A DNA stretch of 64,000 bases from assembly GCA_051313645.2 (NCBI GenBank), contig JBNRSN020000004.1, forward strand, positions 239,754,001-239,818,000, written 5' to 3'. The notes beneath the pieces are model-generated. The model searched no databases. It was not told the DNA's origin and saw only the letters and a program-made list of their open reading frames with translations. Of the stretch, positions 1 through 64,000 are shown piece by piece. The stretch's first letter is position 1. Each line of letters begins with the position of its first letter. The translations under genes and the position numbers were made by a program. This stretch comes from Centroscyllium fabricii. Lineage: Eukaryota.

Positions 1-3000
1 TATTATTTTTGCATCTCGAAATGCAAGTCTGAGATTAAAGTAATGACTATGTGTCACGAAAAGCACAAAAAAAACCCTGATTTTTAATTTTTATTTTCAT
101 TCTTTAATAGAGTGAATGTAATGTCTGTGACGGTTTATGAAATATTGAATCGCTTTGAATTGTATTTTTCGCATGGTCTTACAGCTCAGTTTCCAGTCGT
201 GTCGTGATGCTCTTTAATGGTTTGCCGAAATAATACAGGCCGAAATGTTCTTCAGTATAATCAACGTCGAAGATTTGTCCAGCTCCATCTATTATTCTGA
301 CGTTATTTATGCATCGTATTTGGAATGTGATATGCGTCTCACTTCTTTGTTAATGTGATTTGTTTTCAAATAGTTAATGAATTAGCAGTAAAACTTTAGC
401 TTTGTATTTCTACATGGACGGATCTAAACAGATAAAATAAACGTTTCAATGGTAAATTCGTTCACAGTTGTGTGAAAGCATACTCTTAAAAAACTGAAGC
501 AGCATATTGTGATATGAACTTTGCCCATTCAGCTCAAAGCATTTATTACGTTCTACAATCAGAAAAATATATAACGGCATTCAGAGCCACTGTCATCCAA
601 AGTAATTTACATAACTCATTAATAAAGCATTAGAATGGGTGCTCATGCAATTCGTTAATTGTAGCTTTCATTAAAACACAGTCCACCCCGTCTCTTCTCA
701 GATGCACGCAGTCGCGGTCAGTCTTGTTGACATTTAACACAATTTCAGTATGTCAATGTAATTCCATATGTTCTTTCAGTTGAAAGGGATTCAGTCATTT
801 TTCACATTCTCAGCTTAGTGAGCACACATTCGACGTGTGTGGGTCCTAAATGTTCATCTAGGAGACAACTGCATCACACCACGGCTTGGAATATGCTAAC
901 CTGCCAAAGATTAGGTGCAATTAGAAGACTGCGCTGCTGTGTTGATATGGGTACACCAACTGGGCACTGGACAGATAGAAGGCTTCAGAAAATGTTCCGA
1001 GCTCACCGCACCTGCGCATTCTGAAGTGCCGGCTATTTATTGAAAGATTGACGATTAGAAAGCTGGAAACATGCAGGAAAACAGTTCATGTACTCATGTT
1101 ACAGCTTTTGCTACAGGTTGAGGTGAGTAGGGCGCCTTTTAATGAAGAGAATTCTGAAATTCCGAGCTGTGTTCATCTAGCCAAGTTCAAAGTAAGGCGC
1201 TCTCAAGTTCAAACCCGGCCAGTTCAGGTGAAACTCGGCATCCCTTCTAGCTATTTCAATCTTCATGACTACTTGGCCCAGCTTTTATACTGCAACAGAG
1301 GAGAGGCGCCAGTTAACACAAATGTAACTATTATATGCTTTCGTGAAGTATAACACTGCCGAAAATTACCACTGAACTATTATTGGGTTTACTTAACATA
1401 TTTATTTTTATATTTCATGAGTCCCGCTTTGAAGCACTAAACCTACAGCTGAAACGTTTCTTTGTCGGCAACGGGCACAACTCCAAATTATTTTTTGCCG
1501 TGCATGCCAAGTTCAAACCATTAGATGAACTACTCACCCTCCTCTAACTGGTATTTCGTATAAAAGTGATAATGAATGTTTGATTCAAAATAAAATCGCA
1601 CGTGTAAGACTGAAAAATGTTCAGAGTTGAAACATTGTTCGCGTGTATTTGTAAATGAAACACCAATGATACGACGATTAGACCTAAATTATTCAAAAGG
1701 GAAGTTTCAATATTAATTAATGTCTCATTTATTTAGCCATGCAGTGTTAAAAAAAGCACCGGCTCAGCGTTTTCTTCATGACTTATTAGGCAGCTTGACA
1801 TATTTGGGTTCCAAATTGTGGAATTTATTGAAATAATTGCATAAAGTATATTACGTGAAAGAGTTTCAATAATTTTATTGGGAAAATATGCAGACGTTAA
1901 AAAGAATTCGGAATCAAAGTAGGACATATTTACCATAACAAGACTGAAACATTCCGAATTGCCAATATTATAGATACACGCATTCCTTTTCATCGTATAG
2001 TGCATGATCACAGAGAAAATAAAAAATCTCCGCGCAAATAAGTAAAAAATGCAAAATGCTCATTTATAACTTGCAACCCGTATTAGCTTCAGGTTTCACT
2101 GCCAATCCTTACTAAATACGCGCGATCATGCGAGGGTGTTACTGTGCTCTCCTGGTTTTGATAGGGCACCAAAGAATATTAGGAAAAAAAAGTTTAAAAT
2201 ATTTATTTTGCTTAGTTGTGGGTCACAGAATTCTATGTAGAATGCCTTATTTCAGAGTAATTTTAATAAATCTACTGTGGTTCAACAAAAATTATCATGA
2301 AACAAAACTTTGGCTTAGTTTTCATCTTCAAGTATAATCTGCTCAGAGGCTGTGCCCTATTATTGCTCTACGTGGGCTGATTTAAAAAAAATCTTAAAAC
2401 AATCTTCTTTTATCAATTCAACACATCTTTCTTGAAGTATTTAAATTAACTTTCTGCAGAATTTCCGAGACGCTAGGTATAAAAATGGCCGCCCGTCACC
2501 GTTGTCTTGTCATTGCCAGTGTCACTGAACAAGGGGGCAAAACAACCACACACACAAAAACAACACGGATTTTCGTTAAAAGAGACGTACTCTTCTGAGG
2601 CCAATCATTTACAGTTTAGATTTTTTGGTAATCAGAGAAAAATAAAGTCATTGTAGACCTCTTCCACCAAGAAAAGATTTTATTTTTCAGTTTATTTGAT
2701 TTCACACCATTGACTTAAAATGTGGAATGCTATTGGCTCGAAAATATATGAACGGATATATACGCGCGCAGTTTGTCGGGACAATTTCGGAGTTAGCTTA
2801 TTTTTGAACTAATAACTGCGATGAAGGACTTCCGTTAAAAGGCGCCAGTTACTGTAATAGCTCCAGTTGAAGATGTCATATTATATCTAGGAGGCTAAAT
2901 CAGGAAATATCCACTTCCACTTTTCCATGAAGATACTCTTCTCATTTGCAACGTTTTCCCGTCTAAAATAAAAAGAGACAGATAATGTAGTAATGAGTTA

Positions 3001-6000
3001 AACCATTGCACGGTAGAAAATTAGCTTGGGGTGTAGTATAGCGAAGTGCTTTTGCGGTTGCACGCAATGAAGACATATGGTAAGATAGCAAAAACGTTAT
3101 CCACGGTGATAAGTAACGTGCAATGTAATTCGTGGGAACAAGTGAAGAAGTAATATGAATACAATATCCTGCAAAACCAGTAAAGGCTGGCAGTTTGCAT
3201 ATCGTATTGAATAGCTTGAGGCTAACAACAAAAGTGTACTCACCGTAAAAATAGATATTCATTTTTACCCCGTGGATAGTGATACTTTAACGTTAATGAA
3301 TCCATACACGACGAATTATATTTTCATTCACTGTCCCATTACATTACAATTAATCACAAGTTCGACTTTACAAATGTCGGCAGGGCTCGTCCAAATATTT
3401 ATCTTTTCTTCAAGAGGAACATTGGAATTAAGCCATTTTCATTATAACTTCATTTAAATTTCGGATAGTATAATTCTCATCTTTAAAAGTAGATTTTTTT
3501 TACTTGTGCAGCATTTTCCAAAGTTGAAGTTCAATGTTAAGCAGGCTGTACACCCTTAAACTGCAAAGTCGTCAAATAGCTCAAGTAAAGCCTTTGTCTT
3601 ACCACAATCTTATTTCGGTGTTTGTTTTTATGTTCAAACTTCAACACTAGTGTTTTTAATCCGATGATGTTTCTGACAATAACTGTGTCGAAGCTGCGAA
3701 TTATACATCAGTGTGAAGAAATTCAGCTTCATCCGGGTCCCGTCTCTCCCGTTGAGTTGGACTCCTGCAGGAAAATAGTCTGCGCCGCAATAATTCACTG
3801 ATCCCCTTAAACTTCGACATTTACATTACATTTCATTCACATCAAATATCAACCGAATGTCCGCACTGTGTGCCTGATATGACAACAACAAGGTGGGTAT
3901 ATTTAATTTTTGGAACCATCGCTTTAGCTTTACGTGACTATATTCTTGGAAATGACTACGACCAAAGACTAAAAATGACGACACGAGTTAATTTGGTATA
4001 GAATCTGTAATTACAAGTCAACTGTAAAAGGGCGACACTTACTGCAATAGAAGTGTGATAACTGGGGAATGGACTGAAAATGGCGCAGCTTATAAGGTGG
4101 ATCTTTGCTCATTTTTCGGCTTTTATTTAATCGGAAACGCAATCGCCAGCTTCCCTTTTTCGTTTGGAAGATTATTAAACAGCTGCAACTATGCGTCTGT
4201 TATTCTTTTTGGAGCATTATAGGCAGACGGCGTTAAAACACATAGCGACATACCGACGTAGAATCCATTCTTCTCGCAGAGAAAGGGGCAAGAAACTAGA
4301 TTTTGATCAACATGTAGCAAAGACGCGCAATGTACAGTACTCTTTAAAACTCAGTCGGACCTTTATCAGACAAAGGCCGCGTCCTTGTCTCTTTTTGGGG
4401 ACGCCTGATTGCTCACGTTAACTGGGGATGTCAAGGATTCCATGTAGGTGGCGTCTTCAGCTCACCCCTGGTCAACTGTAATGCCTATTCGGCATCTGGC
4501 GAAGCTGGTTGTCAAAGCTGCTATTAAAACAGCAAGTCAAACTAAACCGCTTTCGGTTTTCATAGGCGCCTTGTATTAAAGTGTATTGTGAAAAACACTG
4601 TACATGTGTCGGAATTTGCCCATTCATACAGCGACAGATCGCACCACTGTCCTGTCGGATTTCCTTTCTTTTTAAACATCGTAAACCTTCAAATTCTACA
4701 TCATACTTAAGTAATTTTGAATACGAAGGTTACTAAATATACCCGATAGCGAGTCAATCCTATTTAGTTTTAAAACCATTGTATGCTATTTGATTCATAT
4801 CTTATTTTTAAACTGTCAAATTTGCTGCCACTCGCACATTTTGACTCCCCTGCATCATCCGTTTCATACAAATCATTGTTTCTAACAAGACTTTAAATAA
4901 AAATGTAGACGTGATGGGTAAATGTAATGAGCAGCGGTTGAACTGCACAAAAATACTTTATATTCAATATTACCAAGCTTTATTATAAAATATGGCGTTT
5001 ATATATAATTATATTAATATTCTCTGTATTTTCAGTATCCAAAATTACTGTGTTATATGCTGGCCATATTTTATAGCGATTGAATTATCCGGTTACGGCA
5101 GGCCAGAAAATGAATAAAATCTGTGATGCAAGCATTTTGCAGACTTTTCATATCGTTGTTGTGCATTTATCATAACGAAACAATTAGAAAAACAAAATTA
5201 AATTGTCATCTTGTAACTAGAATGGTTTCTAGTAAAGAGATTTTTAGAGCATGGAATTTAAATTAAATATAAGGTCTTTCTGGCAAATGTTTATGGCAAA
5301 GGTCCTTTTTCCCAGGAAACCTGTTTGTTTTGGCACTGCGCAGTTGTTTTTGGAACAGCAATAAGCTAATTTGTGACAAATTCTAAGGCAAAGTTTAACT
5401 TCAACTCTTTGCTATAGTCCCATTCTTTTAACAACACCAGGATTCATTGCGCGGCTTTCAAACTCTTAGGCGTGTATTTAAATCTTAGAGATTGTTACAC
5501 GGTGATAGTGTAAAGTATATTTTATTGGACGTTTTTTAATATATCCCTCGCTAAACTAAACTATAAAAAAAAATCTCAATCTGCACTAAATCCGAGTCGG
5601 TTACGTATTCAGTTGTCCTTGTTGACATTTTATAGAATTATGAAAAAAATGTGGCCATGGCCAATGTCAAATAGAACGACGTTCCCTTTAGCCGTTTTTT
5701 TCACGTCTGTGTGTTTCATCCTAAACTTATTTTCAATGACGGCAAGTGTTCTGGCTTGAAATACACATGCACATAAACTCTGTCTGAAATGTGAAATTGT
5801 GCTGCACGTTGGATTTTTTTTAACGCTAATATTTCTCGAAATCCACCTAAACGGAACCCTGATTTATCTATTTTTGCTGATAGGGCGAGGATTTTGTATG
5901 TGTTGGAGTTGAACGTGACCATGCCCGCTTGCCCACAAGCCAGAAGCAGCATAACAATTCTAAGAAAAATATTCTGTTCACCTCCCACATTTGGCAGATT

Positions 6001-6689
6001 TGTACGGATTCATTTTTTATGGGAGAAATAACCTTATATCGATTTGGATACATTCACAAAAACACAGAGAAGCCTACGCCCATGTCGAACTTGTGGACGG
6101 TCTAACTTATCTACCCTACGTCTCTGTGGGGTCTGTGGATGATTGTCCGCCCTCATGGGTTTTTTAAGGGAAGATAGGGAAGATTATTATACACAAAACA
6201 CGATTTAGCCATTTAAAGATTGCCCTCTCACCGTTATGTACTTCGGTAAGGTTTCTTTTAGAGTTTTGATCATTATTTATCCCTAATTTCACAAATTCCG
6301 CACAGGCGAAATAGGTATGTTGCACAGTTTTCTCTCATTAAAATGCTAAGAGAAAGCAAAGGGAATTATTTGACAATAAAATGCCGAATAGCCCCACAAT
6401 ATTCCAGCAGAACAAATATGTAAGAGATAGGTCGAAAATCGCTCTTTCTAGAAAATAAACAGTTTTTGATATATTTCCACTGCGAAAATCGTTAGCAGTT
6501 CTATCCACCTCCACCCTCGTTTCAAGTCAGCTTATTGGAGCGACGTGGAGTAAATGTGCCAAATGCGTCTCTGGTGTGAAGGTTGAACACCTTCACAGTA
6601 TTATTCGAGTTTTCTTTCCCCCCCTTTAGAAATGTGCAGAGCTCAGATGTAAGGAGCTTTGCGCTCCTGGTGCGAGGGGGGAATCCAAA

Positions 6690-6888
6690 GTGATGCATGT
6701 CAATTTCTCCAGGCATCAGGTCACATGACTGGCTTGTCCCTGCGATGTATGGAGATACATTTCCACGTCAGCTTACGTTTCCAAATTTTTACTCCGCGGA
6801 TCAGCTTCAAAGAGGCAGCAGCATCTAAGGACCATGTTTAGCTGTGCGAATGCAAGCTATTCTTGCGCTAGGGGACCCCAAGAAAGCG
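6690..6888 (+). promoter_or_regulatory. HoxA11 proximal promoter / 5' UTR conserved block
   Basis: Directly upstream of the HoxA11 ATG; contains GGTCACATGAC (E-box-like) and TTTCCACGTCAGCTTACG, motifs I recognise from vertebrate HoxA11 promoters. Confidence 0.6.
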
Positions 6889-7498
6889 ATGATGGATTTT
6901 GATGAGCGGGTTTCTTGTGGCTCTAATCTTTATTTGCCTAGCTGCACCTATTATGTCTCGGGTCCGGATTTCTCCAGCCTGCCTTCATTTTTACCCCAAA
7001 CACCGGCTTCTCGCCCCATGACATACTCTTACTCGTCTAATATCCCCCAGGTTCAACCTGTGCGAGAAGTTACCTTCAGAGACTATGCCATCGATCCTTC
7101 CAATAAGTGGCATCACAGGGGCAATCTGCCCCATTGCTATTCCGCAGAGGAGCTGATGCACAGAGAATGTCTGCCTGCCAGCACCATGAGCGAGATGTTA
7201 ATGAAAAATACCGCCAGCGTTTACCACCCCAGCTCCAACGCGTCTTCCAGCTTCTACAACCCGGTGGGGAGGAACGGTGTCCTGCCGCAAGGATTTGATC
7301 AGTTCTTCGAGACTGCCTACGGTTCCAGTGAGAATCAGCAGTCGGAGTATTGCGGGGAGAAGAGCCCAGATAAAGTGCCGTCTGCGGCAACTTCAAGTTC
7401 GGAGACTTCGAGGGTGTCCGTGGAGAAAGAGACGAGCCCCGGGAGCAGCAGCCCGGAATCTTCTTCCGGCAACAATGAGGAAAAAGGCAGCAACTCCA
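6889..7498 (+). CDS. hoxa11: Homeobox protein Hox-A11, exon 1
   Basis: [39 protein letters not shown]...[12 protein letters not shown] is the Hox11 N-terminus. The donor A|GTAGGT at 7498/7499 is phase 1 and matches exon 2. Confidence 0.96.
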
Positions 7499-8696
7499 GT
7501 AGGTAGAATCAGTGCCCACTTATGAGAGAAAGTTTTGCGATCTCGCGCGCTGCTGTTAAATTTTTTATGTGCTGTTTTATAAGCATATAAGGGGGTTTAT
7601 GGATGGCCTGCAGATTTCCCAACAAAACTTTTTTATATAAATGACAGGATCACGTGTTCAGCTCTGAAATTGGCCGTGAAATAACTCCAGCCAATCGCTG
7701 CATTAAAATACTTCCACTAGCACCTCAAAAAGTGAGATTGGGGTTACAAATCTGATCATTTAAGTTATTATGTGTAAATTCAGGAACAATTTGCATTTGG
7801 TTATGGTGATCTTTGCGTGTATTAACACAGCTCAGCAATTCTATAAAACACACGTGTTGACACAGAAACTCTATTTATAGCTTGTATTCAATTCCATAAG
7901 TAACCACTTTAAAACATAATATGGCAACATTACATTTTTAACAGCTGCATAAATACTGGAATACCTTTAGCATGGAGCTTTCCGTCATAAAAATCTTATA
8001 TCAGGACCGGGTGGCCGTATTTTATTTAATAATCACATTTTATAGCTGGTCATCCGATCGGCGCAGTCTTAACGCTGTAATATTACTTCTGAAGGCTGCT
8101 CCATGTCGAGTTTTACAACATGGAATGGCTACATAATAAAGTCCCCTCCCCTAAGGAAGCTCATTCGTGCTTCCTAGTATCGTTTAAAATGATAGTTCAA
8201 GTGCCCCATTCTCCAACCCCTTTTAGTTTGAACACTTCAGATAAAATAAAACTTTGTACATCTTGCATTTCATCCATTTTCTGTCTTTAATGCACTAATA
8301 CTGGAACGGTTCACCTTTCAAAAATATTTATCTTCTAAAAGTTGTAGCTAGTCCCTGGTTACAGGAAGCTCATTTGTAATCTTCATGTATATCGTTCGAA
8401 TGGGAGTACTACAGCTTCAACCTGAGAGTTCCACCAGCACTAGAATAAGTGCAGAGCGAGGCAGCCATCTTTTGTTCCAAAGACCATTCAAAATATGAAA
8501 AACACGCATTAATGCTGTGGCGAACAAGTCTGTACTTCGGGTACTGCTGACAAAGATCGGCGTGTGAAAATCAGGAGCCATGGAGCGTTTTCCTGTGAAT
8601 GTGTTCACAGTAAAGCATATATTAACGCACGAAAAAAATGATGGTTCCTCTCATTTCCAACTCTCAAGGTTTTAACGCCCTGTTTACCTGTTACAG

Positions 8697-8929
8697 GTGG
8701 CCAGCGTACACGCAAAAAGAGGTGTCCTTACACCAAGTACCAGATCAGAGAGCTGGAGAGAGAATTTTTTTTCAGTGTCTATATCAACAAAGAGAAGCGG
8801 CTGCAACTTTCCCGGATGCTCAACTTAACCGACCGGCAAGTTAAAATCTGGTTTCAGAACAGGAGGATGAAGGAAAAGAAATTAAACAGGGACCGCCTTC
8901 AATATTACACTACGAATCCATTGCTCTGA
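8697..8929 (+). CDS. hoxa11: Homeobox protein Hox-A11, exon 2 (homeodomain)
   Basis: Acceptor TTACAG| then (S)[76 protein letters not shown]. Spliced CDS is 843 nt (280 aa). This frame is missed by the ORF track. Confidence 0.97.
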
Positions 8930-9150
8930 GATTAGACTGAGATTACAAAGAGTCATTTCTCCTTCTTAACTTCTCCTTCCACGAAGAATCCGGCCAGGGC
9001 AGAAAGCAGAGGTAACAAAAACTCAAGTTCGAGTTTGGGAGCAGACACTTTAGTACAGCTCTAGCGGGCCGGACAACTTTGCAAAACTAATTGGGACGTC
9101 TAGTTTCAACTTTAAAAAGTAACTGGAATTAATGTTCATCGTTGATTTCG

Positions 9151-9175
9151 CACACACACACACACACACACACAC
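9151..9175 (+). repeat. (CA)n microsatellite in HoxA11 3' UTR
   Basis: Perfect CA run of 25 nt. Confidence 0.95.
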
Positions 9176-12100
9176 TTATATTCTCACTTGTGTTGTCTAT
9201 ATGCTTTGTACAAAGGGTGTCTCTAGAGATTAATGTTGAGATGCCAAGGTGAATGCTTGGATTTAGTTCAGCGAAACCATTTTTTTTTAATTCGAAGAAG
9301 AATGCAGCTTCTATACGAATACGGACCTGTGTATTGGAGCCCGAGGAGAAAGAGTTGACTGTGGTGGACCAGCTGCAATATAAAAATATTTTTAAAATTA
9401 AACTAATAAAATGTGCGCATGCTTTAGATTAGGAAGCTTTCAGTGGTTCTCACTCCCAATCACAACTATTGGATATATTTTTTTTATCTTCAGTTACAAG
9501 GAGTAGCAACCAACCTCGTTCTTTTGTAACTGAACCTTCCGTAAGGAGGTGAATTAGCTCGACAATTCTCTAAACAATGCCTGCTCATCGCTGCTTAGAA
9601 TACTGAAACTTGTGTATATGAAAGGCGGATTAAAACCGACAAAATACAAAATAAACACTTTTGTTTCTATAAATAACAATGAGTAGTGCCCCCACTACCC
9701 TAAACGGAGAGCATGCGTGTAAATATCCAATCTGGAATTCATAGTAAAAAAGCGGTTGCTAATGGGAATCGAAGGCGTTTTAGTGTCAAATTTATATTCG
9801 CCACCAAAATACGCAAGTGTAATTAAATTCTGGTTAAAATGTAAAGTTATGTACCTTTTTAGCCGTGGGGCTCTATATATAAACCGTTTAGCTTGGAGTA
9901 ATAAGATTTTCGAAAACAGGCTATTCTATGCTTGCTGAAGCAATCCGTTGGTGTTTATTTGTACTTGACACATTGTGCGTCGTAATTTGCCAATGCCGTT
10001 TTTACTTTTTACTTTTCAAAGGGAAGAGATGCTACCCGTGATGGCATACTTGAGCACAAAGTATTGTAAATATATCGCTCTTTTGGTACAATATGAATGT
10101 GTATTGACAGTTTTAAATAGGAATAGGGTTTAAAAGCTGCTGCTCATGCATCTATTATTTTCACGGATTCCTCCAAAAGATGACAAGTCTGCAGTACTTA
10201 CAATATTGAAGCCATCTTTATCCGTGTGAACCAAAGACAGAAAATTATTTTCATTAAACACATACGTGTTTTATTGCACAATGGTAACATTTCCTGTACA
10301 TTCGCCGTATAAGCTTTTTATAGGCCGATATACCCATAGGCCATATTGTACAAATATCGCCTACACGTTACCTGATAACATATACCAGCCTTTAAGAACA
10401 GTTTTGTTTATTATACCAATTTAATTTAAAGTTTCGTTGTGGTCTGTATCACTGCCATCATTAAAGTAGATGATTTTATTGTACTTTCTCATAAAACGAC
10501 AGATGACAGTGGTCGATTATTTGCCGTTACTTTCTTTGGTTATTCTAGTTTAATTTGCAAAACACTGAAATGTATTAAAAGGCTGGAATATGCACCACAG
10601 AACGTGGTGTTTTTTTTACATTAAGCATTTAGATTCTGAAAAGAAATGAAAGTTCTTTTAAGAGCAAGTCTTAATCAAATGCTGTTAAATTAAATGTGAT
10701 ATCAACATTTGCTTAACATTTGTATATAATTTCTATTTATCGAGTTGACTAAAGGGTGTAAGATTTGCATGTACACGTTCAGAGAGCGCACAATGGGATT
10801 CAAGGTCGAAAAAGTAGCTAAAAGTGCTTTTTCTTGATGGCGATCAATGGAGGCTTCTTGAACTTTGTCGGGTATTCAAGACGAAAACTAAAACACCTGC
10901 AAAGTACTGTATTATTGTGCGTTTCATGTACGTAATAAACAATCATTAAAGCTGGATAACATTCCATATCATCCTACATACATTAGTATGTTTTTCTTTG
11001 GTTTGTTTTCTGGAAACCTATAAATTCAAATCAAATTTTGGACAATGCCACTTCAATTAGCTTTCTCATGGCACAGATCAATGTCATGCCACACAACTTG
11101 TGTTGCTCACACAGACAGAATCGGTTGAAATGCAGGAATTCGAATTAGTTTAAACTCAGATCATTTTGTATACACAAAAACTGACTGTAATTTGGATAAT
11201 ATTGCGAATCTAAGCTTTCCGATTGGCAAACATTCAACTGCGATTGCCTGGATCTTTAGTGACCTACTTTAGAAGTGATTGCAATACCATTCATTTGTAT
11301 TACAATATTTTTAATGTCGGTTTGCATTCTTTTTTCTTGCTTGTTTCCTGGCTTTGAACTTCTGTTGCGCCATGGACGTCACCTCTAACCTTGGGGATGA
11401 AGGGATAATCAGCCCTGAAGCTTCCATACACTGGTTAGACTCCCGCCGGAGGTGACGGGAGCCCGATACAAATTATAAGAGATTGATCAAGAGGACTGCA
11501 AAGTTCCTAGCGAGTCATGATCTAGTATCACGGAAGTTTAATGTTGCGTGTGAGGTTGTTTTAATAATGAATGATACTAGCTGTGATTAAAGATATGAGC
11601 GTAGCACTTAGCTCTACGGAAGAGGGAGTTGAGACCAGCGTTGTATCAGATTAAGGGGCTGTGGCATTCAAGGCAAATGACAAGGGATCGTCTCTGTTGC
11701 TGTGGTTACTAACAGCAGGATAAGTCATAAAGCCTACTTAATGTGGCTATCTGCATATTTCCAAGATTACTGCAATAGATTTAGAATTGCAAATGCGGGG
11801 AACGTAATCAAATAATTCGATTTTAGCTGTTCTTACATTCTAGATATCTTTTTGCGTTCGTTGTAGGTTTTTGTGCTACCGCAGCTGTGACAATGAATTC
11901 TTTTAATAAGACGTTCAGTCCACATGGTGGCGCAATTTAGATCAATGTCAAAGCCGCTGTAGGGCAGCAAAAACCTATAAGGAAAAATACTTTGTCCATC
12001 GCTATTCCAAAGCAAGGCTTCCAAAAGAATTATGTTCCTTACTTAAAGTCGAATTGAATGCTGCAGAACTTCGAGAGATAAATTAAATCCAATACGTTCG

Positions 12101-14010
12101 GAATGTTCGAAAAAAGAGCTTCCAAATAACTGTTTTGCTAACAAAAGGTAGGTGATCAGACTCCATGTAGATACGACATGCACGTTTTTTCGACCAAAAT
12201 CCATATATTAGTTTACAGACTCTTCAACCCACTTATCAAATGCTACTACACCATTAGCAACGAAAAACCACAGATATTATGTTACAGTTAATGTAATAAT
12301 TAAAGACGGAAAGGCTGAAAGTTCCTTTTCAAATTGCTTTTATTTCGTCCGAAAAAAACGCTGGGAAAGGGGAAGTGCACGGGTTTCATTTCAAACACAG
12401 CAGAGTTTAATTGCATTTTGAAAAATGGATAGACAATACTGTAAACTTGACGATTACATAATACACTTACCATAAACATTTTACAACAGTAACAATATAA
12501 AACGTACACTGTCAGATTTGCTGGTTAGGAAGGAAAGGTTTAATTCTGGAATGAGGCTTTTCCGTTATCTTTCTTTTAATTATTGTATTTATTTCTGTTG
12601 TTGCATGATTGCTCTTTTATAAAGTATCAGCATAATACTATCAAAACGCCAACAGATATGTTCTTATAATTTGATCTGCAATATTAAATTTGATTTGTTT
12701 CTCAACAACCGGGACATTTTGTATTTTTAGAATTCTAACCGCGAAATGACCATTTGTATTATTCAAAGCCACAGCCAAAGTTCAAATGTGTTCAACCGCT
12801 GATCTTGGGTTTTGCGTTGAAGCTGCAGCACATTTCTGCAACTTGTGCACTGCCTGGTCCTGTGTGATTCTCAGTTATACAAAAAGGAAGGAATATTTGT
12901 TTCTCCTTTAAAAATATTCAACTGTTCATTTACTTAAAATAATCCATTCTCACTGTTTTATCTGTTCTTACATAGTGATTGAAAGTTAAAACTTCAACGG
13001 ATTCGTGCCTTGATTTACTAACTTGATAGTTTTGTCATGCCGGGTAGTATATGCCTTAGCCGGGTAGTATTGTTTCTCTACAGTTAATAGTTAACTTTTA
13101 CATTTCAAAGAAACATTGTAATTTGTTGCAATGTTTCTATTTCCCGCACTATACAATTTTAAACGGTTAAGGCAGAAATGAATGCGATCTGTATTTCCAG
13201 ACTATTTCCAGACTATTTGCCTACATATTTTTGCCATCCACTAAACATGTTGTGATTTTTAATATAGACAGCTAATTTAAAAAGGCATTAAAATAAAAAT
13301 AGGCAGCAGTAAAGCAACTGGATACAACTGGATACAAAGTAATTTAACATTTAATCAAACTTAATAATTTCAATTCAGAATTTATTAACTAAACTAAAAT
13401 TAATCGCACGATTTTTGTGGCATTTTGAACTAAATTTCATATGAGCACTATACTTGCTGATCTTAATTGTATCAGCGGGAAAACAGAGACCAAATTTGTT
13501 TTGTACTACATTTCTTTCGGTAACGCTTCCCTATAATAATCGGGTTGGCTAAACATTGCATAAACATACTATTTGCGACAACTATTACTGCGTTAAATTC
13601 TTGTGGTATATGGATTCGAAGAAAATTCGTGGAAAATGTGCGTGCGTGTATATATGTGCAAGTTTACGTGACTGCTTATCTAGTAAAAGGTTTGGTAAAA
13701 AAAAATGTTATGCGTGAATTACGGTCTAGTTTTAATCTAATGGTTTGGTTTGACTAAATTGCAAATTACTTAGTTTCCATACCCGAATAATGCTGCGAAC
13801 CTATATATGCAATATTATTTCTCCCTCTCAACGTATTCCTTTGTTTGAGACGATAGGACAAAAATGACAACTTCCAATTATTACGTGCTTATTATGTTAA
13901 TGAAGTGTTACCTAGTATTCGATGCATGTCATGAAGTACATTCCTATCACGAATCAGTGCAACTTCAATATTTTATGCACATGAGTTAGAAGCTGAGACA
14001 ACGTTAGGCC

Positions 14011-14029
14011 ACAGCGCCCTCTGGGTCTA
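14011..14029 (-). promoter_or_regulatory. Candidate CTCF site between HoxA11 and HoxA10
   Basis: Minus strand reads TAGACCCAGAGGGCGCTGT, matching the CTCF core (CAGnGGGCGCT) with a weaker 5' part. Confidence 0.5.
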
Positions 14030-17000
14030 GGATTAGCACTTGCACAACAACATCCCACTGATTCATTCTGGATTTTTCTTGCTGCAGAAAGTGTATTGCA
14101 GAACTAAATGGTTTTAGTGATCAGAAACTGATAAAAACAATTCAAATAGGGCTCCATTTCTACGGGTAATTATTACCTCCGTGCTTACTGTCACAATAGA
14201 CAGAGAAAGTCTGTGGTAGCCTATTTGTTAAATGCTATATAATTAAAAAGAGACATTTTCAGCAATCGCGTTTTGCTTTTGGTGGGCACATGAGGTTTGG
14301 TATTGCAAAAAAGCCTATCATATTTTGGAATTACTGAAACGGCAGCCTTTAACGTGTATGCAAGTATTAAACCTTCGATTAAATAGTTGAGGGTTTGATT
14401 AATATATAACTGGATAAATCCCCAAATAAACTGTGGAAACTGAAGATTTTCCGCGTGAGATTGCCAACACTTTGGAACAGCGAGGGATGAGTAAGAAACA
14501 GTAAGAGGAACTAAAGAACAAACATTAGCACCGACCTGCCGCTGTGAGCTTCAATTTAACTGTTCGGAAAATAGAACCGTCTAGACATTCCGAAGTTTAA
14601 TTGCAGGCTCATCGATTTTTTTTAAAGATCAGCTAATTTCTTCTTTCGCTATTTCAGACAAAACACATTGTTCATTCTGTGCAGCTAGGTGCGTCTTTTT
14701 CACCATTCAATTGTATTTTACTGTTATGTCCCAACACGCATTACTTTGCATATAAACTTCCGCTGTGTAGTTACTGAACTCCGATCGCTCAAGCAAGATA
14801 ATAATGTACGTTAAAAATATTTAACTAAAATACAGTTTTGTTTCTACAGCAGTAAATTGCAAAATATGGTAGTACTGGTTACAGCAGGTTCTTTGTTAGA
14901 AAGGGGGAGATGTATTAGTGAATGTTAGCGTTTACTTTTCTCTGGAACGTTGAAGCTGCACATTAAAAAGAAATGGCACATGCACACTTCATATCTGAAG
15001 AAGACACACTGCATTTTGCTCTAAGACATTTACCATTCCGCTGTGTAATTGAACGACTTCAATTAAAACATTAACACCACAAATTTGTCTTTATTTAGAG
15101 GTATCAAACGATTGAATGATAGCGTTCCAGTCAGTGTAGTTCTATACAGGAGACTGATGTGAGAAATTTATTTTAACTGTATATTTTACACCGAGACTAT
15201 TTTCGACGTGATGCGTAACATGGACATTCTTTTTGGTTTGTGACCTGACCCCCGCTGCGTCACCTTCACCGTGGCCTAAGCGACCGAAATGCCGCTTTTT
15301 TTGAATAAAGGCAGTGAGTAATTCTCTCAGCGGCAAAAATGCTGTGTACGCATTTACTTAAAACCATGCTAAATAAAATCAGAATTCGTACGATTGATTG
15401 TAAATGATAGAAATTAACATAAATTTACTTTTTCAAATAAGTGAAACCCGTCTCCGGATTTCAACAAAATCCAATCAAAATCTCTAATTATAAAACGACA
15501 TGGAAGTGTATATATGAGTGTGTTGGCGCATTTCTGTGTTTGTGTGCTTGTGTGTTGTATGCGTGGTTTCCGCATAATTTGATCATTTACACCTGTATTC
15601 TCTGAAGCGAAATTAACATCAGAATTATTTTAAGACTTCACATTTTTTTTAAACACCTGCATCACTATATCATCCACAATATTGCACAGGAAACAATTTA
15701 CTCTATTCAGTCCAGATAATAGATTTAAAACTTCGACAACACAGTGCCCCACCCTATTTTCATCGGAGCATTTTATTAATTGTTAGATGTTTTAATTGAA
15801 CAACCTTGATCGACAAAAACTGTTGCTGAGGCATAACATGATACGTAAAAGACTATAATGTTCACTACGAACACCAATTTCAGAGTTAGATCCTTTACCT
15901 TGTGAAATGTTATTCATTGTTCATGTTCAAAGTCGGATAATTCATTTCAAATTATATAATCCAATCGCTATTAATTTTCATTTGTTGACGGGATTCCTGG
16001 CGCATAATTCTGAAAAGAGTAAAATAGCTGAACTGAAATAAGGTTAAAAATAAAACAAATGAATCATAGTTGTATACTACTCCAGGCATCTTCACTGAAG
16101 TCAGTTTAAGCAGACAAGTTTTTTTTAATTTACTGGCATTGATATTCTTATCGTACCGACACGTTAAACAGCCGTGTGCCCATTTTTGTTCATACTCTAG
16201 ATTTTATTCAAACTTGTTGTACAACAATCGCAGTCTTCTTTTTGTATTCGAACTCGATTCCCCGTTTATTTTGCATTGAAATGCATGTGTAAAATATGGT
16301 TTAACCTGCCCTCGTTGGTTCTCTCTGTTCCAACACTTTTTTTACGATGAACAGTAAGTTACCCCAAAACATTTACCGGTTTTCTTGCAGTAGAATGCTG
16401 TGGCAACAATTAACCAAGTCAGTTAGAGTTGTAGATTTAGTAAAAAGCAAGCTTTAATGAATTCAACAAGGCCATGTTCTAGACTACTTTGTATTTAATT
16501 TCTTGATTGCGGTCTGTGTCCCCTAATTTGTGTTTGATGTGCAACGTCTGTATAAAGTTCTCGTTGAGTGACATTTTAAAATTCCGGAATAGTGTTTATG
16601 TTTTAATGTATTCTATGTTTTAACCCTCAAATGTAAAGAAGTGAAGCGCTTTAGTGCTGCGGGGTTGCCAGTCTTCGGTGGTTGCTTATCCATATAACTT
16701 GCACGTTTACATAAAGTGTATTAAAACATATCTATTTGTAAACACATTCTGATGGGCAAACTGTACAGGGGTCTGAGGATGCCTGCCTATAAAACCGTTT
16801 AATACATAGGCAGTTAAAGGGCGCCATTGTTTTCAGATTTATCTCTAAGATACAAAGCAATTATCTCTCTTCGACCTCGCCAGCTATCTTAGCGAATCAC
16901 AGATAATTATATATATTTTTTAAAAAGACGATATATGTTAAATCAGAGTTCGCGAATGGCAAATATTTGCTCTAGTTGGTAGACTGAAAAGAATTCACTG

Positions 17001-19859
17001 CGCACATACAATGGCCGGTACACTTGAAGGGTGAGGCGTCCTTTTAAGATTTCACAAAGTGTTGCATAGATTTTGTTGATGCAAATTAGAGGTAAATAAT
17101 TGCAAGTAATCTTACTCAGTACTGCAAATGGTGGATATATGAATCTTCCCCTCGAATCTTTATTTAGGAAACAGAGTGAAAGACTCATTCTGTCTGGCTT
17201 TCAGTCTTAAGTTCACGATCTAGGCTAAGAACGAGGCGAACTATGAATGCGGTCAGCCTGCTCTGCCCAGGCTTTGAAATCACTTATTTACTAGAAAACC
17301 ACTACTCGCTCCAGTGCTTTCTGTGTTGGCTCTTTTACCACTGACTGGGCAACGTATCGTTTACCTCATTTGATGCAATGTTTGGAGACGTGTGTTTATT
17401 GCTGGCGCCTTGACGGAGAAATGGAGAAATCTTGCAATACCCACGATCGATACAGCTCGACAGAAAGAAAATGGTCTTCGTTATTATTTCTTATGTCAAG
17501 GGGAACGCATTAAACGTTACAAAAAGTTTTGTATAACTTATACGGAGTTAAGCGATTCCTGTAGCTATTTCTTATACTTATTTTTTTTCTAGTCATGTAC
17601 ACCATAAAACCTTTTCATTTGCCCCAACCTCCTTCTCGGCAGAGTTAATCATATTTCTTAACTGTTAACAATGTCGTAATTAACAGTTACGACCACCTTA
17701 GAAACTAGGAAATAAACTTTTTTCCCGCAAGTCCTTGGTGCTTCAATTACTTCCCAGTGTGTGTGTGTTTTAATGTACACAGGAGCCACACTGCCCTCGC
17801 CCCACTCCTACCCAGAAAGTTGAGACAGGACAGCAGTGTCCTCAGAAACTGCAGAAACCAATACACTATCCACATTACAGTTTTACTGCGAAACTGGGTT
17901 ATACACGCTTAAACCCATTATCTTTCCAAAAATACGCCAACAAAATTATCCAAATGTGTTATCAATTTATTAAGCAATGAAATATTTACCAAGAGAACCA
18001 GATAAATATCCGTCTTCAACACATAAACGCGCTGCTAGTTAGCATTGGTGTACAGTAGCTTGAGCCTTTATATCTGAGACGCTGGTATAGAAGGCAATTG
18101 TTATTTTCCCCCATTAAATCTTTGTCTGCTCCCATGATCATACGTGTCATGGGCACAGTGGGACTGCAAAGGGGAAATTTTTCAATTTTTTTGATAAAGC
18201 ACATTTAGGTTTTTATGAGTTTTCTGGACGACCGTGATAATTCTAAGCAGTCGTTTGTATTAAAAAAAACTAGCAAGAATAAGGAATCCTCTGAGACGGC
18301 CCCTTAGCAAACACGATGCGTGTTCAGCCGGCCTTCATATCCCGCTGACTTTAACACAAACAATATTTTAAATAAGCTGCTTTAGATTAGCAACATTTTC
18401 TGAGCTTTAATCCAGCGCCAGAAGTTAAAATAACAACTATAGGAATAATAGCGCAGAGATGGGGGGTGGCGGCGTTGGTGCTGGGGGGCGGGGGTGGGGG
18501 GCGTTCAATTCGAGCACGGCTTAAAATTGACTTGTAGTAAAACGCAGCAATGCCAGAGACTGAAGATTAAGTCCTTTGTCATTGTGAAATCACACTGTTT
18601 ACTCCGATCCCAACTTAAACTCTACATTTGCGAGCGTCTTTGCTGCTGCACTTGATTACAGAGGTGGCCGAACAAAATACACATAACATGACTTAAGCAC
18701 AGCACTGTCTCCTATTCGGAGCCGCATTGAGACATGTCACATTGTACAGATATGCCACAAAATCAACAATTCGAAGGTAAACACTGCGCACACGCTTCTA
18801 AACGCGCACATTTCCTTAGACCAAAAAGGTGCTTTTGGTGGGGGGGGGGGGGGGGGGCAGTTAAATAATTGTTAATCACTTAATTTCTACCGACACTAAT
18901 ATTAAGGATAATTGCTTCATTTAGTGTACAACTGTCCTTGAACGCCACCGTACTCCGAAAGAAAAGTTCAGAAACCGAAGCTCCCGCTCTGCTCCTGGAA
19001 CAGAGACAGGGGCAGTTGCAGTTTTTGTCTGATTTCATTTCTATAAGTTACCTTTGGATGGGGTGGAGAGAGAGACTCCGGACGAAGCTTCTGTTCCGCG
19101 CCTTGTTTTAAACTTGACCGGTTTGTAGTTGAGATGCTTGTAAATTCTGTTCAACAGACTTGTTTTCTATTTTTAACCCGAAATGATGAGATCGATTTTA
19201 TAGATGTGGTTAATGCTGTCTACTTTAGCCCAGGCAGCCGAATAACACATGGTTAAACATTTAGAAACAAATGCTTTCGATTTCTTGAAATGGTAAATAT
19301 TACATATCAAAAATGGTCATGACTCAATCAACTTCTAATATCCAATGCTGGGTAAATAGAAGGGGAAAGAAAATAAATAGGTTATGTTGCATTATTAGTT
19401 TGTTGTCACTGACCTTTTGCACTTAACCTACAGAGCTGCATTAACCTACTAAACTCTAGACTACAAACATCAAACCAGAAATGCAATGTAGCGACTGTGT
19501 GTTCAGGAGTTATTCTTGAACACCACGCCTCACAGAATAGTAATAGAAATAACAATCAGAAAAGTCCCAGTGTGGATCAGAATTACTGTGGTCATTGTGA
19601 AACTGGAGCAGCAGCCGACTGGGTAATCACAGACAGACCCGTGAAAGTCAAGAGTATTTATGTTTTCTCGCCAGTGAATCTTAGCGCGCGATTAGAAGTG
19701 TATTATAACAGGACTAAAACTTTCCCTTTTTGTCAAATTCATCAGTGAATAATTTCAAATATTAAAATGATTGCTACTATGAACCAGCAATGCAGCTTTG
19801 CACAGTGCTGAAACTTGTGGTGATGCAGCATTGCATATTGGAGCAGAGTTTTTATTTAA

Positions 19860-20130
19860 TTTGAAGGGCGTGATTCTAATAAAGTAGAACCGAGTAAATA
19901 AAGATGCATTTAGAAGCTTTTGCAGTTTACCGAATACATATGGTGACCTTATTGCAGTTCTAGTGACGTAGCCCGCCGTGGAGGAGGGGCTTATGTCCAG
20001 CTGTGCCATTTGATTGGCTCGTTCCGCCCGTCGTGCTGCGGAGGTATCTCTAATCATATTCAGCGTGTTTGCACAAGAAATGTCAGCCTGAACTGGATAT
20101 CTTCTGCTTTCGCCAAATTACCCCACAACA
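19860..20130 (+). promoter_or_regulatory. HoxA10 promoter / 5' UTR
   Basis: TAATAAA, TGACGT, GC-rich block and ATTGG (reverse CCAAT) immediately 5' of the HoxA10 start. Confidence 0.6.
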
Positions 20131-20893
20131 ATGTCATGCTCAGACAGCCCGGCTGCAAACTCCTTTTTAGTAGATTCTCTGATCAGCGTGGGCCGTGGCG
20201 GGGAAGGAACCTATTACCCCAACAGCAGCGTTTACCTGCCGCCTGCCTCTGATCTGTCTTACGGCATCCAGAACTGTGGACTTTTCCCATCTCTGAGCAA
20301 ACGCAGCGAGAACAACTCTCAGAGTATGGTCCTGACTGCTCATCCCTACATGAGCGGGATGGAGGTCTGGTCAGATCCTCCCAGGTCCTGTCGCATGGAG
20401 CAACCTGCAACCCAGCAAGTAGCAGCATGTTCCTTCCCCCAGAATATCAAAGAAGAGAATGCATATTGCTTATATGATTCTGAGAAATGTCCCAAAAGCG
20501 CAGCCGCAACAGATCTTTCCACGTTCCCAAGGCTAACATCAGAATCGTGCTCCAATAGTGACACTACTACTACTAGCGGCGGGGTTCCTGTCCCCGGCTA
20601 TTTCCGTCTGTCCCAAGCCTATCCGACATCCAAACAGACACTTTACAACAACACGGGCCAAGTTGGGGCCTCTCCATTCGTGCCCCAGTCCCAGATCCGT
20701 TTCGGAACACCCCCTTCTTCAGCTTCGACCCCGACTGAGTTGGGGAGAAAGGGAAGTGAAGGGACATCCCCCGGTCATTTAACCTGCGGTTCGGAAAGAG
20801 AAGAAGCAGACGCCCCGGCTTCTTCAGCGAACGAGGAGTCATCTCCAGTCCCTTCAGAAAGCAACAAAAACTCTCCCGAGAAAGAAGCAAAAG
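20131..20893 (+). CDS. hoxa10: Homeobox protein Hox-A10, exon 1
   Basis: MSCSDSPAANSFLVDSLIS...CSFPQNIKEENAYCLYD...VPVPGYFRLSQAY are Hox10/HoxA10 motifs. Donor G|GTAGGT at 20893/20894. Confidence 0.96.
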
Positions 20894-22485
20894 GTAGGTA
20901 AATAAGAGGCAGAGTGGGATTTATACAACCAGCACTCAGAAACGGGTAGACGTGGCAGGTACAGCCAACAAGCGTAACAAAGGGGGGTTAATTCTGACCT
21001 TGTGAACTTTTTTTATTTTTGGGCGTGAGCTATGCTGTAAAAATTAATGCCTGCTATAGTTTACAGCACGAGCCCACGCTCCCGAGTCCATTGTAGTCAC
21101 ATTCTAAACTTGTCAGATAAGTTACAAACCACGAATTCTTTCTGCAGTTATTTAAGTGTACCGCATAGAAGGACATATCTGCACACAGAGTCCAAAGCAA
21201 ACAGAGGACAGCCAATAAATAATACTCAAAGGAACCCAGTGATGTTTTATGATCTAGCGCGCCTTTCGAGAAAACATTTATTTGAAAAAAAATTAGAAAA
21301 GTTTTCAAAATACTAAAGGATGGCACTGTCATATTTTACTTTAAGATGGTTGATACTATTTGACCAGTGCAGATTTATTACTCATCTGTATTTCTTTTTA
21401 AATAGATCAAATTTTAAGTTATGAATCAGTTTTAGTCGTTAGTTTTTACTGCGCCTAAAATCCAGGTGACTAACTACATGGAGATATCATAACAGAAAGA
21501 TGGACCTGCTTTGGAAAAGATTAGTCTTAACGAACTTCCGAAGCAAACATTTGATAAAGTTATTTCAAATAAAGTGAAACAATGAGGTACTGAAAAGGCA
21601 ACAATCTTAAAACATTGCAGCGAAGAGGGCAATATTTCAATGTTTCATTTGGATTTGTTTACTTAAACGAAAAGCTTTGCTTAATTACCTCGAATAATGA
21701 AATAGATGAACACAGGTTTTGTTTGGTATGAAATCTGGCGAGAAACAAGGCTGAAAACTTAAAAGTTGGAAATGATACCAGAGGAGAAGACACGCCTACT
21801 GGTGCTAAGCAAAATATTGAATGTTACCTATAATGGCAGCAAAACTCTCAGTGGATAACTAACTGCGAGGACATACCAAAAATACTAAATACTAAACATA
21901 CTATAAAGGAGAACGAGCAGGATTCTTGTAGAATAAAATGAAACCAAACAGACAGTTTGCACCCCAAGTACATAACAAGCTTAGCAATCGTTAAAAAAAA
22001 ATCTAACAGTATCAAAATAGAATTTTCAAAGTAATTTCGTCTTCAGTTTAAATGCACCTACAACTCACTTTTACACCACGTAGATTTGCATTTCAGAAAC
22101 CCGGTTAAGTCATTAAGTCATTGAAAATATGTTATTTTTGCCTTCCATGTGGACGTGCACATAACATGCGGGCAAGAAGATAATTTGTACAATATTGACT
22201 AAAGCCTAGTGCCATAGGATCAAAACAGAAAATTGAAATTTGAAAGATGTAACATTTTAAGTATTTCATAGCGTACATATATAGTTGTGTTATATGTAGT
22301 GACACTACCATGAAAGGTACAGATAAAAACATCCAGCCTGCCACACGTAGGTACCAATTGAAAATTACATGACGAAACATGATAAACTTTCTTCTCTTTC
22401 TCTCTTCCATCTATTATCTCGTCTATCTCGATTTATCTCTCTGTTTTCTTGTTCTCTCGCTCTTTCTCGCCCCTTTACTTACTAG

Positions 22486-22760
22486 GGGAAGTGAAAGCTG
22501 AAAACGGGGCCAACTGGCTGACTGCAAAGAGTGGCAGAAAAAAACGATGCCCTTACACCAAACATCAGACCCTGGAGCTGGAGAAAGAGTTTCTCTTCAA
22601 CATGTACCTGACTCGAGAGCGTCGCCTAGAGATTAGCCGCAGTGTCCACCTGACTGACAGACAGGTCAAAATCTGGTTTCAAAATCGCAGGATGAAACTC
22701 AAGAAAATGAACCGTGAGAACAGGATTCGGGAGCTCACAGCTAACTTCAGCTTTTCATGA
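22486..22760 (+). CDS. hoxa10: Homeobox protein Hox-A10, exon 2 (homeodomain)
   Basis: Long polypyrimidine tract and TAG| acceptor; [83 protein letters not shown]. Spliced CDS is 345 aa. Confidence 0.97.
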
Positions 22761-23464
22761 TAAACACAAACTTGGTTTACAGATTTTAACGGGACATCGG
22801 GAAGTTGTGCTAGTGTTACTAAAAGACGAAAAACTTTTGCATTTACCTCTGACTTCGCAGCCCTGTGCTGGTTGTAGATATTTACGATTTACGTGTTTTG
22901 TTTTTATTCGTGGCGATAGTCTGTTTCTGTAATTATAATAATAAGTGTTGCCATTGATAAGCAAGGCATGCACAGAAGTTATCGCCATGTTTGATGATTT
23001 TTCCCAACAACTGGGGGGGGGGGGGGGGACTTGTCAACAATCTTTTAATTGTACTAATTACCAATTATCAGCTAAGTAAATCAAACTTTATAATGTTTAA
23101 ATACAGATGATCCATGTTGTTAAAATAGTTCCACAAAGAAGCAACTACCGTATGCTGACATGTTGATAGAAGTTAAATGTGAATATGCTGTAAAGTGTGT
23201 TGTTACATAAAGATATCACAAACCATGAACGGAAGCATCAGAGCACATTTAAATGTGAGACATTGTTGCAACATAAAAAGTAGAATGTCGGACCTTTTAT
23301 TCGCTGCCGCCGATTCACTTTTGGAAGAAAACAAAACAACAAATAGACTTGATTCATTTGGGGTTGAAAAGATGAAATACTCTTACTGCAGGACTCAGAT
23401 TATGCTCAGTCCCATTGCTGCTGCACTGTGTACGTTAACAAAACTTGTGTTTTCATGAAAGATG

Positions 23465-23470
23465 AATAAA
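23465..23470 (+). terminator. Probable HoxA10 polyadenylation signal
   Basis: AATAAA about 700 nt after the stop codon, followed by GT/T-rich sequence. Confidence 0.5.
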
Positions 23471-23589
23471 ACATATTTCGTCGGAGTCCTTTGAAATAGG
23501 TATATGTATATTGTTTTTACTTCAATTTGTGTTCGGGATTTTTTTCTTACCTTATCTGTTGAGGACGTTTACAGCAGGAATGGTGGGTT

Positions 23590-23760
23590 TAAAGACTGGC
23601 AATTACCGTTGCAATCTATTTAAATATTACCTAGACGGTCGTAATTTGTCTGGGCTATATAGCAATGGTGCTGTAACGTTTGTCGGCTTTTGTTGAGTTT
23701 TATGACTTGCTAGTATATCTGGGTTGTTGCTGTCTTGGACGAGTGGTTTCAGTTGAGCGA
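23590..23760 (+). promoter_or_regulatory. Conserved element upstream of miR-196 (probable pri-miR-196 / distal HoxA9 promoter)
   Basis: TATTTAAATATTACCTAGACGGTCGTAATTTGTCTGGGCTATATAGC...GTTTTATGAC, with TATA-like and Hox/Cdx TTTATGA motifs. Resembles the block found 3' of Hox10 genes. Confidence 0.55.
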
Positions 23761-24561
23761 ACAGCCACGAAGACAGAGGAAGCAGAGCACCGCTCGGATG
23801 CAGGGAATTGATTTTCTGTGAGCACAGTACACTCCAGATCGTTTAATCGGCAAAATTCAGAAGAGTTTGAGGATTTGAAAAAAGCCAGCAGATAAAACCT
23901 CTGGAGACATTTATGATGAAGGTGAGGTCTGTAAGAAGAACGAATATTAAGGCCTATTATCCTATATTTTAAACTAATAGGTAAGGGGTTATTTCTAACA
24001 AGCTTGAATTTTATTATATATTTTAAAATGCAAACAGTGCTGTTAGCAAATACAAGTTAAAGTTACTGTATTGTCTATTTTTGGAAGGGATGAGGAGAAA
24101 AGAAAATACATCTCTATAGACTGTCATCTGACTAGTTCTTTTCTTCGGACAAACCTTGAACTCGTGATTATTGCAGTGCAGACAAGTTGCTATGGCTTAT
24201 CATTACTCTGGAATGAATGACATGCATACAGATCGCGTGCAATCCTGCACAGAGATAATGAAGAATCCGCCATATTTAGTGGGCAACTAACAATTATTCT
24301 CCTGCTGAATTTGCAATTAAATCATTCATTTGAATATAAATTCGGCCTGGAACGCAAAACGCAGAATTATTTGGGAAATTATTTCAGGGACCCACAATAT
24401 TGCACGTTAAAAGAATGCCTTTCGCTTTTTGGTAAACTGCATGCGAGGTCGTGACGAGAAGAGTGATGATTGTGCCTTTTCTATTTGAGTAAGTTTGTTG
24501 AATGTACATTTAGATTATCCCTATGTGCGTACAGTGATAGGAATCTAAAGAACTGAGATAG

Positions 24562-24645
24562 AACTGATGTGTGATTTAGGTAGTTTCATGTTGTTGGGGC
24601 TCAAGTCTATCTCTACAACACGAAACTGCCTGAATTACTGCAGTT
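24562..24645 (+). ncRNA. mir196: miR-196 precursor hairpin (HoxA locus, positional orthologue of miR-196b); mature 5p at 24577-24598
   Basis: TAGGTAGTTTCATGTTGTTGGG is the mature miR-196 sequence. It pairs with ACAACACGAAACTGCCTG on the 3p arm, with a basal stem AACTG...CAGTT. It lies in the canonical position between Hox10 and Hox9. Confidence 0.96.
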
Positions 24646-27600
24646 ATCGTCTTCGCCAGTGAGTTCTGTCGCTGGTTTGGAAAGAAACCGCAGCTACTCA
24701 ATAACCACGATTAAAGTAAAAGGTTTCGACTTGATATGACCAACAGTAAAGTGGCACGTTTTGTGACAGGAATACAATGTTTTATAAAAAGAAATGGCAA
24801 CTGTTTCTTAGACAATTTTTTTTCAAAATTAATGCAACTTTGTAAAATATTTTTTAAAGATCAGAGTGCCTTCTATGTTTTGCAAGCTAACACGGGGCCA
24901 TGCATTCCTAACGTTGTTGTCAATTGGGATTTCATAAATGTAATGTTTTACATTAGATTTGTTTATTTCTCCTAAGAAGAATCAAGTTCACGTTTAAATT
25001 AAATATGACCAATTTTAGATTTCCTCTCAGTATATATGTGCTGTTGAATTATTACTTGAAAACACCGATGTTGATCGGCACTATCCTACTGCAGATGACT
25101 GTAATTTCATCTGCACAGCGGCGCAATCGATGCATTGCAGATTTCGTCTTTGTTAGTGATAAATATTTCATCATCATGTTAACATCGCCTAAACGGCACA
25201 TATTTCTTTAGTGCATTCTGCACATAGCTGATCTTATAATTCCCGGTGAAAATCGGAAATAAAAAGGGGCTGCGCCAAGTGATTTAGGATACGCGTTTTA
25301 AACATATGTATTCTACCATGTGCAAGACAAAGAAATTACTTGAAAGACACAAGGCCTCGGTTATGATCATTACATGGCGCCTGGGCGCGGAAATGTGTTT
25401 TGTTCTTGAAAACAGCGACCTCGGCGGAGTGTAGTGGAAGCGCTGCTCGGTCTGTGGCTTCTGCCTCTGCAGGAAACTAGACTAAACACAGAAAGCAGAC
25501 TCGTTCCATTATATTGGCTGTTTAGACGAGACAAACAGAAGCTTTAATCTAAGCATAGCAAGTAAACAAACACCATGGCACTTTATTTTGTTGGTCCAGT
25601 TATTCAAATTGAGACTCCGATTGGAATTAAACCATTTAAATCCAGGACTCAATGAGATTGTACAACATAGGCATTGCAACGGGATAGCTGTTATACGGTC
25701 TTATGAATGAAGAACTAAATTAATTTCATATAACATACATATATATGATAACCTTCCCATGGTAAAATGATCGCAGCAGGTTAACTAAGAGAATGCAAAG
25801 CACTTGTAATAGTGATTGTACTTACATACAGTTTTCTATATGTTCATATAATCGGTTTTACATTACCTTTGTAAGTAACCGACAAATATTTGGCTCAAAT
25901 AAAATGTATTAAGTCTCATTTACAGTATTACATTCCATCATCCACTTTATTCGGTATATAAATGTACGGCGTGTGGTAGAAGGACATTTTGCGCGGGTTA
26001 GAAACATTTATCTTGATTTTTTTTCCTGAAACACAAAAGGGTATTATCCGGGAAAATGTGCGCTGTTACACAATCGAAGGGCGATTCTACCTCAATCCGA
26101 TTGTACCACCTGAAAACTATCTTCGGCTTGGTTTAAATATCCACAAAGAAAAAGGGCAGTCAAGTTAGTGTTGTTCAAAACAGCACTTCTGGTAACAGGC
26201 AGGCCCTGTTAAAATGCAGCCCTGCTCAACCTTTTAGCGAATGACCTTTCCTTCAATTTGCTGAGTTTTGACATAAAAGACTTTGGCACAAAATCGGGAA
26301 TATTTCTTTAATTATTACGTTTCTGAGTAAATTGCGCAAATAATTTTATTTCGGCAATATTATTAAAAGAATAATCTTTCTCAATTCAACTGTGCTTCGA
26401 CTGTGCGAGGTGCATGCATTGCCTTCTTATCTTGTTTTGACAAATCTAATGGTTTAAAAAAATGCTTCATTCTGTTTACACCTCGAATTTCATTATTTGC
26501 GCGTTGCTCGCAATCTTCTCCCAAGGCTTGTATGATATACAGACTTAAAAAAGAACAGAAGCCACAGTAGTTTTAGTTTCCCTTCTTTAATGTTAAATTA
26601 TAAGTTGGCGTTTAAAATGCGGAGCATGCGGTCTAATTGCACAGTTTTAAATGGAGCATTAAATTTCGGACTGGTGCGGGCGGATAAACTAAAAGTGCTT
26701 CAATCTTTCGTAAATAAGCAACACCCCAATATAACGTTTGGTGTTTGAGATTATATTCAGTCATTACTTTTCTGAAGCTAAGCCTTTGAGTGCGGCCAGT
26801 GAACCGGCGCGGCCAGTTTTGAAGCCTCTCGTGCAGACGCCTCGAGGATTTGGTTAGTCTTATTTTACGTTGTATATATTTTACCTTTTAAATCTTTGCC
26901 AAATTATACAATACACGGCAATTAGAATCGCAAACGATGAAAGCACTTTGAACACGCTGCAGTCCTTGCACTCTGCATGGCAACAATTTGGCTTTGCAAC
27001 TTCACACAGATGTTATCTGAACGGGAATAAAGGCGTCAGTATTTGTAGTTTATTCCAAATGATACAACTAGAAAGCCAAAAATGTCACAGCCCGAGGGTT
27101 TTTTTCTGCCTTGAAACTTTTATCACCCAGTTTTATCTCAGTACTGTAAAATTTCTAAACTTTTATATGTGACATTTTTGCCAAGTGGTTCTGGCAACAA
27201 GGTGTATTCAATGAATAGCCTACTGGCTGGGTAAATTCCGCCAAGTATTAAGCACGATTTGTGAGTGAATGCGAGTACTGTACTTTTGACGGTATATTCA
27301 ACTGTTGTCAAAGTTGCACGAATTAATAAAATATTTTGTTAGTTATTTGTAACAAACAAAATTCCCAAGTTTAAAAAAAAGACCAACTCAAAACAGCACA
27401 CAAAAAGCAGTTTCGCTTTATCCTCGTTTCACTCCCCTTGCCACACAATGAAAACAGGAAAAAGTTCCGCTACTCAAATATGCGTCTTAAAATTGTAATG
27501 GGTACATTATTGTATTTCTGTATGTTGCTGAATCATCTGCACCGATTTTGTACGATAACAATAATTTATTTTGAGACCTTTTGTGAATTGCATCCACGCA

Positions 27601-30239
27601 CGTAAAGGATTTTTCTGTTTAATTTTCCATTTCCTAGCCTGAAAGCTGCAACTTGTAAATAACACACGAGCTTCCTGTGTGGAACGTTCAAACAAAAGGC
27701 TAAACTGAAAATGTAAACCGGACAAGTCATCAAAATTCGTAACTGTCCTTTTTGGGGGGAAACGTGATCCATTTGACATTGAGAATTCAATGCAATATGT
27801 TATTTATAAGGAATTCAACTATATCATTTAAAATCAAGCATTTCGTACGAAACTATAAATCTTTAGGTATCACAGCAAGACGCGACACATTCCAAGGTTG
27901 TAGTTACATTCTTCCAGGCTTTTTAATGGTTGTTTGTTTTTATATATATATATTTTGGCAAAAGAAAACCTGAATTTCAATTAGACGAACGGCTCTTTTA
28001 AGCGAAGTGCAGTTTCAGAGCACCGTGGTTTCACTTTGTGAATGTAGAATCAATATTTGAATCCTAATTTCAGGCCATCTGCACAGGAAACACAAAACGT
28101 TTTTTTTTGCTGAGGCTCAACACTGGACTTGAATGGTTCTCGATTCTGCTCCAGACCTCAGCACTCCGCCAGTGTCGCTGTAACACTCCGCTGACCAGAT
28201 ACTCAATGCTGGCGCGCAGGCGACGGGCTGAATCAACCGCCCCCCCCCCCCCCCCCTCCGCGCTCCCCCCCCCCCCCATCAAAAAAAACCAATGGGGAAT
28301 GCACAGACGTAGAAAGAAAGATTCGGGTAAAGAGAACCCAAACACCGAAAAAAAGGAAGTTGCATTTCAGTTATATGTAAGATTTTAAACTGGGCTTATA
28401 TAAGCAGCGGATGGTGGCCGGGAAGGGGGTGGGGGGGGGGGAGCAAGCGACTCAACGCGACGGCGACAGCACGTTGGTTTAATGTGGGATCTGATAATTG
28501 TCTTTGTTTAATGGTTATTTCTCTGTTGTTTGATCCACGCAACAGCTCAAGTACTCTAGGATAATTTGGGAGATACTCGTTGCAATTATACGCTGTTGCT
28601 AACGTCGAGATACACCGAAGGTTTTTTTTCTGCAGCAGAAATAAACAAAATACCTCCAGATATCGATTATTAAAAAACCCACAAAGAAATATAAATTGGA
28701 ATTAAAACAACATGGCTCAGTTGCAAACCTACACGCAAACCAGCTACCAAATCATATTATTGCTTGCCTTTAAAGCTCCAAGCGTTTTATAAACTGGGGT
28801 AAGTTTCATTTGATTCGAATGACTATTGTCAATTCTCTTTCAGATTTTGAGATAATGCATACATCAAATATGTTTTAAAAGACTAGCGGAATGAAACATT
28901 TCACAATGCAACATTATTGCAACATTGTTGCTCTGCGAAACCTGCGCACTGGATCTGTACAAACAAACGCACTGACGTCTGAACCTTACACGTATAATAA
29001 AACATTGCATGTTAAAATAGCAATGACAATTATTCTAAGATAAAAATGGCAAAAACTAGAAAAATCACTGACGGACATTATGGATTGTTTCTGGGGGTTT
29101 ATTTATTTTATTAAAAAAAGGTATTGCAAGTTCATTTACTTTAAAACTAGATCAAACCGGGATACTCGCCTTCTGACTTACATTCTATTTGTTGATTTTA
29201 ATGTAACTAAGCCAAATTGTTCATCGCTATACACATATATTAACATCGACACTGTGTGTGAGAGAGGGTGAGATAGAGGCCTACTTAGTTTTTGAGGCAC
29301 ATTATTTAGTTGCACCTACAATGTTTAATATGCCGATAACACTGTGATAAGGATACCCTCTAACCTTATAGAAATACGGTTCTTATGTTTTATATCTGTT
29401 TATATATCTAATCGTTTGCTTTTATTTGCTATTGAAAGGGACGTATCTTAACCATATAACAGACTGGGTTTCCGAATACTGTCTGTGCGGGGAAGCTTTC
29501 CGATTTAGTCTCCACAGAATCCGCCACTGACTGAATGAAACAAAACGTCCACGAATCTGAAGAGATATGGTGGAAACTGCTCGAATCCCGAAGAAATTCA
29601 TTCTATCCGCATTTCTGCATCTGTAAACCAAACTAGCACGTTGAATGCGGAAGTTGTAATTAATTATGGTTTATTGTAGGTAAAGAGCCTTTTTGGAATG
29701 GCTATAGTTTGCTAACATGTAGTTTTATTGCTCAAACTGTTGTAAAACCGTTTGCTTTCGTCGATTGTCACAGTGAGTTTTATGTGCGCCTCATTTTGAA
29801 AATGAAAGATCTTTAGCAACTGCAGGTACACACGCCACTTCTCAGCGGAGCCCTTTAAAACTTCGTTAACGATTTTTATGTGTTAAGAATGCGCTTATAA
29901 TTTTAGTTTTACTAAGCATGAATAATAAATACCTGCCCAATCTCTTTCTTCGTTGTTTTTTTCTGCAGTTTATAGTTTCACTCTTTCCATAATCTTTTAT
30001 GTGAAGGTTAACGATTATAAGGTGTTCGTTAAAAAAAACGAGCATCTGATGGGAAGATTGATTATGATATAAAATAGTCCCCGAAAAAAAAGAACGGCAA
30101 CGGAATATTTTTTCACATCCCAGCTGACAACAAAGAAATCAGATTCCATATATAGAGGTGATTATATCCTTTTGACTAAAAAACACATGGAGTTGCTATA
30201 TAAAATTATGACTATAAAAGATTGACCCTGTTACAAGCT

Positions 30240-30411
30240 GCGGATTGATTTATATTTTATTGTTGTTTTTGAATCACGTGAGTAAATTATCCAATGGCGT
30301 GCAAGTGCGTCTGCACCATATTAGCAGACTGTACTTGTCCCGGCGATAAGTTGTTACATTGAAATCTGCTCTTTCATATTTTCAGGGGCGCTTGCTGTGT
30401 CATCGCCGAGA
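30240..30411 (+). promoter_or_regulatory. HoxA9 proximal promoter / 5' UTR
   Basis: TGATTTAT (Pbx-Hox, 30246-30253), E-box CACGTG (30275-30280), CCAAT (30291-30295), then TTGTTACATTGAAATCTGC just before the ATG. Confidence 0.65.
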
Positions 30412-30952
30412 ATGTCGACATCAGGGACTATCAGCAATTATTATGTCGACTCCCTTATAATGCACGAGAACGAGGATCTGCTGTCGTCTAGATATGCGTC
30501 GGGTCCACTGGCTCAGGCTTCCAGGCAGGCAGCCCTTGCTGAGCACCCCGACTTCTCCCCATGCAACTTTCAGTCTAAAGCCACAGTGTTCAGCACCTCC
30601 TGGAGCCCAGTTCATGCCCAGAGTTCTGCCAGTATGCCCACTGTGTATCACCCATACATGCACCAGGCTCCCATTGCCGCAGCGCCTGATGGTAGGTACA
30701 TGCGCTCCTGGCTAGATCCCATGCCGGGGACCCTGTCCTTCCCCGGGTTACCTTCCAGTAGACACTACGGCATCAAACCTGAGCCTGTAGCTGCCCGCAG
30801 GAGTGACTGCACCACGTTTGAAACACACACGTTAGCCCTCTCAGAATATACTTGTGGAACTCCTCCTGGCGACAAACGTATGAACGAGGTTTCCTTTTCT
30901 GAAAATAATGGAGAGGTTGAGACAAACGCAAATAAGCTACAGATTGATCCAA
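30412..30952 (+). CDS. hoxa9: Homeobox protein Hox-A9, exon 1
   Basis: MSTSGTISNYYVDSL...FSPCNFQSKATVFSTSWSPVH...DGRYMRSWLDP...RHYGIKPEP (Hox9 activation region). Donor A|GTAAGT at 30952/30953. Confidence 0.96.
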
Positions 30953-31620
30953 GTAAGTGTGGAAACCCCGATTTTTTATATTACTTTTATAGCTGAGGAT
31001 TATAAACTCGAACTATTTTATATTCCCGCCTTTTTCTTCATTACATCGCGAAATAAAATTCCACAGATCTGTTTACAGGTTAGCGTTAATTTTATTTATA
31101 TTACACAGCTAAAAATAGATTTGAAACATTTGTTCAAGGTTTATGCTGTATAATTTAGGCACTGCTATGGAAAAAAATCGTGTATATACGGAACTAATAT
31201 CCATTCATTATAGAAGGGAAAGGGGAGATATTGAATAATTACTGACTCTGTAATTCAAGTGCATCTAGTCCAAGCAAACCAGACTACTGAATAAACAAAT
31301 AAAATGCGCATAATATACAGCACAAGCATGCGACACTTTGCTCTGGATTATTAATATGTCTGATTAACAGATCGTCACATTATTACAGTTTTCTAACTCG
31401 TTTTTGAATTCTATTCATAGAGTTTGTTCATTGGACAAAACGATTCGTATCAGAGTTGAATGCACTGAGCAAACACAGATAAAAGTGTAGCAACCAGACT
31501 CTTTAATCCACTGCTCCCTCGCCCTGTTATCTGTTAAGCTGTTTTGATTCTGAGAATGTTACAATATTAGACTAACATGATAAGGGACATATATTAAATG
31601 TGTTTCCTTTATACTTTCAG

Positions 31621-31862
31621 ATAACCCTTCCGCCAACTGGCTGCATGCAAGGTCTACCAGAAAGAAACGCTGCCCATACACTAAACATCAGACGTTGGAG
31701 CTGGAAAAAGAATTTTTGTTTAATATGTACCTCACAAGAGACCGCAGATATGAGGTCGCCAGGGTCCTTAACCTTACCGAACGGCAAGTTAAAATCTGGT
31801 TTCAGAATAGAAGGATGAAGATGAAAAAAATCAACAAGGAACGACCTAAAGACGACCGGTGA
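31621..31862 (+). CDS. hoxa9: Homeobox protein Hox-A9, exon 2 (homeodomain)
   Basis: TTTCAG| then (N)[79 protein letters not shown]. Spliced CDS is 260 aa. This frame is not in the ORF track. Confidence 0.97.
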
Positions 31863-32779
31863 CACGAAGGAGAATGTTTTTGAGGAAAGAAAAGGACTAA
31901 ATTCACAATTACTATCGAAATAGGCCTGCTTCAGAAAGACTATCTGAACATTTTGTCATGTCATTAGCACAAGATATTCCTATGCCAGTTCTGGACTACA
32001 TATGGTGGGAAAAAAAGACTGATACTCTTGTTAGTTGGGAACCAAAGAGGGAGACATTTACGGCAAGGTTAAGTCTGTGGCTACGGAATCTACCTTACTT
32101 TACATGAAAACTACCTTCCCTTAATCCACCGCTACTCTGTGTGGACAGTAATTCAGTAATACTGTATTAGTTTAATATTTACTTGTTTTACATGCAGCAA
32201 ACGAGGCTGCCTATATACTTGAATCGGTGTATGTTGTGGTGATTATCTCTGTGACTGGGCCTCTGTGCTTGGGCGGTGTCTGAGTAAAGATCGTGTAAAC
32301 AAACAAAAGAAAAATCTCAATTTAACTCAGGATGTTCAATATAAAGATAACAGTCTGTGTAGTGCATATGAAATGTTATTTTCGTGGTGAACTTGGAACA
32401 TATATTGTATTATTTTCACTGTGAATTAACTTGTAGAAACTCCGGGCTTTATGCTGTCTTTGTGAGACTGAGTAACGGCCTTGCCCGGGGTGCATGACGA
32501 TTGTGTTGTTCTTCAGAAATTGTATGAAACTGAATTGCATAGAATGCTAATATAAGTTTTATTTCAAAGAGCAGCGCTAAGCATAATGCTACACGATACT
32601 CTTGTCTGTTGTGATAAAAGCACGAATGAAGTTCTCAGACACTTTGTATTTATCGGTGTTGTGGTGCAAAGAAAAGTATAAGATTTGGTTTAAAACTACC
32701 TATATGTATAACTAGTAACTACCTATGTTTTGTGTGTAAATGTGACCCGTAATATTGTTTTGACGCATTTATGCGGTGG

Positions 32780-32785
32780 AATAAA
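32780..32785 (+). terminator. Probable HoxA9 polyadenylation signal
   Basis: AATAAA just downstream of two miR-196 8mer sites; a second AATAAA follows about 24 nt later. Confidence 0.55.
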
Positions 32786-34802
32786 TAAGCAAACAATATT
32801 GTCAATAAATGTAATGTGTACAATACAAGGAAAATATCTGGGTGCAATAGAAAGAGCATACCCCTAATGTGTTTGAAATGGGGGTTGTCGTTAGACCTAT
32901 AGAGTTAACACATTTACACTTGTGTACACGTTTGAAATGAATACCTCGTGTCATATTGACCAAACTATACTGTTTGTAATGAAATGTCATTTTATTTGTT
33001 GTCTAATAAAATATATGTTTCATTACATATATAATATACTTTCTCTTTATGGAGCTCAATGTATGCCAAGATCTCGCCTGGAACTCTGTCCACGATTACA
33101 TTTTTTTAATTTCACTACCATTTCAGAATTTTCAAAACTCGCCATACCAACTGCAACATTTTCAAAATATAAACTACAATTCCCTCCAGAGATATATAAC
33201 GTTTCAAATATACCAATCAAAACGTAAACTTTCAGCCGAACAGCAGCGAGTTAATGAAAGTGCACCACTTTCACGAGAATAATCCAATTTCTTTACTAAT
33301 ATTTAACATTTTGTCACTAATATCAATACTTACAGTTTTGCAAAATGTTGCGATTTATTTAACGATAGTTATTGGATTTTTCCCAAAATTCTGATATTCA
33401 AAACGTAACTTAAAGTTTGGAATTTCCTCAACTAAACATTGCAACGAATATTATCACTTTAACTGATGTAACTGATATTTAGTGGATAACTAAAATTAGA
33501 CTGAGGTTGGGGTTTCTGAAAAAGAGAAGAAAATATACACTGCCATGTAACAATGAGTCTTGGCAGCGGATCCTATGACAAAGATTCGGAATATATTTGA
33601 GTTTAACGCCCAGTTATCACCAATTAACTCGAGAACGTGTAAAACTGCTCTAACAACTTCTACCGTCGCCTAGCCGTGCGCCAAGGCCGCTAGTTATTTA
33701 TATGATTTGTTGTGGGTTACTTATTCAAGTAATGCAGTACTTCTGCTGAAAGTGGAAATGAATGATCTTGAGGCGCTTGTCCGTGTAAAGAGCTCCAAAG
33801 TTGTTGGGATTTCATCATATTATAAAGAGGTAAATAATTTTAAAATTTCGCACTGGCACCAATCCCTGCCGCCATTTCTTCAACTAGGCAACACAAAAGA
33901 TTCGGGTCCTTCGGAAGTGTACGGCGTCTTACCGCTAACAAAAAAAATGTGCACGGCTTGACACATTATTCTTTTTCAACTGTAAGATCCCTAGTAACTT
34001 TTTAAGACCCCGAAGACAGTTTGGATAGATTTAGTGGGATTCAAGTGATTTGGAAACTAGACAGAGAGGCCGGAGTAGTTGCAAGTCTTGGCAGTGGCTG
34101 TCGTTAGTAAAATTCAGAGTGGTGTACCGTAATAAAAGAAAATGACTGCTGTAAGCATTTATGGGGTGTAAAACGCTGGAGGTTAAGGGGCGAAGTACAT
34201 AAACACGACACTGACGATCTTACATTTGGAGTATTCTTCAGTATCTGGCAGCAAACACTCGACTAGCAGTACAATTACTAAAATAGTTTTATTATAATAT
34301 TAAAACAGTTGCTAAATTGAACTATCTTTTTATTTTTACGTGTTCAGTCTGGAGGGTTATAATGTTGTGACGCCCTCTGTTGTTGCAGATGGAACTTCAA
34401 AGACTGAACAGGGAGACTTGCAATAAAATGAAGGGTCTGGCAGTGGCAAGCCGTCTGGAATTCGGGTTTTAATGAGTTTACAACTGTCCAGCTACAATCA
34501 GTATTTTTCCAGAGAAGGCCATCCATTTGTTTTGTCTGGATGCCTAGACAAAAGGGTCTGCGGAAATAACGACCTTTATTAGTCTCGTCTCTAACATGGG
34601 CCCCTCAAATATATCTTTACTAATTTATTGCGTCTAGTGGAAAAATAACAGATCTTTAGTTATTTCGACGCGTAGTTTAACACTGTTTGCAATTAAATTT
34701 AGTATGTATAAGAAAATACAAGGTCAAAAAATAAATATAGGTATTAGGTTCTGTGCAGTTTAGACAAGGTTTTCTGTGCATTCTCTGACAGCACTTTCCT
34801 CG

Positions 34803-34837
34803 TTGCAGTTTTCCATTATGGCCAGGAGATGGCAGTG
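34803..34837 (+). promoter_or_regulatory. CTCF site between HoxA9 and HoxA7 (CBS7/9-like)
   Basis: Core TGGCCAGGAGATGGCAGTG (34819-34837) preceded by the upstream module TTGCAGTTTTCC. The position matches the known 7|9 boundary site. Confidence 0.75.
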
Positions 34838-36829
34838 TTAATCCACAGAAGAATTTAAAAAGAGTGCCGCCAAGCTGCCAAAAAGTGCAATAACTGCTAT
34901 AAACTGGGATTTATTTATACAGTAGGTTGTAAATAGGATGAAAACATCTACCGCAAATGACACTTGTAAAAAAGGACTGAGGTCGATGGAGTATATTCAT
35001 TTTGAATCCATCAACTCATTTGTGGACAGATTAATTCCACTTGACCCGGGGTTTAGAAATCCATTTGTACTTTAGTGTTTTATTTTTAATGTACAATAAC
35101 ACGATTTAAATTGATTATCTTCCACTTTGTTCCTCAGTCTACTGTGCTGCGTGCAACAAGGGAAAGCCGATTAGAAATTGTGAGTATCTGAAAGCGAAAT
35201 GACGTGACCATCCGTGCATAAAACAAGTATGCATATGTAAACTATGTGCATGAATACGTACGCACATCCACACACAGACATATAACATACATGCAATTAT
35301 ACCGACACACATGCCTGCACTCAGATACCTAAATAAATGTGGACGTGCATGTGCTTATCGTGAATTCCTCCAGGGATTCCAGTAAGGTTCAAATGTTAAA
35401 TGTGACGTATACTTGAAGTAGGGAAAGTAACTTAATGTAACTAATTCTTCTGTATATTTTATCTCTAGGCTTCATATTGTTGTAATTTATAAACACGTCT
35501 ATGGACAAAGTAAATAGGATATTTAGAACAGTCATAAGGTGAATTCACGGAATAATGTGTGTTCTCATATATATCAGTACACACACACAAACGAGCGGTC
35601 TGTAAATAGGTGATTATTTTAATTTTATGTACACACACAAACAGAGAGAACGAAATGCATATTACAGTTCTACAAAAGTTAAATACTTTAAAGATAGGTA
35701 GATAATGGATAGGTAGGTGGCTAGATGGATAGCGTTAATAATGGCATATCGTGAAATACACGTTGAATGTGCTTAACTGATTAGTAACTCTTAGAATTTT
35801 CATAAAATCATTAATAACTTGGTCAAATGTTATAATAGCAACACAGGAAGTCAGTTGGGAGAATACATGTATTTTTTTAATAAAGGGACCCACATAATAT
35901 TTTCTCGTTGGGTCAAACTGCGGCATATATACTTCATATGCATTATTTTTGTCAATGAAAAGAGTCTGTAAAACCTCCCCAATATTGGTCTTGGACTGAA
36001 TGAAAGCGACGGTCGAACCCAAAGGATACTCCTTTTGTTACAGTGCGACTGGTTTATCAAAATAACGTCACCTAAGCTTCCTCATACATCAGAAAGTCAA
36101 AATCGCGCAACTCCTTTTTCGTAGTTTCATAGTTTTTACCTTTTGGAACTAGAACAGGTGGGTCCTCACCGCACTAAACCGCAGTGTATTGGATTCAAAA
36201 ACTCTGAGATCATTCACACATTTGCCATCACAATAATGATAATAATTTCACGATATATATTACAAAACAACGATGCTCGGATTCATTAATGTTCTTTCCA
36301 AATTCCAGCGCAATGTATACAATATAATCTGTGCAGTTCTTGTCACAACACAATACTAAACCAGAATTTAGAAAGACCATAAAAGCAGCTTTTATTTCCT
36401 TTAATAAACTGCACAGAAGGAATGGGGAACTTTTACAGCCATATAATAGATTTCAAACCACAGCAAATGGCGTGCAACGGAATTGATATATATGCATTTC
36501 AAGATATGCTGACAGGAATGGTCTACATTATTATTCAGTCGCATTTCAAATATGTGCTCCGTGATCACTGTGCTCTTTGCTACATCCCAGCTGCACTTTC
36601 AGCATGATCTGTTACTGCACAACACTATCTTAATGTTGCACAAAGTCTTTCATGTGCTTGTAATCAGTTTGCAATTGCATTCTGACAATTTGTTTAAATA
36701 GCATAGAAAAAGATATAATTTGACATATAGCCGTATCCGGGAATATAGAAGAAACTCGGGCTTCAGAACTTACGAAATCTGCATTATAATGTAAAATGTC
36801 TGCATAACATAACGTTGCAATATAGTGAA

Positions 36830-36960
36830 NNNNNNNNNNNNNNNNNNNNNNNNNNNNNNNNNNNNNNNNNNNNNNNNNNNNNNNNNNNNNNNNNNNNNNN
36901 NNNNNNNNNNNNNNNNNNNNNNNNNNNNNNNNNNNNNNNNNNNNNNNNNNNNNNNNNNNN
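36830..36960. other. Assembly gap (131 N)
   Basis: Run of N in the sequence. Confidence 1.
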
Positions 36961-38576
36961 GTGAAATTTTGTGTCACTAAATATTTATCAGATTAATTTT
37001 ATTCTTTTAGTGATATCGACATCCTTGGTCTCCAGTCGTGGATGAGCAGAAATATTGAAACTCCTCGTTCTATAACAACAGCATGTTTTTCAGAGCAGCC
37101 ATGTGTACAAATAATTATCAATTGTGTTCTGTTTCAAAAAAAGTACGGTAACATTTGAAGTCACAACCACAATAATGTATCCATTGGTGTTAAACATGTG
37201 TCTGGTTCTCTTTGCTTCTGGGCTTCCTTCAGTTCGGCCTGTTAATACGGTTGTAGTGATCAATACAGCCTTAGATTCCTGGTAATAAAAGAAAGTAAGC
37301 GTTTGGGATTGCAGTTAAACAAACCGTGTGCGTTAGTGCCAGAGATTTCATAGTAAAGTATTATTTAAGGTGATAATTCAATACACGCGTAATTAAAATG
37401 TTGCCTAGAATGTTGTAATCTGTATTTATTTATCTGCATTGTACATATAAACATTTGTAACTGGGACCATGCAGTCACAATGATCGCAGGACAACTGTGC
37501 GAGGAAGCTTACACCCTGGGAAATGACGAATTAAAGGGCAAAATAGAAGTGAAAAGAAAGTTTTCCCACTCATCTGTTTGACATTATTATGAAATTAGAT
37601 TTTGGATGTTTGGCGGAGTGTCGGTGTTCTTGGCGAACACTTGACTAAAGTTAACAGCGTTCTTGTTGGTATTATTGAACTAATCCGTTCAATTACATTG
37701 CATTTTATTCCACTTTTTCCTTCCTTTGATTTTTATTTCTCAAGTTTTCGTCGGAGTTCTATGCCTTGCAATCTAAGAGCAATCGGTAGCGGTAAACCTA
37801 CTTTCAACCAGGAACCTTTAGACCTATTTAAAAGTTCACATTCTGTATTGATCGCTTCTGCTCGATGCGGCCACGCGCTATGGATTGTCATGATTTTAAA
37901 TTTAATTTAAACTCTTAACAATTTTCTGCTCTCCGGTCGCTCTGGTAAAATCTTTGACAGTTCGACTTGGGATATATTTTAATGTAGGATAAGTTTATAA
38001 TACAGAGCGTGCTCCCAACCGTTTCCCGGAACATTTAGATTAGCGCGCCGCTTCGTTTTAGGAATGTACAGGAAATATGGAGATTACAGACAGTTTTATA
38101 GACCAGAAGGATATCAAACAAAGATTGTTTTTTAACGAGCGAGGGATGAATGTAATGCAACAACCTCCTGATAACACAGCCCCGCTGTTGCAACGCCTGT
38201 CTGCTTAGCACAAGGACTGTGACTTGCCAAAGGAGACCCAAGACATCAAAAGAAAATAACAGTTTCTAATATTAGAGAAAATGTTTCCTAAAGGATCTCA
38301 GACGGAAATGCAGAAAGATAGTTTGTTGTAATAAGCCTTTACTTTCAACGTACCAGGTGCATCGTTGTAAGACTGTATATCTGTTGTAAATACAGTGGTC
38401 TGGGATTCCTTGTCTACACATAACACCAACAAATATACCTCTATTAATGTTGGACATAAAAGCAATTGTTCCACTGGAAAGGAGCCAACAGCCTAAGTAG
38501 AGCAACTGGAGAATTTGCAAGGAAACTGTGGACAACAGCTTCGGAGACAAGTTCTGTGATCTAACGAGAGGATTGG

Positions 38577-38600
38577 GAGAGAGAGAGAGAGAGAGAGAGA
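38577..38600 (+). repeat. (GA)n microsatellite
   Basis: Perfect GA run of 24 nt. Confidence 0.95.
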
Positions 38601-39454
38601 AAAGTTGTAAAACAGAAGGAGGAAATGATGCCGGGGTAAATCCCCTGCGGGGGTCTAGTCAGATTACCTAGCAACTCCAAGAGGGTTCCACAAAATAGCC
38701 GTTTCATTGGAACCATGGTTGTCTCCAAAGTGAAATTGTGCGTTTCAGTAAATCAATATACAAACACGCTTGAATGTTAAAAAAAACCTCCGAGAGTTAA
38801 TAGCAGGAGCTGGCTCCATAGTGATGCAGCCGCCCCCTCCCGCCCGCGACCCCCGCCCCAGTGGAGTGCTGATGCAGTTTATATCTTGTATCTACAGTCC
38901 TCGCTAAAACCACACAGATTATTCTATAATCTAAAGATTAGATTGTATTGACCATTAATTCAACAGAGCTGCAGTTTTCCAGTGTTGCACAATGTTTTCA
39001 TGACCACACACAACTGCACAGGGAAGGGAAGAACAAATGAAATTGCTCCTTTCTTTTAATTTAAACCATTTAAACGTTTCCTTTTTAACGCAAAGTGTAG
39101 AGGGATCCTTAATATTAATCGAATGTGACCATCGAGTTCTATATATGAAACATGCGTATTTCTATTATGTAAAACCAAAGTGTCTCCTTCTTACGTCCAA
39201 GTAAACGTTTCATTACAACACTTGCAAATTCATCACACATTTTATTTTCAAAAATATTGGAAACATACCTGCGCTCCTAAAACCTTCACATACATGTGGG
39301 GCAATGGCTTGTTAAATAGTAGTTATGAGATACCTCCTTTTTAAGTTCCACAATCTATCTATATTAATAATGTTGCAAACATTTTGTTCATGATTCTTGC
39401 ACAATGTTATTTTGCAAATAGTCGGATAACATGATATTTACCACCTGTGATGTG

Positions 39455-39625
39455 GAATGCTATTGGGTGACGGGATCACATGGTCGGGTCACGTGAATAG
39501 AAATAAGTCGGGCCGAAGGAAAATGGGTGTTTGGTGTAAATCGGGGGTGTAATGCTGCCATATATCACGCTATCTCGTAAAACCGACACTGAAGAGTCCT
39601 GGCCAACAAATCACCAGACAAAATT
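39455..39625 (+). promoter_or_regulatory. HoxA7 promoter / 5' UTR
   Basis: ATTGG, CACATG and CACGTG E-boxes, and the Hox7-type leader TTTGGTGTAAATC...CTCGTAAAACCGACACT...CAACAAATCA...AAATTATG. Confidence 0.65.
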
Positions 39626-40019
39626 ATGAGTTCGTCGTATTATGTGAATGCTCTTTTTCCCAAATATACGGCGGGGACATCCGTTTTCCAGAACGCGAGT
39701 GGCTTTGCAGAAGCAACTTCTTGTGCCTTTGCTACCAACTCACAGAGACCGAGCTATGGAGCGAGCGCCAGCGCCTTCCCAGCCCCGATGGCCGGGCTGT
39801 ACAATGTTAACAGTGCAATCTATCACGGCCCTTCCATGTACAACACAGGTTATAACCTAAATTCAGAATCCTACAACCTGCGCTGCTCTGCCTTAGACCA
39901 GAACATTCCAGTGCTTTGCAGCGATCTGAGCAAACAGGGTTGCGAAAAATTGGATCAGGCAAACGTGCACCCTCAAGCAGAGAGCAATTTCCGGATTTAC
40001 CCCTGGATGAGGAATGCAG
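39626..40019 (+). CDS. hoxa7: Homeobox protein Hox-A7, exon 1
   Basis: MSSSYYVNALFPKYTAGTSVFQN...SNFRIYPWMR hexapeptide. Donor G|GTATGG at 40019/40020. Confidence 0.95.
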
Positions 40020-40164
40020 GTATGGGACATAAATGTAACATAGCTCTGAGAGACGTGCAAATGGCCAGTTAAGATGAGCGCCAGTACATCCTGAAAGTAG
40101 TTAAGAGTTTTAATGGTAGTCGAGGAACAGTTCCGCAAAAGCATGTGGCATTGTATGCAGATAG

Positions 40165-40215
40165 CAATCATAAAACTTTTATTGCACAATTAATCAGTAC
40201 AATCCTCGTAAAAAC
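40165..40215 (+). promoter_or_regulatory. HoxA7 intronic homeodomain-binding cluster (HB-1-like)
   Basis: CAATCATAAAACTTTTATTGCACAATTAATC...CTCGTAAAA: opposed Cdx/Hox TTTAT sites plus TAAT, as described for Hox7 and Hox4 introns. Confidence 0.6.
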
Positions 40216-40927
40216 ACTCGACTTCCGCTCCTTTAAAGTTAACAGCAACTCACATATTGCTTGTTTACCCACTTTTATCAACATCAAATAAGAACTTTTT
40301 GTTTACAGATACGCGGGAAAACCGTATATTCTTGAGTAAATGTAGAGTTATATATTCCAGGTTTAAAGTATGTTTACAGATAAATTACGGTCGTGGAATC
40401 AAAGAAATTATTTTATTTTCACCTCAAGAAAGATCCTTGGGCCCTTGCAAAGCTTCCCCCTTATAGATGTAGGTTCGTACATAAGACGCACCAATCTAGT
40501 AACATAATACCGGAGCTCTACCCATCAGGGTGCATATGGGGGGTTAGAATGTAACACATTTTAAGAAACATACATACGAGCTTAAGATTTTAGTTATCTG
40601 TCATTTCTGTGTCTGAAATGTTAGCACTGCTGTCCTTTTTCTTGGGTGAAATAACGCCGGGGGTCCCTGCTTGATTAGAAGTAAATAGTTAAGGGCACAT
40701 AATGACTTGCACTGAACCTTGGGAAATATACTTAACCTTTAAATACGTTCCCAGAAAAAAAATCCCGCTGCGATCCCAAATGTTCATTTGCACCTTAACT
40801 CAGACCATTGACATCTGAATATTCTGCTCAACCACAGACAATGTAATGAGTTATGAAAGAGCGGAGATAGACGAGTGGAAATTTAGAAAGGGCAATCTGG
40901 GTTGACCAGGTTACTTGTATTTTGTAA

Positions 40928-41218
<291 letters not shown>

Positions 41219-41461
41219 GATTCGCAGCTGAATCTTGAACTATGCTAATATACAAAGTTGTTCTTCAACAACTAACGATGACATTTGACTACCTAACACA
41301 ATAGTGGACTGTTACAGAGATGTTGTGCATTAGCACTCATAATACTACCTATATGTTTAATGACCTCTTCCGAAATCATGCCTTTAGAATTTAAAGTTCT
41401 CTGATTTAGTTTCAGTCAAAAACATTTCAGAATCTTTATGAACATTAGTAAAAAAAAAGTA

Positions 41462-41691
41462 GGAATTGGGTTCAGAATCCCTGCTTTCAGTAATAAAGTG
41501 AAAGCTGATGGATTTAGAACCTTTATCTGCAGTCCGCACAACATCTGGAAAACTTGTTTACCCGAGTTAGATTGAGATTCTCTTTCGCAATAATAAAATG
41601 AAAGGGATTGAAATTCGGAACCCTTGTTCTGTGTTAGTAAATTGAAGGGAATTGGATTCGGATTCTGGGTCTCCCAATAATAGAACGAAAG
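41462..41691 (+). repeat. Degenerate ~41-44 bp tandem repeat in HoxA7 3' UTR
   Basis: Units at 41462, 41564, 41605 and 41648 (plus a partial one at 41505) share a GGAATTGGATTCRGAWYC-like start and a YAATAATAAARTGAAAG-like end. Confidence 0.65.
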
Positions 41692-43794
41692 GAACAATGT
41701 TAGCCGAGGTAACAAAATATAACCATTGTTGTAATTTATGGAATGTAAAACTCACGATACCACTCACTATGTGATATAAGATAGATCTCATGCACTGAGC
41801 TATTTCTCAAACTTATTTTACCTCCGCTAATGTGTCTTCTTCATAGATTTTAAAGTGTTTACTATTGACAGAATAAAATTGCGGTGATAATAGATGCTCA
41901 TTTCCAGTCCAATCAGAAATCAAGTATTTGAGCCATTCTACCATGTATTGCAAAAACTGACAGAAAGCTAACTCGAGGAGTAAAATAATTTATTTCTGTT
42001 CAATTCTTTGTTGTTATTATTTTCTACATTCTTTCTTAATTGTTCTCTGAGTGTGTTCAGAGCTGTACCGTTCGATTAACGGAATGAAGAAGTTCTCTGT
42101 TTTCACATAACAATGAAATACAACTACCTAATCCACAATAGTGGGCATCTTGCACGTCTATGGAAACTACCTAAATGTTTTAATTTAAAATTCGTTTCTA
42201 GACAGAGAGTGTTGTTCTCGGAGTCTTGACTTTTCGCACTTATAACAGTACCATAATATGGGAGTAAAAATGTAAAATATATTCTGATGTATGTTTTTTA
42301 ATGAGGTGCGTATATAGCCACTTTATAATACGAAAATAGTGAAAACTACCTAGATGACGGTTTACGTTTGAGGCGAATGGGATCCTTTCGCATTGTGCTT
42401 AAATGCTATGCTGTAAAAAGCAAAAAAGTCGTATTAGAAGGGAGAAATTGCATTATTACTTTTTGAATGGTGGCATTAAATATATACTTGCTAAAGACTG
42501 CAAAGAAACCATGTATTACTGAATGATGTAACCGTGTTTCTTTAAGTGTGTTGTATCAGTTGTCTTATACATGTGTACTGTTTAAATTATAAAATAAAAA
42601 TATCTAATAACCAAATGTAATAATAGAAAACCCGAACTGCATCGTCGACGGAATATATTGTGGGTCCATATTCGGTGTGGTATCTGTGAATCGAAAGTTT
42701 GCTTTGTAATCTGTGTCTGTGTTGTTAAATAATAACCGATGTTAAAGATTTAAGGTGCAATCTATTTAAAATATATATATTCGGTCCAGACATGTATACT
42801 TTGAATGGAATCTCTGTAGGAGAACAAAAATCAGAAACATTAAACGGTGCTTGAATAAACACGGTCTCGCTTTCTTGTCTGAGCCAAACACGTACCACCA
42901 AATGAGTGGGTACAGGACTTGTAGAAAGACACACGTTACATCAATATTAACAGCAATTAAATATAAACTCTTTCAAAAGTAATACACAATCCTTTATACA
43001 CCGCAGCCCCTTCAGTGTCTCCCAATCTGATGTTTAATATACCAATTGATACATAGTTTTTCCACACTAAATAGGCAAACTTTATACTAATTACAACCGA
43101 ATATAAGAACGATCGATTGTTAAAATTGCGCGATTTTTATTATAATTGACCAGATTAGTGCATGTTTTAAAGCAAAGTAATATCCAAACGTAATACATTC
43201 GAATTGGGACGAAGATGGACAGAGGTTCCCACTAAACAATCTGGATCCGATTCCTAATCGTGCCCATAATTCCATTTGAGAGCAGTTTAAGAGAAGTGGA
43301 AAAGGTGAGAGCATAGTCCAGTGTGGGATTCCGATTCAGTAAAAACATAGACATGAAATGGGGAAAAAAGCCCAGTCCTTCTGTCATCGCCGAACTTTGA
43401 ACGAAATTTCGGCCGGGTGCATCTTTTATATTTTATGTATGCAGTGCGGCACCGTGTCTGGGTGCTGGATTACACAATATGAGCCAGCTTATGTCCATGT
43501 TTAACTACAGCATATTCAAAAAAAAAGAGAATACTGGAAAGAAAATATCGATAGAACAGATGCGATTATACGTAAAACCGACTCGATCCGTTACAATAAC
43601 AGCCTGGGTGCAGAAACAACACTGACTTCTGTTAAAAAAAACCCTGCAAATTGCAACCGGATATTATTATCAGGATAGTGTGACTTCAGAAACTGGAAAT
43701 TCATGTTTAAAACCGTGGAAAAAATCTTTAATAATTTCACAATTTTAACTTGTCTCTTTGTTAAAAATGGCGTCTAGGACCTGCCTCCTAATAG

Positions 43795-43950
43795 TCATGG
43801 GGAAATGTCATAAATCCGTTGTTGTTTTATGAAAATTTACAACTTTGCAATAGAACTTTACGAGTTGTTCGGTTTTTCCATTGGCCGCTGAAAGTCATGT
43901 GGAGTGTAACCGTGAACATGAACTTTTTATAATTTCCCTTGCGACTATAG
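43795..43950 (+). promoter_or_regulatory. H8/7-6 four-cluster conserved sequence
   Basis: GTCATAAATCCGTTGTTGTTTTATGAAAATTTACAACTTTGCAAT...CCATTGGCCGCTG...GTCATGTGG...CGTGAACATGAACTTTTTAT, recognised as the paralogous element upstream of group-6 genes. Confidence 0.75.
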
Positions 43951-45203
43951 AGCTGCATTCTTGTGCTAAGCGCGTCTTGGTTCGGATGTGAGAGCTTGCG
44001 GGCTTTTTTCAACGCATATTTTGTTCTTTTTTCCCCTTTCCAGCGCAGTGATTATTGCCCATGGAGCTTCAATTAATCCAAGCTTTCAGCACAGATCTCA
44101 TGGCTGGCAGCTACAAATTCCTCCACGGAAGGTGGAACATTGGATTAAAAAGCGCCGGTTCTGGTCCGCAGGGCAGTTTCCTGCAAGTCGTCACCAAAGG
44201 CCGCTGGCGGAATGCGAGAGCCACTGGCCTGGGATAGAGCCGAACGGACAGCTGTCAAACTAGCACGGGCTCTGCAAACACTACACACGGCCTGTGCAGA
44301 ACCCGGGGTCGATCAGGCCGGGAAACAGACCCAGCAACAAGGTAAGGCCCACTCGTCATTTTCAGCTTTGCAATACTGCAAACATAAAATTGCCTTTTAA
44401 ACAAATTATTGTAAAATCCGCATTTTAAAGATGTTTAATTTGTCAAAGTTGAAGGATATGATTCAAAAATACTGCCCACCTTCGTAATGTATTAACTCGA
44501 AATGTTGCATTTGTTATGCACTTATTTAAAGTAATTTGACCATTTTCATGGGCAGCTTTCATGCATTAAAATTTTTGAAATATTTGTTTTTTAAAGAGTG
44601 TGAATAATGCTTTGACGTCGTACGTTCTTGTTGCTTTGATCAACAGCCGGCTTGTTGGTTCAAAGTGTTTTGCATAAGGAACAAATGTAAAGAAGCAAAT
44701 CGCATTCTTTGATCGAGTTTTTAAATGTCATACAGCGGAAATCCCGAGCATGTGTCTCATTTTAGTACAGGCGTTTGCAGATTTTTATGGAAGGTGAAAA
44801 AAACACTTATTTCAGTTGCAAGTAAATAATCTGCGGGTTGCAACGATGGCGACGACTATCTTTCACTGAACAAGTGATTATTTTCTTTTGAATCGTCGTT
44901 TTTACAACACACAATTTTCGTTTAAGATGCTATGGATTTTAAAAATATTTTTATTATTTTCTTGGAAAATTATCTGATAGCAATCTAATGCGCGTTGCAC
45001 ATTAAAGGCGGCTAACGTTTACCTCTGAGGCGTTAGCCCGAATTATTTGTGGTTTATTCCTGTGCTGATGCTGTTCAAGAATGAGAAATGTTCAAAGGCA
45101 TCGTATTGCGGGTGTGAGCGTGCAGATTTGTCTGTTATTGTTTTTACTTAACGCGGAGGTTGTCTTTCTGACACCGAGACAGTTAGTCTTGTCTGACTGA
45201 AAA

Positions 45204-45225
45204 TGTGTGTGTGTGTGTGTGTGTG
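45204..45225 (+). repeat. (TG)n microsatellite
   Basis: Perfect TG run of 22 nt. Confidence 0.95.
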
Positions 45226-48200
45226 CGGGGATATTGATATTTGCAAACCTTTTTGGACTCGTTGCTGCCACCGTGTGTTTGGAGTGTGGACAAACTTGCG
45301 TTGATGCTGCATAGCGTCTCCTCTGGTCATGTGTTGCTGATTAAATGGTTGAGTTGCGTTCTCAAATTAACCGTTCCTTGAGTTGCTTTGTGGACTAGGC
45401 CAGTAATCAACATCTTGCTTACATAATACCTGAATGTGCTGAACTCGATTAAAGTGACATTTAGAGCGCGTTTACGTTAAATTAATTGTTTACATTTAAA
45501 ACGGCTGTACGTATGAGCTTTGCACTGCGCTCAGAAAAATGATCACCTCCAGCACTGCGCACTGTGCGCTCCCGATAGTACCAAGAATATGTAAAGTCTT
45601 TGAGTGGAATATGTGTACGTCTGCAATACATCCCCACAATTAGTTATTTGGCCCTCTTTGATCGTTAGTAAATAATTAATATTGAGGCTAAACTTAGAAG
45701 ATAAAATACGAGCGTGTTTATGGTTAGAAATAGAAAATTAGATTTGAGTCAGTTTGTGGTTGTTGATAAAACCGAGAGATATTGAATCCGTTCGCTGTAA
45801 ATTTACGAAGTCTCCTTAATTATATTATTAAACTGTAATAATAATCTATATTCAAGATGTCAAAGAGAGCTTTTCTAGATTTTTTTTACTGGTGTCAGAA
45901 CGAAAGAAACGTGAATTCCAATTTAACGAAGAGTTTGAATTAACCCTGAAGTTTCAAATGTGTAACAGCAAGCTGTGTTGTCAATTAACCGAGAGTCTAC
46001 AGGACAGGCCCGTTCTGTGGTGGTAAAATATTGCAGGCTTATTTTAATCTCTTAAAAATGCAACTATGAATAACCAGAGCCTGCAAATAAAACATTCGAT
46101 CATTTAAACACTTCAAGGATACATTGCGGCTTTGGAAGGTGTTACAGTTACTACAAAGTAATTGAAAGATTTACAATGCTTCCTTGCACTAGTTGTAGTT
46201 TAAAAAGGGACAACTTGTTAACGAGAGATGAACATAGCAATACTTATATTAAGTGCCAGGTGGGTTGCCATCTTGAATCACGGCGTCGCATTTCACAATT
46301 TCACATTGTCTTATTCGGGAGAATGAGGTGAGTGGATTAAATGCGTGTTTAAATGTTACTATTTTGTATAATCTGTATTGGTCAGAAAAGCGACAATGTC
46401 GTTTTAAGTTCACTAATAGCTCCAAACTGGGTCCCAGTTATACCTAATAGGCCAAGAGAGCTAAAAGTTATTTATGACTGGAATTACATCTGCTGTAACT
46501 AATTAGGCTGTATCAGTCCTGATCACCCTAGGAACAAATAAGACTTGGCCAGAAAATCCCCTCGTATTAACGACATGATAAAATCTAATTTACATACTTG
46601 TGCATTTCACAATATTCCAACTTTCTTTGTTTTAACACATAATTTGACTGGCATTCTTTCAACGGTGCGAAAATTCATTACGTTAAATTCTAGATTCACG
46701 TGTTTACAATATATTATTTTATATTATCATTCGGAGGTTTTTGCTATCTGCAAGGAAATACGAATACATCAACGGAAGGAATACATCGCAATGACAATAT
46801 TTTAACCTTTCGCAGTCCATTTCCTAATTAATTGTATGCTACAGTGGAAGGAAAATGAACTGATACTGTACTTTCTGAAAATGCCATGTTAATTTAAAAA
46901 ATGAATTGAAAAATATAGTTTCAAAGTGTATATTACAAATGAAAAAGTAGAATTTGTGCTGCGTTGTTTTCCGTCCAAAAGATACATACAGATCAAGTTA
47001 TTGTTTAATGAATTCTATGGCCTCTTCAGTTGTCATTTGCCCCACTCTGTGTGTTAATACTTTGATTATATTGCTTTGTTTTTATCCAGTTTGCCTGAGA
47101 CATGATGCAGCAGCAGTTGTGAAATGGCTATTGGCTGTTTCACCTAATTCGAAAATACTGTACCTTACACATTGCCCTTTTGTTCATCTTTCAATATCAC
47201 ATTTTACTATCTATAGTTCGCTCATTTACACCACACCAACTTGTGAAGATTACCCGTTATAAGCGTACAGCCATTGTGGGGGCTTCAAAATCAAACCCTT
47301 CGGGTTGTGTAATGAATGTCACGAATAAACGAAAACTTAAAATAATACGTAAAACAACTCATAAACAGAACAGATCAGCGTTGATGAGAAAACTTCGCAT
47401 TTATTAAAATGTTATGTACAATAGGAAGAACAAGCACAAATAAGAAATTACAAAACATAGTAAGAGGCTTAGGACAGTAACTGAGGAAAGCGGCAAGCGT
47501 CGGCCTTTCATTAAGAGGGTTGGAACTGGCGTGTTCTTGCACATTTCCCTCCATAGTTGTGCTGCATTTATACTCACACCTCGAACAGATATAGCTTTTG
47601 ATTTCGGCCAGCTTTCGGTTTGGTAGTTTTTTTAGACAGTCTATAATTAGGAAAGAAAGACAGGTATAAGCTTTTAGGACTGAACATTAACCTACTCGTG
47701 GTATTTTAACAACTTGTAATCAATGAAAGAGCATCCATCCCAAATAGACATTTTTAACATTCAAAAATGTAAAATTATCCGACTACTAAATAACCGCGTT
47801 CATCGTTTCGCCTTAACTTGTAATCATTGTCCTATAATTGGTGTGTTCCTAGTTCGGTTATAGGTGCTGTAGCAATATTTACTACAGTGCTTAAATATTT
47901 GCCCTATTTAAAATATGTAAAATACTCATCATATATATATGTATTGTTTACAGTACCCTCGTTATTTCAGTATATGATGTAACCATTGTTGACAGGAAAG
48001 GAAACCTAACGAGATAATGAGATCTTTAGCAAGGAGCCCTGGGCTTCCGGCCTTTCACTGCGAGCTGATGCCGCGCTCAGGGCGCAGTAACTGCTCTGTT
48101 ATTCCAAAACACAAATGTCTCCATCGAGATGTTCAAAAATGCCTAATTATTCCAAAAGAAACACTCCACTATTTTATGGTCGATAAAACCTCAACAGTGT

Positions 48201-49363
48201 GCAATTATGGAAAATCGAAGTTGGGATTTGGGGATTATTAGCGAATTTCAGTCGCATGCAATTAAAACAACATTCTGATGGAAGGGAGTCCATGTACAGG
48301 CTTATCAAGTATAAAATTGAGTCTCTGTATGTTTGCAGGCCGCTTGGACGTTTGAATAAACCTCGTAAACGTTGGTTAAATACTTTTCTCTAGAGGTACT
48401 GTGGCATTTGTATACTAAATGCACATGTATAAGCATTCATGCTTTAATGAAGAACGCTGGTGCAATAACAATTACTCCCACACACAATTACTGTGAAATC
48501 TTTTAAAGCTGAGTTATCGCGTTGCGTTCTTCTGTTGGGATTTTCTTTCTAAGATTACCAAAATTAAATCTATAAATCATCTTACTGAATATATATTCTT
48601 ATCACCACGTTCTTTCTATTTCTTTTACCAGTATGAATTTACTGACTGCTGAATGCAGGGACTCTTGGTGTTGTGGGTCTCAGTATTTGTGGACGCTATT
48701 GTTCTTTACCGAGTTTAAAATGGACAGAGAAACATATTATGGAGAGAATGATGTCTGATGTTTCTCAACTAGTCTACACACGCTAACACAAGGAATACTG
48801 TGTCTGCAAAAAGAAAAATCTAAATGGAGAGCTGAATTAATAGAATTAATCTATTCTTACAACTGTTGTTTACCTGTCTAAACTACCCTGTGCATCTACC
48901 TATAACGCACATCTACTGAACTAATGAGTTGTTGATTTATTTCTTATTATCGTCCATTTCCTATCATCTATCTTCTAATCACTGTTGATCCAGCTATTGT
49001 TGGATACGTAATGAACAGTCATATTTCCATATGTGGGGCTATATAAAATATGTATGCACAACTATAACCTGCAATCTAATAGTTTTATTATTTGGCAACT
49101 AATATTCTATAAGAACCACCTCTGTTATAGTTCAGAACTGATTTGGTTGTTTCTAACTTTGCTAGCTCAGTCGCCAGATCTCCAGGGAGTTTTTTGAACC
49201 AATGTCGGTTTCTATTGGCCAGAGACTGATCAGCTGGTTATATTTGCTGCTGTCGCTTTGGCGCTCGGCCATCCTGAAACAAACCACCTCGATGACTACT
49301 AATAGCTAAACCACATTGTGTACTAATACATAACAAATCATATTACTACAGAGTGTGGAGCAA

Positions 49364-49793
49364 ATGAGTTCGTATTTTGTGAACCCTACTTTCCCTGTTT
49401 CACTGCCCAGTGGCCAGGACTCCTTCCTCGGACAGATCCCACTCTATACAGCGGGGTATGATGCTCTGAGGCACTTTCCAGCTTCCTATGGGGCAACGAC
49501 CCTCCAGGACAAGAGTTACTCGTCACCTTGTTATTATCAACAATCCAATTCAGTAATAGCTTGCAATCGTGCATCGTATGAGTATGGAGCTTCTTGTTTC
49601 TATCCTGAAAAGGATCTAACCAGTGTTTCGCCATCCAGTAGTGGAAAACATAGAGCCCAGGATGACTTTTTTCCCTCAGACCAACATTACAAAACAGATT
49701 GTGCGCAAAACAAATTTTTAAGTGAAGAAGGAAATGACCGGAAGTACAGTACTCCAATTTATCCTTGGATGCAACGAATGAATTCAAGTTCTA
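49364..49793 (+). CDS. hoxa6: Homeobox protein Hox-A6, exon 1
   Basis: [43 protein letters not shown]...[10 protein letters not shown] is the HoxA6 signature. Donor A|GTGAGT at 49793/49794. Confidence 0.96.
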
Positions 49794-49932
49794 GTGAGTA
49801 TTTTTTTGTAGAAAATAATAAGAAAAAAACTTTAGCTGCAGCACTTAGCTCCAACTTTACGTAAAGAGTGCATGCATATGTTAATTATTACGTTAAATGC
49901 AGCACACTTACTTGAATTGGAATATGGAATAA

Positions 49933-50259
<327 letters not shown>

Positions 50260-51951
50260 GAGCCCGATTTCAAAAGAAGTTAGCCTGGGCCTTTCTGTTT
50301 GGTAGTGAGTTGTTATCTGCTCATTCTGCTAAAGAGTGCAGAGAAAATATTCGTATTTCTGTTTGTTTTCGTTGTCCCTCTTTTTGAGCGTGTGTCTATG
50401 TATAAGTGGTAGAAGAAGTATTCAAATAATTCTGCATTCCACAGGATGATATAATTATACGGCTTAGGATTAATTGTTTTATAAATGCGAAGTGTGAATG
50501 TTTCTGCTTCTATAGTCGTTACTATGTGATGAGTTGCTCCACAAATAATACCCCAGTTGTTTCAATGGATAGTGTTCTTCGTAGATATAATTTGCCATTC
50601 TTCTAATAAATGAATGTAGTAGATATGCCCATTTTCTAATGATAAATATTGTATTGTATATGTCCATATTTTACCTCAATATTTCTTTTTGTTTTTGGCT
50701 AATTAAGAGGACACAGTGTTCAGTCAGCTTGTGCCATGCTTTCTCTACAAAGAAAAACATTTATATTTGCTTTTGACTTGACATTCGTAGAATAAATGAA
50801 GCTAGGCTGGCAACGCTACCGCTCCTAAATTGAAATTTCGCGAATAAAATTTTCTTAAATATATATTAAATATATACAGTAATATATATATAAATAAGCT
50901 GCCCGATTTCTAAGAGTTTAGCCTACAACTAAAGCTGCCGAAACTTTTTTGTATTAAATAAGCTGTGAAAGGAAACTTAGCACTGTGAAATTGATCGGTA
51001 GATGTCCTTGTTTCAGAGAAGAAATAGATAGTATACGTGGTAGGAATGACTATTTGGTTTCTGGGTCCATTAATTACGGCAATTTTCACTAACTGCACAA
51101 CTACAAACATAGCTGGACCCGCGGTTAAATTATGAAGCATTCTTCATAATGGTTATTATAGCAATCCTAGAAACAGTATCGCACACACAGCTCTTGTTTT
51201 GATTAGATGAATGACTATTTGTAAAGTGGGCTGTCTATTGTTAGATACAGTATAGCCTTTCTTCCTAATCGAACCGACACAAAACTGTGTGCAAAGAAAT
51301 TGTTTCCATGTAAATTAGGCACAAGACGACGTTTATTTACCAGTCGGAAAGGGGTTCTGGTTTAGCATGTACTGTGTAATAAAGTAAATTGGAACGATTT
51401 AAACGCATTTTCAATATACGTGACATGATTTTTAAGAACACGAAGATTGGTTTGATAGTTTAAGTGTGCGATAGGTTCGAAATTTCCACAAATACGCGAA
51501 AAACTCCAATATTATGATTTATACGGACAAACCAGAATTTTAAAAAGCGTAACATATAAAAAGAATTGGCATTTTGAGGCTGTACGATACCGTTTCCCCC
51601 TTGAACTAATCAGCGATGATAGCCAAGGCGTATGAAAAGACAGTAAACACATAATAACTAAAATTAAACCTGATTTGTTTAAAATTCAAACAAACCAGTT
51701 ACAGGAATACCTCGCGTCCTATTTGTAACACCATCAGCGCTAGCACGTAAAAAAAAAAATCTGCGCCTGGGGATTGAACAAATGTACCGTTGCCTGGCGT
51801 GGATTTTTTTTTTTGGAAAGATGCCCTTCTCACTGGTTTATGTGGTTTATTCTACGAAATGTAACGGTTACGTTTGAAATGTGTGGTAGCCTTAATTCGA
51901 CCCGAGGCCGATTGCCCCGTTCATCAGAACCACAGGATCCTTAGCCTCAGT

Positions 51952-51969
51952 CTCCAGAGGGTGGCGCGC
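51952..51969 (+). promoter_or_regulatory. Candidate CTCF site between HoxA6 and HoxA5 (C5|6-like)
   Basis: CTCCAGAGGGTGGCGCGC matches the CTCF core, in a CpG-rich patch upstream of HoxA5. Confidence 0.6.
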
Positions 51970-52059
51970 AAGGACAACCCAAAGCTGCTGCTGGGAGCCG
52001 GCGGCGCGCCCCCGCGCGCGTAACCCTGGTTCTTCCTTCCACGCAGCCTTCCAATTTGT

Positions 52060-52287
52060 AGCCACAGTGCACGGATTTACCTCTAGAGGTCATCAGCGAG
52101 AATTTACGACTGGACAACAAAAGCACGTGATTCCAAGTCGTACCCCATATTTGGGCGCCTACGTAGGAGGGAACGAAGTACATGTCCCAGTCATTTCCAT
52201 AATTCATCATAAATTGTGCAGGGTGCTAGACGCACAAACGACCAAGAGCCACAAATCAAGTAAAAAATAAATAAATAAAAAAATCAA
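52060..52287 (+). promoter_or_regulatory. HoxA5 promoter / 5' UTR conserved block
   Basis: TTTACCTCTAGAGGTCATCAG, AAAAGCACGTGATTC, CCCCATATTTGG and CATTTCCATAATTCATCATAAATTGTGCA are typical Hox5 upstream motifs. Confidence 0.75.
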
Positions 52288-52867
52288 ATGAGCTCTTACT
52301 TTGTAAACTCATTCTGCGGTCGCTATCCAAATGGCCCGGACTACCAGTTACATAATTATGGAGATCACAGCTCGGTGAGCGAGCAATACAGGGATTCTGC
52401 AACGATGCATTCCAGCAGGTACGGCTACGGTTACAATGGGATGGATCTCAGCATTAGTCGTCCAGCATCTAACCACTTTAATGCCAGTGAAAGATCTCGA
52501 AGCTACTCTGCAGCAGCAACAACAGCAGCAGCAGCAGGACCAGAAGCAGGAGCAGACACCAGGTACAACCAACCTGCCACATCCACTCAGTCTCCTTCAC
52601 CTGACCCTCTGCCCTGCTCCGCCGTGGTCAGTCCGCCTGCCAGCGACAACCACCACGGAATCAAAAACTCCATAGCAAGCCCAACAACCTCCTCAAATTC
52701 CAGCAGCAGCAGCAGTCACATCAGCAGAGATGGGGTTGGCACGTCGCCTGGTACTGAGGATGACACCCCGGCAAGCAACGACCCTCCAAGTTCACAGAAC
52801 GGGCAAAGCACAGCACAACAGCAGCCTCAGATTTACCCCTGGATGCGAAAACTGCACATAAGTCACG
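52288..52867 (+). CDS. hoxa5: Homeobox protein Hox-A5, exon 1
   Basis: [55 protein letters not shown]...[15 protein letters not shown]. Donor G|GTAAAA at 52867/52868. Confidence 0.97.
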
Positions 52868-53221
52868 GTAAAATCCCTCCTCTGTTATATTTGCATTAAT
52901 GGAGTCCTAAATTACCCTAGATGTTGTAAATCAAAACATTAAATATACACGTTAATGTGTCTTACTATCTCTGTGAGGGTCATCAGTTTTAAGTTGCTAT
53001 TATATTTAGAACCATTTGGGTGATGGGGTATTTAGTGTTTTGTTACGTGTTAGTAATGTAAGAGTAAGTAGGAAATGATAGCTAGAAAAAGGTGTGGTTA
53101 ATTATGGGACAGCTTCGTCCAAGTGGATACTTCAACATTAGTTCGAGTTGAGTTTCTAAAGTCATTTTGTTATTAAGGTATAGGGAGAGCGCAAAGGTTA
53201 GCGTAGACATGCGTGTGCTAG

Positions 53222-53584
<363 letters not shown>

Positions 53585-54260
53585 TCAATACAAGTACTGG
53601 GCAGTAGCTGACCAATTAGCATAATGTCAATACAGTACTGACTTCCAAAACTCTTTTCCCGTGTTACTTCTATGAAGAAACTCATTTCCATGTTGCTGTA
53701 TTCCAATCTTTGAATCGTTAGTCTGTTTTCTGATCGTACTGTTGCCTGTACAAGTAATCTGCTTACAGTATATTGTCTAGGAGTAGGATAGCCTTGTGAA
53801 TTATAGCTGTTTTAACTTATTTATATTAATACAAGCGGTGTTACTTGAAGTAACTGTATAAAATCGTCCAGTAAAAATGTAATTATGTGTTGCACTCTGC
53901 AAAAAAATGTGTATGTATGTGTTAATGTTGCTAAATGTCAAAATAGCTCCAAGCTTGCAATACGTATTTAATTTCAGACCATCGTCCTCTGTAATTGATA
54001 TCGTAGTGTTAAATCACTGAGATGCTACCTATTCTGTGTTATTAGTGAGCAGTGAATTTTGTGAAGGATATTGCGACTTTGAACTGTATGTCTATGCTGT
54101 GCCTTTGTATGACTTTGCACGACCTCCAATAAGTGGCTCTTAGCGCAGCGTCAGTGTATGTTTTTTGTGACAAAGGATAAATATAAAGCCTAAAAGACTG
54201 GCAGTTTAAGAAATTCGTGATGAGCTTTTGTATTTGTTTTTAAAACTGACTGGAAGTTAA

Positions 54261-54266
54261 AATAAA
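54261..54266 (+). terminator. Probable HoxA5 polyadenylation signal
   Basis: AATAAA about 680 nt after the stop codon. Confidence 0.5.
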
Positions 54267-55054
54267 GTTTCTATAGTAACTTTCCTGGACTTTGGCCTCT
54301 CAGATAAGTATTTCTGTTGCGTCTGTTGCCCTGTGAATTAAATTGTTTCTAATACTTCCGTTTATCATCGTTTTAGTCCAAAACTCTCACTGAAAGCAAT
54401 AAGTTTGGCCTAATCTGTACAACTTTGCACCAATCCTTCAGATGGAAATCTAGCAGCTTGGATTTACGACAGGCAATCAAGTTACGCAAACTTATAAAGT
54501 CGGATGTTGAATAAACATATTTCTAAATCTCTGGTTATTGGAAATGATGGAATTCAGTAAGGATTAGTACATGCAATATTTAAACGTGGCGCCATATTGT
54601 AATTTGGTATATTTACGCAATTGGAAATAAATGCGTTCGCCTCTTGCGGTACCAGTCCATGTGCCCTGTCTGTTGCGCACTTCAACACCGTTTGCTAAAC
54701 TACACATCTCCTGCTAAAACCCAATTTCTTTGTTGTTGCTGGTGCTTTTCTTATACAAACCCCCTTTATAGACATGTTTCTCGGAAACTCTATAGTGTTG
54801 GTCTGAGGAAAAAATGAACCCTGAAGCACTTCAACCACTTTGTTCTGCAGGTAGACGTTAGTCACGTTCTCGCAGCTCCTCTACCAAAGTGTAGCGTAAA
54901 CGTTTTCCAACAGGTATTTTTCACTTTATCGAGTTAACTTTACTTACCGCGTGAAGGCAGGACAGAAAATTCGCCTCATAGTTCCTGACAGCAAGGGCGA
55001 TCAGCACTTTTACCCTTTCTGCTTACTGAGTGCTTGCTCTTTAAAGTTATAAAC

Positions 55055-55270
55055 AGTAAACTTTTATACACCTCAGTTCCGGCTATATGACATTTGGATG
55101 CCAATTGAATAGGGTTTTGTCTATGAATTAGATCGTAAAATCATCCATAGCACAGACTGATAGCCTCACTGGCTATAAAAAATCACGTGGTGTCATTAAA
55201 GTAAGTTTTATGGTTTTGGGGAGTTGACAACCAACAGTATATTCTACATAACATATAATCTCACTGACGC
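55055..55270 (+). promoter_or_regulatory. Conserved element 3' of HoxA5 (Cdx-site-rich, MES-enhancer-like / internal promoter)
   Basis: CTTTTATAC, GGCTATATGACATTTGG, GATCGTAAAATCATCC, TATAAAA, E-box CACGTG and GTTTTATGGTTTTGGGGAGTTGACA. Confidence 0.65.
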
Positions 55271-58200
55271 TGCACTTCATTTGGCTCCTTTGCAGATTGC
55301 GTGTGCAGACAGGCCACTCAAATGGCTAATCTTCTTGTTCTGAGGACTATCCACAGCTCCACAACTCCAGTGTACAGGAAAGTTGTGTTTTCTTGCAAGC
55401 CAAGGTAAATTTTGTTGAAATATTATTGTCACTTACTTTTCGCGAGGAAATTTGGCCCAGCAAAATGGGCCTTAAGCAGCACCCAGAGTGCACTGAGGCA
55501 GAAATGTGTCTGGGTAAACTACTGACTGGTTTCTTTCTGTGTTCATATAGAGCTTCTATTTTATAAACCAGGTAGAAAATGAATGGGTAAGATTAGAAAA
55601 GGAAATAACTTTTAGAGGAAGAGTGTGTTCTAATTTTTAAATATTTGATGTGTTACAAGTTTTTAGCAGATACTCAATTAATTTCCATTAAAGTTTACTG
55701 GTATTGTTCAGCACCTTCATATTGTGGGGTAGAACATTCTTAATTCTTTTTATGGTTACTTTTCCCGCAAACTGTTGTGCCATTGTATTTGCTTATTTGT
55801 GTTTTGCTTTAGGGGAGTGTTATATTTCTATTGTGACAGGTCTCCAGTTGGCACTATTAAAAAGTATGTATTTTCAGACACCTTCATTGTCATGTATTTT
55901 GGGAAGTTGCTGGGCACCTAATAGTTTAATGAGTATTGTGTAAGTGTTAGCAACTTGCTGTTACTCTCAGTGTTACAGCATAATCTCTGTCGTCACACAC
56001 GAGCTGATTAAGGTGCACACAATGTACCACATGCATGCATTCACGCATCCAAACAATCCCCTCCTTATTTTAAATTTAAACTTTTATGGCGACAATCATC
56101 ATTCTCTTCAGGAATGAAAGTACACGTGTTATAAATAAACATGTTAATGCAGAAGAACAAAAAAACCAATCCAAACACCCTGGAATGAGGTTTCCGTGCG
56201 ATAGAAACATTGAGAGTTTAAAAATCCTTTGAAATACACTCAGGGGAAGAGTTACTGTAACTTTAAATCTGACTGTTGTAACACCAACATTGTTTTGGTG
56301 AATTGCAGGTTTCTCACAGTTGTGACTGACGAACCATAAACTTTATGACCGGTTTTTCATTCTTTGAAGCTTCCGCTCGTCTAGTGTGTATATGGAGACA
56401 TACATGTGCAATGGAAGGAGAACTGCTTGAAGATTTAGTGTTCCTAAACAAAAAGTACTAATTTTAATAAATGTGGAAGATGTTTCTTAGTTTCCATGGG
56501 TATTCAATGTTTCTCTATATGGACAAATCTTATAGTATAGGAAGTAGAGATAGCAGGCGGCCACACGTTTAAAAGGGATAACACGGTTGAAAGCAATTAC
56601 CCTCCAGAATTTCTACTCAAAACATTCCACTGCAATTAGGTTCGTTTTACGATGTGCTATAAAGATCCAACAGTAAATAAAGGAAATCGGCCCCTTTATC
56701 AGTACAGCAGTTCCGGATCGGCCATGTTAATCGTGTCAATCTGTTGTAATTTCCTTTGTATTAGTTTACATTTAAATATGACAGTTTAATATATCATCTG
56801 TCCAAATCACTTAAATACCTTTTATAACAAGACGAAACAATCTTTAGTATCACTCAGTGCTAGAGTGGCATTCAGACTAACATTGCATATCAGTTATAAG
56901 ACTTACAACTGATTTAAGTGTAATTGCTATCGTAAACATTAATGATTGTGTTATTTCGTTTCAAATTGCACAAAGGTTTGTGCTTTCGAAATATTTATGT
57001 TATCTCTAAAACTTTGCAGTCCAAAAATCCGAGACTCCAAAGGGGGCTGGGGAGGGGGCACAATGTATATTCAAAGGATCAAATATGTAAATGTTTATCT
57101 AAACTGTGTAATCATATACGTATACACAGTGTAGATATTCTGTGGGAGCCGATGAAAAGATGAAGTATAGTTATGGGGTTCTTTTCTAGAAATGCTGAAT
57201 CCCTGACCTTTCTTTCATCAAGCAGGGGGCTATATATCCCCAAACGTAGAGATGATCTTGTTTCTGCATTTAGCAAACAAGCTGAGTGTGTGAGAGAGTG
57301 AGGGGGTTCAATTCTTTCTCAAGAGAACTGTGTGGAATTGTCTTTCAGAAGATCTTTTCCTATGGTTGGGGCTGCCATCGTACGTGTATGTAAGCTGATG
57401 CAATTTTATTGGGGGGCGGTTTTTGGGGTGAATTTTACAAATGTTTCCTCAAGAAGCCTTTTCACGAAAGAAATACATGCTATGCAGTGTAAAACCCATC
57501 TGTTCCATAGGTCAAACATAAATTATCAATAAATTCTTCGATTTCTGTCACAACGGAGGGTTTAATCTGAAATCGCAGTGAATCAGTTTCCCCTCCAAAA
57601 TCTCTGTTACAATTAATAAATATGATTGGTCAGTCTAAATATAAATGCAAGGTCTTTGCTGTTTCTTACATTAAGCTCTTGCCAAAGTTTTGGTTGAGGC
57701 ACTTAACCCAGAGCTATCACATATCATATCTGTACCTACCCTTTAACACGCCATCTCATTAATCAGTGGCTAAAATCAAAAGCAGCTACTGTACGGTTTC
57801 GCCAACAATTCTCTGAAGCGTATCGCGGGAAAAAATACAAATGTAAAACAACTAAAAAGTTGTGAGTAGTAAAATAAAGAGGTGGTCGCCATAAAATCTG
57901 GAATGCGACGTGTTTACGTTTCATCTGTGCTAAGGGCACCGAGAGGACAGCACATTTTTCAATAGCAATCTATGCTAGTTTGTCTTTTGGACACAATAGA
58001 ATTTTCCCTAAGCATTGCAAATGAGCTTCAACAAATCCAGAGCAGGACGTAGTGTTAGTTTAACGCAGTTTCCTATTTGTAAACCTGCGCAGCTGCATAT
58101 TATGTGGTGAAGCTTCTGGGCCCCCTTTCAGCGAATTTAGGGGGCTCCGCAGCATTGTGATTTCCTATTTATGAGCAAAGTAACAGATAATTGATTTGGC

Positions 58201-61200
58201 GTTCATTAGGGCAGTAAAAGATCTTAAAGAGGAAGCATTAATGCTGCTTCTTTTGTATATGAACACGATACGTTACAGTACAAATCACTGTGAGCAAAAT
58301 AAATAGAAATAAATACATGTGTGATAATATCATCATGCACATGATAACTTAATGATACCCAATAATGAAGCAGGATAAATATTTTACAGGTTGGTTTTCT
58401 TTTTAAATTATATTTACTGTATCTGACTTTTAGCGATCTAGACAGTTATCACACATAATCCTTTGCATTCTTTGTATTGCGTTGAAGGTTTTTTAACAGA
58501 AAGTAATACACTTATATGGGTTTCAGGGGTTGTATCACATTCATATTTTATTTCTTGTATTTGTTTTGCATGATGTCCTTTGGTACTCCCCATTTATGAA
58601 ATTAACTGCTATTCAGCAGGCAAAAATACAACATAAGGACGCAAATTGTTACTAAATCGTCTGCCAAGAATGTCTCAGCTTTAAAGTTTTAGCTGCAACA
58701 TGACTTTGTAGAAATAGAGAACTCGTTAAGTCTTCCTGGAATGGATTCATTAATAACTGCTGTGTTTACTTGAATGCAAGATATTGCAATACACAGCTGA
58801 AGGATTGCATTGATATCATTGCATCATACTGTGGTCGGCATGGGGAGAAAAACACATGAGCCCACTAAATAAACCCATTGCGTTTTATTTATTTTTATCA
58901 GAGACAGATCGTTTCATAAAATAAGGGGCAAAAGTAATTATCAGCAACACACTACTTCTCTAAATAACATATTATTGCATAACAGTAATAATAGCAATCT
59001 GAATTACATATATATATGTATTTGTATTTGTCAACGTCGTAGTTCTCGAAGAAATTGACACGTTGGCGCTAATCTTTTAAGCAAAGTGCACATAGAATCA
59101 ATACACAAAAGCAAATTTAAATAACATTTATTATTTTCTCCATCTTCATTTGATATTTTGTTATTGCTTCATTTAATGCTTGCAGTTACGATATAAACTA
59201 ATTGATATTGCCCTTTTTTTTCTTCGAGGAGTGTCATTAAAATAATCTGTCTTTGGCACAGAAACAAAATGCACCCACCCTTCCCATTTTTACTAAAATA
59301 TGCAATTTGAATAGTGGGTTATTTCATTGTTCCAGGGTTTCGCGTTGCTTAAATCTAAGAGGGTATGTATTCAGGAAAGAGAGAGAGAGAATTACAGGAA
59401 AATGTATCTGCACACTCTGCGACTCACCAGCAGAGCTCGCTTTAGACCAAGTTCACAGTCATATGGTATTAGCATGGACTGGGAGCTCATGCATCCATTG
59501 TTCTATCAGTGCAACAGAAAAGGACGGAAATACTAAAATAGACCCAATAGCTTAATGAATGTTTTTTTTTTGCTGTACTATCTATAATTACATCGGCTGG
59601 CCGCTTCAGTAAAAACTTACCCACTTTGGCATATCCAACTAAATGGAAGAGCACTTGAATAAACAGCTTGCAGACAGTTGAGGTTCATGCCATTTTTGAG
59701 ATTAAAGAAAGGTTTCACTTATGGGGGGACGGGGACGGAGGGTGGGGGCGGACGAGGAGGGGTGGGGACGATGCCTTCACCATTCCCAAACCTGAAATTA
59801 GCAGTACATCATGAAAATAGTGAAGGAAAGGGGATATTATTTGAGTCCTCAGTGGTGCTTTGAAAAAAGGCTCCCTGTACCGTGGTTGGTAGGGCGGCAC
59901 AACTGTAGGTCAAAAAGTTGAGGGTCAAAAGTTTACGTCTTGCACGACTTGTAATCATCTGCTCAGACAGAGTTTGATGTCAATGTTATAGCGCGATCTT
60001 GACTATCAGCACAAAAGATAAAATAGCTTTGAGTTACTCGTGTATCATACTATGGACTCCAGGTGAACCCTAGCGACTGAACGACCTCAATTACTGACGA
60101 AAGGAAAGAAAAAAATATTCTTTTCATGATCGAGACACGTTGTATTTCATCTTGAAAAATCGACCACGGTAATTTTTCTATCTGCTGTGTATGTGCAGCA
60201 GGTAAACATTTAGCAACTGTACAAAAAAATTAAGAGACTTTTTACGTAAAAATAAATCGAATTGTTTTATTTAGATTCGCCTTTTTACGCCTCGAATGTG
60301 GCTTTTTAGAGATTGGAATACAGCAGCCGTCTGCCTATCGAATTACACCACACAACAGTGTACACCGTCTAACTCAAGGCAAAGATCGGCATCAATTGGT
60401 TTAGATTCACAGACATTGCCCAGATTCTGAACCCGTTTTAAAAATACCGAAACACTGGTTCTAATTTAAAATGAATGAACATTTCAAAAGTACATATGTT
60501 TGAATTGATACCTAATTTAAATCATCTAGTTTGAAATATATATGGCCTATTTTTTATTTCATTCAGTTCCGTTTAAATGCTAAAAGAATAGTCGCAGGCT
60601 CGCAGCGATAGAATGTCTGACATTTGAAAAAAAAGTTCCTTGTCTAAAATGCAGGAATAATATTTATGTTTAGGTCCTCAAGCGCTTTTATTCATTTTAA
60701 AACTATCTGACAGTGCCTTTCCCTCTTATTTCCTTACTGCTGAAATATATTTCAACAATAATATAAAAAAACCATCAGCCAAACAATCATGGTAACGTTA
60801 TTCCTAATGTAAATAAAGTGTTACAGTTTAAAATTAACTGTGGCTCGGTGAGGTTTAAAGTAAACGATGAAGCCCATTCACCGTGGTTTATGAAATTTAC
60901 CATGTAAGAACAAGGACACATTTTGTTTGTTGCATCAAATCCTTTACAGATTATTGTAACTCAGATATAACATTTGATATCAAACGTAATCGTTTAGCTG
61001 CACCTTTTCCGCTTAGTTGCAAGCAAGATAAGGGTCAAATGTACTTTACTTAAAGATGCTGCAAGAAAGTATAAAGCCATATGAGCTTCTAAAGTTTTAA
61101 TTTTATATCACTTCATTCTCACTCTCTATATTAGACAGATTGCGAGTAACTAGATACAATATTTCTTACATATCTATTTCGCAGGGCAATAGTTTTGCTC

Positions 61201-62352
61201 TTCTACTCTGTGGAACTGGAGAATGTGAACCTTCGAAAACATAATAATTAGCACACAGGTAATGGATCAGTAAATAAAAAGGTCATAATATGCAGAGATA
61301 AACGAAAATAGTTTTTATTCTGAGCTGTTCACAATATACATCATATCCTAAAAGTTGCAAAAGACCAATCATTTAATAGCTGAGCTACAATAAATGCATT
61401 ATTCAATAGGTTAAGAAGCCATGTTTATTCGCAGTCCATAGAACATTTTCCAAAAAATCGCATTCCACTTGACATATACAACATTGATTTAAAATACAGA
61501 CTTTAGCATGTATGCATGTCTGGATAGATAGTGAGAGAGAAAGGTTCACAGAGAAATAAACGGACGGGTAGAAAGGTGGTAGATTTAGATGAAAGAGTAC
61601 TGCATTTTATAATGGAGAAGATAATAAAAATATATCCATTATATATAATCTGACCTTTTTTCTCCTTGAGAAAGATGGGAAACTTATTTCAAACGAATAA
61701 TTTCGTTTTGCTAAATTGACACTTGTTACTAGAATAGTTTGTAAGACATTGAAACGTATTCATAAGCGATAAAACATGGATTAGGGTCATCAGATTGATG
61801 AAATTAAAAAATATGGATTATTGTCAATGTTTTAAAACTGAAGATTGCAAATTAAATATAATTTTGCCCTAAAACAACAAAATTATTTTAGGACTCGATC
61901 TAAAAAAAAATATGCCTGCTTAAGTTTGGAACCCTGTAGCACACAGATGGAGGCACAAATGAGAGATTTGAAATGAAATGCAGATGTATTGGTAAAACAA
62001 GGCAGCCCTTTGTTTAACTTTTTTGCAAGTTAAATTAATTTTAAATTCCAAAAACAAATTGTCTAATTACAGAAGCCGTTAAATGTTATTCAATATGTCT
62101 CCACTTTAATTGCTTTCTGTGATTCATCAAACAAAACATTCCACATCTATTGATTTTTACTGGAAACCGTGAGCATTTTATTTACAAACATTTAAAGACG
62201 GTTACCGAATGGGCTATTGAAACACTCAGGACTGCATAGAAACCACTCATTTTGCCTAGTTTCCCCCTCCACAAAGGTAATGACCTGGGCAAAACACCCT
62301 GATATTTGAAAGAGCACTATAGGCCTTTTAGAAATGGCTAAGTCCAAGGCCG

Positions 62353-62369
62353 AGGTGAAATTCAGGTCA
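62353..62369 (+). promoter_or_regulatory. DR5 retinoic-acid response element upstream of HoxA4
   Basis: AGGTGA-AATTC-AGGTCA is an exact DR5 arrangement. The position and flanks (GCCG...CTAACAAATATGAAAATGTCGCC) resemble the group-4 5' RARE. Confidence 0.85.
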
Positions 62370-64000
62370 CCGCGTCTAACAAATATGAAAATGTCGCCTC
62401 ACGAATGGCACGCCTTGTTACTTAACAAAGACTGTCAATGTATAAGATTAATAAGAAACAAAATGCACACGGTGTCACTTTTCGGTCACTTCCAAACTTA
62501 GCTTAGCGTATCCCTTACGAAATCTCATTTCATTGAATAAAATCTTTTGTTTTGTTTCCCGTGTTGAAGTCCAATAAACGCACAGTTGTGCAGCTCTGTG
62601 GGATGTGGAGCAAGCCTGCTCGAAGATGTTTCGTCCAAATGTACATTTTATTTGTTTTATTTTGTTTGTGAGTCGGACACCGGCTGTTTTAGCCATATGT
62701 CCCAGATAGAATTGGAAAACAATCACATTTTCACCATGGCACAATCTATCTGATAAACCCAGAGCAGTGCTGACGGATTCAGACGGTAAATGAAGAAATT
62801 ATGACACTCTTTATCATCTAAACTACTGATTTGCTGTTCGGAGGAGAATTAAAACTGGTAAAGTCTAATTTCTGATTTATCAAACCGCGAAAGAAATCTT
62901 CCCTTCAATGCTTCAGGTCTTGGATGATATTTTATGTAAAACAGATTTCATGATCTCGACACTTTCTAAAATGTAAATTTGATACAAGCTCTTAAAACAC
63001 ACACGCTTTCGAAATGTCGTAAAAAGAGTTAACTTTGCCTTTCGTTTTAAAATGGCTGTAAATCTACCCTTGCAGTAAAAATGTCAAATGTGCACGCAGG
63101 CGAGGTAACACTTGGGGGTCCTGGCTCCATCTCTGTATATTATGAAAAAACTGCAGAGGCGACTGACCTGCATTTGCTCATTCTCAGTAATGTCTTGTGT
63201 TTATGCGATAAGAACCTTTATTTCCCATTTTTCTACAAACCGCTTAAATACACACATTGCCCCAGCTAATTGCTTGATTGCGTTATTTACAGGCAAGTTA
63301 CGTGGTCAGAGCAAAACGATGCACCTCACCCCTGTCAATGAGAAAAACAACAACACATTTTTGGAAAGTTGAATTTTATGGGCTTTTTTTGCGAAAAGAG
63401 AGTTTTTAGTAACATCATTTGGACCCGTTTCGTAACCTTTTAAAGTATATATTATGACTGACCTAAATATAAACATTTACACAAGATGTTCTTAGTGAAT
63501 AAAACAAATCTTACAAAATATTAAGTCTGTTACCATGCAAATCTTCCCTACATAGTCCCTTTGTATAGTGAGTAGTGGAAATAAACGTGTTCATTACACC
63601 GAAAGGCAATTGATTTTACTGCTAGATATTTAGTTGAAAGCGTTCTAATGGACGATTACACTACGCAGCAAAACAGGGTGGGTTGGTAAATGTACTCTAC
63701 AAACTATGTGTTGTAATGGTTGAAGAGGGTTCATTCTAATGAAATGTTAGCTTGTATGTCCGGATAGAGTATATCGTCCAAACATTAAAACAGGGTTTTA
63801 TAATGCGTCCTTGATTGACAAGAACTCATGTTGTGAATCGATTATATTTCAAGAAAGCATATTGCATATGACTACTTTGAAAAAATAACGTGCAGTGCAC
63901 CTAAATTGTCACTTTCCTATTTAGTCAATTTCATATTGCGTGCCGTTTGAGGTAGATATTAATTCAAACATAAAACATTATGTAATTTTAATCACGTTAA

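Follow-up and report, generated by a model that had tools for sequence, protein, structure and literature searches.

The window, which is the whole 64-kb stretch of shark DNA analysed here, belongs to a HoxA cluster and contains the homeoboxes of HoxA11, HoxA10, HoxA9, HoxA7, HoxA6, and HoxA5. The two coding exons of HoxA10 (Table 1) join into an intact protein of 345 residues, which is 92–97% identical to the 15 listed chondrichthyan proteins from sharks, skates, rays, and chimaeras. Most of the relatives have 344 residues; the window has an extra threonine codon at about 20563–20565, and the contig of organism G is without these three nucleotides. The sequence ATG-TCA-GCC-TGA begins 51 nt upstream of the main ATG of HoxA10, in frame with it, and 13 open codons separate its stop from the main ATG. 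In the 7.2-Gb genome, the HoxA10 leader matches at one place.

The first-pass annotation of this DNA described the upstream open reading frame (uORF) with its in-frame main ATG, stated that annotated human HOXA10 carries an N-terminal extension, and held that the segment cannot encode this extension here. The window sequence bears out the uORF. The extension exists as stated: 84 of the 120 listed HoxA10 homologues have a MSARK-type extension of 16–18 residues, 31 start at the main methionine (one of these is the shark representative), and five are fragments. The coding limit is supported by the TGA at codon 4, as an open frame from the upstream AUG (uAUG) into the main ORF is absent from the window and its relatives. 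Such a frame is present in L004, a teleost-type hoxa10 locus that was the sole locus obtained from a metagenome motif scan and is the only bony DNA in the comparison. The main start of the shark HoxA10 is likely to be at 20131.

Upstream ATGs are also found in other leaders of the window. In the HoxA11 leader, an out-of-frame upstream ATG opens 22 codons (6834–6902) that overlap the start of the protein MMDFDER at 6889. A second ATG, at 6850, is in frame and 39 nt upstream of this start. A conserved Hoxa11 uORF has been reported (PMC8892498) and may be homologous. HoxA6 has a five-codon uORF at 49292–49309, 72 nt before its start, which could extend to sharks a Hoxa6 uORF that the available text of the same source gives as tetrapod-only.

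Table 1 Features of the HoxA10 gene and its leader (positions in the window).
Feature	Position	Strand	Remarks
CRE-like TGACGT and G-rich box (names assumed)	19964..19989	+	Counterparts upstream of HoxB10 and HoxD10; putative function
CCAAT box (ATTGG on the + strand)	20013..20017	-	67 nt before the uAUG
Conserved block ahead of the uAUG	20050..20079	+	28 of 30 nt common with L004; predicted transcription-start region
Motif AGARATGTCAG	20076..20087	+	Common to the HoxA10, HoxB10, and HoxD10 leaders
Three-codon uORF (M-S-A-stop)	20080..20091	+	AUG flanked by G at -3 and T at +4
TGA stop of the uORF	20089..20091	+	TGA in HoxB10 of the same genome, TAC in HoxD10, AGA in L004; probably ancestral
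Non-coding spacer (39 nt) from uORF stop to main start	20092..20130	+	No change listed in five other organisms
First coding exon of HoxA10, beginning at the main ATG	20131..20893	+	A at -3, T at +4
Second coding exon of HoxA10, with the homeodomain, ending at the stop	22486..22760	+

The upstream stop in relatives

The site was checked in contigs, not in raw reads, from eight of the 21 listed sequencing runs. A contig across the site was recovered from every one of these runs except X18: two from organism A and one each from organisms B, C, E, G, and H. The two contigs of organism A may share the source of the window, and the other five come from relatives that are 97–99% identical. None of the seven covering contigs, from six coded organisms, differs from the window at 20064–20231. 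Third positions vary among the contigs in 17 of the 248 codons of exon 1, and at this rate the probability of finding no change over the 67 nt from 20064 to 20130 is about 0.009; for the 39-nt spacer alone P = 0.06, which is not significantly beyond third positions. The stop is therefore common to the relatives, and the leader appears to be under constraint at the nucleotide level although it is non-coding here. The first 33 codons of HoxA10 (20131–20231) likewise have no change listed among the contigs, synonymous or not (P about 0.1 taken alone), and a constraint overlapping the coding sequence in this segment is possible.

The extension is also absent from all 15 listed chondrichthyan HoxA10 proteins, which belong to a 25-member cluster; 14 of them start with MSCS and one at a later methionine, evidence that is indirect because it reflects annotation. 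The stop in the HoxA10 leader is a real, clade-level feature. The first-pass annotation had called for confirmation of T20089, and the alternative that this base is an assembly or sequencing error has in its favour only that bony vertebrates carry A at the site. It conflicts with the agreement of all seven covering contigs and with the absence of a single extended protein among the 15, so that an assembly error is rejected at the level of contigs, if not of raw reads, and its likelihood is negligible.

An upstream AUG common to Hox10 paralogues

A homeodomain search of the same genome identified two further Hox10 genes, which were named by their best matches as HoxD10 (locus L002) and HoxB10 (L003). 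Of 168 candidates, 150 were scored, and the nine that matched at E 1e-20 or better did not include HoxC10. A single copy of the motif AGARATGTCAG is present in the window, in each of the two 9.9-kb paralogue loci, and in L004. Every copy is 50–81 nt ahead of a Hox10 start, which is more than expected by chance. The upstream ATG is intact in all four leaders represented by DNA, always with G at -3 and T at +4, so that the uAUG is kept in the six coded organisms, L004, and the two paralogues.

The reading frame behind the uAUG differs between the genes. The HoxB10 leader encodes M-S-V-stop with TGA at codon 4, and its uAUG is 81 nt upstream of the main start because of a 30-nt C-rich insertion. 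This insertion lies within L003 3024–3104, where three in-frame stops separate the upstream and main ATGs; the uORF stop reads TGA-TAA and is followed by a further stop in the same frame. All 16 HoxB10 proteins start at the main methionine, which is indirect evidence for the leaders of other species. The uAUG of HoxD10 is 50 nt upstream and out of frame, opening an ORF of 30 codons with a 43-nt overlap into the coding sequence. Among 120 listed HoxD10 homologues, 102 start at the main methionine, eight are unclassifiable, and ten are longer. Eight of the ten longer proteins read RDVSLQ or RYVSLQ in the main frame, and the shark main frame reads RDVSLQ, which is consistent with tetrapod and teleost HoxD10 genes carrying the same out-of-frame AUG as the shark; the out-of-frame geometry of HoxD10 thus looks old. 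The HoxD10 proteins P0216 (electric ray) and P0321 (sole, labelled low quality) are annotated from the uAUG, apparently brought into frame by small indels. Together with the stop in shark HoxA10 and HoxB10, the out-of-frame overlap in HoxD10, and the in-frame state in bony HoxA10, these variants show that the frame behind the uAUG is labile while the AUG persists. Since the same extra start precedes HoxB10 and HoxD10, it is likely an ancient regulatory element of the leader that predates the Hox cluster duplications. The leader and paralogue comparisons support two proposals of the first-pass annotation, that conservation acts at the nucleotide level, as it appears to do, and that the second ATG is the likely main start. 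Its suggestion of a minimal uORF, passed by leaky scanning or followed by re-initiation, is plausible.

The first-pass annotation had also considered UGA readthrough; if the UGA were read through or recoded, the shark would continue to produce the extension. In favour of this reading, the spacer contains no stop and keeps the frame of the main ORF. CUAG after a stop is a context for readthrough, and the stop here is followed by ACT. The tandem and additional stops of HoxB10 also argue against readthrough, as does the lack of any changed letter in the contigs of runs guessed to be RNA. A stable leader structure was not found in the three leaders (z = 0.75, 1.10, and 0.28, no better than shuffles), and an Rfam scan of the window matched mir-196 only and no recoding element. 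Readthrough or recoding is unsupported and highly improbable. The mir-196 precursor is at 24568–24641, between HoxA10 and HoxA9, as expected.

Origin of the bony-vertebrate extension

Codon 4 behind the uAUG is TGA in shark HoxA10, AGA in L004, TGA in HoxB10, and TAC in HoxD10, and a single change on the bony branch explains its first base. Ancestral states were calculated directly by likelihood from these four sequences with 145–220 gap-free columns. At the ancestral HoxA10 node, the first base is T with a posterior of 0.97–0.98 (JC and HKY models) and A with 0.01–0.03, and the posteriors of G and A at the following positions are about 0.99, which gives TGA. The set includes one HoxB10, on a long branch, one bony DNA, and neither a cyclostome nor a HoxC10 outgroup. 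Because it consists of four sequences and has no outgroup beyond the paralogues, we hold the conclusion less firmly than the posteriors: the ancestral HoxA10 leader very probably carried the stop TGA. The 17-residue extension of bony-vertebrate HOXA10 is likely to have arisen later, by one stop-loss change. The first-pass annotation had regarded the extension as interrupted in this lineage; as the stop is common to the relatives and to HoxB10, the change probably occurred in the reverse direction.

The opposite history, in which the 17 residues are an ancestral functional part of HoxA10 that cartilaginous fishes lost by a nonsense change, would agree with the presence of the extension in the 84 matches, from both bony fishes and tetrapods, with its 86% mean identity to the consensus, and with its length variants, all of which are in frame. 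The spacer of the window is also still open and in frame. However, T is present at the site in shark HoxA10, HoxB10, and HoxD10, the paralogues break the frame by other routes, and the lack of frameshifts is built into a sample of proteins. The substitutions within the extension are also non-conservative. Among 82 bony representatives, the extension has 37 distinct substitutions with a mean BLOSUM62 score of -1.0, whereas the next 17 residues have 36 with a mean of -0.08 (Mann-Whitney P = 0.001; the substitutions are not phylogenetically independent). Measured against random single-base change in 106 rows, substitutions in the core are more conservative (P = 0.004), whereas those in the extension show no such excess (P = 0.95); the two segments have a similar overall identity of 86–87% in these rows. 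Amino-acid changes in the bony extension thus look unselected for conservative change, unlike those in the adjacent core. We regard the loss of an ancestral extension as unlikely.

At the nucleotide level, identity to L004 is 28/30 upstream of the uAUG, 42/51 in the extension, and 47/57 in the first codons, and the non-coding upstream nucleotides are thus conserved no less than the extension; third positions account for four of nine changes in the extension and seven of ten in the core, numbers too small to test. The open frame in most bony matches (84/120) could reflect selection on the frame. About three nonsense changes would be expected per 37 missense changes, and in a protein sample these would be hidden among the 30 other proteins that start at the main methionine. 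The bony extension may have acquired a function secondarily.

Promoter context, predicted role, and known systems

The sequence upstream of the uAUG carries candidate promoter motifs. ATTGG is located at -67, -70, -66, and -55 nt from the uAUG in the four leaders, which makes it a promoter motif at a conserved distance, and farther upstream is what we take to be a CRE-like site with a G-rich box. CACGTG E-boxes are absent from the 160 nt before the HoxA10 start. They are present in the window at about 30275 and 39490, which places them 137 nt ahead of the HoxA9 start and 136 nt ahead of the HoxA7 start, and resemble the promoter E-boxes described in the available text of PMC9456764.

In Hoxa9, the major transcription start follows the CAAT box at a distance of about 60 nt (PMC9456764), and the same spacing would place the start of HoxA10 near 20073–20077. 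Transcription is predicted to begin about 5–25 nt before the uAUG. The start codon behind the 14-nt leader of the human HOXA10 transcript ENST00000283921.5 is presumably the first AUG; if it is the second, the first AUG is outside the mRNA, and in both cases it lies close to the cap or at it. The length of this leader is listed from the GENCODE annotation (PMC13219423). According to the available text of the same source, leaky scanning is favoured by leaders no longer than 40 nt, and a length of up to 20 nt promotes skipping of the first AUG. The single HeLa CAGE row for HOXA10 in its supplement is 652 nt inside the gene and uninformative.

The main rival of a leaky uORF is that the segment is purely a DNA element of the core promoter and transcription start, in which the ATG is kept only as a part. 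Its position, too near the cap or even upstream of it, would leave it unused, and the frame behind it would drift freely. The CCAAT box at 55–70 nt and the CRE-like sites common to the paralogues fit this reading, as does a start near 20073–20077 by the Hoxa9 spacing. Conservation extends upstream of the ATG and beyond the Kozak positions, hyperconserved Hox leaders have been shown to be promoters (PMC9456764, available text), and a promoter alone accounts equally well for every conservation result. On the other side, the ATG is intact in every leader with DNA, the Hoxc10 and Hoxd10 uORFs are inside CAGE-defined mouse leaders (PMC8892498, available text), and contigs that span the uAUG come from three runs guessed to be RNA, although contigs cannot show transcription starts. 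We consider the promoter-only reading a serious possibility, though short of an even chance. The promoter role and a role as a uORF damper can coexist.

Based on these comparisons, a mechanism for the leaky uORF can be proposed. With transcription beginning about 5–25 nt before the uAUG, many ribosomes would miss it, and most would skip the cap-proximal AUG and initiate at 20131. Ribosomes using the uAUG would stop after three codons and in part re-initiate 39 nt farther on. The net effect would be a mild damping that is sensitive to how stringently start codons are chosen. We infer this damping step by analogy with Hoxa1, Hoxa9, and Hoxa11, in which removal of the uORF raised output 1.2- to 2.5-fold (PMC8892498, available text). 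The conserved entity would be the AUG with its nucleotide surroundings, overlapping the core promoter, and not the peptide. The full reading, in which a uAUG older than the Hox cluster duplications and conserved as nucleotides acts as a leaky cap-proximal decoy that trims Hox10 output, with the protein made from 20131, seems to us evenly balanced between true and false; its evolutionary part is fairly well supported, and the translational function is a prediction. We speculate further, as a reading that is less likely than not, that all vertebrate Hox10 genes inherited a uAUG rheostat about 50 nt upstream from before the genome duplications, and that a single stop loss at the origin of bony vertebrates, in HoxA10 alone, made a productive start of what had been a repressive mini-ORF, which gave HoxA10 a new N-terminus and altered its dose.

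The proposed stop-loss origin calls into question the annotated HOXA10 start in bony vertebrates, including human, as the 17 residues at the N-terminus may have come about incidentally when a uORF lost its stop. This doubt bears on the interpretation of variants and the design of constructs. With the shark leaders, the range of the known Hoxc10 and Hoxd10 uORFs would widen to include cartilaginous fishes and the entire paralogue group. The stop, out-of-frame, and in-frame states form a natural series in which to ask whether it is in transcription or in translation that hyperconserved Hox leaders act.

Conserved Hox uORFs, including those of Hoxc10 and Hoxd10, are already known; the shark HoxA10 and HoxB10 state and the stop-loss origin were not found reported. 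The literature searched, in which older and subscription papers are thinly covered, contained no account of the shark HoxA10 leader, the chondrichthyan stop, or the choice of HOXA10 AUG. HOXA10 is absent from eight supplement files of PMC7397870 and from the isoform-count sheet of PMC13219423, the HoxA10 leader is not discussed in the available part of PMC2746220, and passages of PMC13060157 and PMC12048685 are uninformative on it.

The closest known systems are the conserved inhibitory uORFs with suboptimal AUG context described for Hoxa1, a6, a9, a11, b9, c4, c8, c9, c10, c13, d1, d10, and d11 (Ivanov et al. 2022, PMC8892498, available text), which likewise have a uAUG in a short Hox leader, conserved across vertebrates. 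With G at -3 and T at +4, the shark uAUG falls within their definition of suboptimal, which is the lack of a purine at -3, of G at +4, or of both. The available main text contains no occurrence of Hoxa10 and gives the Hoxc10 and Hoxd10 uORFs as ranging from mammals to tetrapods only; the likeness of their AUGs to the shark element is by gene name. The shark HoxA10 uORF has three codons, whereas those tested by Ivanov et al. have 7–21, and one AUG takes three frame states across the paralogues. By analogy, the HoxA10 uORF would work like these Hox uORFs and is a putative member of the set, with translation and inhibition predicted.

Leaky scanning in short 5' UTRs has been described for in-frame AUG pairs in AKR7A2 and ALDH9A1 (Ly et al. 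2026, PMC13219423, available text). Bony HOXA10 is similar, with AUGs 51 nt apart and the short human leader, whereas shark HoxA10 would yield one protein form only, because its first AUG ends in a stop. The hyperconserved Hox leader promoters (Akirtava et al. 2022, PMC9456764, available text) show the same extreme nucleotide conservation next to a CAAT box that is itself conserved, and likewise lack a conserved RNA structure. They differ in having a CACGTG E-box, and their Hoxa10 construct is a different transcript leader (NM_001122950), not the uAUG element. Re-initiation after very short uORFs has been described in connection with MCTS1/2-DENR (PMC11790910, available text). The uORFs in that system are one codon long and that of HoxA10 has three, and the 39-nt spacer of HoxA10, across which re-initiation is predicted, lies between the 17 and 73 nt of two reporters.
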